A DNA stretch of 63,981 nt, the filler included, from Chrysochromulina tobinii (taxonomy: Eukaryota): the NCBI GenBank assembly GCA_001275005.1. It is 11 parts of 11 records of this genome, joined end to end, with 100 filler letters (N's around TTAATTAATTAA, not from the genome) between each part and the next. Parts side by side here need not be neighbours in the genome. Positions count along the whole stretch, not along the records: positions 1 to 4,008 come from JWZX01000231.1; 10 more parts are not named here. The stretch is one strand, 5' to 3'. Both the position numbers and the translations under genes were made by a program. The notes under the pieces are model-generated. The model saw nothing but the letters and a program-made list of their open reading frames with translations, had not been told where the DNA came from and did no database searches. Below, in pieces: positions 1 through 63,981 of this stretch (positions within the stretch are counted from its first letter, which is position 1; the number at the start of each line of letters is the position of its first letter).

Positions 1-12
1 CTGCCGAGCAAG

Positions 13-3000
13 ATGAGGAAGCAGCAGACCGACGGCACCAGGCTCGAGATCATCAACCAGCTCGCGCAGGTCGACCCCAACATCTGCGAGCAGTATGAGC
101 TCCGGATGACCGCGTTGGGCACCAGCGCGCCCTCCAACATGGACGATGCCGTCGCGCTCATCGAGGAAATCCTCCGCACGAGAGCAGCGCGCGCCAAGCT
201 CGCCGCCCTTTCCGGCGGCGCCAAGCAGCTCGGCCTCGTCGCCGGCGACGCGACCGTCGCCGATCGCGACCCGACCAAGAACAAGCCCGGCGACGAGAAG
301 AAGACCAAGAAGACCAGGCCGCCCCGCCGCCCCGACGGCAGCAAGAAGGGCGAGCTCCTCAAGTGGGTCGAGGGCATGGACGTGTGCAAGTGCGGCGGCA
401 AGCACCTCTACCGCGATTGCACCGACCCAAAGACGAAAGCCTGGTTCGATGCCTCCAAGGCCAAGAGGGACGCCGAGAAGGCCAAGACTGCCCTGGCAGC
501 CGACGTCGCGCCGGCGGCCGCACCAGCATCGGCTCTCGTGTCCGCTGGCGGAGGGGATTACGCCACGACCGCGGTGACCATCTCCGGTGATCACACGATC
601 GACGAGCGCGCCCTCCTCGCCCAACTTTCCGGCTTCTTCAACTCCGCCGCGCCCTCGAAGGTCGTGCACTGGAGCGAGACCGCGAAGGCCGCGCACTCCG
701 CCAACGTTGCTAAGACCAAGGTCATTGATGGCGTCGTGCAGCTCGTCGAGCCATCCCCTGACGAGCTCTCCCTAGCTACCGCTCTTGGGATCGTCACCGC
801 CGACTTTGATCCGAGCAACACCCGTTGCCCCGACTTCGTGCCCGGGTGCTCGGGCACCTGCGCCCGTCAGTACGAGACCGATACCGCCGACAGCGCGAGC
901 TCCGACGATGAACCTGATCCGGCCCCGCGCTGCGAGGAGTGCGCCGACAACCCCGACGAGCGCCTTTTCTCGCGGGTGCTCAAATTCCTGCCGCATTTCT
1001 GGGCGTGCATCGTCACAGGCATGCTCCTCGGGCTGGACCCAATGGATCGAGAGCTACTCGACGACGACGTTCAGCTCATGTTCGTGATCCATGATTGCGT
1101 CGAGGTCAAGCGCGATCACTCGGCCCACACCATCCAGGTACGGTGGCGGCGTCTCAAGGCCCGCCGGGCAGGTGCCTGCCCCCCGCCGCCCACCGAGGGG
1201 GCACAAAAGGGGTCGCCCGCCGACGAAACCGCCGAGTCCGCCGAACAACCCGCCGACGATCCCGCCGCCGAACCCGCCGACCCTTCGCGCGACGATGCGA
1301 CGCGGGCGGCGATGGCTCCGCTACTCATTGCCACGCGTATGGCAGCCGTCCTCGACGCTCGTCGCCGTCAGCGCCTGGCAGCTGGGCCGCCGGCCATCCA
1401 GTGGCTCGCCGCCTCGGCCATCGGCATTATCCTCCTTGCGCTGGTCGCAGGGACGCTCGCTGCGCCCACCTCGGCCTCCATCCATGCCATCGACGGCCCC
1501 ATAGCGGACGGTGACCCTGGCAGCGACGCTGCCCTCCGCTCCGACGCCCTGTCCTCGGTCGCTCATCGGATCTCCGAGGGGCTCATCGCTCGCGCCGCGT
1601 ACCATGTCCTGTTGGCCTTCGTCACCACCGTCTTTACCGTCGCAGTGCTCTGGCCTTCAGCCTTCGCAGCCGTCGCCAGACGTCAGCCCGCAGATGTTAC
1701 TCGAGGCCTTGCGTACGTGATTGCCACACCGATGATCGGCCTCATCAACGGAGCTTGCTCCCTCGGACCCGCCACCGGCCGATCGACGGCCGCCATCTGG
1801 ATCGCTCGGAGCTCGTCGTCCGCGGCCTCGGCCCTCACACGCCTTCGGCGCGCGGCGCCTATCTTTGTCGCCTTGGCCCTTCTCGCATCAGCTCTCCTCA
1901 TCGGTCCAGCTGCCTCTGACTACCACAGCGCCGTTGCCGTCGCCCATGGCACGAACGTCACGCGCATCGACCTGCCATACTACGGCAGATGGATGCCGCA
2001 GGGCGCTACTGCTGACGAGGCCCTCCGGCAGTCCTCCCGGGACCCAGCCGCCCTCGAGGCCCTCGTGGCCGGCGCCGCCAGCAAGCATCCGGCGTCGCCG
2101 ATCGGCATCCTCAAGCTCCACCCCGACTCCGGCTGCACCGGCAGTAACACGCCTCACCTTCACCTGCTCGCCAACCGTCGCCCCTGCGACGAGATCTACT
2201 CGCAAGCGAACGGCAACATCTCAAGGTGCGAGGCCATCGGCGACCTTCCCGTGATCGTGCGCGACAAGCAGGGCGCCACCGTTCAGCTCACCTTCACCAA
2301 CGTGCGCTGCGTGCCCGACTTCAAGTTCTCGCTCCTCTCGGTCAAGCAGCTGTGGAACGAGCAGGGCATCGACGCGCGCTTCTGCGACATCAACGCGCTC
2401 GTCCTCCCGAACCAGTCGGGCCTCATCCCCTACGACCCGGCGCGGCCCCTGTCCACCATCAACGCGGTGCCCTGCGCCCATGTCGCCGCCGCGGCGCACT
2501 GTGCGCCGCCCCCTGCCCCTCAGACGGCACTCGCGTCACTCGGCTTCCACCAGGTCGGCTCGACCTCTCACCTCGCCAAGCTCTCCGGGGTGCAGATCGG
2601 CGCGCTGATGCATCGGCGCAATCACGGCGGTATCCACAAGATCAAGGCGTGCGTGCACGCGTCCAAGGACGGCCCCAAGAACCTCGGCGCCGCGGTTCAG
2701 CCCACGTGCCTCGACTGCGCGGCCACTCGCATCAAGGCCGCCGCGCACTCCGGTCGACGCGAGCCTTGCACCGAGCCCGGCACCCTGCACATCGACCTCA
2801 AGGAGTTCGCGCGCTCGTACGGTGGCTACCAGTACGCGCTCATCGCCGTCGACGAACACACTCGCTACATCTTCACGCAGTGCTTGCGCCACAAGTCGGA
2901 GGCGCTCGACGCCGTCAAGCGCGTCGTGGCCGAGTTCAACGCGATCGTCGGTACCCGCCTCGACGCCGACGGCAAGCCGCTCCCTCGCCCCACCGTCCGC

Positions 3001-3817
3001 ACGATCATGAGCGACCGCGAGGGCAAGCTCATCTCGAACGCGTTCAACGAGTTTCGGGCCGACGCGAGCCTCCACCACTACACGAGCGCCCCACACGACC
3101 ACGACCTCAACGGCATCGCCGAGCGGGCCATCGGAGCTGTGAGCGAGACGGCCGCGGCGCTGCTGCACTCCGCCAACGCGACCGTCCTCGAGTGGCCGTG
3201 GCTCATCCGCTACGCTGTGGACTGGCACAACAGCCTGATCGGCGACACCGGCACCTCGTCGTCCGACCCGCAGATCTCGCCCTTCCAGCGCCTCACTCAC
3301 AAGCTGCCCGCCATCATGGACCTCGCCCGCTACGGCTGCCGCGCCGTCGTGCTCAAGCCGCCCAACCAGCAGAACAAGACTGCGCTCGACTCGCGCGGAT
3401 GGGTGGGCACCTTCTGTGGCCGCTCGGTCAACTCGCCCGGCTGTTGGGACGTCAACTGCAACGGGACCATCGTCAGCAGCTCCAGCGTCCAAGTCGACGA
3501 GGAGCACATGCCGCGCCTTGGCTCTCAGGCGCACCAGCCTCTGCCGCCCACGGCCCCGGCAGCCCGGGCCTCGCCCCCAGACTCCGTGCCGCATCTCGAC
3601 AGCGATCGGCCCGTCGCTCCGGCAGCCCCGTCGGCCGCCCCGATCAACGCGTCCGTGCACCACGAACGGCCCGCGCGCAAGGCACTCTCGCTGCTCAACC
3701 TCTTCAGTGGTCCTTACCATCGAACGGACGGCCTCGCGGCCGCCCTCTCTGCCCATGGCTGGACCCACGTCACTCAGATCGACAATGACGCCGAAGTAGG
3801 GGGGGGCTGGCAACACG
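13..3817 (+). CDS. Copia gag-pol polyprotein (partial); meaningful frame ends at ~3817
   Basis: ORF 13..4056. Zinc knuckle at ~385-420, protease DSG at 2125-2133, integrase core at ~2782-3240. After 3817 this frame reads as Arg-rich off-frame sequence. Confidence 0.9.
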
Positions 3818-4008
3818 TTCTCAGTCTCACGCTTCTTCGACGCCACCGTCGACGGCCACGACTCGGGTCCTCCTGTCGTGCGCGACCACGATCACCCCGA
3901 CGGCGTCCCCGAGCTCGACCCCAAGCACGTCAAGGAGCTCAAAACGTCCAACCTCCTGCTCGAGCGCACCGTCGAGCTCGCGCTCGCCGCACATCGATCT
4001 CCGAGCAA
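3685..4008 (+). pseudogene. C5-cytosine DNA methyltransferase-like domain fused downstream of integrase; internally deleted and frameshifted
   Basis: Frame 1 gives the motif-I-like LSLLNLFSGPYHRTDGLAAALSAHGWTHVTQIDND. Frame 2 from 3812 gives NTFSVSRF...GPPVVRD..HPDG...SNLLLERTVELALAAHRS, which resembles sequence following the PPC motif IV. The contig ends before the expected ENP motif. Confidence 0.7.
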
Positions 4009-4108
4009 NNNNNNNNNNNNNNNNNNNNNNNNNNNNNNNNNNNNNNNNNNNNTTAATTAATTAANNNNNNNNNNNNNNNNNNNNNNNNNNNNNNNNNNNN
4101 NNNNNNNN
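4009..4108. other. Artificial contig spacer (Ns plus TTAATTAATTAA six-frame stop). Also at 13412-13511, 16002-16101, 28879-28978, 37653-37752, 49088-49187, 56059-56158, 59298-59397, 61320-61419 and 62651-62750
   Basis: The identical 100-nt N/TTAATTAATTAA/N block occurs 10 times. Confidence 0.99.
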
Positions 4109-4250
4109 GGATACGTATCCTGATAACAAACCCCCCCCAAACTCGATAACAAACCCCCCCTGACCCGGTTGCGCCGAGATCTGCCCTCCCGATCGCTCGC
4201 GCCAGCGATGGGCACCAAAGGCGGCGGAAAGGCGACCGCCATTTTGAATC

Positions 4251-4295
4251 ACTTGACTTGACTTGACTTGACTTGACTTGACTTGACTTGACTTG
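4251..4295. repeat. (ACTTG)9 microsatellite
   Basis: Direct reading. Related runs occur at 38039-38063, ~49653-49667 and, inverted and degenerate, ~24959-24992. Confidence 0.95.
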
Positions 4296-4426
4296 AAATG
4301 GACGCACTATGAATACAGTATGCCGTACACGCGCATTCCAAACCGCCTAAACGGCACGCAATCAGGCATGGCGAAAGTTGTTCGGATCCGCCGGCAGTAG
4401 CTTCGAGCCTTAGCGGGCGAATCTCT

Positions 4427-5467
4427 TTGACGGGGCAGTGCATCACCACGGAGCAAGCTTCAAAGCCGTGGGTGAAGAAAAATTATACGTACTATGACAC
4501 CCTTTTCACTTCGTGGCGCGGCAATTGGCTGGAGCTTGAGGACGACCTTGCGAATCGACGGGAGCAGATCATTGTGGAGCAGACGAATCTTGGTTTGATG
4601 TCGGCGCTTCTCCTCACCATCGCAATTCCTTACATGATGGGTGTTCAAGACTTGAATTTCGACTCGACGGTCAACATGCTGACTCGCGAGAGCGAGGACC
4701 CGGCAAGCGGTGAGGACATGGCGCGCGCGCACCGTGATGTTCTATCCATCGTGTCGTTCCTCTCCTTTGTTGGGTTCATGCTGTCAACCACCCACTCCGT
4801 CTTGACCATGCTCTTCCTGTCCCAACTGACTGGAGTCGTGGAGCCGCGCATCTTTCAAGAGCGCCTCGGCTTTATCAATTCGGCCGGGATCCTCCTTTTC
4901 ATGTTCGGAGTCCTTTTCCTTATGGTGTTAGTCTTTTATCATTTCATCATCTTCGCCTCCTACGTCGCAACCATACTGGTGGGCGTGATCTCGATTGGAA
5001 TCATCGTGTGCGCCTACGTGTTTGGCGTGGCGACGAGGCAGCAGAATGTCCTCTTCAACATCAAGCGGCTGTCGTATACGACAGCGCCAACCACGCTGGA
5101 CCACAAACAGCTCGACGGGTACGCCGTCGAATACTGCGAAAAACCGGATCTCGGCCCTCAGACGATGACAGCTGCAAACCTGGAGGAGTTCATTCGCGAC
5201 CGCCTTGCGAACGACAAGCGCAAGGATAAAAGTGTTTCACGCCCGTCCGAGATTATGTTCTCCGAGGTGACTACTCGGATGATTGAGATGTATGCGACAA
5301 AGATCGTGGATGCCTGCGCTCTACAGGCCATCAAGGACAGCCCGCTCCTAGAGGCGTTCTCTAATGATGATGATAAGCCAAGTGCCATGCTGGACAAGCT
5401 GCTTCGCGCCGCCGAGGATGGTGACAAACTGTGCAACTTGATCACAAAAGGCTCGACAGTGGCGTAG
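4427..5467 (+). CDS. Multi-pass membrane protein of unknown function (true ATG uncertain)
   Basis: 346-aa ORF with about 4 hydrophobic segments (LGLMSALLLTIAI; IVSFLSFVGFML; GILLFMFGVLFLMVLVFYHFIIF; TILVGVISIGIIVCAYVF). Confidence 0.7.
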   Translation: MTGQCITTEQASKPWVKKNYTYYDTLFTSWRGNWLELEDDLANRREQIIVEQTNLGLMSALLLTIAIPYMMGVQDLNFDSTVNMLTRESEDPASGEDMARAHRDVLSIVSFLSFVGFMLSTTHSVLTMLFLSQLTGVVEPRIFQERLGFINSAGILLFMFGVLFLMVLVFYHFIIFASYVATILVGVISIGIIVCAYVFGVATRQQNVLFNIKRLSYTTAPTTLDHKQLDGYAVEYCEKPDLGPQTMTAANLEEFIRDRLANDKRKDKSVSRPSEIMFSEVTTRMIEMYATKIVDACALQAIKDSPLLEAFSNDDDKPSAMLDKLLRAAEDGDKLCNLITKGSTVA

Positions 5468-5502
5468 GCGCGTAGCAAGCAGGGTTTCTGATGAAAACAG
5501 AC

Positions 5503-5670
5503 ATCGTGAAGGCCTGCGCTCTACAGGCCATCAAGGAGAGCCCGCTCCTAAGGTCGCTCTCCGATGATGGGCCAAGTACCACGCTGGACAAGCTGGACAA
5601 GCTGCTTGCCGCCGCCAAGGATGGTGACAAACCGTGCAACTTGATCACGAAAGGCTCGATATTGGCGTAG
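5503..5670 (+). repeat. Degenerate tandem duplicate of the 3' end of the 4427-5467 gene
   Basis: 5503-5670 aligns to 5303-5467 (GCCTGCGCTCTACAGGCCATCAAGGA...GGCGTAG) with substitutions and indels. Confidence 0.9.
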
Positions 5671-5892
5671 ATAGTGTCGCGAGACAAGTGGGGAAACTCA
5701 CCTGATCTCGACTGAGGTCCAGCAAGACCTCCCATATGAGTAGGTCCAGTGTGGGCTTAGGTCAGGGGAGGGGTCGGTACATCTCTTAAGCGAAGTAGAT
5801 GCATGAATTGACGACCGTGGAGTCTTACCATGTTTGGTCAGACTGCCATACCATGTATGGTCACTCTGTTGTGATACCCTTCTTTGGGTTGT

Positions 5893-6149
5893 GTCGGAAA
5901 AGCTAGTGCAAGCGGTCTTCGCCCACTTCTTCCCAGACTCGGTCGCCTGTCAGGGGATCTGAGGAGCTACTTTCGAACTCTCGGTCTCGCAACAAGTGGA
6001 GCGCTATAATGGAGCGCTCTACCGAGCGATACTTTACGACGTTCGGCCCAATGAGTTTTACAGGTCGGAAAAGCTAGTGCAAGCGGTCTTCGCCCACTTC
6101 TTCCCTCTCGATCGCCTGTGGGGGATCTGAGGAGCTACTTTCGAACTCT
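5893..6149. repeat. Direct repeat of about 88 nt (5893-5981 and 6064-6149)
   Basis: GTCGGAAAAGCTAGTGCAAGCGGTCTTCGCCCACTTCTTCCC...GGGGATCTGAGGAGCTACTTTCGAACTCT occurs twice. Confidence 0.9.
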
Positions 6150-6761
6150 TGCAACACACTCAGCTTCCGTGCGAGAGATGCATGCAAAAAAGCACGATGT
6201 CGTTCAAGGCCACAGTCAGTCAGTCAACAGTTACTCATGTGTCCTACAGCTACAACACGAGCAAGCGTGCGTACACCGGACCATTCATTCGGACCCCTTG
6301 TTTCAGTCTCTGTGGAGAGCGACTGAAACACACGCATCTGTGCTGGAATACAATGTACGACTTTCTGTGCCTTCCCAGCTATAGCACACTACTTTGCGTA
6401 GTTTTCTTGGATACTAGATGTTGCCAAGACGATGACCGTCTTGGCTCTGATTAGGCTCAGATATTGTGTTGTTGTGAACAACGTTTGTCATATCACACAG
6501 TGTGAATTCCTCGAAATCGTAGAAGTAAACGTCGTAACTATTCTCCGACCACGACAAGCAACGCGAAGAGAACAAGCAGGTTTCCATACCCGTGTCCCGC
6601 TGTGTCACCATGCCGTCCCATGTCGCATGCCGCCATACTCTGTGACGTCGTCACATCCCCTTCAATTTCCCCCACCGCAATTCAGGGGGTCCCGCCAATC
6701 GGTAGGTAGCTTGGTCAGTTACAAATCTCTCTCTACACCAGAGTTCCGACAGCTGCGTCCC

Positions 6762-9700
6762 TCAGAGCCGCTTGCGCAGGAACTCCTCGTAGGCGCCACC
6801 AAGCAGTCGGTGCACGTCACGCCGGATGTCGCCCCTGGAGACTCGCCAGCCGCGCTCGAGCAGCTCGCCATACCTGCGATCGCAACCACGAGCGCAACCG
6901 GCAGAGGGGCCATGAGCGGGGCCGTCAGAGGCCCGTAATGAGGACGATGAGGTGTCCTTTGGTGCCATCATGTGCCATCATGGGCCCTCCGGCGCGCACT
7001 TGGCCGTGAGTAGCTCGGTGAGTAGGTCGCGCCCGCGCCGCCACTTGTGGATGAGCTGGTCGTGCAGCTTGGCCGACGAGGCTGTGAATGTGAACTGGGT
7101 GCCAAGAACCTCGAGCCGAATCGCCGACGACGCCCTCACGAGCGAGGGGAGGGCCGCGTGCCACCACGAGCCCCACACGTGCACGTTGGGGAATCGCGAC
7201 GCGAGGACGGCAAGCTCATGCTGGTCCGCATCGCTCAGTACGGTCACCAAGAACTGATGAGGGACACAATCAGCGACCATCAGTGGCCATCAAGAGGCAA
7301 TCAGAAGTCACCAAAATTGCGCCAAGGGTCGGGCGAAGCACTCGGAGACACTCAGTGTGGCACAATCAGTGCTCATCAGTCGCACTCAGGCTTGCCCTCT
7401 CACCTTGGTCTTCGGCAATCAGTGCTCATCAGTCGCACTCAGGCTTGCCCTCTCACCTTGGTCTTCGGCAATCAGTGCTCATCAGTCGCACTCAGGCTTG
7501 CCCTCTCACCTTGGTCTTCGGGTGCGCGGCACAGAGCTGCCCAAGCGACTCGAGGCGCGCGGACCCCAACCCATCACCGGCTAGCCGGAGGGTCGGGTTC
7601 ATGCCGCGCCGCGTGCCCATGCGCAGCAGCAACGGCAGCCCGTGCTTGCGGCAGAGGGGCAGCAGCACCGCATCGAGGATGAGCGCCACCGTGGGTGCCA
7701 CCTCACCGAGCGCCGTATTTGGCACCGTCACGTGCGGTGTGGCGTATGCGAAGGTATGCGGTGTGGAGCAACTCAGATACTCTGGGCGGAGAGTCACGAT
7801 GCACCGCTCGAGGAGCACGCTGAGGCCCTCGAGGGTGAGCGTCGTGTCGGTCGCCTCGAGGGTACGCAGGACCGACGGCCACCCGTGTGGCTCGAGGAGT
7901 GCGTCAAGCTCAAGCGCGGCCCGATATCGCGGCGGCCGAGGCGGAGGGGCTAGGCACGCCTGCAGCTGACGAGACGAGAAGAAGGGCGCATGCGACGTGA
8001 CCACATATTTGAGCTTCGCGAGCCGGAGAACTTTCTCATTAAATTTGGCGCCATCCTGCGAGGCGTACCTGATGAAGGAGGCCATCCATGGCCATCAGTG
8101 GCCATCCGTGGCCATCCGTGGCCATCAGAGGCCATCAGAGGCTATTTGTGGTACACACGGGTGTCATGAGGAGGAATCAGGGGTCCTCAGCGGCCATCAG
8201 CGGTCATCAGTAGGGGCGGACCACTTTCGGATCTCGGATAGGGAACGGCGCTCGAGAGCCTCCGTCAGCCCGAGGGCCTCAAGCGTACTGACGACGCCGG
8301 CGCACGCCTCTGAGAGCGGCGATCGCTCGACAAATAGAGCTTGCCAAATGCGCTCAGCTTGCGTCACCTGCGGCAGGGCTGCGAACGCGTCGGGCGCATC
8401 GTCGGCGATCGAGAGGTACTGCGCGACGAGGTCCGGCGAGCACGCAAGGGACTCATCTCCGAAACCAGCAGTGAGCAGCTTGTCCACGCCGTACCTGATG
8501 AGGGACGCGATCAGCGACCATCAGTGGCCAGCATGAGGCAATCAGAGGTCATAAGGGGGGCTCTTTGGCGTACAGCATGAGCTCCGGCCCGTACTCGGCG
8601 GCGAAGCAGTGCGCGTGCACATCAATCGCGTCACATGCCGCCACCTCCTGACCCACTGCCTCGCGTAGCTTCGACTTCGTCAGATTCAGTGGACGGCGCG
8701 GATCGAGCATCGTGAGTACATGAAGGGCCGGCTCACCGATTAGCATACGCCGGAGCAGCTGTGCGACGCGTTGGCTCAGCTGCGCGTGCGCCGTGTCGGT
8801 GCGCGGCGAGAAGCCTTCCACAGTCGAGAGCACCTTCATGCATGGAGGGAGGCACTCAGCATGCAATGAGGGAGGCACTCAGCCTTCCACAGTCGAGAGC
8901 ACCTGCTCTGTGATCGAGCCGACAGCAACAGCGGAGGTACCGCCTGTTCGTCCGAGTGGCCGGAGCAATAGCGGCACCAGGCCATCGCCATCACAGAACT
9001 CATAAGTGCCTGCCTCGAGGTCGACCCTCAGGCCTGGCGTGTACTCAAATCGCGCGGGAGTGGCCTTAGGCGGCACAGCGTCCGGAGGCGGCGGTGGTGG
9101 CTCGTCGGTGGGGCAGGGCTGTGCAAGCGCGGGCGAGTCGTCGAGATTGCCCACGAAGACAGGCCTTCCCTCCCCGAGCCTCGTCTGCTCTCCCATGGGA
9201 GTGAGGAAGCGCAGCATGGCGGCGATCGAGAATGCCATGAAGTCGGACGGAGCTTCGGCAGCCAGCAGGGTGGCCTTGATGGAGGGTAGCAGACGGATCC
9301 CAAGCTTCTGCATCGCGTTCTGCGAGACGAAGAAGCAGCAGAGCCCAAAGTGGCGGTGCTGCAGCCGCGTCATCCACTCGGTGTAGACGGGCGTGACGAC
9401 CGCACGCTCGCACCCGAGCTCCGACGTCATGTGCACCACGTCGCGCTCGAAGAGCTGCTCGAGGTAAGGCAATATTGGCGAGTTGGTCTGTGCGCACAGG
9501 TCTGTGGTTGGTTGCCGACCCAGTGCCATGGCATAGACCATCGCGCTGTGCAGGCCATTTGCCACACGGAGCTTGAGCTGGATATCTAGAGCCAGCTGGT
9601 TGGGCTGCGTGCGTGCCGCGAGTCCGGGCACCGTCGAAAGGCCCGCCGGCAGCACCCCCTGCAGGTCTTCTATGACAATCGCCTTGTAGGGGAGCGGCTC

Positions 9701-10363
9701 GGCCCGAGGCACCTCTGGGCACCCCTCGCGCTGGGAGGTGATGCGGTCGACCATGGTATTGTGGAAGCAGACGCAGCGCGCGAGCCATGCGCCAAAGGCC
9801 TCCGCGTCCGGCTGCGCCTGCGTGAAGTCGCAGCTCAGCACGTGCGCCCTGACCTCGTCCCCATTGAAGGGCAGATTGTCCGTGTTGATAATCGAGAGCT
9901 GCGGTCCGTCCTCGGCCCGGCCGGCGTGGTAGCAGGCGTGCAGGAACTCGGCGAGCGCGAGCATGGAGGAGCCGTTGTGCGTGATCCCCGCCTCGGTCAC
10001 GCCCAGGCCGATGAAGCGCAGCTTCTTGAGCTTCGCAGGGAGCGCCATGAACGCGGCGCGCCCCTCGGCGGCGCCGAGTGAACCGCACGCGGTGATCGGG
10101 TGGAGCGTGGTGAGCGTCGAGCCATCTTGGAGCACTGTGTCAAGCTCGTACTTGGGTCCCGCGTCCTCGTCGAGTCGCTTCTGCATGTACTGGCCAAAGG
10201 ACTGGCCGCGCGTCTGGGCGAGGATCACGTCACAGCCGAGCTCGTGGAGCGCGGGCACGAGCACAGCGCGTAGGAAGCGCCCTGTGCCAATACACACGGC
10301 GGAGCTACGCATGAAGGCGCCCTCTTCGAGCGGGCCGAAGGTTTGCGTGGCCCCCCCGTTCAT
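6762..10363 (-). CDS. Spliced fusion gene: N-terminal mannitol-dehydrogenase-family (UxaB/UxuB-like) oxidoreductase plus C-terminal uronate (glucuronate) isomerase-like amidohydrolase domain
   Basis: N-terminal motifs: IGTGRFLRA, GVTEAG, INTDN...NGD, HNTMVDRIT, PRAEP, KLRVANGLH. C-terminal motifs: IDVHAH, QAERIWQALFVERSPLSEACAGV, FLVTVLS..DQHEL, WGSWW, DQLIHKW, GWRVS..DI.RDV..LLGG. Inferred GT-AG introns: 8834-8902, 8495-8573, 8069-8221, 7254-7509, 6874-6999. Confidence 0.85.
7363..7521. repeat. 53-nt tandem repeat x3 spanning an exon end and splice donor
   Basis: CAATCAGTGCTCATCAGTCGCACTCAGGCTTGCCCTCTCACCTTGGTCTTCGG occurs three times. Confidence 0.95.
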
Positions 10364-10861
10364 TTTGCGTGAGCCTCGCGTGGCGCGCGCGCGCGCGGCG
10401 TGTCCTGTGCGCGCGGCTGTGCGCACGCCTCGGCCTCCCGCTCACGAGCAACCTCGTCGAGGTGACCGAGCTCGACCTCTCGGGCCCCGGCCGCCTCATC
10501 GCCGTCGCGGTCTCGTCACTAGAGGGATCAGACGAAACCCAAAGCGTCGGTCGGCACGGCGGCGGCGGTTAGAGAGATTGAGGTTGCACCCCAAAGGCTG
10601 AAAGGTGTTTTAAGGGTAACATGCTTCTGGATACTCGCTAACGATTCGAGAATCCTGGTACATTGTACCGGGTACCGGCCGCGTCTAAGAGGAGGGGGGG
10701 GATTGGGGGAGAGAAAGAGGGGGGCAAAGACTGGGCAACGACACCTTGGCTGAGGTGCTCGTGTGCAGGGTTGTATGCCGAGATGGCAATCAACGTGAAC
10801 GTGAAACGTGTTGAGGTTTGTAGTGGCCGTCCTCGCGGGGAGCGTTTTGCGAGCTCGCACG

Positions 10862-11473
10862 ATGAGTCGCGTGGGGCAGGCGGCAGCGAAGCCTGCGAGT
10901 GCGGTCACGCAGGCGGCCGGGGCGAATGGCACGGTGCTGCGCTACGGCGATCGCGTGCAGCGCCGGTCCGACCATGACTACATGTGGTACGTTGGAACTG
11001 TGGACAAGCTCTTCAACGACGGCGACGTAGCCGTCGCGCTTGACTCGGGCGAGTACTGGCAGGGCGAGGGCGAGGACGTGCACCCGCTGCCGCCCGACCA
11101 TCCCGGCCAGGAGAGCGCTATGGAGATGGGACTCCCGTCTCCGGACGGCCTCGGCACACAGTCGCCAGTGCAGGAGTACCGACCACGCAAGGAAAGCAGA
11201 GCTCGGTTGTCTAGTCAGGGTGCGTCGATGACAATAGATTCGCCCATGGCAGCGGACATCACGTTTGCGGCGCCTCATGGTAGCGCCATGGCCGAAATGC
11301 CCGCATCAGTTGGTGTCCACTCAGGCGGCTCCGCTCCTTTTCAGCCAGCGTTGGGCGGCTTCGTTGTAAGGTCCACCAGCTCTCCAGCACCTCCTGCGGG
11401 CGCAGGCGGGCCGCCGTTCAGCTTTGGAGCGGGAGCGCCCGCGGGTGGATTCACCTTTGGAGCCGAGGGTTAG
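10862..11473 (+). CDS. Hypothetical protein with a Tudor/SH3-like N-terminal barrel and an FxFG-rich tail
   Basis: LRYGDRVQ...WYVGTVDKLFNDGDVAVALDSGE; C-terminal PFSFGAG...GFTFGAEG. Confidence 0.5.
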   Translation: MSRVGQAAAKPASAVTQAAGANGTVLRYGDRVQRRSDHDYMWYVGTVDKLFNDGDVAVALDSGEYWQGEGEDVHPLPPDHPGQESAMEMGLPSPDGLGTQSPVQEYRPRKESRARLSSQGASMTIDSPMAADITFAAPHGSAMAEMPASVGVHSGGSAPFQPALGGFVVRSTSSPAPPAGAGGPPFSFGAGAPAGGFTFGAEG

Positions 11474-11981
11474 GCGGCGTGTACAGCCTTTAGACGCACT
11501 GACCAGTGTGTACTTTCTTAGCGCAAGCGGCCGGACCAGGCGGTCCAGGGCGGAGCCGGAGGGACGCGGCGGGCGCGGGGCCGCCGGGGGCCTGTGGGCA
11601 GTGCTGGAGTCCTGGAGCGCGCCAAGCGGGCCTCTTGCAAGTGACTCGTGGTAATAAACGAGGGTAATAAACGAGACTGTGTACGACCACTCAGTGTACA
11701 CTCAATGCGCGCGCGCGTGGAGTAGTATTGCCGCGGAGCGCGGAGGTGCAGTGGTTAGGCAAGCTCTCGCCCCTGCCGAGCCCGCGCGCGCAGGGCGCGA
11801 GAGGCTTGAACGACTGCTCCTCCCGCTCCTCCGCAGCTGCAGCAAAGAGGCAGGCGCCGCCGTCAGGAGGGCGAAGCTGCGTGCGAGTAGGACACTATCC
11901 CGATCTCCACCGCGAGCTCAACGGCAGCCCTCGCCTCCCCCCGCCGATCGGATCGGGGGGGAGGGAAGGGGGGGGTCCTGA

Positions 11982-12892
11982 CTATTGCTCCAGCGCAGAG
12001 GCGGCTAGGCGCTCATACTCGGCCTGGCGCCGGCTATTCATCTGTCGCAGCTCGTCCATGTTGGGTGGGTCCCAGCACGGAAGAGCTAGGAACTCTGCGA
12101 GCGGCACGCGTCCCCTGCCATGGGGATCGGCAAGCTTCACAAAGTCAGAGAGCTCCTTGGCCGACAGTGGGTTGTCGCCCATCCCCCCCAAGAACGAGCG
12201 CAGCTTGTTCACGTCCACCATTTCGCTGGACGTCGTAAATATCGCCGTCGCATGCTCAATGTCCATGCGGCCCTGTGCATGGGGGGCAGCGGCGGTGGCC
12301 GCGGCCAAAGCGCCACAGTGAGTGAGCCTGAGCCTCGACATGTGGGCGCAAGGAGCGGGGACAGCGCAAGGAGCACGCCCAGGGACGACGGGCTCGTGCC
12401 GCAGTGGTGGGCGCGCACCTCCTGCCCCCCCAACCATCGATGGGCCATCAGCGCGGAGAATTCGCTCCATTCAATGACCCCGTTGCCGTCGACATCGAGC
12501 GCCTGCATGATTGCTCTCACCTGTTCCGGGTTGGGAAACATCCCCAGCTGTCTAAGGACCGCTGTTATCTCTTTGCTGTCACTGTGCACACAAACACGAA
12601 CGGCAACCCAAGCGGGCTTGAGGGCATGCGGGCGAGTGGGGCCGGTGAGGGAACGCGGCAGTTGGGCGGCGTACATCGCGCCGCTGCCGTCGACATCAAA
12701 CTGCCGAAAAGCGGAAGCGAGCTCCTCCTGCTGAGCCGGCGAGAGTAGCTCTACTAGCATCATGCCATTCTCCACAAGCTCTGAGTTTCTTGTTGCCCTC
12801 GTCCTACTTTCTGTCGAGCTGGTAGGAGCCTGATCTTCTGGTGCTGGCGCGACCTGCCTCCACGGCGCACAGCAGCAATCTAGCAACCCCAT
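11982..12892 (-). CDS. Calmodulin/centrin-like EF-hand protein (spliced, 2 introns) with a possible N-terminal acylation motif
   Basis: AFRQFDVDGSGA(I)DSKE, LDVDGNGVIEWSEF, ADPHGRGRVPLAEF. The protein starts MGLLDCCC. Confidence 0.85.
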
Positions 12893-13511
12893 TTCAAGGC
12901 TCGGCCAGCGCACGATTACGAGGTGGAGCTCAGGGCAACCGGAGACGTCGGTTCAGCGCGTGACGGCGAGTCCCTGCTCAACGTGCTCTATCGACCGTGA
13001 AAGTTGGGTTGCGAGACATCATGCAGCAATAACGGATGGTCGGGAGATCGAAACCGTTTCGAAATCGAGCGAACCGTTTTTCGACTTCGACAGCTGACAG
13101 TCAGTTCCGTCGCGGTCCTCCCGAGCTCTACACCACACCGTCTCTAAGGACGGCTCCAATATTCTCCGCACCCGTCCATTACAAGTTGAACTTTTGAACT
13201 ACATGTATGGAACGCACCCGACACCGCCTCACCGCGCATTTCCATTTCGCATTTGGAAAAGGTTTCGTCTGTCGAGTTTCTTTCTTCACTTGTTTCTAGT
13301 TCACTGAAGACTACAATGTAATATAGGAAGGTCGGAGGTACCAACCCAGAGTGACAGACCAAGTCAGAGTGCCACACTACACGCCACACTGTGATGTGCA
13401 GTGAGGCGGAANNNNNNNNNNNNNNNNNNNNNNNNNNNNNNNNNNNNNNNNNNNNTTAATTAATTAANNNNNNNNNNNNNNNNNNNNNNNNNNNNNNNNN
13501 NNNNNNNNNNN

Positions 13512-16001
13512 CCCGCCCTCGCCGGCCTCCGCCCTCCGCCGCCCCCTTACCCCCCGACCGCCTCGATCGCCGCGTCCGTCGCCCCCGCCTCCCAAGCTCC
13601 CCCCGCCGGCTGCGCCGGGCTCGACCCAAATAGTCGTCGTCACCTTCACCCTCACCCTCACTTCGCTCCCCACCCGGCGGCAGCTCGCGACCACCAACCC
13701 GGCGCTGGTGCCGTACGCCCAGCAAGTCCTAACCGCCCTGAGCACGCCCGGGCTGACTCTCAACGACATCACCGTCACAATCATCCCAGGCACCACCCGG
13801 CTCAGAGTCAACGTCGCTGCGACTGGCAGCGGTGGCACGGCGCTGATCACGCCAGCTTCGCTCGCCGCCACCCTCGCATCGCCCGCGTTCTCCGTGAGCC
13901 TGACGAGCGGGTTCACAGGGATGGGCGGGACCGTCCTGGCCATCGGGCCTCCAGTGGTCAGGACGATCGTGCTGGCAGGTCCGTCGCCGCCGCCGCCCTC
14001 TCCGCCGCCGAGCCCGCCGCCACCGACGTCCCCAGTGTCGCTGCTCCACCAGTCGACGAATCAGAACGAAGCGATCGAGGTCGTGAGCTCGAACCTCGAA
14101 GTGGCCGATGGCGGCACGGTCTTCGGGACGGTCCTTGGCATCATGCTCTTCCTGCTGCTGCTCCTTTGTCTCTGCTGCGCGGGGATCGTCTTCTTCTACT
14201 TCTACCTGAAGGGCAAGCGCGGCGGCCAGCGCGTCGCCTACACGCAGCAGGCTAACGAGGCGGCCGCCGAGGTGACCGAGAAGGAGGAGGAGAAGGCGAC
14301 CGATGCCCGACCGCGCCGCGAGAAGCGCATGGGTGCGCTCGATGTCTCGATGGGCGCGGGCTCGTCCTTCTCCGCCGCGGGCGGGCAGGAGGCTAGCGCC
14401 GTCACCAAGAAGACGACCGTGAGCAACAACCCAGTACTCGATCTCAACTCGGCGCTCCGTGGCAAGAAGGTTCGCGTCGTGCAGGGAGAGGATGACGTGG
14501 CAGGGTGCTACTTGCTCGTCGTGCGCGTGCTCAACAAGTACGCGGGCGGCAGGGGCTCGGATCTGCGTACGTCCATCACGGCGGTCGTGCACAAGTCGCA
14601 CTCGATGCACCTGCCCGTGACGGCGCTCGTCGAGGTCGTCATCGCGCCCAATAGCCAGAGCGAGGCGCAGCTGCAAGAGACCGCCAAGAAGGTGATCCGG
14701 CGTGTCGCCGTCGAGAACCCGGAGAACGGGCGGCGCGAGTTCACCTCGAAGTACGTGGCCTGCGCGCTCGGCGTGACGCCCGAGGAGCTCGGCTTGTGGA
14801 CGCGCCTCGATATGGACCGTGACTACGGCGTCGCACTCTCGGCCTTGTACTCTGACCAGCTTCGCACGCTGTCCGACGTGAAGACGTGCCGAGCCGCGCT
14901 GTCTGCCTTAATCGATCATTTTGCAGCCCGACAACTTGGCGCCGTACTCACCGATGAGCGGATCTATGCCCGCGTCGGCCGAGGGGCCAGCGCGATGGTT
15001 TGCATGCAGGAGGCAGAGCAGTCGCGCAAGCTCGCGCACGCGCGGGCAAGGGTGCTCGAGGAGCGCGTGGTGCAGTCTCTGCCGCTGCAGCTCGGCGCCA
15101 ACGGGCATCCGAACTGGGCGCGGCGTGCGCAGCTACTCGCGCCGTGCGCACTCGAAGCGGCGGGGTTCACGCCGCGGCCGCTCTTCACGCTCTTCACGCT
15201 CTTCCCAGTCGCCCTGGCAGGCTGTCCCGGATCGCCTTACGAGTCAGAAGAGGCTGTGCGTGAGGCAATAGCCACCACGGGTGCGGTAACATACGAATCG
15301 CTCGAGGCAGCGCTCGCCGCCGAACCTGATGAGTCACCGCCCGCAAAGTGCGATTCGCTCACGCGAGACATCGTGATGGCACACGACGTCATCCGCAAGG
15401 ACACCCCCAAGGGCCTCAAGGTGTCGGTTGGCTTCGCGATTAGGTCGACGAACAATCGCTCTTACCGAGGCTGGTGCTTCGCATATGCCTTGCTAGTCCT
15501 CTGCGTCCCGCAGGTGCGTGCCATGGCGATGACGAAACCACTTGATAGCGAGGGGGCAAGGGCGCATGGGGCAGAGTCGGCACAGGCGCCGCCAGTGCGG
15601 ACGATTCCGCTCACTCGAGTCTGCACCGATGAAGTGAACAGCTTCGCATTCGACTTACGCGGCGCACCCATGCCGTGCTCCTACTTCTCCGCACAGCCCT
15701 CCGCGTGCGCTTCCTATTCCATCGCGCGGATCACTTGCCCGGTCGCGTGTGGCACGTGCACGCCTCCCCCGCCTGGCCCCTCGGGCCTGTTGGAATTGTC
15801 CGGCGCCGTCACGAGCGACCATCCTGTAGCCGGGCTGTACTCCATGCATCTTGTGCCCAGCCACCGCCGTGAGCTGCAGACCGCTACACCGCCTCCACTG
15901 CCACCGCCCTCCCCACCCTCCCCACCGCCGCCTTCGCCCTCGCCGCCGCCCCCACCCTGTCCGCCGACTCCGCCGTCGCCGCCGTCGCTCCCGCCGGCTT
16001 C
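13512..16001 (+). CDS. Proline-rich (PPSPP) single-pass membrane protein fragment(s), partial at both ends
   Basis: Long ORF with PSPPPPSPPP tracts, a TM helix (VLGIMLFLLLLLCLCCAGIVFFYFYL) and a small Cys-rich motif (CPVACGTC). It may contain introns or two genes. Confidence 0.55.
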
Positions 16002-16101
16002 NNNNNNNNNNNNNNNNNNNNNNNNNNNNNNNNNNNNNNNNNNNNTTAATTAATTAANNNNNNNNNNNNNNNNNNNNNNNNNNNNNNNNNNNNNNNNNNN
16101 N

Positions 16102-16399
16102 CCGTCTCGGGCGAGCGCGGCGGCGAAAGCAGCAGAGGCGGCGAGGACGCGGGCGCCCACGCGAGGCACATGCGGCGGCGCACCCCATAAGGATTGTGAT
16201 TGTGCCAGTTGACGCTCCATCCAAGGCCGATCAGCCGCCTGAGCTCCGCCTCGTCGCCGGCCCTTGCGGCCTGCCACAAATGTCTGTCGCTGCCCTTCTC
16301 GGCAGCGGCCTTCTCGGCAGCGGCCTTCTCGGCAGCGGCAGCGGCAGCGGCAGCGGCAGCGGCGGCCTTCTCGGCCTTGGAGGGACCGAACCAGCCCAT
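16102..16399 (-). CDS. Ankyrin-repeat protein, first exon (partial)
   Basis: MGWFG..., an AEKAAA tract, then LWQAARAGDEAELRRLIGLGWSVNW. Confidence 0.6.
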
Positions 16400-17512
16400 G
16401 TGCTCCGCGGTGTCAGCGGCGCGCGAGGGTCGGCAGACGAGTTCCCTGACACGCAATCGGAGCAAAAGTCAGGCTCCCGAGGCCCCAAAGGTGCGAAGCA
16501 TGACAAGCTCCACAAGGGCGCTTCAACGGGCACCGGCCGGGCTCCCGAGTTGGCCGCAAGGGCCAGCGCGCACGCCCGATGAGGGCCAGCGCTAACACGA
16601 GCACGCCATGGCGTCACAGTCACGTACCTCTCGACCCGGCGCGCGCCCACGGAAATGGACTGCACAAGACCAAGACTTTTCCTATCGCGAAAGAAGGGCC
16701 GCAAACTTGTGCGAAACCAGATTGATGATCATCACAATTCGGCCACAGGCATGCCTTCGGCTCGAGGCTCTGTCTGATTGCCTCTCTGACTGCACATAGC
16801 GTAGGTTCACCGCGCGGGAAACGGGGCGTGTCGTCCAATGCGGAGCGACTCCGCGCGGCCCCTCGACGCCTCCCCAACGGCCCGCCGCGCGGCTCTGATG
16901 ATCTGATGATCTGTGCGGATGCGGGGAAGAAACCCCGGAAAAACCTCGCACCTCGGGCCGCGAGGACTCGCTATGTTCGGATGCATCGCGGCACGCGGGC
17001 GTTCTTGCTTCTTGCGACTTTCGCGATGAGCGATGAGGCATCGATGTAACACATGTGTGACAGCCGCATGTGCGGCCCATTTCGTAACATTTCGCGTCGC
17101 ATTTGACTCGACGCCCCTCTCGCCGTCTACTCGCCGTCGAGCGTCGAGACCCGCGCCGATCGCGGGATCGCTAAATCACATCTAAGTTCTATTTAAAGTT
17201 CTATCACCAATCAGTGGCTTTTACGTCCGATCTATGCATCTATCACGTCTTATAAAGTCCGATCTGGCATCTGCAGCATGCACGCTGCACGGCTCAAAAC
17301 GACATCGGTCTGCATCGGTAACACACAACGGGCGTCGAACCCATGCACGAACAAGGTGCCCCCACGCGACGCGACGCAACAGGACTCCCGCGTCGTATGC
17401 GACAACGATCACAACGAGAGCTAGCTCCTACTTGCAAGGTCTGTCGCGTGTCGGCGGCGGCTCGTAGGCGGCTCGGGTTCCAAACCCTGAGCCTCGGCGG
17501 CACATCGACCAG

Positions 17513-18286
17513 CTAGGACCACGTGAAATCCTCCGCGTCGACGGGCAGCGGCATCGGCGTCAGCTGCGGAGGCGACGGCGACGCGCGGCGCAGCTCGGGC
17601 AGCGAGCTCATCCGTAGAACGACGGCAGACCATTTGAGCCTCTTGCTCGGTGGGGCAGGCGAGGCGACGTCGTCAGCGCAGGCCGTCGGCGATGGCAGGA
17701 GCACGTCGTCGTCGCCCGTGAGCGTGGCCTCCTGGAGGGGCAGCCGCGGCGGGAAGAAGCGCTTCACGTCCTCCGTGGGCGAGAGCATCGGGATGCACGA
17801 GCGCTGCGGCACGAATCGCCACGTGAGCGACACCAAGTTCGCGCCGCTGCGATCGCGCTCGTGGCAATTGGGTGTGTACCAGCCCGATGGCTGTCGCACG
17901 GTCGGATGCTGCACGCAAACCAGCTCGATCACATCGCCTGCGACAATCTCCAAGGACTGACCGTCCTCCTCCGTGATCCAAGCGTCGTTCACGCGGAGCA
18001 TCCCACCAGCGCCGTGTACGTGCAGCGTGGCTGAGATGTGGTCCGCATTCCTCTCAATCGTCGCGCACGCCGACTTGGCACGCCGGCACGCGCGCAGCTG
18101 GTGCACTCCTCCCGTGAGACGAAGGGTCGCCGGCTTGGCCAGGTGCTGCTGCCACGACGGCCGATTCTGCTGGAACGTGGACGGAGAGCGGCGGCCCCAC
18201 TGCTCACCACCGACAAGGAGGGCCCAGGGCTCTCCTTGCTCTCTCGAAATGAGGCCTTGCCAGTGCAGCGTTGGCTGGTTCTCCAT
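17513..18286 (-). CDS. Hypothetical protein with a possible FHA-like domain
   Basis: WGRR...HISATL.V.GAGGMLRVND..I......I.AGDVIEL resembles the FHA beta-sandwich pattern. The match is weak. Confidence 0.45.
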   Translation of the reverse strand: MENQPTLHWQGLISREQGEPWALLVGGEQWGRRSPSTFQQNRPSWQQHLAKPATLRLTGGVHQLRACRRAKSACATIERNADHISATLHVHGAGGMLRVNDAWITEEDGQSLEIVAGDVIELVCVQHPTVRQPSGWYTPNCHERDRSGANLVSLTWRFVPQRSCIPMLSPTEDVKRFFPPRLPLQEATLTGDDDVLLPSPTACADDVASPAPPSKRLKWSAVVLRMSSLPELRRASPSPPQLTPMPLPVDAEDFTWS

Positions 18287-18810
18287 CCGCGAGGGCCCTC
18301 CGTCGCGGCCCCACAGAGGTGCCGTTGCCGACCGAGCGAAGTGCTCGCAGTCTGAAACTGCCAAAAATGAGCACACTCAAGTCTCATGAAGAATCGGACC
18401 AACCGAAACCACCTCCGACAGAAATCGCAGGAAAAACGAACCCCAAGTGGACACTCGAAGTCTCAACATCTGTGCAGTCTGGCGCGGTACCGAAGTCCGA
18501 CTCCTCAGCCGTCAAAGGTCCACGCGGGCCCACCCCCCGCCTTTTGGCTTTTGCCCACGCTCCCCAGCACATACAGACATCGCTCATCATCAACAGCGCG
18601 GCAGCCGTGCATACGTACACAGTTGCCGCTCGCGCGCCTTTGCAACACAATGTGCTCCGCGACGGCTGGCCGCAGCGGCAGACCGCGCCGCCGCCCTGAC
18701 TCGCGCTCCGACGAGACGCCCAACACGGCGCGCATCGCACGCCCCGACGAGACGCCCGACACGGCGCGCCTCGCACGCCCAACACGGCGCCACCCCCCCC
18801 CTCACGCGGC

Positions 18811-21174
18811 TCACGCGCCGCCGCCGAGCTGCTGCCGCCGCATCGAGAGCGACGCGTGGCGTGCCTTGAGGGAGCCATACGCGGGCAGGTTGGTGCGCTC
18901 CCTCGCCTCGAGGGCCGCCATCGAGGCCACGCACGCCGCAAGGGCCTCGTCGACGACCTTGAGAGCTTCGACGGCTGACACTGCGGCGACGCGCGCCGAG
19001 TTGGTGATCGTGGCGCACCGCTCACCGAATCGGAGCGCTTGAACGGTATTCTCAGCGTGCGCATCGTCGGGGGAGGCGGCGATGACGCACGTGGTGCGCG
19101 ACGAGCCACCAAACGCGCCGCGCAAGAGTTTCGTCAGCTTGGCCTCGTGGTAGGGCACGTGGCGGCGCCCCTCCGAGAGCGCCGTGATGCACTTGCCGAG
19201 CACCAGGAGGGACGAGTTGATGCCCACCGCCTCGCGCAGCCGCTGCCCTACCACCTTGGACTGCTTCACTTGCTCACAGCCGGCCAAGTCGACGAGCGCG
19301 AGCTGTGACGAGATCAGGCGCTCGTGCCCGTCGGCGTCCTCGCCCAACACGGCGCCGCGCTGGGTGAGCGTGATGAGGAAGACGGTGTGCGCGCGGCTCG
19401 AGGTCTGGTTCATCGCGGTCGCGGCGACGCGCTTGTGGAGCTCGCCCGCGCGCAGCAGAGCGATCGCATCCGTAAGCGTCTCGAGCTGGACGTGCATCGC
19501 GCCTTGAAGGATGGTCGCTCCAACAGACGAGGCATCCGCGTACTCGCCCACCTCGCGCAGCACCACCGGCCCACCCGAGAGCAGGTCAGTGAGGGTCTCC
19601 TCGTAGATCTGCACGTACTGCGCCGAGAGCGAGAGCGAGGTGCACGCGGCGCCTGGCGCGTTCACGCACGAGAGCAGCTCGTCGCACGCGCGCAGCACGA
19701 TGCCCGCCGACTCGGGTAGGATAGACGCGCCGCCGAAGCCCGAATCGCTCCACCCGCGCCGGTCGCGTCGCTGGGCGGCCTCGGCCGCTGCATGGGCGTC
19801 CTCGATCACGCCCGGCGGGCCGAAGACCGTGTGCGTCTTGCCGCTGCCGGTCTGGCCATACGCGAGGACGCACGCGTTCATGCCGTTCATGCTCGACACG
19901 ACGGCGTCCTGCGCGACGCGCTGGTACACGGCCGTTTGGCTCACGTCGCCGCTGCACACGTTCGAGAAGAGGAAGGGGCGGATGCCGCAGCCGGGCACGA
20001 ACATGACGATCCGCGACGGCTGCACCAGCAGCAGCTTCGCGCCACCTTGCTTGCTCGCGCTCGTCGCGCCCTCGTCCTCATTCTCCTTGTCCTCCTTGCC
20101 CTCCTTTTTCGCCGCCTTCGCCTCCGCCTCGGCCTGGTCGATGTACTCCTTGTCCGCCTTGGTGAGTGGCGCGACCGTACTCGCCGCCTCCGCGAGTGCC
20201 GACGCCACGTGGTCCGCCTCGCCCGCGTCCGCATCCACCTCGATCGCCCTGTGCTTGGGCCCCCCTGCCGCCTGCGCGCCCACCTCGCCCATCACCGCGC
20301 CCAACTGCTGTGCCTCGAGGAGCGCCTGCAGGAGCTCGGGCGAGAGGTCGCCCTGCCCCTTGAGCGCCTCGGCGAGCTGCTCCTGCGTCGCACCCGCCTG
20401 CTCCGCCTCGAACGCGCCGAGCTTCTCGCCCTTTTTGAGCATGCGAAGCCGCTGGTGCAGCGGCAGCACCAGCCCGTCGGCCCGCCCGCCGTCGTGCTTG
20501 CGCGGACGCACACGCACAGCGACGCGGATGCGGAAGCCGACGGCCTCCGTCGAGGCCTCGCCCTTCCACTTGTTGCGCGCCGGCCACAGCGTGTCGAAGA
20601 AAAGTGCGCGCCAGTGCTCGCACGCCCCCGGAGCGTACAGACCACACTCGAGCGCCAGCGCGCGACAGAGCAGCCGGCAGACCTCGTTGTCGTCAAAAGC
20701 CTTCTTCTGCGCCTTCGAGGTCTGCGCCAGCCGGCGCACGTCCACGACCGACAGGCCTGGCAGCCCCTGCTCGAGCAGCGAGTCGAGCAGCGACGCCGAG
20801 CCCTGGTAGTCGAACGAGAGGCCGCGGCACGCGAGAGGCGCCGCATCCTCGGCAGGCGGACTGCACTGCCGGCTAGCGGCGGCAAAGATGCCCTCCTCGG
20901 CGGCTGGGGCTGCCACGGGCTCGGGCTCGGGCTTAGGCGGCGACGGAATCTTGTTCCAGTCCGTGCTATCAAACGTGAAGACCTCCATGCACGGCTTGAT
21001 CAGGTTGTTGGGCACGGCCTTCGCCTTTCCGTTGGCGGGCCGCTCGGACCGCGGCCGCGGCTGCGGCACGCACACGTCCACCTCGAGGGGCTGTGCCGGC
21101 GGCATCTTGGACGCCTTCCACTGCTCGAACTTGGACGGCTGGCGCATCTTTGGGGGCGAGCTCATCACGGGCAT
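18811..21174 (-). CDS. Kinesin motor protein with an N-terminal extension containing an F-box-like segment
   Basis: IRVAVRVRP, P-loop AYGQTGSGKT, switch I NQTSSRAH, switch II LVDLAGCE, HVPYHEAKLTKLL, ALRFGER. Confidence 0.95.
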   Translation of the reverse strand: MPVMSSPPKMRQPSKFEQWKASKMPPAQPLEVDVCVPQPRPRSERPANGKAKAVPNNLIKPCMEVFTFDSTDWNKIPSPPKPEPEPVAAPAAEEGIFAAASRQCSPPAEDAAPLACRGLSFDYQGSASLLDSLLEQGLPGLSVVDVRRLAQTSKAQKKAFDDNEVCRLLCRALALECGLYAPGACEHWRALFFDTLWPARNKWKGEASTEAVGFRIRVAVRVRPRKHDGGRADGLVLPLHQRLRMLKKGEKLGAFEAEQAGATQEQLAEALKGQGDLSPELLQALLEAQQLGAVMGEVGAQAAGGPKHRAIEVDADAGEADHVASALAEAASTVAPLTKADKEYIDQAEAEAKAAKKEGKEDKENEDEGATSASKQGGAKLLLVQPSRIVMFVPGCGIRPFLFSNVCSGDVSQTAVYQRVAQDAVVSSMNGMNACVLAYGQTGSGKTHTVFGPPGVIEDAHAAAEAAQRRDRRGWSDSGFGGASILPESAGIVLRACDELLSCVNAPGAACTSLSLSAQYVQIYEETLTDLLSGGPVVLREVGEYADASSVGATILQGAMHVQLETLTDAIALLRAGELHKRVAATAMNQTSSRAHTVFLITLTQRGAVLGEDADGHERLISSQLALVDLAGCEQVKQSKVVGQRLREAVGINSSLLVLGKCITALSEGRRHVPYHEAKLTKLLRGAFGGSSRTTCVIAASPDDAHAENTVQALRFGERCATITNSARVAAVSAVEALKVVDEALAACVASMAALEARERTNLPAYGSLKARHASLSMRRQQLGGGA

Positions 21175-21348
21175 GTCCTCCTCAGTCGGACGGCTCGACG
21201 CGGCCGACGGTGAGCGTTTGAGAGTTGCGTCGGACACCGCCTTTTCGGCGGCCGCTCGCTTTTCTTCGAACCCAAGTTTTCCAAAGATTGCGAAGTGCAC
21301 TAGCGTCTAGCTCACGCTCACGATGGCGGACCCTCGAAGACTCGAAGC

Positions 21349-23574
21349 TCAGCCGCAAATGCTCAGCGCCACAGACACGCTCCGGCCATCCACGGCGAAG
21401 CCGATCCGCATGGAGACCCCGTGACACTCTCGGCGCCGTCGCGTCGTCGCGGGCTCGTCGTGCGCAAAGAGGCCGCGGCAAGCACGGCATCGCCACATGC
21501 GCGTGAGCATGCCGCTCGCGCCCGGCTTCGGGTAGACGCGTACGTTCTTGAAGCTGCCCTCGCACTCAGCGCATAGCGGGCATATGCTCGGTCGAGGGAT
21601 AGAGGCGCCGTGGTGGGCGCCGCCGCCCTCGCCGCCGCCCTCGCCGCCGCCCTCGCCGCCGCCCTCGCCGCCGCCCTCGCCGCCGCCGCTGCCATCGGCA
21701 CGCGCCGCCGAGGCCGCCGTGCTCGGGTTAGGTGCAAAGGTACGTGCAAGGGCACGTGCAGGGGCACGCACACGGGTGAGTCGCACGGCGATGCAGGCTA
21801 CCCCCCCGACCGCGCACGCCCTCTGCTCACTGAGCACCCAACCTCCGGGCGGGAAGCGACGCGCGGATCGGACGCATGCCATCGCGGTGCCCGTGCTCCC
21901 CGCGCTGCCCACAAGCAAGGCACATCCCCCGTGACGAAGCACGCGCGCGAGCTCTCGAAGGAGCGCTCCCACATCCATTCGAGCGTGCAGCATCCCGTAG
22001 GGCAGGTCGGCGACCGCCGCGTCGACACTCGCCGCGCGCAGCCCCGAGCAGGTCGCGTCGGCGTGCAGAACGCTCACGACGGCGCCTTCACACAGCCAGC
22101 CGCGCACACGAGCCTCGGCTGCATTGGCGCGCGCCGCATTGCTCGCCGCTGCGTCCGTGTCGAGGGAGATTGCATGCACGCGCGCGAGGCATGCGGCCTC
22201 GATGCTGAGGAGGCCCAGGCCGCCGCACGGGTCGAGCACGACGTCGCCGGGGGCTGGCGCGAGTAAGCGCACCTGTGGGGAAGCAGGTACGGCGTCGTGG
22301 TGAGCACTTGCATGCCGAGAGACACCAGGGCGTTGGCGCGAGGGCGGCGATGGCGCCGTAGTGAGCGCGTGCATGCTACGCGCCGATGGGCGATGGCGCC
22401 GTAGTGAGCGCACCATGGTGGCCGCGCGCGAGGGCCGCATGTGTGCGCGCGAGAGGCCATGCAGGAGCCACGGGCGCTTCTCAGGCGGCAGCACACTCGT
22501 GCGCCGTGCCTCCCAGGGGGGGAGCACGAGCCCAAGGAGCAGCCGGCGCTGCACGAGCACGCCGACGAGCGTGATCTCGGGCGCGTCCAGATCGACCGTC
22601 CACGAGGGCTGCCACGTCAGCACCACTTGGGCGATCTCCGCGGCGATCTCGGGGCTCGAGATTGCATGCTCGCCGCCTCGGAGCACAGCGACTCTCAAAC
22701 GGAGCGGCGCGCCCGCGTCTTCGCCGTTGGGGGCGGCAAGACAGGTACCGGTACTGCCGCCGCCGCCCTCGCTCCTGCTGCTGCCGTTGCCGCAGCCGCC
22801 GCTGCCGCCGCTGCCGTTGCCGCTGCCGCTGCTGCCGCTGCCGCTGCCGCTGCCGTTGCGGCTGCCGTTGCCGCCGTCGTCGACCCCGCCGCCGCCTTTG
22901 CAATCAGCCACGTGCACCCGCCACGTGCGCAGCGCACGTGACCAGCCTTGTGAACTCTCCGCACGATCGCCCGTGAGCGCTCGTGCGACTGCACCGAGGG
23001 CCTCCGCAGCGGTGGCCGACTCGAGACCCACCACGTCTTGGCAGAGCACGAGCGCGAGTGCGGCGAGCAGCGTTGGATTACCGAGCGCCGTCATGAGCGG
23101 ACGATGCGCACCCACGAGCAGGGGCGACACGCCGCCGGCCGCGCCCGCGGCGAAGCCCGCAGCCACCTGTGGTGGCGCGGGTGCCACGAGTCGGGCTTGC
23201 GGCAGCACCAGGCCGGACTCGGCCTCGAGGGAGGCGGCCGCTACTGCCTCCAGCCCCGGCGTCACGAGCAGCGCATAGGCATAGGCATGCTCCCAGAGGC
23301 CCTCGTCCACAAGGAGCGGCGCTGTTGGCAGTGGCGGGGGCGGCGGCGGCGCGTGCGGCGCTGGCTGCTGATCGGGAGAGGCTGATCTCATTGGAGCTTC
23401 ATGCTCCATTTGGTGCACGGCGTCGACGTCGATCGGATATCTATGGCGCTTTCTGACGATCGTCGGACGGTCCAAGAAGTGCCGTACGGATAGGCGACGT
23501 CGGCCCCGTGTCGGGACGCCATTGTGATTTGCGGACTCTGCGATTTCGTCGCGCGTGGTCTTGGGCGCCTTCAT
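21349..23574 (-). CDS. THUMP-domain SAM-dependent RNA methyltransferase-like protein (THUMPD2/Trm11-like); intron 22273-22413; start uncertain
   Basis: VTPGLE, a THUMP-like R.G.H..SS.EIA..I......W.VDL.AP, MRPSRA, VVLDPCGGLG...IEAA, VADLPYG. Confidence 0.8.
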   Translation of the reverse strand: MKAPKTTRDEIAESANHNGVPTRGRRRLSVRHFLDRPTIVRKRHRYPIDVDAVHQMEHEAPMRSASPDQQPAPHAPPPPPPLPTAPLLVDEGLWEHAYAYALLVTPGLEAVAAASLEAESGLVLPQARLVAPAPPQVAAGFAAGAAGGVSPLLVGAHRPLMTALGNPTLLAALALVLCQDVVGLESATAAEALGAVARALTGDRAESSQGWSRALRTWRVHVADCKGGGGVDDGGNGSRNGSGSGSGSSGSGNGSGGSGGCGNGSSRSEGGGGSTGTCLAAPNGEDAGAPLRLRVAVLRGGEHAISSPEIAAEIAQVVLTWQPSWTVDLDAPEITLVGVLVQRRLLLGLVLPPWEARRTSVLPPEKRPWLLHGLSRAHMRPSRAATMVRSLRRHRPSARSMHALTTAPSPPSRQRPGVSRHASAHHDAVPASPQVRLLAPAPGDVVLDPCGGLGLLSIEAACLARVHAISLDTDAAASNAARANAAEARVRGWLCEGAVVSVLHADATCSGLRAASVDAAVADLPYGMLHARMDVGALLRELARVLRHGGCALLVGSAGSTGTAMACVRSARRFPPGGWVLSEQRACAVGGVACIAVRLTRVRAPARALARTFAPNPSTAASAARADGSGGGEGGGEGGGEGGGEGGGEGGGAHHGASIPRPSICPLCAECEGSFKNVRVYPKPGASGMLTRMWRCRACRGLFAHDEPATTRRRRECHGVSMRIGFAVDGRSVSVALSICG

Positions 23575-23836
23575 AGGATTTGCTCCGCAAGAAGAGGTCA
23601 AGGAAGGCACAAGCCACCCAGGACCGACGCCTCCTCAGAACACGTTTCTCTGTCATTCGAATACGTGCGGGCGGGGTCGTGCGCCACAGGCAGCAGCACC
23701 CCTCCAAAGACAGACATGCGCGCCAACTTCACATGTAAATAAGGCCCCGGAAATCGGCATGTGCACCCCGAGCCGCTCCTCAAACGCCCCCGCCTCTGAA
23801 TCCATCCTGAATGGCGACGCGATCGAACCCCATCCG

Positions 23837-24910
23837 TCAGCCCTTGGACTCGAAGCCGCCGTACACGACGGTCACGCTGCTGGGCTCGATCCGGTACTGT
23901 ACGCCGCCAGAGGCACTTCGAGCGACGATGAGGGTGCACGCGACGACGCCGCAGTTGACGATCTTGCGCTTCGCCGCCTGATGCTCGCCCGTGAGGAAGC
24001 GCGCGAAAAACGAGCGGAACCAGAGCGAATGGCCCCCAACGATCAGCGTAGATTCGGGACGGTCCGCTGCCCACGCAGCGAAGGCTTCAAGCCTCGCAAT
24101 GCCGCGGAAGGCGAGGGTCTTGTTGCCCGCGTTCGTTTTGCTCTCGAAGCGGGCCCCCGGCGCGCAGACCTCGAGAACGGCGTCGAGGGGCGGCGAGCAC
24201 GAAGGCCGCGCGAGTGCGAGCGTGTCGAAGTTACGCGAAATCTCCTGGCAGGCGGAGTGCAGCACGACTGCCTCGCGCGAGCGACGGAGCCGATCCGAGA
24301 GCGCGATGGCGAGCGTGCACGCGGCGCGCCGCAGCTGCGACGACACGATCAGCGAAGAGCCCTCACCTGTGGTGAGGGCGGCAAAGTCTTGGCTCGCTGC
24401 CAGGTCGACACACGGCTTCCTCAGGAACGCCTGCAGCTTGATGCACTGCTCCAGGCCGTACTCCGACAGCGGCGAATCGAGGTAGGCCGAGTCCTCAAAC
24501 GGGAGCAGATACAGCTCGTGGAGGGTCACTCGGAGCAGCCGCACGAGGAAGGAGGGGCCAAAGCCGCGATTGAACACGTAATTCCACACAGACTCCCCGT
24601 GACGCACAAAGATCAGGCGAATGTGCCGTTCGGTGGCGGCGTTCGGTGGCAGCTCCTCGGCGTTGGCACGCGCACGCTGTAGGTCCTTGGAGCTCACAGC
24701 GTCCTTGGACAGCACAAGAAAGTAGCTTCCGTAGGCTACGAGCTTCGCCTTGCGGGTGAGCGCCTGGACGATGCTGCCCGTCTGCGACGAGTCTGGAAGC
24801 AGCTCCTTACGAATCATACCCAGCTTCATCGCGATCACCACGAGCAGCAGCATGAACAGGCAGGGACCGATGACATACGTCGCGAACCACGTCGTCGACG
24901 CGGCCGACAT
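23837..24910 (-). CDS. Histidine phosphatase (phosphoglycerate mutase-like) family protein with an N-terminal membrane anchor
   Basis: LIFVRHGESVWN, DSPLSEYG, VSSQLRRA, IVGGHSLW, IVNCGVV. Confidence 0.92.
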   Translation of the reverse strand: MSAASTTWFATYVIGPCLFMLLLVVIAMKLGMIRKELLPDSSQTGSIVQALTRKAKLVAYGSYFLVLSKDAVSSKDLQRARANAEELPPNAATERHIRLIFVRHGESVWNYVFNRGFGPSFLVRLLRVTLHELYLLPFEDSAYLDSPLSEYGLEQCIKLQAFLRKPCVDLAASQDFAALTTGEGSSLIVSSQLRRAACTLAIALSDRLRRSREAVVLHSACQEISRNFDTLALARPSCSPPLDAVLEVCAPGARFESKTNAGNKTLAFRGIARLEAFAAWAADRPESTLIVGGHSLWFRSFFARFLTGEHQAAKRKIVNCGVVACTLIVARSASGGVQYRIEPSSVTVVYGGFESKG

Positions 24911-25110
24911 GGCGTGCGAGGGGCCAGCACACAGCCGAGAGAGTTGAACGCGCCAAGATCAAGTCAAGCGAGACAAGACAAGTCAAGTCAAAGTAAAAAC
25001 TTGTGAAAAGCGAAAAGAGCCTCTTGAGGGAGGGTAGGGGGCTATTTTCACTCGGAGGTCGGTTGCGCCGAGCGTGAAGTTCTAGTTTCCAAAACAAGTT
25101 TGCATTGGCA

Positions 25111-26277
25111 ATGCTAAGCACCTCGTTCGAGGGCCTTGCAAACACCGGTTCTCTTTCGAGGACCTTGCCTCGTACACGCGACAAGTTCAAAAGCACCGAA
25201 TACCTGCGCGAACAGGCACGGCTCAAGCGCACCAACGCGGAGCTGGAGCGCGCTCAACAGTGGACCGCAGCGAGCGCCGAGCGGCCCATTCGCATTGGGC
25301 ATGATGTGCGCGGCGCCGACGCGCGGATCATGCTGGAGAGCCGCGATGTCGTGAGCCACGGCACTCCATCCCGTGTCAAGCCGGCGAGCGCGAAAAAGGC
25401 CCCTCCGCCCAAAGCGCTGAAGCTGGTCATCCGCGATATCTGCGCGCAGGATCTGCCCAATGCCGACGCAGTGGGTGGCTCCGACCCGTTTGCTCGCTTC
25501 ACGCTGCTCGAATGCGAGGACAAGCGCATCTCTTCGTGCACCAAGGCGCTCCAGAACAGCCTCAACCCGGTGTGGTCCGACGTGATTGAGCTCATCATCC
25601 CGGCCGGCTCCCTGCCATCTCGCTCCAAGGAGCCGCTGATCCACCTGGCGGTCCTCGACGAAGACGTGGCCGAGGCGGGCGAGGATGGCGACGTCGACCT
25701 GCTGGGCGAGACGGTGCTCCGGCTGACAGAGACGTCGGGGGCCTACTTCCGTGTGCCGATGGAGGGGGTGGGCATCTACGATGGCAAGAAGCAGCCGTGG
25801 TTCTCTCTCGTCTCGTTCACCTACGAGATCAGTGAATACATCCCGCCGCCTTCGGCCGCGCTGCTGCTCGGAGGCATTGAGCTGCACGACGCACCGCTCG
25901 CACAGCTCGCAGCGCTGGGCATCCTGTCCGGGCTGCGCGTGCGCTTCGGAGTGCCCGAGGCGAGCGCCGTGGCGAGCAAACCGCTCATCTCGACGCCTCC
26001 CGTGCCGCCCACGACGTGCTCCTTCCTCGCGTGGGATGATCTCACTGTGGTGCTCGAGCTGGGCAACGCCAAGCGGCCGCCGCTGCTGCGCGCCGAGCTG
26101 TGCAGCGACGCGTGGGACGATGGCGCGACAGCCCTCGCCGCAGGCGACGTGCGACTCGAGCCGGGGAGCGTGACGGGTGGTGCGCCCAATGCGGCGGTCG
26201 TCAGCCTCGCCGGAGCGTCCTTCCGCTGCCGCCTCCAGCTGTTCTTCGATATAGTCGAGCCGGACGTCTCGGTGTGA
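25111..26277 (+). CDS. C2-domain protein
   Basis: CAQDLPNADAVGGSDPF...NSLNPVW...VLDED...DLLGE. Confidence 0.85.
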   Translation: MLSTSFEGLANTGSLSRTLPRTRDKFKSTEYLREQARLKRTNAELERAQQWTAASAERPIRIGHDVRGADARIMLESRDVVSHGTPSRVKPASAKKAPPPKALKLVIRDICAQDLPNADAVGGSDPFARFTLLECEDKRISSCTKALQNSLNPVWSDVIELIIPAGSLPSRSKEPLIHLAVLDEDVAEAGEDGDVDLLGETVLRLTETSGAYFRVPMEGVGIYDGKKQPWFSLVSFTYEISEYIPPPSAALLLGGIELHDAPLAQLAALGILSGLRVRFGVPEASAVASKPLISTPPVPPTTCSFLAWDDLTVVLELGNAKRPPLLRAELCSDAWDDGATALAAGDVRLEPGSVTGGAPNAAVVSLAGASFRCRLQLFFDIVEPDVSV

Positions 26278-26424
26278 GCTGGAGAGGCATGCGTGTTTGA
26301 CGAGATGCTCATGCGTGGAGCCTTTTTCAAAGTTCCCTATTCAGAAAGTTTCGGCGTTTCGTCAAAAGAATTCCTGCGAAGCCCGAGAGAGGGGATCGGA
26401 CTGATCCGCGGCCTGGTTGCCAAG

Positions 26425-26859
26425 ATGTCCAGTGCGGCCGTCGCACGAACACTGTACCGCGCGCTCCTGCGCGGCAGCGAGCGCGTGCGTAGCAGCATGC
26501 GCGCTGGCCACGTCGTCATCGTGGCGGAGGTCGTCCAGCGCTTTGCAGCCCACAGCCGCTCTTCCTCTGCTCTCCGCAAGGCTCTAGCGGACCAAGGGCC
26601 GCTGCCACTATCAGGTCTGGTGCGACACACCTTCCGCAACTCCGACGGTCATCAGTCCCCAGACAAAGCCTTGCGTCTCGACACGGCCTTCAGCGCCATG
26701 CGCAGCATGGCGCTTATCGAGGAGTTCGTCATGAACAACAACAAGCTCTTTGACAGCCTCGAGGGACTGAGTGACCGGGAAACGCCGGAGATGCCCCGCG
26801 CGCGGCTCGTCGCCTCGGCCATCTTGCGTGATGCGGCGCTGCCTCGGGAGCTCCCATAG
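26425..26859 (+). CDS. Small hypothetical protein with an LYR-like N-terminus
   Basis: ARTLYRALLR followed later by VRHTFR. Confidence 0.5.
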   Translation: MSSAAVARTLYRALLRGSERVRSSMRAGHVVIVAEVVQRFAAHSRSSSALRKALADQGPLPLSGLVRHTFRNSDGHQSPDKALRLDTAFSAMRSMALIEEFVMNNNKLFDSLEGLSDRETPEMPRARLVASAILRDAALPRELP

Positions 26860-27355
26860 AGGCAGCCATGTGCCTTACACCAGAATGTACACAATAGCTA
26901 TTCCCCAATTCGCGTGCCAATTCGCCAGCAGCGACAGCCGCGGGTGTTGACTGTGACTGAGTCTGTGCGTCTATTATGGCTCTGATGGGTGGGCTAGCGT
27001 TAACGCCTGTTACGGCATTTGTCGTCACTCCTTCTGAGAGTTGACGTATTTTTTTCTACGTTGATTTGTATTCTCTCCACTCCACAAACCGAGAACGTGC
27101 CGCGCTCGAGCGCACCCAGGCGCTCTCCGGCCTCCGAACGGAACACGCTCACTCATCCGATCCAATATAAGTGTGGTAGACCTCCTATTTCTCGCCCCGT
27201 TTCTCAGGGTGCGCAGGTCGTCTCGACGCGTTCACGCGTGTGCACGTCGAGTGCCGTGCACCCCTGCGCACCTGCTACGTACCTGCGTGCGGCGCTCTGT
27301 CTCTGAACTTGTCGCGGAGTAGACGTCAGTAGTCGCAAAAAGAGATAGTAGGTGT

Positions 27356-28878
27356 TTATTGTTTGAGCTTCGTCAGCTCGTCCTGGAGCGCGCGCAGCCG
27401 CTCCTTGTCATCATCTCGCTGCCGCTTGAGCTCGCGGGAGATCCCCTTGAATTTATCTCGCTCCATCTCCGCAGCCGAGAGCATCTCCTTCAGCTTGGCT
27501 TCCTCGGCGGACGCGCCGTTCGAGGTGATCGCCGGAGCCTGGACCTCCTTCATAGCCACCTCGGCGGCTTGGGCGGCCGCCTTGGCCACATCACGCTCGG
27601 CTTCGGCGGCGGCAAGCTTTTCTGCCAGCCGCTCAACCTCAGCGGTCGCCTCGGCTGCCACTTTGGCCTCACTCAACGCCGCCGCCTCGCGCAACGCCGC
27701 CAACTCTTCGCGTGCCGCCGCCGCCTGCTGCTGCGCCGTCGTGAGCTCATTCTGAGCCGCCGCCGCCGCCTGCTGCTGCGCTGCGGCCGCCTTTGCAGCC
27801 TCTGCCGCCGCCTCCGCAAGCGCCTCAGCACGTGCCTGCGCCCGCGCCGTGGCAAGCGCATCTTCCGACATCGTGGCTTGGGCGGCCGCCTTGGCCACAT
27901 CACGCTCGGCCTCGGCGGCAGCGAGTTTCTCTGCCAGCCGCTCAACCTCAGCGGTCGCCTCGGCTGCCACTTTGGCCTCGCTCAACGCCGCCGCCTCGCG
28001 CAACGCCGCCAACTCCTCGCGTGCCGCCGCCGCCGCCGCCGCCTCCACTCTCGCGGCCGCCTCTGCCTCCGACTTGGCCGCTGCCATCGCCGCAGCCTCT
28101 GCCGCCGCCTCCGCCAGCGCTTCCGCCCGTGCCTGCTCGCGCGCCGTCGCGAGCGCCTCTGCGGAAGCCACCGATGGCACTAGTGCTGCCGCGGCTGCGC
28201 CCTCTGCCAGGTCGGCTCGTCCGGCCGCGGCTGGCGTGGCGGCGGCGGCGGCCATGGCGGCGGCGGCTGTGGCGGCGGCGAGCGCGGCGCGAGCCTCGTC
28301 GAGCGCGGCGCGTGCTTCGTCACGCTGATGAGCGGCCTCATCACGCCCTCGCTCCGCCGCCTCCTTGGCGCTCACCACGGCGCTCAACTCGGCGCTCATC
28401 TCGGCGCTCAACGCCGCCTCGTGCTGCTCGGGGGCGGCTGCCGACGGCGCCGCCGCCGCGTGCGCCTCCACCGTCCCGAGGAGCTCGAGATTAGTGCGCT
28501 TCGCAAGCAAGCTCCCGCCGCCATCGAGCCGTAGATGCTCGCGGCCCTCCTGCTGGCGCCCGCTGAGCACTCCGAGCTTGCCGTTGTGCTGCGCCGCCGC
28601 TTTGAGCCCATGTACGCGCACATGCGCCCCGGCCACCCAACCGGTGAGAGGCGAGAGTGGAGTGCTGTTGACGAACCCCTCGGCGCCGGCTGGCGCACTC
28701 GCCGGCGCCAGCGAATCATCGGCCCCTGATCTCCCCGATCTCCCCAATCTCCCCTGGAGCTCGTCACGCTGCATCTCGAGCTCGCGCGCGATCTCCTTGA
28801 ATCTGGCCAAGTCGGCCTCAAGGGACCTTCGCTGCTCTGCCTCCACCGCCGCCTGCGCCGCCGCCTGCGCCGCCGCCT
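27356..28878 (-). CDS. Ala/Glu-rich coiled-coil protein with an internal duplication, 5'-partial
   Basis: 496-aa ORF. AAAAREELAALREAAALSEAKVAAEATAEVERLAEKLAAAEAERDVAKAAAQA occurs twice, and there is an SH3-like VRVHGLKAAAQHNGKLG segment. Confidence 0.75.
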
Positions 28879-29074
28879 NNNNNNNNNNNNNNNNNNNNNN
28901 NNNNNNNNNNNNNNNNNNNNNNTTAATTAATTAANNNNNNNNNNNNNNNNNNNNNNNNNNNNNNNNNNNNNNNNNNNNGGCGAGGGCGGAGGTGGTGAGG
29001 GCGGCGGTGGCGAGGGCGGCGGTGGCAAGGGTGAAAGCGGCGGTGGTGATGGCGGAGGTGGCAAGGCCAGATGA

Positions 29075-29570
29075 TCGTGGTCTCGAGCTCGCGCATCATC
29101 TTGAGGCCGAGGTGGCAGTTCTGGAGCAGCACCCAGCTGCCCATGAGCATGCCCTGCTGCAGCAGCTTGCGCGCCGCGGGCTCCTGGCCCTGGCCCATCC
29201 AGATGGAGCCGACCTTCTTCTTCATCTTGCGCGCGAGCTCGTTGATCGCATTCGTCGGGTCGGCGCCCGTCGACAGGATGAAGATGGCTGGGGTGAACTT
29301 GTTCACCTCCTCGGTGAGCGCGCGGATGTCGAGCAGGCGCGAGTCGGCGTACCGCTTGCCGAGCGCGTCCATGACGTACTCCTGCACGCCAGTCAGGGCG
29401 CGGTCCTCGCGCAGCGCGCGGCCGAGCAGCAACTTGTCAAAGTACATCTCGATCCGGTCGTCGAAGTCCGGTATTTTCACGGCCTCGGGGCAGTCCTCGT
29501 CGTACCAGTGCTTCCACACGGCGTCGTTGCGAGTGATCGCGTCCGGCAGATCGCGGTACACGGGCGACCA
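29075..29570 (-). pseudogene. Fragment of an axonemal dynein heavy chain (AAA6 region, outer-arm gamma/DNAH5-8-like), degenerate
   Basis: WKHWYDEDCPE, RALREDR, IFILSTGADPT, SIWMGQGQE..AR, WVLLQNCHLGL. It is joined directly to dynein-2 AAA2 sequence and to a Pro-rich repeat. Confidence 0.75.
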
Positions 29571-30633
29571 CGAGCTGCGACCACGAGCCCATCCATTGGA
29601 GCAGCATGTGCTCATCACGCTGCACCGCCGCCGTGCGCACCATCGCGCCGCCCTCGGTGTCGAAGTCGTCAAAGGTGAGCTGCTGCGAGGTGTCCTGCGT
29701 GTACAGCTCATGCACGCCCCGCTTGACGTTGAAGAAGCCGTCGAGGGGTCGCCGATGGTCGGCTGGCATCTCACCGGTCCATGAGTAGAGCAGCTTGGCC
29801 AGCTCGGCGCGCTTCGTGTGCATCAAGTTGGAGCCAAACCCGCGGATGGCCGCACACACAAACTCGGCCTTCGACGCGACGCCGTGCAAGTGCGAGAGCG
29901 CGCTCACGACGATGCCCGCCTTGGTGGTGTCGACCACTGCCGAGTCCTGCGCCAAGACCCAATCGAGCACCTTGAAAAAGTACTCGCTCAGCCAGTTGTC
30001 GAGCTTCATCTGCAACTCGGCCGGCTGCTTCTTGAGCCACGCGCTCACAATGCACTTGACGTCGGACGTCTCCTGGTCAAGGAAGATCATGCCCATCCAA
30101 GAGACCGTCGCGGGGGAGGCGAACTTGAGGTCGTGGGTCTCGAAGATGAAGTTGACGTTCGGGCTGAACTGGATGCGTTCTCCCGAGGGCATCATGAGCA
30201 GCCGGTTGTCATCGAGGACCAAGTTGAGAGACTCGACCCACTCAGGGTCGATGTCGCCGTCGCAGATGATCCAACTCTTGACGTCGGGCGGCTCGCGCAC
30301 CACCTTGCGCGCGGACGCAGTGAGCACGCCGTCGAACCACTCGTGCGTGTACATGTCCATGTGACCGAGCAGCTGCTCGCGCGGCATCGACTTTGGGTTC
30401 ATCACGTACGTGGGGATCTTTTGTCCCATCTGGGCGAGGGTGAGCTTGAGCACGCGCCATATAGTCGACTTGCCGCAGCCCGAGGGGCCAAAGAAGACCA
30501 CACCCATCCGCTGCATCGTGGCCTCATAGAACTGGAGGATCTTGCGGACTTGTAGCAAGAGGGTCTTGAGCTTCTCCTCCTCGAGCACCTTGAGGATCGC
30601 CTTCTCGAGCGTCTCGTAGTTGACGTCGGTCAT
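29571..30633 (-). pseudogene. DYNC2H1: Dynein-2 heavy chain AAA2 region, frameshifted and mutated
   Basis: QRMGVV..GPSGCGKS, WIICDGDIDPEWVESLN, FASPATVS. Several invariant residues are substituted, and the frame differs from the upstream ORF. Confidence 0.8.
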
Positions 30634-33600
30634 GTAGTAGCGCCGGGGAAGACGTCGCCCACGAGCGCGTTGAACGCCTCCGTGTCCGAGTGCGTGAGCT
30701 TCTCGACCGTGTTGATGCGCAGCGCCTTGATGAGGATGGTCTCCTCGACGGGCTGACCGAGGTCGAGGGTGCCCTGCTGCTTCTTCTCAGCGGCGAGCAG
30801 CTGGCCCGACCACGAGAGGATCGTCTTGAGCGTCTTGAGCAGCCCCCAGTCGTAGTGCTGCTGCGGCGAGAGCAGCTGCTTCGAGAGTGTGAAGATGGCG
30901 ACGAGCTTGACACTGAGCGCCTTTGCATGCTTGAAGCCCTCCGAGTACATCATGACCTCCGAGATGAGATCATTGTCCGGCTTGGCCATCGAGATCGCAC
31001 GGAAGAGCGCCTTGAGGTTGTCGGGCAGCTTGGAGCGGCCGCCGTAGCCCTTGCCCGCCGGGTTGAGGGTCACAAAGATGCCGGCGTTTGGATCGACCGA
31101 GGTTTGCGTGCCGTTGACCTCGCACTGCGGCTCGCGCCCCTTGATGGCGCCCTGGATGATCTGGATCTGCTGCGAAATCTCCGACAGCTGGTCGGGCAGC
31201 AGCCGGTTGAACTCGTCGAAGCAGCCCCACGCGCCGCACTTGACGAGGCCGACGAAGATGCGCCCCATGGACTTGGAGTCGATGCCCTCGTCGCAGTTGA
31301 AGACGAGCACCTGCCGGCCGAAGGCGTTGCCGAGCGCCTTGACGGATTCGGTCTTGCCCGTGCCCGCGGGGCCGTACGGGTTGCCGCCGTAGCCCATGAA
31401 CATCGCCTGGGTGAGCGTGAGGTAGCACTTGTCCGTGAGCGGCGTGTGCACGAGCTTGGGCGCGTTGCCCTGGTACTCGTACGTGTAGTCGAACTCGGCG
31501 GAGACCATCCGCATCGTGACGGCGCCGTTCTGGTTCAAGTAGTAGCGCAGCTGCTTGCGCCACTGCCAGTCCTTGGGCGAGGTGGTGCCCGCCTTGAGCA
31601 GCTGGTCGACCACGTCCATGTTGTGGATCAGGTCGAGCACGAGCGCCTTCACCTTGAGGGTCGAGAGCGGCACGTCGGTCGGGTAGCTCGTGAGCTCTCC
31701 CAGCCGTTGGAAGAGCGACGCCTTGAGCTTCTCGAGCGCGGGCTTGCCTCCCGGGAGCGCGGCCTCGCACTCGCGCGTGAAAGCGACGTACTCAGCAATG
31801 CAGAGGACCTGCGAGGGCAGCCGCTCAATGTCGGTCTCGCCGGACGAGATGGCGCGCTGGATCATGCCCTGGAGCGTCGCCTTCATCGCGACGGTCAGCT
31901 GCTGCAGCCACGCCTCCACCTGCTCCGTCACCAGCACCGGCTTGTTGAGCGGGACCTCCTCGCCCGCCAGCGAGCACATGGCGACGATCTGGTCGTTCGC
32001 GGGCGAGAACTTGACCTTGAAGATGCCCGCGAAGAGCTTCTTGAGGTGCGACTGGATGACGGTCGGGTTCTTGGCCTGGCCGAGGATCTCGAGCAGGTCG
32101 TCGTCGCCGATGAAGTAGAAGCGCGGGAAGGATTGGCGCTTCTGCTCGAGGAAGTCGGCGAGCGCCTTCTGGCAGCGCTCGAGCTGGTCGAGGATGGCCT
32201 CCAGGGACTCGGCGAGCTGCGGCGTGCGCAGCAGCGAAAAGACGCGCTTGTCGTCGCCGATGCCGAGCATGATCGATCGGAACTCCTCATCGACGCGCGT
32301 GAAGCGCGCCTGCTCGTGCGGCAGCGCGCCGCGCCCGAAGATGGGCTCGAGGTACACCCACTTGCGCTGGATCGGGTTGAGCTTCGCGAGCACGTCGTCG
32401 AGGAGCGTGAGCTTGCTCTGGTACTGCGCGACCGTGTCGGAAAAGGCGCCGAAAAAGGGCGACGCCTTGAGCGAGCCGAGGAGCGATTGGAACTCGCTCA
32501 CTTGAGACGTGAGGTCTTTCCAGTCGCGGATGAGGGGCGTGCGCCGGCCCGCCTCCTCGTGCTCGGTGAGCACGAAGGTCGCCTCCTGCGAAAACGAGGC
32601 CACCTCCTGGATGGCCTCGCGGATCGCAATCTCGCCCTGCGCTCGGTCGGCGAGCACGCGCAGATCGTCGGCGTGCTCGACGATGGCCTCGGCGGCGCTG
32701 AGGAAGTGGTGCAGGCACAGCTTGTCGAGTGAGATCTTCTCCATGTTGAGCTTGTGGAAGAGCGAGCGCCAGTGCTCTTGCTGGAACGCGTCGCCACGCA
32801 CGTACTTGAGCGTGGGCGCCACGTCACGGAAGCGCGTGAGCTCCGCCTTCAGGTGGTCGGCGACGGCGCCCGGTGGGCAAGTGCCCAGCTTCTCGACCCA
32901 CGCGGCCACAAAGTCTTCGAAGACCCACAGGCGCTGCCGGAAGGAGACCCAATCCTCCTGGGCGATGGCGTCGAGCTCCTTGTTGTACGCCTCGAAGACG
33001 GCGCACGAGGCCACGTACGACTCGATGTCGGCGCGCACGTCGTTGAGGCCGACGAGCGAGGGCGGCTTCAGGTCAAAGTGCTCGCAGTCGGAGACAATCT
33101 TGGCGCCATTCTGCTCGACCTCGGCGAACTCGGACTGCCACTCCTTGACCCGCGCGATCACGGCGAGCATCTCCTCCCTCTTACCGGTCTCGAGCTTCTT
33201 GGGCTTGAGCTCGAACCATCTCGCCGAGAACTTTTCGAGGCGCAGCTGCATCTCGTCCACGCGCCCCGACATCTGGCCGCGCAGGTGCTCGACCTGGTCC
33301 TCGATGCGCTCGCTGAAGGCGCCGAGCGTGAGCTCGAGCTCCTCCCAGCGCGAGATCAGGGGCGCGAGCTCGATGGGCTGGCGCGAGTACGACGCGAGCA
33401 GGCGCGAGAGGTCCTCGAGCTTCTTGAAGCCGAGCTTGACGGTCGACGAGGACGTCTCGACCTCGCGGCACTGCTTCTTGGCCTCCGAGATCTCGTCGAG
33501 CGATTGCGGCCGCTTCGAGAGGTGCTCGAGCGACTTGGAGATGAACTCCGAGAGCTCGCGCTGCGTCGCCGTCGCTTGGCGCACCATCCCGAGCTGCAGC

Positions 33601-43726: not shown

Positions 43727-46700
43727 ATGACAGATGCTCTAGAGGCGACACCAATGGAGATTGCGGAAACCACCAGTCCAGCGGCGAACGGGACCGGTCG
43801 ACCCCCATCAACGAGCGATCCGATGGAAGGGTGCCCCGCACTCTCCGCGATTCCCGACGCTTCCGGCACATCTGTTGACTCGGCAGCCGAGCTACATGCG
43901 CAAGTGGCACAGCTGCCGGCGGCGGCGAGCAGCGGCACCGGATGCTGTGTGGGACTTCCGGACACGCACGTCGTCACCATTCAGCCCCTTACCCGAGCGA
44001 TTGCCAACGAAGAGCAGGTGTGCGTTTGCACTCGGGTCATGCAACTCAACACGGGGCTACGTACCAGCGATCATAGCCCCTGACCCCAATCTCCTGCACG
44101 CACCTGCTTCCTGCATGCTGACAGCGTACCCCTGTGTCGCGCGTCGCGCCCATGCTTGCTATCATCAGCGTCGCACGATCCTCATTCCCGTCGCCGCCGT
44201 CAGCGGGCTTGAATCGGTTGCACAGCAGGTGGCGTGCGCCACCACGTCATTGCAGCAGGCTTGGCTTTCGGCGGACACCTCATTGCTTGGCTACGGTACA
44301 GAGGAGCGCCAGATCGCGCCTGGGCCGGGTGGCACGCCAACCATCCAAGTCGACCCTATGACTCCGCCATCACCTCCCGAGGCCCGCCCCCGCCCCGTCG
44401 TGCTCGTGGCAGCAGCGAGTGTCACTGCCACCTCAAGTGCCACTGCCACCTCAGATGGGCGCGTGGATGGGCGCATGGGTCTCGCTGCTGCTGCTCCTGT
44501 TGTTTGCAGCTCGACGCCCGTGGGCAGCCAGCCTTTGGGCAATCGGCCATTGGTGCTGCCTTCCAACCCCAAGCGCGGTGCAAACGGCCCTCTTGCGCAG
44601 GAGCAGGCGGCGGCACTGGTCCAAGCGGCTGCCATAAGGGCTGCACAGGCGGCGAGCACTTCCTATGACCAGCCCCCCTCCAAGAGGCCTATGTACAAGG
44701 CCCGGGGGATGGCCCCACGCGGCCTGACGCAGAGCACTGGGCCCGTGTACGCCAGCTGTCGAGAGACTCGAGCCCGCGCGTCATCGACCCCGCTCTCGCT
44801 CCCCTCCTCTCTCAGAGGCATCCCCATTCGCCTGATGTGCATCGCGTGGTGCGCAACGCTCCCATCTTGCGCAGGTCGGCCGGCATGCTCAACATGCTCA
44901 AGCCTGTGCAGCCGATACCCGCTGCGATGGTCATCTCGGAGACGGTCGTGGTGAGCACTACCGATACCCGATCCGACACTCTGAACTCGGAGCCGGGCCC
45001 TATCGTCGCGGCCTTCGCCGACCCAGAGCACGACATGGACATTGTCTGCGTCACCGCGACCCCTGCTGCGCTCGAGGTCACCCGGGAGGGCCCCAACGAG
45101 CTGTGGGTGAAGCTCACCTTGACCGTGTGCCACGAAGTACGCAAGGCCCTCAGCATGGATTGCCTAATATGGATTGCCCCTCTTATCACCCCGAAGGGCC
45201 GTGTGAGTGTGTGCGCCCCGATCACCGGCCTCTCCTGAAGGCTGATGGCCGCCGCGTGCGTGCGCGCGTTGTGTGCCGCCGTGTGCCGCCGTGTGTCTGC
45301 CTCACAGGGACCCGACAACCAGCCGGTAGCCCTTGATATCCGAGACTGCGGCGCGTGCCTCTACTGCCTGGACAAGCCTCGATTCGGTGGCAAGGGAACC
45401 AAGCGGCAAAAGTGCGTCAACAAGAAGATGGCTCATGTGGGCCCTGTCAAGGCGTGGGCATCGCTGCGCGTGACGTCCACGCAGGAGCTCCAGATGGTCG
45501 AGGACTTCTCCAACCGTGAGCCGCCCACCGAGCTCACGGATGCAGTGGAGCTGAATGGGCCGCTACCGCTCGTATGGGCATTCCCACGGGCGCGCCGCGC
45601 GCGGCCGCTCCCGCCCGCCTACGTGCTCATGTACTACTGTGAGAAACGTGTGCCGCTTGACCGTCGCTACCTCTTCCGCTCACTCGAGTTCCGTGCCAAT
45701 CCGACCAAGCGCAGCCTGGACAAGGTCACCAACGACTCGATGCTCTCCAACGATGTACAAGGTCTCCAACGATGGCCAAGGTCACCAAAGTCCTCGATGC
45801 TCTCTCTCCCTTACGCAGAGGAGGCGGCTGCCCCCTCGAAGCTGCCGGCGCTGCCTTCGATGCCCGTGGGCTCGCCAGAAGCCAACGGCGCGTCACGTGC
45901 CGCGCCCACCGCGCCCGGCGCAACATCAGGACCGTCCCCGAGCCTGATCGAGATCAACACGGCCATGGCAGAGGCGAGCATGGCGGTCGGCAAGGCGAGG
46001 GCGGCAGCAGTTCTCCCTGGGGGCGCCTCTGCCGAGCCCGCGCGCAACGCCAATTCGAGCCGCGCGAAGCCGGTGCCGGTGGCGATGGACGGACTGTGCA
46101 TTGGCACGCCCCTCGTCACGCTGGCAATGACGGAGGCGATCCAGGCGAGCAATCAGAGCCTCCAAGCTAGACTTGCCGCGAGCCAGGGCAGGCCGCTACC
46201 CGCCAAGCCTAAGCCGCGCAAGCCACGCCCTCCGAGTACATGTACCAATGTACCCGAGGCAGCCAGCAAGGGGGAGGATGACAAGTCCAAGGGGGCCTCG
46301 AAGGGGGCCGAGCAGCAGCACAAGTTCATGTGGACGTTCGACGCGAACTGTGGCCGCTTGCCAACGTCGGAGGAGGTGCAGCAGCACCTCCGCTCGCTCG
46401 GCGGCGCGATGGGCGGCGCGATGGGCAGCGGCCAGATAGGCTGCGGCCAGATGGGCGGCCTGCCGGGCGGCGCCATGGGCGGCGCCATGGGCGGCCAGAC
46501 GGGCGGCGCCATGGGCGGCGCCATGGGCGGCGCCATGGGCGGCACGTATGGCACGCAGCACATGTGCATCCCGATCAACTGGCTCACGCCCCACGCGCTC
46601 AGTCACAGTGCGGCGCCCGCTGCCCCCGAGCATGAGAGCGGGGGGATGGTGGCCCCTTCATCCATTGGAGCGCAGTCCATGATGGCGATGATCGACGGCA

Positions 46701-49087
46701 GCCTGCTGCGCGCGGTGGTGCAGATGGAGGGGGGTGGCCATGCGTGCCTTCCGTTCACGCTTGCCACCGCGGCGCCGCACGGCCTCTGCTCCACCATCGT
46801 GCCCATCGAGCAGCTCGACAGCACAGGGCCACCCAAAGTGACCATCCCTGCGCCGGACGCAGCCAGTCATGACTTCATGTACACCCCATTCGAGCAGTAC
46901 ACATCGCCGCAGCTCACCACACGCGCGCCGCCGCCCGCCGACGTACCCGAGGGGGTCGCCCTGGAGCGTGGGGTCGAGCGGATCGCTTCGCTTTCGAGCG
47001 CACCGGCGCCTCGGAAGCCAGCGGAGGTCGCGTCGATGTCCACACGCGATGAGAAGGCCGTGAAGGCGGCGGTGTCGGCAGCAAAGGCGGCGACAAAGGC
47101 GGTCAAGCACCCGACGATCGGTAATGCTGCCAGGGCCGCCGCACTCATGGCTGCGAGCTCGAAGTTGGTCGCTGCAGCCAACATGCTCGTCACGTCAGCC
47201 GAAGCTTCGGATGCGCGTTCAGCAGCTGTGCGCCACCAAGGGCATCCCTTGCTTCTGCCCTGTAACGAAGACGGCCATCCTAACGGTGATCCGCCCACAG
47301 TGTCCACGAACGCGGCTGCCGCCGCGGGCGCAGCCGTCGCTGCCGCCGCCGCTGCCTCTTGCGAAGGTAACGCGGCGGAGGATGGCAAGGCGTCCAGCAA
47401 GCCAGCACACCCCACCTCGCAGGCGGCGAGAACAGCCAAGCTTCCGCATCTACCGTCGACGCCGGGCGCTGCCGCCGCTCGCGGCTCTGCGGCAGCCAAG
47501 CCTCGCCCATCGTCCAGGAAGGCCATTGCCGCCTTCCCGGGTGTGGGCCTCGAGCCGAGCCATAGCAGCACCTCGTCACAACCGCAGGCCAAGCCTCCGG
47601 GTTCGTCACAGCCGCAGGCCGAGCCTCCGGGTTCGTCACAGCCGCAGGCAAAGCCTCCGGGTTCGTCACAGCCGCAGGCAAAGCCTTCGGGTTCGTCACA
47701 GCCGCAGGCAAAGCCTTCGGGTTCGTCACAGCCGCAGGCAAAGCCTACGGGTTCGTCACAGCCGCAGGCCAAGCCTTCGGGTTCGTCACAGCCGCAGGCC
47801 AAGCCTTCGGGTTCGTCACAGCCGCAGGCCAAGCCTTCGGGTTCGCTCAAGCTCAAGTACCGGCACGCACCTCCGACGGCTGCACCTGCCTGCACTGCCT
47901 TGGTGGCATCAGCGGCGCCGACGCGGGCGGCCACGAGGGAGACTCAAGGTGCGACGGCAGCTGAGGCGCCTCCACCCAAGCGCCGGCGCACGTCACAGTC
48001 GGCCTTCTGCGGCCCGACGTGCAGGCGGTGTGGCATGCCATCGGCAGGCGTGCAGCTCCAGATGGGCATGTGCCCCGAATGTGCCCTCGAGTACGTGCTC
48101 GCGGGGATGCCGACCTCCGACCGCCAGATCGCCGCCGCACAAGCGGCCTCGAGCCAAGGGGCGGGGCGTTCGGAGGCGCGTGCGATCGCGGCCGCGGAGG
48201 CGCCGAGGCGTGCGGCCCGCGGCCGACGACTCGAGCCAGCCGCGTCAGCCGAGGACGAGCTCGAAGAAGGTGCCTTCGAGGGCTCGGCGGGCTCCTCAGG
48301 ACGAGAGGACGAGGAGGACGAGGAGGACGAGGGCGCCGATGAGGGCGGTGCTGTCGAGGACGGGTCTTGGTCGACCAGGAATGCGCGGGGCAGCGGGCAG
48401 CTCGGCCGTCGTCGTGGCCGTTACGGCAAGCGGCGCCCGACGTCGGAGGACGTGCTCGAGGCTGAGGCCCTCGGTCTGCATCGCTCGACGATCTGGAGAC
48501 GTAAGCAAAAGATGCTCCAGCTCGAGCGGCAGGCGCTGCAGGCGGCCTCTCGTCACTCCCTCGTGCAGCGCCGCCGCGGTGAGCGCCGCGGTGAGCACCG
48601 CGGCTCGAGCGGTGAGGCTCCCGACACGACGCGTGTGCCCGGCACGGCGCCCGCCGACGGCGAGAGCTCGAGCGGTGACGAAGCTGACGAAACTGGCAGC
48701 GAGAGCGCCGGAGGCGGCGGCGAGAGCGGCGCCGACGGCGCCGACGCTGGAGGCAGCGGCGAGAGCGGCAGAGACGCCGCCGACGCCGCCGAGAGTGAGT
48801 CGGGCAGCAGCAGCAGCGACGCGAAGGTGCTCACCGAGGAGGCCACTTTCGCGGCAGCGGCTGCCGCGGCCACGGCTCAGGGACGCGGGCGCGGGCGAGC
48901 ACGAGGGCGTGGGCGCGGACGTGGGCGCAGCCAGTCTGTGAGCCGTGGGCTGCCCGGCCGGCCACGCACGCATCTGCGCCCCGAGATCGAGCTTGAGGCC
49001 GAAGAGGACGTGACGCAGCAGGTGCGCGTGAGCGGCTCTGTCGGGGGTCTGCTGCACTTCCTGCACTGCGCCGTGTGCTTGCAGGTG
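43727..49087 (+). CDS. Large spliced low-complexity nuclear protein with a CXXC-type zinc-finger segment, 3'-partial; exon structure uncertain
   Basis: DCGACLYCLDKPRFGGKGTKRQKC at ~45344-45415, a CxxC...CPEC pair, RG repeats and an AT-hook-like GRPR. Confidence 0.65.
47573..47845 (+). repeat. 30-nt coding tandem repeat x9 (SSQPQAKPSG)
   Basis: TCGTCACAGCCGCAGGCCAAGCCTYCGGGT units read directly. Confidence 0.95.
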
Positions 49088-49786
49088 NNNNNNNNNNNNN
49101 NNNNNNNNNNNNNNNNNNNNNNNNNNNNNNNTTAATTAATTAANNNNNNNNNNNNNNNNNNNNNNNNNNNNNNNNNNNNNNNNNNNNCGCATCGATCCGG
49201 TCGCGGTGCAGGTCGACGTATGCCTTCTGGGCCTGCACGTCGCGTGCGGCGCGCATCCGTCGACGCGCGGGATCAGATTTTCGGAGCCTGTCTGCCTCAC
49301 CGGTCCGGACCTACAGCGTCCGGCACGGGGCCGCAGCCAACACTTGGTACCCCTCGCGCAGCCTCGCGTCGGGTCTCGCGAAGCCGCCGAAAATCTCAGC
49401 GCAATCTCCCTGAATCTCAGCGCAATCTCCCTGGCTGGCGCGGTGGTTTTTTCAGACGTGCTTCGTGAAACGCCAGGTGTCCCGAAGGCAGTTTGCACAA
49501 GCCTGCAAGCAAGCAAAGACTTGCATGCTTGCTTGCTTGCAAGGTCGAGCGCGCCGACCACGATGCAGAAAAGACCCTTCGCCGCCGGGGCTGCGCGGAC
49601 TTTGTGGGTGGGCAGTCCGCTTTTATTATTAGTTACTAAAACTTGTGCTAAAACTTGACTTGACTTGTTTTGTCTTGTTCGGCCAACGAGGAGAACCGGC
49701 GGCGGCCCGGCGATGGCGAAAGCCTCAATTGTTGAGTTTTACATGGGACGATTGTGCCAAAAAACCCTGAATTCCTCAGGGCATCT

Positions 49787-50056
49787 TTAAAGATGCCTCT
49801 TGATGAAGAGGTTGTAGGCATTTAGCGCCCGTGCCACCCGCACCGAATGCCGCTTGCTCGCGACGGGCAGTGCCTCGGGCGCCTTCAGCATCGATGCATG
49901 CACCTTAACGGTGAAGATGGCATGGCACTTCAGCGCCTGGCTGCACGCTACAGGCCAGCTGCCCTCCGCCAGCCGCACCTGGAGCGCGGCAGTGCACGAT
50001 GGGCAGTTGACCTGGAACCAGGAGGCGGGCGCCGTCGTGCCAAAGCCGCTCGGCAT
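49787..50056 (-). pseudogene. YABBY-like C2C2 zinc finger plus the start of an HMG/YABBY box, truncated
   Basis: FQVNCPSCTAALQVRL...VACSQALKCHAIFTV and KR...RALNAYNLFIKRHL*. Confidence 0.6.
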
Positions 50057-50248
50057 GGCCGCAGGACGACAGCACGGGCTGAACGGCAAAGTACATGTAC
50101 TTCCCCATGGGAAAAGTTACTGAAAAACCCTGAATCCCTCAGGGCGCCTTTAAGCGGCCGTGAACCAACGTGTGAAGAGACAGACCTTCGGGCAAAGGAT
50201 TTGTGTCTTGCCACGCCCTTCCTCTAGTTCTCAGAGGGCCCTCGGGCG

Positions 50249-53200
50249 ATGTCGCGGCCCGCAAAACGCGCCGCGTCCTCGACGCGTGATGGCCCAACGG
50301 CCAAGCGTCGGCCCACGCAGGAGGTGTTGCCCACTTCGCTGCACGGCCTGGAGCTCTTCATGGCGCCCGACTCTCAGACAGGCTACCGATGTGTGAGCCA
50401 CTCCAAGACGAGCAGCGCGCGCCCATTTGAGGTGCGCGTGAGCCACAACGGGCGCAAGGAGCACCTCGGCAGCTTCGAGACCGCCGCGGATGCGGCCTAC
50501 TGCTTCGCGTGCTACCGCTACGGCGTCCCTCACACCATGCCGTCGTCGGCCGCCGCGCCGTCGCCCACACGGCAGAGCTCCAAGCTGCCGCCGCCACTCG
50601 CAGCGGACGAGGCGCTGCGCCTCGCGCGCGCCGAGGGACTGAACCTACTGCGCGACCCATCGACCGTTTCGGGCTACCGGGGCGTCTCCTTCTCACCTGC
50701 CGACTCAAGCTCGCGCCCGTACCGAGTGCGGATCACGTGGCGCGGCCGCGAAGAGTTCATCGGCTCGTACCGGACGGTCGAGGAGGCTGCGTTGCGGTAC
50801 GCGCGGCGTATCCGGCAGCTGCAGCAGGACGGTATGGTGCCACCCAAGGCCACGGCCGCTCGCCTCGGTCTCGGCGTCGGCCGCGCCGCCGACCACGAGG
50901 GGGACGAGGGCGGCAAGGGAGGCGGCGAGGAGGGCGGCGAAGAGGGCGGCACAGCCCCGGGGGGCGCCGTCGTGGGCACATCGCAAGGGGCCGTCGAGGG
51001 GGGCGGCGCGAACAGCGAAGCGGGCGGCAGCAGCAGCAGCAGTGGCGACGGCAGCGGGCTGAGAGGCAGCGGCCGCAGCGGTCGCAGCGGCGGAACCGGC
51101 GGAAGCGGCGGAACCGGCACCGCCGCCGCCAGCGGCACCGCCGCCGCCAGCACGCGCAGCAAGCGCCCCTTGGCATCGTCCCTGGCGGTGGATGAGGAGG
51201 AAGGCATTCACGAGGAAGGGAGGGCAGTCGCGTCACTCCCCACCGCGTCAACCGACGAGGCGACTCTCATGCTCACGCGAGTGCAGTCCGCAGCACGGCG
51301 AGCGAGTGCAGCCAGCAGCGCGGTGAGAGCGGGTAGCGCGGGTAGCGGCGTCGGTGCCGGTACGGCGTATCCCTGCGAGCGCGGGCACCATGAACTCGAT
51401 CGCCCCTCTGGGAGGGAGCCCCTCGTGAAGCGCGCGCGATTGCGCCCTCGTCGAATGGTGCGCCCTCGTGCATGCAAGTGCTCATCACGACGCCCCACCC
51501 ACTTCCCCACAGGTCCCTCGTCGAATGGTGCGCCCTCGTCGCCCGCCGCCGGCGCTCTCGGATTGCTTTCTGACAGCGAGAGCGCCGACTTGAGCGCCTC
51601 GAGTGGCTCAGCGGAAGGCGCGGTGACCCCGGAGGGAGGCGCGGAGTACGCAGGCGACGAGAACACGGTGAGTGCCCCTGATTGCGTCCGATTGCGTCTG
51701 ATTGCGTCTGATTGTGTCTGATTGCGTCTGATGGCGTCTGATGGCGTCTGATTGTGTCTGATTGCGACGAGAACACAGTGCGTCACCCGTTGCCGCAGCC
51801 TCCTCCCTCACTCTCCTCGCCCTCTCCCTTGTTCTCGCCCCCTCCCTTCTCCCTCTCACCCCTCGCTCAACACTTCCACACCTCGTCCACCCCCTCCCTC
51901 TCCCCCTCCCCCTCCTCACCTTCTTCCACCCCCTCCCTCTCCCCTCCCCCTCCTCACCTCGTCCAAACCCACCCCTCCCCCCACCGCCCCTGCATGCGCG
52001 CAGTCGGAGCTCACAGCTCCTGAGGTCTTCCGTATCGCCGCTGCCGAAGGCCTCTCTCTCTTCGCCGCCCCGCACACGCAGACCGGCTATCGTGGCGTCT
52101 CGCGCTCGGGACGGCGCTTTGAGGCGCGTGTCTCGCGCGGCGGCGGCGGCAAGCACCATCTGGGCAACTTTGTCACCGCCGAGGCCGCCGCGCTGGCCGT
52201 GGCGCGTGACGACGCCCTCCATCGTCGCCTCAAGGCCGATGGCAGGGGGGCGCCGCCAGTGATACCGGTGGCGGCGGCGCCACCGGGCGGTGGAGGCGCT
52301 GCGGCCACGGCGGCCACGGCGGCGGCGGCGGGCAATGGTGGCAAGGTGTCGCCCGCCGCCGCCGCCTCGTCCTCCGCTCCACACGCCAGTGCCGCAAGCC
52401 CCCCTCCTAGCGTTGGGCGTGCCTCTGTGAATGCCTCTGTGAATGCCTCTGTGAATGCCTCGCTCGCCCGCGCCTCTGTCGCAAGCCCTCCTGGGATCCG
52501 CCGTACCTCCTCGTTCACCTCGTTGCTGAACGTCGGGGGCCCCTCGAGGTGTGAATGTGAATCACGCGGAGGAATCTCAGCTGGCGCGGCGGCCGTTGCA
52601 GGCGCTGGCGGCGGCGCCGGCGTGGGGGCGTCTTGCACCACGTCTTCGAGTGCACCCTTTGCGAGCGCATGCATCCGGCTGGGTAGCCGTTACCAGCTCG
52701 ACCCGGAGCAGATGCCGCCGTATGCGCCTCGCCTCGCGCTGCCGCCCCCCGCCCCGCCGCCTCTGTGCGACTGCGGCGCACCTAGTGTGTGGCTGAGGCG
52801 GCGCTGGCTCTGCGCGCGCCAGGGCCGCGGTGGCTGCGAGTTGCGTCTCTCGAGTGATGAGGAGCGACCGTGCCCCGATCGCGCCGACGTGCTATCTTCA
52901 CATTCACACCTTGAGCCGAGGCCATCCGCGGAGGGCCGTGGACCTCGTGAGGCGGACGCTTCACATTCACACCTTGGACCTCGTGAGGCGGACGCTTCAC
53001 ATTCACACCTTGGACCTCGTGAGCCGGACGCCGCCGATGCGTTCGTCACCGTCGCGCGCGGCACGGCCGCTCTGCTCACCGCGTGTGCCTACGGGCCTGT
53101 GAACGAGTGGGCGTTTGTCGGGCCCTCCTCGGCCGCGAACACGCACCGCGCACCGATGACGTTTGGGCTCGGTCTGTTCGCACGCGTGCCGCTGCGCGCG

Positions 53201-54928
53201 GGACAGGCTGTAGGGGAGTTCTCTGGACCACGACTCCCTCTCGGCTGGCTTCGTCACCCCTCGCTCGCCACACTCACCGTGCCGAGCTCGCAGACGTTTG
53301 TGGACGGGCTGTGGGAACACTCGTCCTTCAGTGGGCCGATTGCGCCTGCTATCTTCGCTGCGCCCTCGAGCGCCGCGCCGAACGCGCGCCGCGAGGTGTG
53401 GCCATCGCTCCGCCCGCAATGGACAGACCGCGTGCGCCAGCGGCTGTGGCTCGTTGCGACAGAGGACATCCCCGCCGGAGCGGAGATACGATTTGACGTG
53501 AACGGATGGCTACCCAAACTCTCCCCATCCGCGGTCGCCGTGGCGGGCGCCGTGGCACGCGCGGGCGTCGTGTCGGGCCTCACCGCTCGGGCCTCACCGC
53601 TCGAGCTCTCGCCCTCCGCGCCGCCGCCGCCGCCGCCGCCGCTGCTGCCGCTGCCGCTGCCGCTGCCGCCGCCGCTACCGCCGCTGCCGGCCGTGGCCGC
53701 GTCGCCGACCACGCCGCCTGCGGTGTCGTCCGAGGTGTCGCCCGCTGTCTCGCCTGCGCCACCGCCTTTGCCGCCACCTGTCTCGCCCGCTGCCCTCCCG
53801 CCGCCGACTGGCGCCGTAGCGGGCGCAAGTGCGGCGGTGCTCGCGGCTACAACTGTTCTGGCGGGGGGCTGGGTAGAGCTATGCTTCAGGGTGGTTGGGC
53901 AGGCGGATGTGGCAGATGCTGCGGTTGAGGAGACAAATGCGGCGGTTGAGGAGACAGATGCGGCGGTTGAGGAGACGGACATGGCGGTTGAGGAGACGGA
54001 CATGTCCCATGCGGACATGGCGGTCGAGGAGACAGAAATGGACCATGCGGATGCGATAGCAGACGGGGAGGTGGCGCAGGCCGCGCAGGTCGCGCAGGTC
54101 GCGCAGGCCGCGCAGGCCGCGAAGGCCGTGCAGAGCGCCCCTACTGCGGATCAGCAGCCATCGGAGGTGTTGAAGGACGAGGCGCATGCAATGGAGGACG
54201 ATGCGCCGGCGGCAGTGTCAATTCAAGAGGAGGCGCAGGCGGAGGAGGCGCCGGCGGAGGTGGAGGAGGACGAGGAGGAGGCGCCGGCTGAGGCAATGGC
54301 GGCGATGAAGGAGGAGGTGCAGGTGGAGGAGGACAACGCGCACAAGAAGAAAAAGGCTGCCGGCGATGGCCTTGAGAAGGAGGATGACGATGACAGCTCA
54401 GTGGCGAGTACCGCTGTAGACGATGATGGTGCTGGCCCTCGTTGGCGCCGGGTGCGCCGCCCCTGCCCGCCGCCCACCGCCGCCGAGCCATACGTGCACC
54501 GTCTGGCACAGCTGCAGTCGGTCGCGATGCTCGGCTCAGTCGAGGAGCAAGAGGCCCTCGCGCGCGCGGAGCTCGACGATGAAGCACAGAGCATCGCGAG
54601 TGGCAGCATGATGCGGCTCCAGTGGGAGACTCCCCTTGACGGCGGCGACGTGCGGCTGCGCACCCTTGTGCCCATGCTGTTGGCCGACACAGCGACCCCG
54701 GCGAGCAGCGCATCGGTCGGAGGCTCGAGCACCGGCAGCATGAGCTCCTTTAAGGCCGCATCGTGGGCGATGCTCGCGACGCACCTGCCTGGCCGGTCAG
54801 GGCGCGAGTGCCGCGAGCGCTGGGCGCTGTTGGCACCGCCGCATCCCCCGGCCCCGCCCCGCCGCTCCCCTGTGCAATTGGATGCGTTGGACGGAATTCA
54901 CTGCCGCACACGGCATGATGAGCTATAG
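50249..54928 (+). CDS. Multidomain chromatin/transcription protein: 3x AP2-like, ELM2-like, GRF-type zinc finger-like, SET-like, Myb/SANT; intron 51668-52003, possibly others
   Basis: GYRGV...HLGSF.TA..AA-type repeats x3; IRLGSRYQ; PLCDCG...WLC...GC; GLGLFARVPLRAGQAVGEFSG...PNA...LVATEDIPAGAEIRFD; WAMLATHLPGRSGRECRERW. Confidence 0.8.
51678..51765 (+). repeat. Intronic decamer repeat (CTGATTGCGT)n
   Basis: About 9 degenerate units follow the GTGAGT donor at 51668. Confidence 0.9.
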
Positions 54929-55198
54929 TGATTCACTGTAGTGCGGGTGGGCGATGAATTGCCCGAATGGCAAAAGCAAAACGAAACCAAAAGCTACCGG
55001 GCACGGCCCCATGCAACGCACGACAGGGGATCGGTACTTACACCCCTTTAAGTTTAACGGCTGTCTAACCTGTATCTCTTCATCATTCGATTCTAATCTT
55101 GCACCTCCAAACGTACTACAATATCCTGGATAGTGGTCGCTTGTCTCATGTTTGTACTCCTACCTATCGTATCTTGGCTCTTAGGACCTCGCGCGTAG

Positions 55199-56058
55199 TT
55201 AGCGTGTGTTCGGCTTTTCCCCCTTGCCCGGCAGTGACGACGAGGGCGCGCAGTACTTAGGACTCCAGGCGCACTCGGCTGTGTGCGCGTGGTGGCGGCC
55301 CGGGCCCGCTGCCGCACCAAAGGTCAAGGCATCGATGCGAACCTGCAGCTCCGCTATGTGCTCTGAGGCCACCTTGGCGCTGGGACCCTTGCTCGCCCAG
55401 CGCTCGGGCTGCTCGAGGTGATGCTCGCTCATGTTGCGCCACCTGCGTAGCGTGTGCAAGCGCGTGTGCACCTCCTCGGGCAGCCCACACGCCTCGCGCC
55501 AGTAATTAATGCGCTCGTCAAAGTCCTCCGGCGTCTGGGCCTCGGCGTGCTTGTACATGGTCGCGAGCCGCCGCATGCATGTATTGAACGCGTCGGTGAC
55601 GTTGCGCTGCACGGAGCGCTCTGGACCGTCCTCGGCGCGCATCCTGCGCACCTGAAGCGAGAGAGGGCTCGCCTCATATGTCGTCGATGCCGATGCGCCC
55701 GATTCTCCCGTCGTGACACTTGATGCGGAGTTCGCCTGAGGCTCTTGATGCATTGGTACGCTGGTGGGATGAGCCTCGAGGATCGCGCTGAGCGTCTGCA
55801 GCACGTCGGGTAGCCGGAGACGCTTACGCGCGCGGACCATGCACAGCCCCTTATGCAGTTCCTTGAGAGCGCGTGCGACCTCGATTGGCCAATTAGCAGA
55901 CGACTCCGCAAGCTGTTCGGCGGGGATGTCGTCCATTTCGGCGTCGTGCTCCTCCTCGATCACGTCCACTATGCGGACGGGGTCGCGGCGCGTGAGCACC
56001 ACGAGCAGCGTCACGCCCACCGCGAAGCCGTCGGTCAGCTCCGAGTACTCCCCGTTGA
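55199..56058 (-). CDS. C-terminal part of a Pelle/IRAK/RLK-like protein kinase, 5'-partial
   Basis: GEYSELTDGFAVGVTLLVVLT (subdomain IX), then W...VA..L.....GLC....KR (subdomain XI). Confidence 0.7.
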
Positions 56059-56916
56059 NNNNNNNNNNNNNNNNNNNNNNNNNNNNNNNNNNNNNNNNNN
56101 NNTTAATTAATTAANNNNNNNNNNNNNNNNNNNNNNNNNNNNNNNNNNNNNNNNNNNNGGCGCGGCCTGGGTGGCGGCGAGGTCGGCGGCGAGGGTGGCG
56201 GTGGCGAGGGTGGTCATGGATGGTGGCGGAGGTGATGGTGACGGTGAGCATGGCGGCGGCGAGGGCGGCGGTGGTGGCGGCCTTATATAACATACTGTCG
56301 GCAGACGCGCCCGTTGGCGCGCCCCCCGAAGGGAACGCAAAAGAAGTCACTCGACGCCACCGTCGTCAAGGAACGACGATATCATGGCGACCGGCAGCTT
56401 GCCCGCCGCCTTATTGCTGCCTGCCGCCATCAGCAGCGGCTGTGTGCGCCTGATGTCGCCTTGTGCCACTTCTCCTTGACTTTCGCTGCACACTTGGCGC
56501 GCTCGTTGCGCCGCGCCTCCATCATCGCCTTCTCTTCTTCTTCTTCTTCTCAATCGGCCGCCTTGCGCCAGGCGTCTTGCAGGCGCTTTGAGGCCACTTG
56601 GTGCACGTGCCTTTATGCGTGCGAACGAGTAGACCTCGGGACCTACGGATGCGTCCTCGAAGGTCGGTCGAGACGAGGGCCAACTCGTACGAACGCTTTC
56701 GTCGAGCCATGATTCAAACATTCACATTCACAGTCACTCCCTCAAACCGCGCAGACCGCTTCACACGTTCATTCACGCCAGCAAGGGGTCCTCAAATCGT
56801 GCTTTATCTCTTCTCTCCTGTGCAGGTTGACAAGTTCAGGTCACGATCCTACTTTCAGCCCCAAAATCCTACGCCGGCCATATGATCTATTCCCTGTCAG
56901 TCTGAGCGACGAGCGT

Positions 56917-57712
56917 GGAGAGGGAGCGCGGCGCAGGTCTGGCTGGCACATTTTGGTGAGTGATACGCGCAACGAGGTGGCCGCCAAGGTGGTGTCGAAA
57001 AAGGGGCTCGATAAGGACCAGATCGGATGGATCCGCGAGGAAATCGCCATCCACAAGCGACTGCGCCACCCTTACATCTGCACGCTGCACGGGAGCTTCA
57101 AGAGCTTGAGCAACATTATGATCTGCCTCTCGCTGTGCCGCGGCGGCAGCCTGGTGGATATGATGGGCGCAATGCTGTACGTGGGTGAGCTTCTGGCGGC
57201 CGCTCACGTGCACGGCGCCTTTGTGCAGCTCCTCAGTGCTTTGCGCTACCTCGAGAGTGTCGGCTTTGTCCACACGCCGCGACCTCAAGCTTGATAACCT
57301 CGTGTGGGCGGACGCTCTGCGCACGCGGCTACTGCTCATCGACTTTGGGCACGTGTCGACGACAGACGTGCACAGTCAGTACTTGGGCTTAGCGCATTTC
57401 GTGGCGCCCGAGGTGCATGCAACGGACGAGGGCGGCCCTCCATTCTTATGCCGCGCGGCCGACGTGTGGTCCGCAGGCGTGGTGCTCTTTGCGAGGCTCG
57501 CGAAGGCGCTTCCATTCAACGGGGAGGAGGAGATGCCTGAAGAGCGCGCGGCGCTACGACGCAAGGTGTGCAAGGCCGTGCCTGATGGCAGCTTGCCTGC
57601 GGAGAGGCCGGCCACCGCGTGCGACCTCGTCGCGAGAATGCTCATCGTCGAGCCCGCAGAGCGCGCCACGCTCGCGCAAGTGCTCGCGCACGAGTGGGTG
57701 GGCAGCCCATGA
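56917..57712 (+). pseudogene. Frameshifted CAMK-group Ser/Thr kinase
   Basis: A broken Gly-loop, VAAKVV, EEIAIHKRLRHPYI, a frameshift at H/RDLK (~57271-57280), LIDFG, FVAPE, DVWSAGVVL, R.T..QVL.H.W. Confidence 0.85.
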
Positions 57713-58264
57713 GTGAGCTCCTACCCTGCCCGATCTCCTGCTGTTTGGTCCTGCTCACCTTGTTCTCAGCTAGATAGCGAGGACGATCTCGAAAGGTCGA
57801 TTCAACGAAGAACAATTTATATGCTCAACGTGACGTACATGTAACATTATATCTAGCCACGATCAGGAGCTGTACCTATAACTGCTCAGACAAAATTCAC
57901 CCTCGTCGAGCTGGCCGGCATGGGCGCCGGCACCTTTGCTCGCGCATAGAGCTGCAGTTCAGCCTCCTTATCAATCGCAATCGTCTTCTCGCTTCCACTG
58001 GAGCTCCTCGCGCGATGCTGAGCGTTCACCGGTGATGATGAAGGCGGGGGCTGAATGTGTGTATTCCGGGTCGGATATAGATAGATGCCGCCCATGATTA
58101 TTGGGCGCACGCAACCGGATCCAAGTAGGATCCAAGTGCAGCTTGTCAACAGTATGTTCGACCAGCTTCATGATTACGACGATTAGGACTCGATCTCGAA
58201 GCAAAGCGACCCGAGACAGGGGTCGAGAAAAGGGGAAATTCGAATAGAGAGGGTCCTCTCAGCG

Positions 58265-59050
58265 GTGGTGTCAGTCAGTGGCGATCGCGGAGATGACATG
58301 GCGGCGGCGGCGATGGCATGGCGTAGGTGATGGCGGCACCAGCAGTGGAGGTGATGGGGGTGATGGCGTTGTGATGGCGGCGGCGGTGATGGCGGTAGAG
58401 AATGCGATGGAGAGGTTGGAGGCGATCACAGAGGCGATGGCGGTAGTGGCGGCGATGGCGGCGGCGGCAATGGCGGTAAAGAAGGCGATGGAAAGCGTGG
58501 TGGCGATCGCGGAGGCGATGGCGGTGGAGAATGCGGTGGAGAAGACTTTGGCAATGGCGGTGGAGGCGAAGGTGGTGGCGGCGAAGGTGGTTGAGGTGAT
58601 GGCGGCTGTGGAGATGGCGGTAGAGAAGGTGGTGGAGTGGGCGGTAAAGAGGGCAGTGGTGAGGGCGGTGGCGATCGCGGAGGCGGTAGAGAAGGCGAAG
58701 GAGAGGGTGGCGACGAACGCGGAGGCGAACCGATAGCAGTAGCGGCGATGGCGGCTGCGGAGACTGCGGTAGAGAAGGCGGGGGAGAGAGCTGTGGCGAT
58801 GGCGGTGGAGGCGAAGAGGTGGTGGAGGCGAAGGTGGTGGCGGCGAAGGTGGTACTTGAGGCGATGGGGGCTGCGGAGATGGCTGTGCAGAGGGCGGGGG
58901 AAAAGGCAGTGGAGAGGGCGGTGGAGCGGGTGGGTTGAGGGTGGGGGCGATCGCGGAGATGATGACGGCGGCAGCGATGGCGCAGGCGATGAGCAGTGAA
59001 GGTGTAATTGCGGCGGCGATGGCGGTAGAGAAGGCGGTGGAGAGGGCACG
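58265..59050. repeat. Degenerate low-complexity (GGCGGTGGCGAT-like) tract, a decayed Pro/Ser-rich PPSPP coding repeat on the minus strand
   Basis: Direct reading; the frame switches repeatedly. Confidence 0.8.
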
Positions 59051-59464
59051 AGTCGAGAGCCATGCAACGAGGATTGCCATTCTCCGGATCATCGATGAGA
59101 CCCATGCACACCGGTGGGGATGACAGAGCTTGGAGAGCAAGAGCTTGGAGAGCAGCTCGTCGAGGCGGCCCAGATCCTTCTCTACCGAAGAGGGACTACC
59201 CCAAGCTGCTGGCTTCAATCGACCCGAAGTCGAGCGCCAAATGCAGGCAAGAGGATCATCCAACCCCAGATCATCGATGAGACCCATGCACACCGGTNNN
59301 NNNNNNNNNNNNNNNNNNNNNNNNNNNNNNNNNNNNNNNNNTTAATTAATTAANNNNNNNNNNNNNNNNNNNNNNNNNNNNNNNNNNNNNNNNNNNNGGG
59401 CGTTGACTTCGACCAGACCTGGTCTTCGGCCCTCCGCTACTCTTCAGCGCGCGCGCTCTTTGCA

Positions 59465-60011
59465 GAGTGGACGTCGCTGCGTACATGAGGCAGCCGAGGC
59501 GCTCTTGCAGAGGGCGGATGAGCTCCGGATAGCTCGCCGGGGGAAGAGCGAGCGCGTCGGCGATATGCTTGAGGAAGTCGGACGAGTAGGGCAGCGAGCC
59601 GCGCTGCACCTTCTCAATCGGTCCGTGGGGGAGAAAACGCTCGATGAGCTTCTTCACGTAGGACGTCTGGTGCAGCTTGATAGCGCCATCGGGGAGGTAG
59701 TCTACCTCGATGCCGAGGAGATCTTCCATGGGGCCCTCGTCGGTGATATCCCAGTCGCGAGTGAGAGAGTCCATGAATGTGTTGTAGGCGCAGCCAGAGG
59801 GACCGCGGCCTTCGGCGTTGAGTACGGCTGAGTGCACAATCTGGAGGTTGTCGACGTACACGCCGATGGTAATGATTTCGCCGTCGGGGTGCGTGCGTGT
59901 GAACACGCAGGGGTCGGAGTCGTCGAGGGCGGCGAAGCCTTGCTCGACCAGCCACGCAAATAGCATGCGCTGAAGGCGGCGGCCTGCCTGCTGGATTCCA
60001 TATATGGGTTT
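59465..60011 (-). mobile_element. Copia reverse transcriptase, C-terminal half (inverted relative to the N-terminal half)
   Basis: KPIYGIQQAGR, DPCVF, IGVYVDNL, DEGPMEDLLGIEV, LHQTSYVKKLIERF, LGCLMYAATST. Confidence 0.92.
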
Positions 60012-60747
60012 GTATGCGCACCTGTATTCACACCTCGACGTCATGGAGGCCGCGGTCGCTCAGACGCTCTTAGCCGCTGCTGCCGACGCGCCCTCGCCGA
60101 GAACAGCGACTCTCGACCTGGTGCCCATCTCACCGTGGTCCACTCTCGACGGTAGCTGCGTCCCTCGCAAATCGATGCGGCTTCCCGGCGGCGGCCGCGC
60201 GCTTCCCGTGTTTGTTGCGCTCACGCAAGGCGATGACATTTCCTCGCCCGACGTTCTCGCCAATCTCGCTCTTCTCGGCCAAGCCCTTCGCGCAGATTCT
60301 CCTGGCGCGCCCTCGACTCATCGCGAGGCCGTCCAGGCCGGTCAAATCTGGCTAGACGCCGAGGCCAAGGAGCTCAGCAACCATGCGCGGAACGCCTCGT
60401 GGACTTCGATCCCGCGCAGCGAGGTTCCGAACGATCGTCGCATCCACAAACTGATTTGGGTGTACAAGCTCAAGCGCGACGGCTCTGCCAAGGCGCGCTT
60501 ATGCGTGCAAGGCAACACACTGCAGCCGGGCGTTGACTTCGACCAGACCTGGTCTTCGGCCCTCCGCTACTCTTCAGCGCGCGCGCTCTTTGCCTACGCC
60601 GCGCGCAAAGGTTGCCGAGTGCGCAGTGTGGATCTGGTTGCCGCTTATCTTCAGGGCCGCTTCGTCGACGGTGAGGTCGTCTACTGCTACCTCCCGACCG
60701 GCTACCCCGAACTCGACTCGAATGGCCAGCCCTTGATCGCCCGCGTC
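60012..60747 (+). mobile_element. Copia reverse transcriptase (RVT_2), N-terminal half and upstream linker
   Basis: PSTHREA...W..AE.KEL, WVYKLKRDGSAKARLCVQG, GVDFDQT, VDLVAAYLQG, VYCYLPTGY. Confidence 0.92.
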
Positions 60748-61560
60748 GGGAGCGCGTCGCGAGTGCCGGCCATCTCGAGGCGAAGGGCGGCGCCAGGGGG
60801 CAGGGGTGGAAGAGGCTCAGAGAGATTGGATGCAACGAAGGGAGTGTATGATGGGCCGAATTCGTGCGTGCCCCCAGGCGAGTATTCGGCGGGCGAGGGA
60901 GTGGTCGGATGCGACGGTGGGGGCAAGGGGGCCGGGGGGGGCGAGGGCGTCTCCTCGGGTACGGGTGCAAGCGTCCTGGCGACGTTGGGGTCCGCGCCGA
61001 CAGCGTCAGCCCACTTGGGGCCCCACTCGCGCTTTCGGGGCTGTTTCTTGAAGTAATCGACGGGCACTCGAGTGCGTACGGCGCGCTGAGGGGCGTCGGG
61101 CGAGAGTGCGGACGTGTCGAGCGACGGGAAGGTGATGGGGGAGGCGCGAGGGTCGCGGAGGCCAGTGAAGAGAGAAGGCGGAGATGAGGGCGACAGCTCC
61201 CCCCCGTCGGAGATGGAAGGCCCTTGGGGCTTTGGCGATGCCCCCCCGTCGACTGAGGTCGGCGCCCCCCTGTGAGCGAAGGGCGGCCGCGAGGAGGGCG
61301 GGAAGGGTGGGAGAGGCTGNNNNNNNNNNNNNNNNNNNNNNNNNNNNNNNNNNNNNNNNNNNNTTAATTAATTAANNNNNNNNNNNNNNNNNNNNNNNNN
61401 NNNNNNNNNNNNNNNNNNNGAGCCTTGCTGTTCGCTTCATTGTTCGCAACCGAATGGTCGAAGCGCTCTGCCAGGGACTCGGTGGCATGCGAGCTGGAGC
61501 CAGCTTTTGAGGAGCCCGCCATCGCACACGAAAGCGAAATCTGCGAAAACTTTTCTCGCC

Positions 61561-61620
61561 AGTAACAGTCTTTATTCCGGAATAAAGACTGTTACTCGTG
61601 GAATAAAGACTGTTACTCGT
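61561..61620. repeat. Perfect 36-bp palindrome plus a third, direct copy of its arm
   Basis: AGTAACAGTCTTTATTCC|GGAATAAAGACTGTTACT (61561-61596). GGAATAAAGACTGTTACTCGT occurs twice (61579-61620). Confidence 0.92.
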
Positions 61621-61644
61621 CTATGCCCGCAACGCGAAAACGCG

Positions 61645-62484
61645 ATGTTTAGCGGGCTCGTGACAAAAGCGCCCGTCCGCATGCGGGCGATGGCTGACGC
61701 ACCTCCTTGGATGACGCCCTTGGACTATGCTGGTGCTTTACAGCCCGGCACGGACTGTGAGGAAGCCTACTTGTACCTAGAGAAGGGCACGTCTCATTCG
61801 CGTCACCGCTTACTCATGAACATGTTGGTGCTGAATCCCGACGAGATGGTCAAGGACGAGAGGGATGAGGAGCGGACTAAGCGGATGGAGTTCTACTTCG
61901 ACAAGACGAACTCATGGACTCCAGAGCACCTCCAACACAAGGTGCACCTGTACAAAGTCGCGACCAATCTACAGAGAGCCGACGACGCATACATGTGTGA
62001 GTTGATGGGCGTGCCATACACAGAAGACGAGGAGATGCCGGAGGCAGCAAATGATGAGGCGGAGACGGCGGGCGCCGAACCCGCCGGCGCGGGCAGCGCT
62101 GCGGCGGATGCAACCCTTCCGACTCTCTACGAATCGGAAGGAGACGACGACGACCAGGTCGAGGAAGGCAGTGCAGGCCATACACAATACACCTTCAGGT
62201 CGCACGGTCACCATGCAGAAGACGACGCTGACCAACGGTTCGCCGCTCGATACTGGGAGCACAATGCGCGCGGCCTGGCAGAGGAGAGACGCGAGGCCGC
62301 CGAGCTCGCAGCAGCGCACGGCAACGACCTCGCAGCACCGGTGCCGCCGGGCGAGCCCCCGCAGCCACCATCGAGCGCTGAGCATGAGCCATCGGGCGCT
62401 GCCGGGCAGAGCATCGAGCCGCCGAGGCCACGCTGCCGGGCAGAGCATCGAGCCGCCGAGGCCACTGATCGACGAGCCGACTGA
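61645..62484 (+). CDS. Hypothetical acidic protein; 3' end probably frameshifted by a local duplication
   Basis: ORF of about 280 aa from the ATG with no recognised domain. GCTGCCGGGCAGAGCATCGAGCCGCCGAGGCCAC is duplicated near 62398-62465. Confidence 0.45.
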   Translation: MFSGLVTKAPVRMRAMADAPPWMTPLDYAGALQPGTDCEEAYLYLEKGTSHSRHRLLMNMLVLNPDEMVKDERDEERTKRMEFYFDKTNSWTPEHLQHKVHLYKVATNLQRADDAYMCELMGVPYTEDEEMPEAANDEAETAGAEPAGAGSAAADATLPTLYESEGDDDDQVEEGSAGHTQYTFRSHGHHAEDDADQRFAARYWEHNARGLAEERREAAELAAAHGNDLAAPVPPGEPPQPPSSAEHEPSGAAGQSIEPPRPRCRAEHRAAEATDRRAD

Positions 62485-62750
62485 TGGGCAGTCGAGCAAG
62501 GAGACGAGCGCCGAGCTGTCGAGCTCCAAACCCAAGGCGGTTGCTGCTGACGCTCACCAAGGTGTGGTGAAGGGCGCCGCTATCGCAGCCGCCGCTCCCG
62601 ACGACGCCGCTCGTCTAGAAGCCGCTGCTGGCTATGCCCGCACTATGCACNNNNNNNNNNNNNNNNNNNNNNNNNNNNNNNNNNNNNNNNNNNNTTAATT
62701 AATTAANNNNNNNNNNNNNNNNNNNNNNNNNNNNNNNNNNNNNNNNNNNN

Positions 62751-63981
62751 TGCCGCCGAAGTGGTGCAGCAGTGCGATGTTGCCTTCGCTGTTGCATACT
62801 TTCGGCACGGTGGAAGCGCGAACGGCGTCGACGACAGCCTTCTCGGCCTTGTCGACCCAGTTGATGTGAAGCGACGTGCCGTGGAGAGCGTAGATTTTGA
62901 GCGACTCCGGGTTCGCCCATCGGCAGATCATTTGGATGACGTCGTCGGAGCAGCCTGCGGCTTTCAGGGCAGTGGCGAGGCCGCTGCGTAGCGAGTGCCA
63001 TGAGTAGCACGACGCTACTTGTTCTCCGTAGAGGCGCACGAGGGCTGCGTGCAAGAGCGTGTCCATGACGCTGTGCGTGTAGGGCAGGCCGTGCTCGTCT
63101 GCGAATAGCGGGGTTAGCTGGCGGCTGAAGCCGTGCACCGGGCGAGCGAGCTCGATTTGTTGAATGATGTAGCCTGCGCTGTTTGGGTCGAAGGAGAAGG
63201 CGATGGCGGACGCGAAGGGCGAGTGGATTTCGCCGAATTGGTCCGTCTTCGAGCGTGGCGGCGCAACGAGGATGGTGTCGCCGGGCCTGAGCGCGGCGAG
63301 TTGGGCCGCGGACGGGTCGCAAACTGGCACGCCCGCGATGATGTAAGATACGTCGTGCCGTGTGACGTAGCACACTTCTCCTGAGGGGTGAGCGACGAAC
63401 TCGGCCAGGCGGTGGCCCGTGCGCCAGCCAAGAGCGAGCATGCCACGGAAGGCCCAGCCGATGACGCTGGCAGGGTCGTAGCTACGTGCGCCGAGGCGGT
63501 CCTTGGGGTGCTTGAGCAGATCTTGGACCATGGCGAAGCGAAAAGGCTCGCGTCGTTGAGGCATTAGGGCGTGCGCGCCGTACACCGTGACGAAGGCCCG
63601 CAATAGTCCGTGCAGCTCGCCTTGCACTACCTTGGCGGGCGGAAGGATGAGCTTCCATTCGCGAAAGATGCGGATGATGGAGAGCACGTAAGCGAAGGCG
63701 CTGCGAGGAGAGGCCCACTCGCGTCCTCGTTTGCCCTTCATTTTCGGGTAGACGTAGAGCAGAAAGGTAGCCAGCAACGTGCCTACCTCGCTCGCATGGT
63801 TCTGGACTTGCTCGGAGGACAAGAGCGGGTCGAAACCGACCAAGGCTGCATATTGCTCCCATTGCGCCCAGGCGGCCTCGTTCTTGCGTCGAGTGCCGTG
63901 TGACGCGCCGAAGTCGGCGAGGTCGCTAGCGTGCTTGAGCAGCTCCCCGAGCTGCTCCACGCTGTGGCTGGAACCGAAGCC
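62751..63981 (-). mobile_element. Tyrosine recombinase of a DIRS/Ngaro-type retrotransposon (or Crypton-like element), partial
   Basis: An N-terminal SAM-like binding domain (AWAQWEQY...AYVLSI) and the catalytic set R (GHRLAE), K (SKTDQ), HxxR (HSLRSG), W (CRW), Y (LKIY). Confidence 0.92.

What the first reader, a model, noticed from the sequence alone, without database searches (positions are those of the whole stretch)
700..2100. A ~500-aa multi-transmembrane insert between Gag and protease of the Copia polyprotein
Seen: the zinc knuckle (~385-420) and protease DSG (2125) are about 570 codons apart. The gap holds a Cys cluster (CPDFVPGCSGTC...CEEC) and 4-5 hydrophobic stretches (FWACIVTGMLLGL; WLAASAIGIILLALVAGTLA; VLLAFVTTVFTVAVLW; LAYVIATPMIGLINGA; IFVALALLASALLIG). 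Known: Copia gag-PR spacers are normally short and soluble, and env-like genes of Sireviruses and errantiviruses lie after pol as separate ORFs. Inference: a membrane-anchoring or env-like module released by the protease, possibly for assembly on membranes or cell-to-cell transfer.
Basis: partly seen in the sequence, partly recalled or inferred. Interest (0 to 1): 0.7.

Follow-up and report, generated by a model that had tools for sequence, protein, structure and literature searches.

The report
Membrane module inside algal Copia polyprotein
An algal jumping gene and about twenty distant relatives keep a conserved, predicted membrane-spanning domain between their shell protein and their protease, and its sequence suggests that it likely anchors the shell protein on the endoplasmic reticulum while threading most of the enzyme half into the ER interior, a route not found described for these elements.

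Summary
The conserved unit is about 230 aa (nt 1318-2004), not 500: four hydrophobic helices, a basic amphipathic helix and a motif that goes with the protease. It is in frame in six close copies, under purifying selection like Gag (pN/pS 0.39), and recurs between Gag and protease in 20 relatives scoring over 100 bits, the aligned ones 16-32% identical. Other relatives lack it. The Cys cluster and FWAC stretch are variable; FWAC is absent from one copy. The MTase-like domain occurs with or without the module. No library names the module. Env and FAST hallmarks fail. Charge bias favours three crossings in 18 of 18 members, putting Pol on the lumenal side. Pol of module-bearing elements holds 2.3 times the expected N-x-T sequons, against 1.2 in module-less relatives and none in excess on the Gag side. 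Only 3-4 independent lineage pairs exist, and the window's own family is not significant alone. Best reading: an ER anchor that routes most Pol into the lumen. A new variant of Copia; mechanism inferred, untested.

The parts
1..225 (+). C-terminal part of Gag core (the ORF starts 226 codons upstream, outside the window)
   Evidence: L001 holds an identical copy with the start; pN/pS 0.39
385..420 (+). Gag zinc knuckle
496..1305 (+). Variable, low-complexity spacer with Cys cluster (826-942) and acidic linker; not part of the conserved module
   Evidence: pN/pS 0.43-0.76, many in-frame indels
955..1203 (+). Family-specific FWAC segment, 58% identical over 90 aa to a stretch of P0160; absent from L006
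1138..2001 (+). 864-nt in-frame GT..AG stretch missing from the NCBI protein model P0002; no such joint seen in RNA contigs
1318..2004 (+). Conserved membrane module, aa 440-668
1405..1461 (+). H1, strong predicted transmembrane helix, basic residues before it
   Evidence: KD 2.38; 18 of 18 members at 1.6 or more; N-flank more basic in 16 of 18
1606..1653 (+). H2, predicted transmembrane helix
   Evidence: 19 of 22 members at KD 1.6 or more
1696..1764 (+). H3, marginal Pro-kinked helix (the Pro is the one nearly invariant column)
   Evidence: 6 of 22 at KD 1.6 or more
1804..1857 (+). Basic amphipathic helix before H4
   Evidence: hydrophobic moment 1.26 vs 0.67 shuffled, 0 of 500 shuffles as high
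1858..1905 (+). H4, short hydrophobic helix, predicted N-in/C-out, signal-anchor-like
   Evidence: N-flank more basic than C-flank in 21 of 22; 16 of 22 at KD 1.6 or more
1954..1962 (+). N-V-T sequon in the linker after H4
   Evidence: 13 of 22 members have a sequon in this linker, 5.4 expected
1969..2004 (+). Conserved L-P-Y-x-G-x-W motif, also kept by several module-less relatives; likely packs on the protease
   Evidence: pLDDT 45-47 without, 80-84 with the protease
2125..2367 (+). Retropepsin protease (PF22936)
   Evidence: pN/pS 0.12
2779..3513 (+). Integrase core (PF00665) and SH3-like domain (PF25597)
3676..4008 (+). Start of MTase-like domain, broken in this copy by a frameshifting deletion at 3810-3817
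   Evidence: named from recalled C5-MTase motifs, no library hit

Best explanation
This is a conserved, predicted membrane-spanning module inside the single Gag-Pol polyprotein of a clade of algal Copia retrotransposons, and it likely inserts into the ER with three crossings, so that Gag would stay anchored on the cytosolic face while most Pol would be threaded into the lumen and N-glycosylated. Shown: position, conservation, constraint, hydrophobicity, charge bias, sequon excess in Pol but not Gag. Inferred: H1 goes in-to-out, H2 out-to-in, the marginal H3 and the basic helix lie on the cytosolic surface, H4 acts as an internal signal-anchor. Inferred function: the membrane nucleates particle assembly and acts as a Gag:Pol dosage valve in an element with no frameshift or stop between gag and pol; usable Pol would come from a minority of chains in which H3 crosses and H4 flips, or from chains pulled back out of the ER, and the protease would then trim the module away.
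For: Module in 20 relatives over 100 bits, always just before the protease; pN/pS 0.39. K+R bias favours 3 over 4 crossings in 18 of 18; H4 N-flank more basic in 21 of 22. Sequons after H4: 14 vs 6.1 expected, p 0.0004; clade-thinned 10 vs 4.9, p 0.016; held-out 3 rows 5 vs 1.5, p 0.016; 11 of the 13 carriers have their first sequon 16-31 residues past H4. Pol N-x-T 2.33 times expected in 21 module-bearing rows vs 1.20 in 17 module-less rows, N-x-S 1.27 vs 1.19; N-x-T ranks 1 of 340 residue pairs by distinct columns in bearers, 42 of 354 in non-bearers; upstream of H1 12 vs 12.2 (15 rows). In the nested loss, N-x-T is 2.26 in four bearers vs 0.74 in six module-less sisters, p 0.002. Real glycoproteomes show N-x-T ratios of 1.6-2.0 (PMC3613688, passages). 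Ty1 Gag is reported to pass through the ER lumen and ER targeting nucleates assembly sites (PMC3945221, abstract and one section).
Against: All topology is inferred from charge counts and scales; no predictor was run. Only 3 (starred branches) to 4 independent pairs; sign test not significant. Two of four lineage contrasts show no N-x-T difference (1.67 vs 1.48; 1.59 vs 1.84), and the window's own family alone gives 12 vs 7.1, P 0.057. The sequon idea arose after looking at the alignment, and control motifs also reached p 0.0045-0.009 in single regions. One recurrent sequon before the protease may be part of a cleavage motif. H2 has more basic residues before than after it. H4 is short (13-19 aligned residues) and could be re-entrant. 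Outgroup elements with other hydrophobic spacers rank N-x-T only 58 of 343. Module-less single-ORF relatives exist, so the module is not required. Lumenal Pol cannot be packaged without an extra, unshown step.
Confidence: 0.45

Rival explanations
1. Plain membrane anchor with an even number of crossings (four helices, or H1+H2 with H3 and H4 as surface wedges): Gag and Pol both stay cytosolic, particles assemble on a membrane, the protease cuts the module out.
For: Simplest route to packaging Pol; H4 short and H3 marginal; the motif after H4 goes with the protease and survives in module-less elements.
Against: Four crossings lose the charge test in 18 of 18; does not explain N-x-T rank 1 of 340 in Pol with none on the Gag side.
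Confidence: 0.28
2. Splicing switch: the module sits in an optional in-frame intron; spliced RNA gives soluble Gag-Pol, unspliced RNA gives membrane-bound Gag.
For: NCBI model P0002 lacks exactly aa 380-666, bounded by GT and AG; both sites are kept in L001-L005; Copia elements EVADE and BARE1 set Gag:Pol by splicing (PMC12786077, passages).
Against: No such joint in contigs of 6 RNA runs, while contigs cross the sites unspliced (X12 1071-2240, X17 1422-2791, X14 1397-2259); the donor lies in the segment that L006 lacks; lower GC3 there can mislead a gene finder. Contigs drop rare forms.
Confidence: 0.1
3. Env-like module: it coats budding particles and mediates transfer between cells.
For: Multi-helix membrane protein with a predicted glycosylated outside tail; env-less elements with small membrane proteins do move between cells (10.1101/2025.03.14.642691, passages).
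Against: No separate ORF; outside loop about 58 aa; cysteine under 1% of loop residues; furin-type site in 4 of 22; fails sORF2/FAST criteria.
Confidence: 0.07
4. Passenger: captured sequence kept only because the frame must stay open.
For: Lost or absent in several lineages; neighbouring spacer is nearly neutral (0.76).
Against: pN/pS 0.39 and no indel in the four spanning copies; helix layout kept at 16-32% identity.
Confidence: 0.03

Closest known systems
Ty1/Copia LTR retrotransposons (Pseudoviridae); yeast Ty1 ER transit (PMC3945221)
   Same: Gag-PR-IN-RT-RH order, LTRs, 5-bp target duplication; reported SRP/ER targeting that nucleates assembly sites.
   Different: Ty1 has no dedicated multi-helix module, it is Gag that is reported to enter the lumen, and the authors found no N-glycosylation; here Pol is the predicted lumenal part.
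Env-like ORFs of Sireviruses, Athila, errantiviruses, bdelloid ORF3 (PMC7264820, PMC5408684)
   Same: Retrotransposon-encoded transmembrane segments of uncertain function.
   Different: Those are separate ORFs, mostly after pol; this is in frame between Gag and protease.
sORF2/FAST-like proteins of MDG1 elements (10.1101/2025.03.14.642691)
   Same: Membrane helix next to a polybasic, amphipathic stretch in an env-less element.
   Different: sORF2 is a separate 60-210 aa, single-pass, myristoylated, N-out protein; here the basic patch precedes the last of four helices inside a polyprotein.
Rickettsial APRc retropepsin (PMC4140852)
   Same: Three predicted membrane helices ahead of a self-releasing retropepsin, N-in and protease-out.
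   Different: Bacterial stand-alone enzyme; no sequence or family match; analogy only.
DNMT-carrying retrotransposons (PMC5890265, PMC12344493)
   Same: MTase-like domain in Pol; the 2025 paper mentions Copia examples.
   Different: No membrane module mentioned in the passages searched; MTase-like domain and module vary independently here.
Diatom CoDi-type elements with a helix module (scan note e1-7561898, unchecked)
   Same: Hydrophobic helices and a basic stretch between nucleocapsid and protease.
   Different: Homology not tested; the CoDi paper (PMC2806351) has no hit for transmembrane, hydrophobic or signal peptide.

Membership tests
Ty1/Copia | Order protease-integrase-RT-RNase H, RVT_2-type RT | tested here: met
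   L002 single ORF of 2557 aa; the window holds PR and IN
Ty1/Copia | Paired LTRs with target-site duplication | tested here: met
   L001: identical LTRs of about 313 bp, 5-bp duplication
Ty1/Copia | Usual TG...CA LTR ends (recalled) | tested here: not met
   Ends read CGT...ACG in L001 and L002; an atypical trait, not an exclusion
Ty1/Copia | tRNA primer-binding site after the 5' LTR | not tested
   TGGT follows the LTR; not matched to a tRNA
Retroviral/errantiviral or Sirevirus env(-like) | Separate ORF downstream of pol | tested here: not met
   In frame between Gag and protease
Retroviral/errantiviral or Sirevirus env(-like) | Large ectodomain with conserved furin site and cysteines | tested here: not met
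   Loop median 58 aa; furin-type site in 4 of 22; Cys under 1%
Retroviral/errantiviral or Sirevirus env(-like) | Fusion-protein fold | tested here: inconclusive
   Model pTM 0.49; only generic helical matches, best Z 7.8
sORF2/FAST | Short separate ORF, one TM, N-myristoyl motif, N-out | tested here: not met
   Internal, four hydrophobic helices, no free N-terminus
sORF2/FAST | Cell-cell fusion activity | not testable with these tools
   Needs expression
ER-lumenal glycoprotein (Pol part) | N-x-T excess over composition, greater than N-x-S | tested here: met
   2.33 vs 1.27 pooled over 21 rows; not significant for the window's family alone
ER-lumenal glycoprotein (Pol part) | Actual glycan occupancy and lumenal location | not testable with these tools
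   Needs glycoproteomics or protease protection
DNMT-carrying retrotransposon | C5-MTase domain in Pol | tested here: inconclusive
   Recalled motifs present in L002; no Pfam, NCBIfam, PHROG or PDB match

The most novel reading that the evidence does not exclude
A Copia clade whose Pol is an ER-lumenal glycoprotein: an internal three-pass signal module splits one polyprotein across the membrane, Gag outside and Pol inside, and the element uses topology switching or ERAD-type retrotranslocation (in algae with a chloroplast ER, possibly that route) to meter and time its enzymes, a new solution to Gag:Pol control in single-ORF retroelements.
Probability: 0.4. Interest if true: 0.85.

Novelty: new variant of a known kind. 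Interest (0 to 1): 0.66.

Why it matters
LTR retrotransposon polyproteins are treated as soluble, and their membrane proteins as separate env-like ORFs. A conserved multi-helix domain inside Gag-Pol, with a selection signature pointing to lumenal Pol, would show a retroelement using the secretory pathway for its enzymes. It gives a simple test of how single-ORF elements make more Gag than Pol and of why Ty1-type elements need the ER, with natural module-less sister lineages as controls.

Tried and rejected
Naming the module: Pfam (only COX15 at E 0.003, far below cutoff, in 1 of 23 rows), PHROGs, NCBIfam and PDB sequence searches gave nothing; Foldseek on PDB and BFVD gave no E under 0.001 and VIA only generic helical matches; this does not show a new fold. 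A profile search of longer proteins returned only a known member, weak evidence. ESM Atlas was unavailable. Homodimer prediction: no verdict, alignment not used, no evidence either way. IMG/VR held no relative. No host genome was held. N-to-D editing after deglycosylation: not supported, Asp opposite 15 of 105 sequon columns vs 26 of 188 other Asn columns. An ASAF-like motif at the end of H4 (plastid-signal motif, recalled) occurs in 7 of 22 rows but not in the window copy: weak lead only. Link to the MTase-like domain rejected. FWAC as fifth helix rejected. RNA contigs cover the module but cannot show strand, level or absence of splicing; X18 raw reads were too sparse (8 reads). The careful tree did not finish; the quick tree was used.

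Full report
Setting. The window is a chain of contigs joined by N linkers; the first piece (1-4008) is one open frame. Its nearest named protein is a Chrysochromulina tobinii 'retrotransposon like protein', 95-97% identical, so the host is likely that haptophyte or a close relative. Locus L001 holds an identical copy with both LTRs (100% identical, 5-bp target duplication). L002 holds an intact relative: one ORF of 2557 aa, Gag, module, protease, integrase, MTase-like domain, RT, RNase H. The window's copy has a frameshifting deletion in the MTase-like domain and, in L001, a further insertion of about 1.2 kb in RT.

Observation. The gap has two halves. The first (aa 166-435) is variable: pN/pS 0.43-0.76, many in-frame indels, and the FWAC segment is missing from L006; that segment is 58% identical to part of an unrelated-looking protein, P0160. 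The second (aa 440-668) is the module: pN/pS 0.39 over 230 codons among L001-L006, equal to Gag core, P 4.7e-9, against 0.12 for protease and 0.06 for integrase. L008 lacks most of it through a 649-nt deletion.

Family. A protease-integrase search gave 67 proteins and a representative search 301, of which 150 were listed. A profile seeded on 11 hand-picked modules hit 34 of 214 stored proteins, 21 of them over 100 bits including the window's; later scores are partly circular. The 21 non-family rows of alignment A2 are 16-32% identical to the window. P0005 and P0006 are divergent members (17.0 and 27.2 bits vs shuffle maxima 12.6 and 12.4). Wherever the protease is present the module lies just before it. 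Many relatives with Gag and protease in one frame have no module. On a quick 66-row protease-integrase tree the label needed 3 changes against 12.8 shuffled, 4 after reclassifying (38 rows); one module-less clade is nested among bearers on a starred branch, which reads as a loss. Rows that begin close to the protease were left as unknown. The MTase-like domain is in 18 of 19 bearers and 10 of 13 non-bearers long enough to tell.

Anatomy. H1 is strong (median KD 2.64), H2 and H4 moderate (1.89, 1.86), H3 marginal (1.51) with the one nearly invariant Pro; loops are about 58, 14 and 32 aa, the last a basic amphipathic helix. AlphaFold2 gives an all-helical module (pLDDT 74, pTM 0.49); with the protease attached, the L-P-Y-x-G-x-W motif rises from pLDDT 45-47 to 80-84, so it likely belongs with the protease, and several module-less relatives keep it.

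Topology. Gag has no evident signal peptide, so I take it as cytosolic (inference). Counting K+R beside each helix, three crossings (H1, H2, H4) beat four in 18 of 18 full modules, and H4 is more basic before than after in 21 of 22. That puts the protease side in the lumen. I tested this with N-glycosylation sequons, an idea formed after seeing the alignment. After H4: 14 vs 6.1 expected; loop 1, loop 3 and the 90 aa before the module show no excess. Three held-out rows agree. Across Pol, 21 bearers have N-x-T at 2.33 and N-x-S at 1.27 times expectation, 17 non-bearers 1.20 and 1.19; per-element p 0.0017, ignoring relatedness. By distinct alignment columns N-x-T ranks 1 of 340 pairs in bearers (ranks 1-6 in 30 subsets) and 42 of 354 in non-bearers (ranks 14-199). 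Upstream of H1 there is no excess. A preference for N-x-T of 1.6-2.0 marks real glycoproteomes (PMC3613688, passages; it cites Cui 2009, which I could not see). Against: only 3-4 independent pairs; two lineage contrasts are clear (p 0.002, 0.012) and two are null; the window's family alone is 12 vs 7.1, P 0.057; five outgroup rows with other hydrophobic spacers give N-x-T 1.91 pooled but rank 58 of 343.

Mechanism. Most likely the module is an ER anchor that leaves Gag on the cytosolic face and sends most Pol into the lumen, where glycans would ease folding or disposal; usable Pol would come from chains in which H3 crosses, or from retrotranslocation. This would both nucleate particles on the ER and give excess Gag from a single ORF. 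Ty1 offers a precedent for ER transit (PMC3945221, abstract and section 16). Every step after the charge and sequon counts is inference (0.45). A plain anchor with Pol cytosolic remains (0.28). A splice switch is suggested by P0002, which lacks aa 380-666 between GT and AG, but no joint appeared in 6 RNA runs whose contigs cross the sites (0.10). Env-like transfer has little support (0.07).

Literature. Searches for such a module listed nothing describing it; the library lacks most subscription journals and Repbase Reports, and I read no supplements, so a brief earlier mention may exist. Seen as passages: PMC5890265, PMC12344493, PMC9998398, PMC13213038, PMC5408684, PMC12786077, PMC12477816, PMC4140852, 10.1101/2025.03.14.642691; first third of PMC7264820; a term search with no hits in PMC2806351. 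One unchecked scan note reports a similar layout in diatom elements; it is a lead, not support.

Verdict. Real, conserved, constrained and unnamed; a new variant of Copia, with a surprising but unproven topology. Interest 0.66.

Noticed in passing
L001 3558-3870 and 12700-13012; L002: LTR ends read CGT...ACG instead of the usual TG...CA, with a 5-bp target duplication.
   Followed up: partly
L002 RT and relatives: The RT catalytic motif reads YVDN (once YTDN) instead of YVDD in the main clade, with or without the module; outgroup rows keep DD.
   Followed up: no
window 955-1203: The FWAC segment is shared at 58% with P0160, which by recalled motifs looks like a tyrosine-recombinase retroelement protein (no library hit); it ends in an IQ-like calmodulin-binding motif (recalled pattern).
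   Followed up: partly
window 3810-3817; L001 about 11001-12174: This copy has a 92-nt frameshifting deletion in the MTase-like domain and a 1.2-kb insertion in RT, yet identical LTRs: young but defective.
   Followed up: partly
P0065, P0200, P0203, P0155, P0061: Outgroup Copia elements carry different hydrophobic spacers before the protease that the module profile does not recognise.
   Followed up: partly
window 59399-61103: RT fragments of a second, 51-81% identical Copia element on another contig.
   Followed up: no
window 4588-5467: An ORF with hydrophobic stretches and a duplicated tail (5311-5467 vs 5503-5670), likely a host membrane protein; judged by eye.
   Followed up: no
P0012, P0013: Relatives lacking both the module and the MTase-like domain, showing both accessories are dispensable.
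   Followed up: partly

Follow-up and report, generated by a model that had tools for sequence, protein, structure and literature searches.

Retrotransposons that carry their own cytosine methyltransferase (MTase) were described by de Mendoza et al. (2018; PMC5890265), whose carriers are LINE, DIRS and Gypsy elements; for the Copia elements of Symbiodinium, the paper reports that none has a DNMT domain. In yeast assays, the SymbioDIRS-Dnmt3 domain on its own methylates CG, and of four retrotransposon DNMT types two, the LINE and the Gypsy type, showed no activity (PMC5890265). A captured domain for cytosine methylation is also present in the Pol of CopiaMBD (PMC6673714), where, as far as the accessible text goes, it is a reader (MBD) of host origin found in arthropods, whereas the domain reported here is of the writer type. 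The sequence-only reading of our DNA had named the same three carrier classes, correctly, and knew of no Copia case. In the full-text literature searched, subscription journals aside, a Copia element with an MTase domain or with CG...CG ends is indeed undescribed, but one sentence in Sarre 2025, citing de Mendoza et al. 2018, puts DNMT3 in 'LTR Copia and DIRS'. Within the accessible part of that source this is apparently the Gypsy case, although real Copia sequences could lie behind it.

We analysed a stretch of 63,981 nucleotides, filler included, from the haptophyte Chrysochromulina tobinii (the window). It opens with a dead copy of a Copia family in which a conserved, predicted C5-cytosine MTase domain lies between integrase (IN) and reverse transcriptase (RT). 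As a predicted cytosine-methyltransferase fold in this slot suggests that the element methylates its own new DNA copies, we lean towards methylation of its own cDNA as the function. The family resembles SymbioDIRS-Dnmt3, SymbioLINE-Dnmt and KnitGypsy-Dnmt3, so far as the published text we could consult describes them, in having a C5-MTase in a retrotransposon frame (Pol in DIRS and Gypsy), in RT-like purifying selection and in congruent RT and DNMT trees. It differs from them in its Copia host, in the slot between the IN SH3-like domain and RT, in its ENP and QKYT motifs and in its CG...CG ends. Furthermore, the present domain is invisible to PF00145, the profile with which the count in PMC5890265 was made.

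Frame 1 of the window is free of stops from base 1 and, by translation and Pfam, encodes the protease region (Pol_BBD), rve and SH3 followed by a Pro-rich linker, so that the earlier claim of a polyprotein running past integrase into an MTase is borne out. Beyond the linker it reads LLNLFSGP (FSG at 3703-3711) and IDND (3778-3789), and the same domain then continues in frame 2 as TFSVSR...GPPVVR...PDG...SNLLLERTVELA up to the run of N at 4009. The change of frame noted earlier is real; it is not a one-nucleotide slip but a deletion, as 92 nt present in the intact locus L001 are absent from the window between the 8-nt near-repeats GCAACACG/GCAGCACG at 3810-3817. About 30 codons are thereby gone, including motif III and the catalytic PC of motif IV. 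In RNA run X19, contigs include the deleted bases, to which loose ends in X5 and X7 also correspond. The ENP of motif VI, RT and RNase H are absent from the window element and are located past the gap. The remnant in frame 2 is 98% identical to P0003 and P0004, the latter being the nearest named protein and itself labelled Chrysochromulina tobinii. Taken alone, the window's MTase fragments have no methyltransferase match in Pfam, and their identity as an MTase rests on homologues. The coordinates of the features are collected in Table 1; at least one membrane-helix-like window of the kind listed there occurs in 16 of 31 long homologues.

Table 1. Features of the Copia copy at the start of the window.
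Feature	Position	Strand	Evidence
Copia gag-pol frame into MTase N-terminus, out of frame at deletion	1..3816	+	84% identity over 896 aa to intact P0033
Three hydrophobic stretches resembling membrane helices, gag-protease interval	1390..1905	+	hydropathy windows at aa 464, 532, 617
Protease / Pol beta-barrel domain	2125..2367	+	PF22936, E 1.5e-7, aa 709-789
Integrase core	2779..3099	+	PF00665, E 4.2e-7, aa 927-1033; score slightly below Pfam cut-off
Integrase C-terminal SH3-like domain	3298..3513	+	PF25597, E 1.3e-5, aa 1100-1171; score slightly below Pfam cut-off
Pro/Ala-rich linker	3514..3684	+	translation
MTase N-terminus, motif I (LFSG) and motif II (IDND)	3685..3817	+	
Junction of 92-nt deletion, 8-nt near-repeat, frame shifted	3810..3817	+	
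MTase remnant, interval from motif IV to motif VI, frame 2	3818..4008	+	ends at gap 7 codons short of ENP
Assembly gap	4009..4108	.	

A complete version of this copy is found in locus L006, whose positions 4347-8354 are identical to window 1-4008 (4008/4008 nt). It is bounded by two identical 313-bp LTRs (3300-3612 and 12442-12754) and has a TGGTA primer site, a G-rich tract and a 5-bp target duplication, GACCG, the duplication having been checked at this one locus. RT lies in a shifted frame in L006. As the catalytic PC is deleted, RT is out of frame and RNase H is interrupted, the window copy is catalytically dead. What interrupts the RNase H region in L006 is an inserted segment of about 1.17 kb (~10741-11915) bounded by terminal inverted repeats, probably a non-autonomous DNA transposon. 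A chimeric join of linker and MTase, a concern raised by the sequence-only reading, can be ruled out, since single contigs span the join in all four runs examined and L006 is identical over window 1-4008. From position 4109 onward, the window matches neither the element nor the 3' flank of L006 (12755-16637), which indicates that either the scaffold join across the gap lacks support or this deleted variant is present at two loci. Contig depth summed over the LTR far exceeds that of the flank, a ratio that is not a copy number, and the window holds no tRNA that could be compared with the primer site.

Other parts of the window hold further frames. A second Copia fragment on the minus strand (59405-61319), with linker and RT in a broken frame, shares 73% identity with L011 along 551 nt, and gaps cut it before the MTase position. 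At 62750-63981 (minus strand) lies a frame that by eye resembles a tyrosine recombinase, as in DIRS-type retrotransposons, and at 4313-5670 (plus strand) a membrane-protein-like frame of 384 aa, with a second copy of its C-terminal part immediately downstream.

All protein searches for the family used the MTase as query, and the sample holds no MTase-less sister clade. The search with the intact domain gave 178 proteins of 789-2512 aa, and 120 of these together with the first search made up 125 homologues. Among the matches listed, 75 of the 125 have IN, SH3, MTase, RT and RNase H in one frame, with PC and ENP between IN and RT as the earlier note had anticipated; the remaining 50 are partial with the order unchanged, and a different order occurs in none of the 125. 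Forty metagenome loci comprise 32 close and eight distant relatives. L001 has a single 2606-aa frame between LTRs with the order PR-IN-RT-RH, and its RT is of the Copia type (PF07727, E 1e-28); P0033 shows this Pol order as well. The family thus shows the Pol order, the Copia RT, and the LTRs, primer site, polypurine tract and target duplication of Ty1/Copia elements. The proposal of a Copia family with an MTase between IN and RT therefore holds for the architecture, but not for its restriction to one alga, as the family is far wider. Bacterial origin, as given by the MAG labels on P0011, P0023 and L041-L044, was not accepted, because L041 and L042 share about 89% identity with the element in the window; most simply, they would be mis-binned algal DNA.

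Conservation was counted over the 112 domains that reach 240 aa, with 13 below that length set aside. The catalytic Cys of motif IV and the Glu of motif VI are present in 112/112 and the Pro of motif IV in 109; the Phe and Gly of motif I are kept in 111 and 112 domains, and the Asp of motif II in 109. In P0011 numbering, C437, E512, P514, G373, K567, C559, C591, H593 and H598 are invariant. A chance motif match is ruled out by these residues and by the shared architecture of the homologues. The dN/dS of the MTase is 0.054-0.156 in seven of eight pairs, the other pair being saturated, which is similar to the values for IN, RT and RNase H; the domain is under purifying selection. In trees of 64 complete proteins, 18 of 19 supported MTase splits recur in the RT tree with no conflict, and this agreement indicates that the domain is old and inherited together with the element. 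RNA-derived contigs, from the poly-A run X19 and as MMETSP transcript P0144, hold an intact domain, although expression is not thereby proven.

The placement of the domain directly behind the integrase SH3 in most copies raises the question of whether it transfers methyl groups efficiently at all. It might instead read DNA and tether the integrase, steering insertion as chromodomains or the MBD of CopiaMBD would; targeting domains have been proposed for CopiaMBD and chromoviruses (PMC6673714, in the part available), and motifs I and VIII of our domain deviate. We regard such a module as unlikely, given that all 112 domains keep the catalytic Cys and Glu and that the same domain stands N-terminally in DIRS-like RT frames, where a DDE integrase is absent.

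What the domain is follows mainly from predicted structure. Two AlphaFold models (pLDDT 86 and 91) show the C5-MTase fold with motifs in the linear order I to X, and C5-MTases fill all 44 rows listed by Foldseek against the PDB. In VIA, the first model matches DNMT3B (Z 12.2, rmsd 3.9, 210 residues aligned) with C5-MTases in all of the first 12 rows; the second reaches Z 11.3 (rmsd 3.8, 200 aligned) with C5-MTases in the first 16. The C5-MTase assignment of the sequence-only reading is thus supported by the models. DNMT3 is at the top in VIA, with other families within 1 Z in the second model, and short-chain dehydrogenases score Z 9.3-9.8, hence a modest Z gap to the C5-MTases. Small viral C5-MTases, 210-220 aa long, fit the models best (TM by target 0.76 and 0.66); to this compact group belong Tetraselmis virus 1 A0A2P0VN45, A0A0A0RJX0 and PHROG 757. 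These compact enzymes are stand-alone genes, share 14-15% identity with the domain and match it weakly by profile; PHROG 757, a DNA methyltransferase, matches four of 23 family members (best E 7e-5). The nearest Atlas cluster bearing a Pfam label carries PF00145 (score 0.87), which is a lead only.

Sequence profiles do not recover the domain. Detection with PF00145 and HMMER, as earlier suggested, failed for the window fragments and for all 32 homologous domains (E up to 1); NCBIfam MTase models matched none of 23, PDB sequence and profile searches with the domain gave no match, and tblastn of the domain against a phage collection found none. Motif I keeps FSG and continues with PY (FSGPY) in place of the xG of FxGxG. 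The canonical motif VIII of C5-MTases is QxRxR; aligned by eye, it is QKYT in 106/112 of our domains. A Cys2His2 metal site is predicted in the small domain. We file the domain in the C5-MTase superfamily, as a divergent clade that lies outside the canonical DNMT families.

The same structural comparisons bear on the substrate. DNMT2 structures tie with DNA enzymes (6fdf, Z 10.6-10.8; 3qv2, Z 10.4-10.8), so a DNMT2-like m5C methyltransferase acting on packaged genomic RNA or on the primer tRNA would also fit the fold, and de Mendoza et al. consider RNA methylation as a possibility for SymbioLINE-Dnmt (PMC5890265, in the text available). This we hold to be improbable, as the closest structures belong to viral proteins with a DNA cytosine methyltransferase annotation and the DNMT2 family gives no sequence match. 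The altered motif I may mean another cofactor, and a C5-carboxymethyltransferase, 8yf3, is among the fold matches (Z 9.6-9.8). The enzyme could then add another C5 group such as carboxymethyl, or act in trans, on the DNA of the host or of invading viruses, to the benefit of the host; an antiviral role has been proposed for retrotransposon accessory domains (PMC6338049, in the part consulted). That the domain is inherited with RT throughout a diverse family fits a function at the level of the element, and we consider a host-level role very unlikely.

The clade extends well beyond Copia. A profile search of 1.84 billion representatives (50% identity) gave 10,428 matches at E up to 0.001, of which the best 150 were taken. 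P0183 (2679 aa) is a Gypsy-type polyprotein (RVT_1, RNase H, integrase) with an N-terminal MTase nested among the Copia domains; it is a lone sequence, and an assembly chimera is possible. DIRS-like frames with a member of this MTase clade ahead of an RVT_1-type or RT-like domain are L033-L040, P0255, P0259, P0265 and P0288; the label DIRS-like comes from RVT_1 matches or from RT and RNase H motifs seen by eye, not from a recombinase. PF00145 misses the MTase in these frames too. From this wider distribution, the domain has moved between retrotransposon classes. FastTree (96 rows sampled) unites the Copia and Gypsy domains at 99 and leaves the DIRS-like ones outside, whereas in IQ-TREE (36 rows) the long outgroup falls inside the LTR set at 80-89. 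Neither MTase nor RT has relatives in viral contigs or among phage records.

TG...CA termini are typical of Ty1/Copia elements, with published exceptions, and are not a defining trait. The LTRs of this family begin with CGT and end with CG. After the Pol frame, 19 of 36 loci scanned have a G-run, which continues with CGT in 19/19, and CG precedes all 12 of the TGGTA[GT]CGG primer sites found in the 36 loci; many of these loci are near-copies, and the left ends span about ten subfamilies. Contigs depart from the LTR exactly at base 3612, and the 5-bp duplication of L006 flanks CG...CG. Since the CG persists next to flanks that differ among L006, L002/L003, L007 and L030 and contigs exit at 3612, it belongs to the integrated end. 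Copia elements with termini other than TG...CA are known from plants and diatoms (10.1101/137141; PMC2806351). In the accessible text, however, the non-canonical ends of 50 plant genomes always have T as first base (LTR_retriever preprint, 10.1101/137141), whereas this family has C, and the diatom families CoDi3.2/4.2/4.3 are described only as having termini without TG/CA (PMC2806351). The CG ends thus depart from a strong integrase-substrate rule, and LTR finders set to TG...CA would overlook them.

These ends admit a more specific role, in which the enzyme mainly methylates the terminal CG of the linear cDNA, the methyl group standing in for that of the TG thymine, so that integrase can use the end. 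The uniform CGT starts, the CG before every primer site, and the duplication and contig exits at that base are all consistent with it, but the DIRS-like carriers lack such ends and we think it quite improbable. In its broadest form, a viral-type, Pfam-invisible MTase clade would have spread through algal Copia, Gypsy and DIRS-like elements and here would methylate the CG at the cDNA end, 5-methylcytosine replacing the thymine of TG...CA and licensing integration; this we rate just as improbable.

Under the reading that we favour, methylation of the element's own cDNA, the domain would be made within Gag-Pol and enter the virus-like particle, where the protease may free it or leave it on the integrase, as expected from Copia biology. 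It would meet the cDNA in the particle and methylate cytosines before integration. By analogy with SymbioDIRS-Dnmt3 the target would be CG, and in CG-methylated algal genomes the mark may make the incoming copy resemble host DNA; broad CG methylation is reported for haptophytes (PMC12344493, in the part seen). The sequences bear no footprint that would corroborate this: the elements show no CpG depletion (o/e 1.02-1.30; host DNA 1.07-1.14), which would also suit an enzyme acting on RNA. Transitions at CG are only slightly raised (164/1224 vs 140/1358, p 0.017), in pairs that are non-independent and with codon context uncontrolled.

Counts based on Pfam miss a very large clade of 10,428 representatives. 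Transposon-borne cytosine methyltransferases now extend to Copia, whose particles and linear cDNA are open to assay; with intact copies in a single frame available, the role of such enzymes becomes testable.
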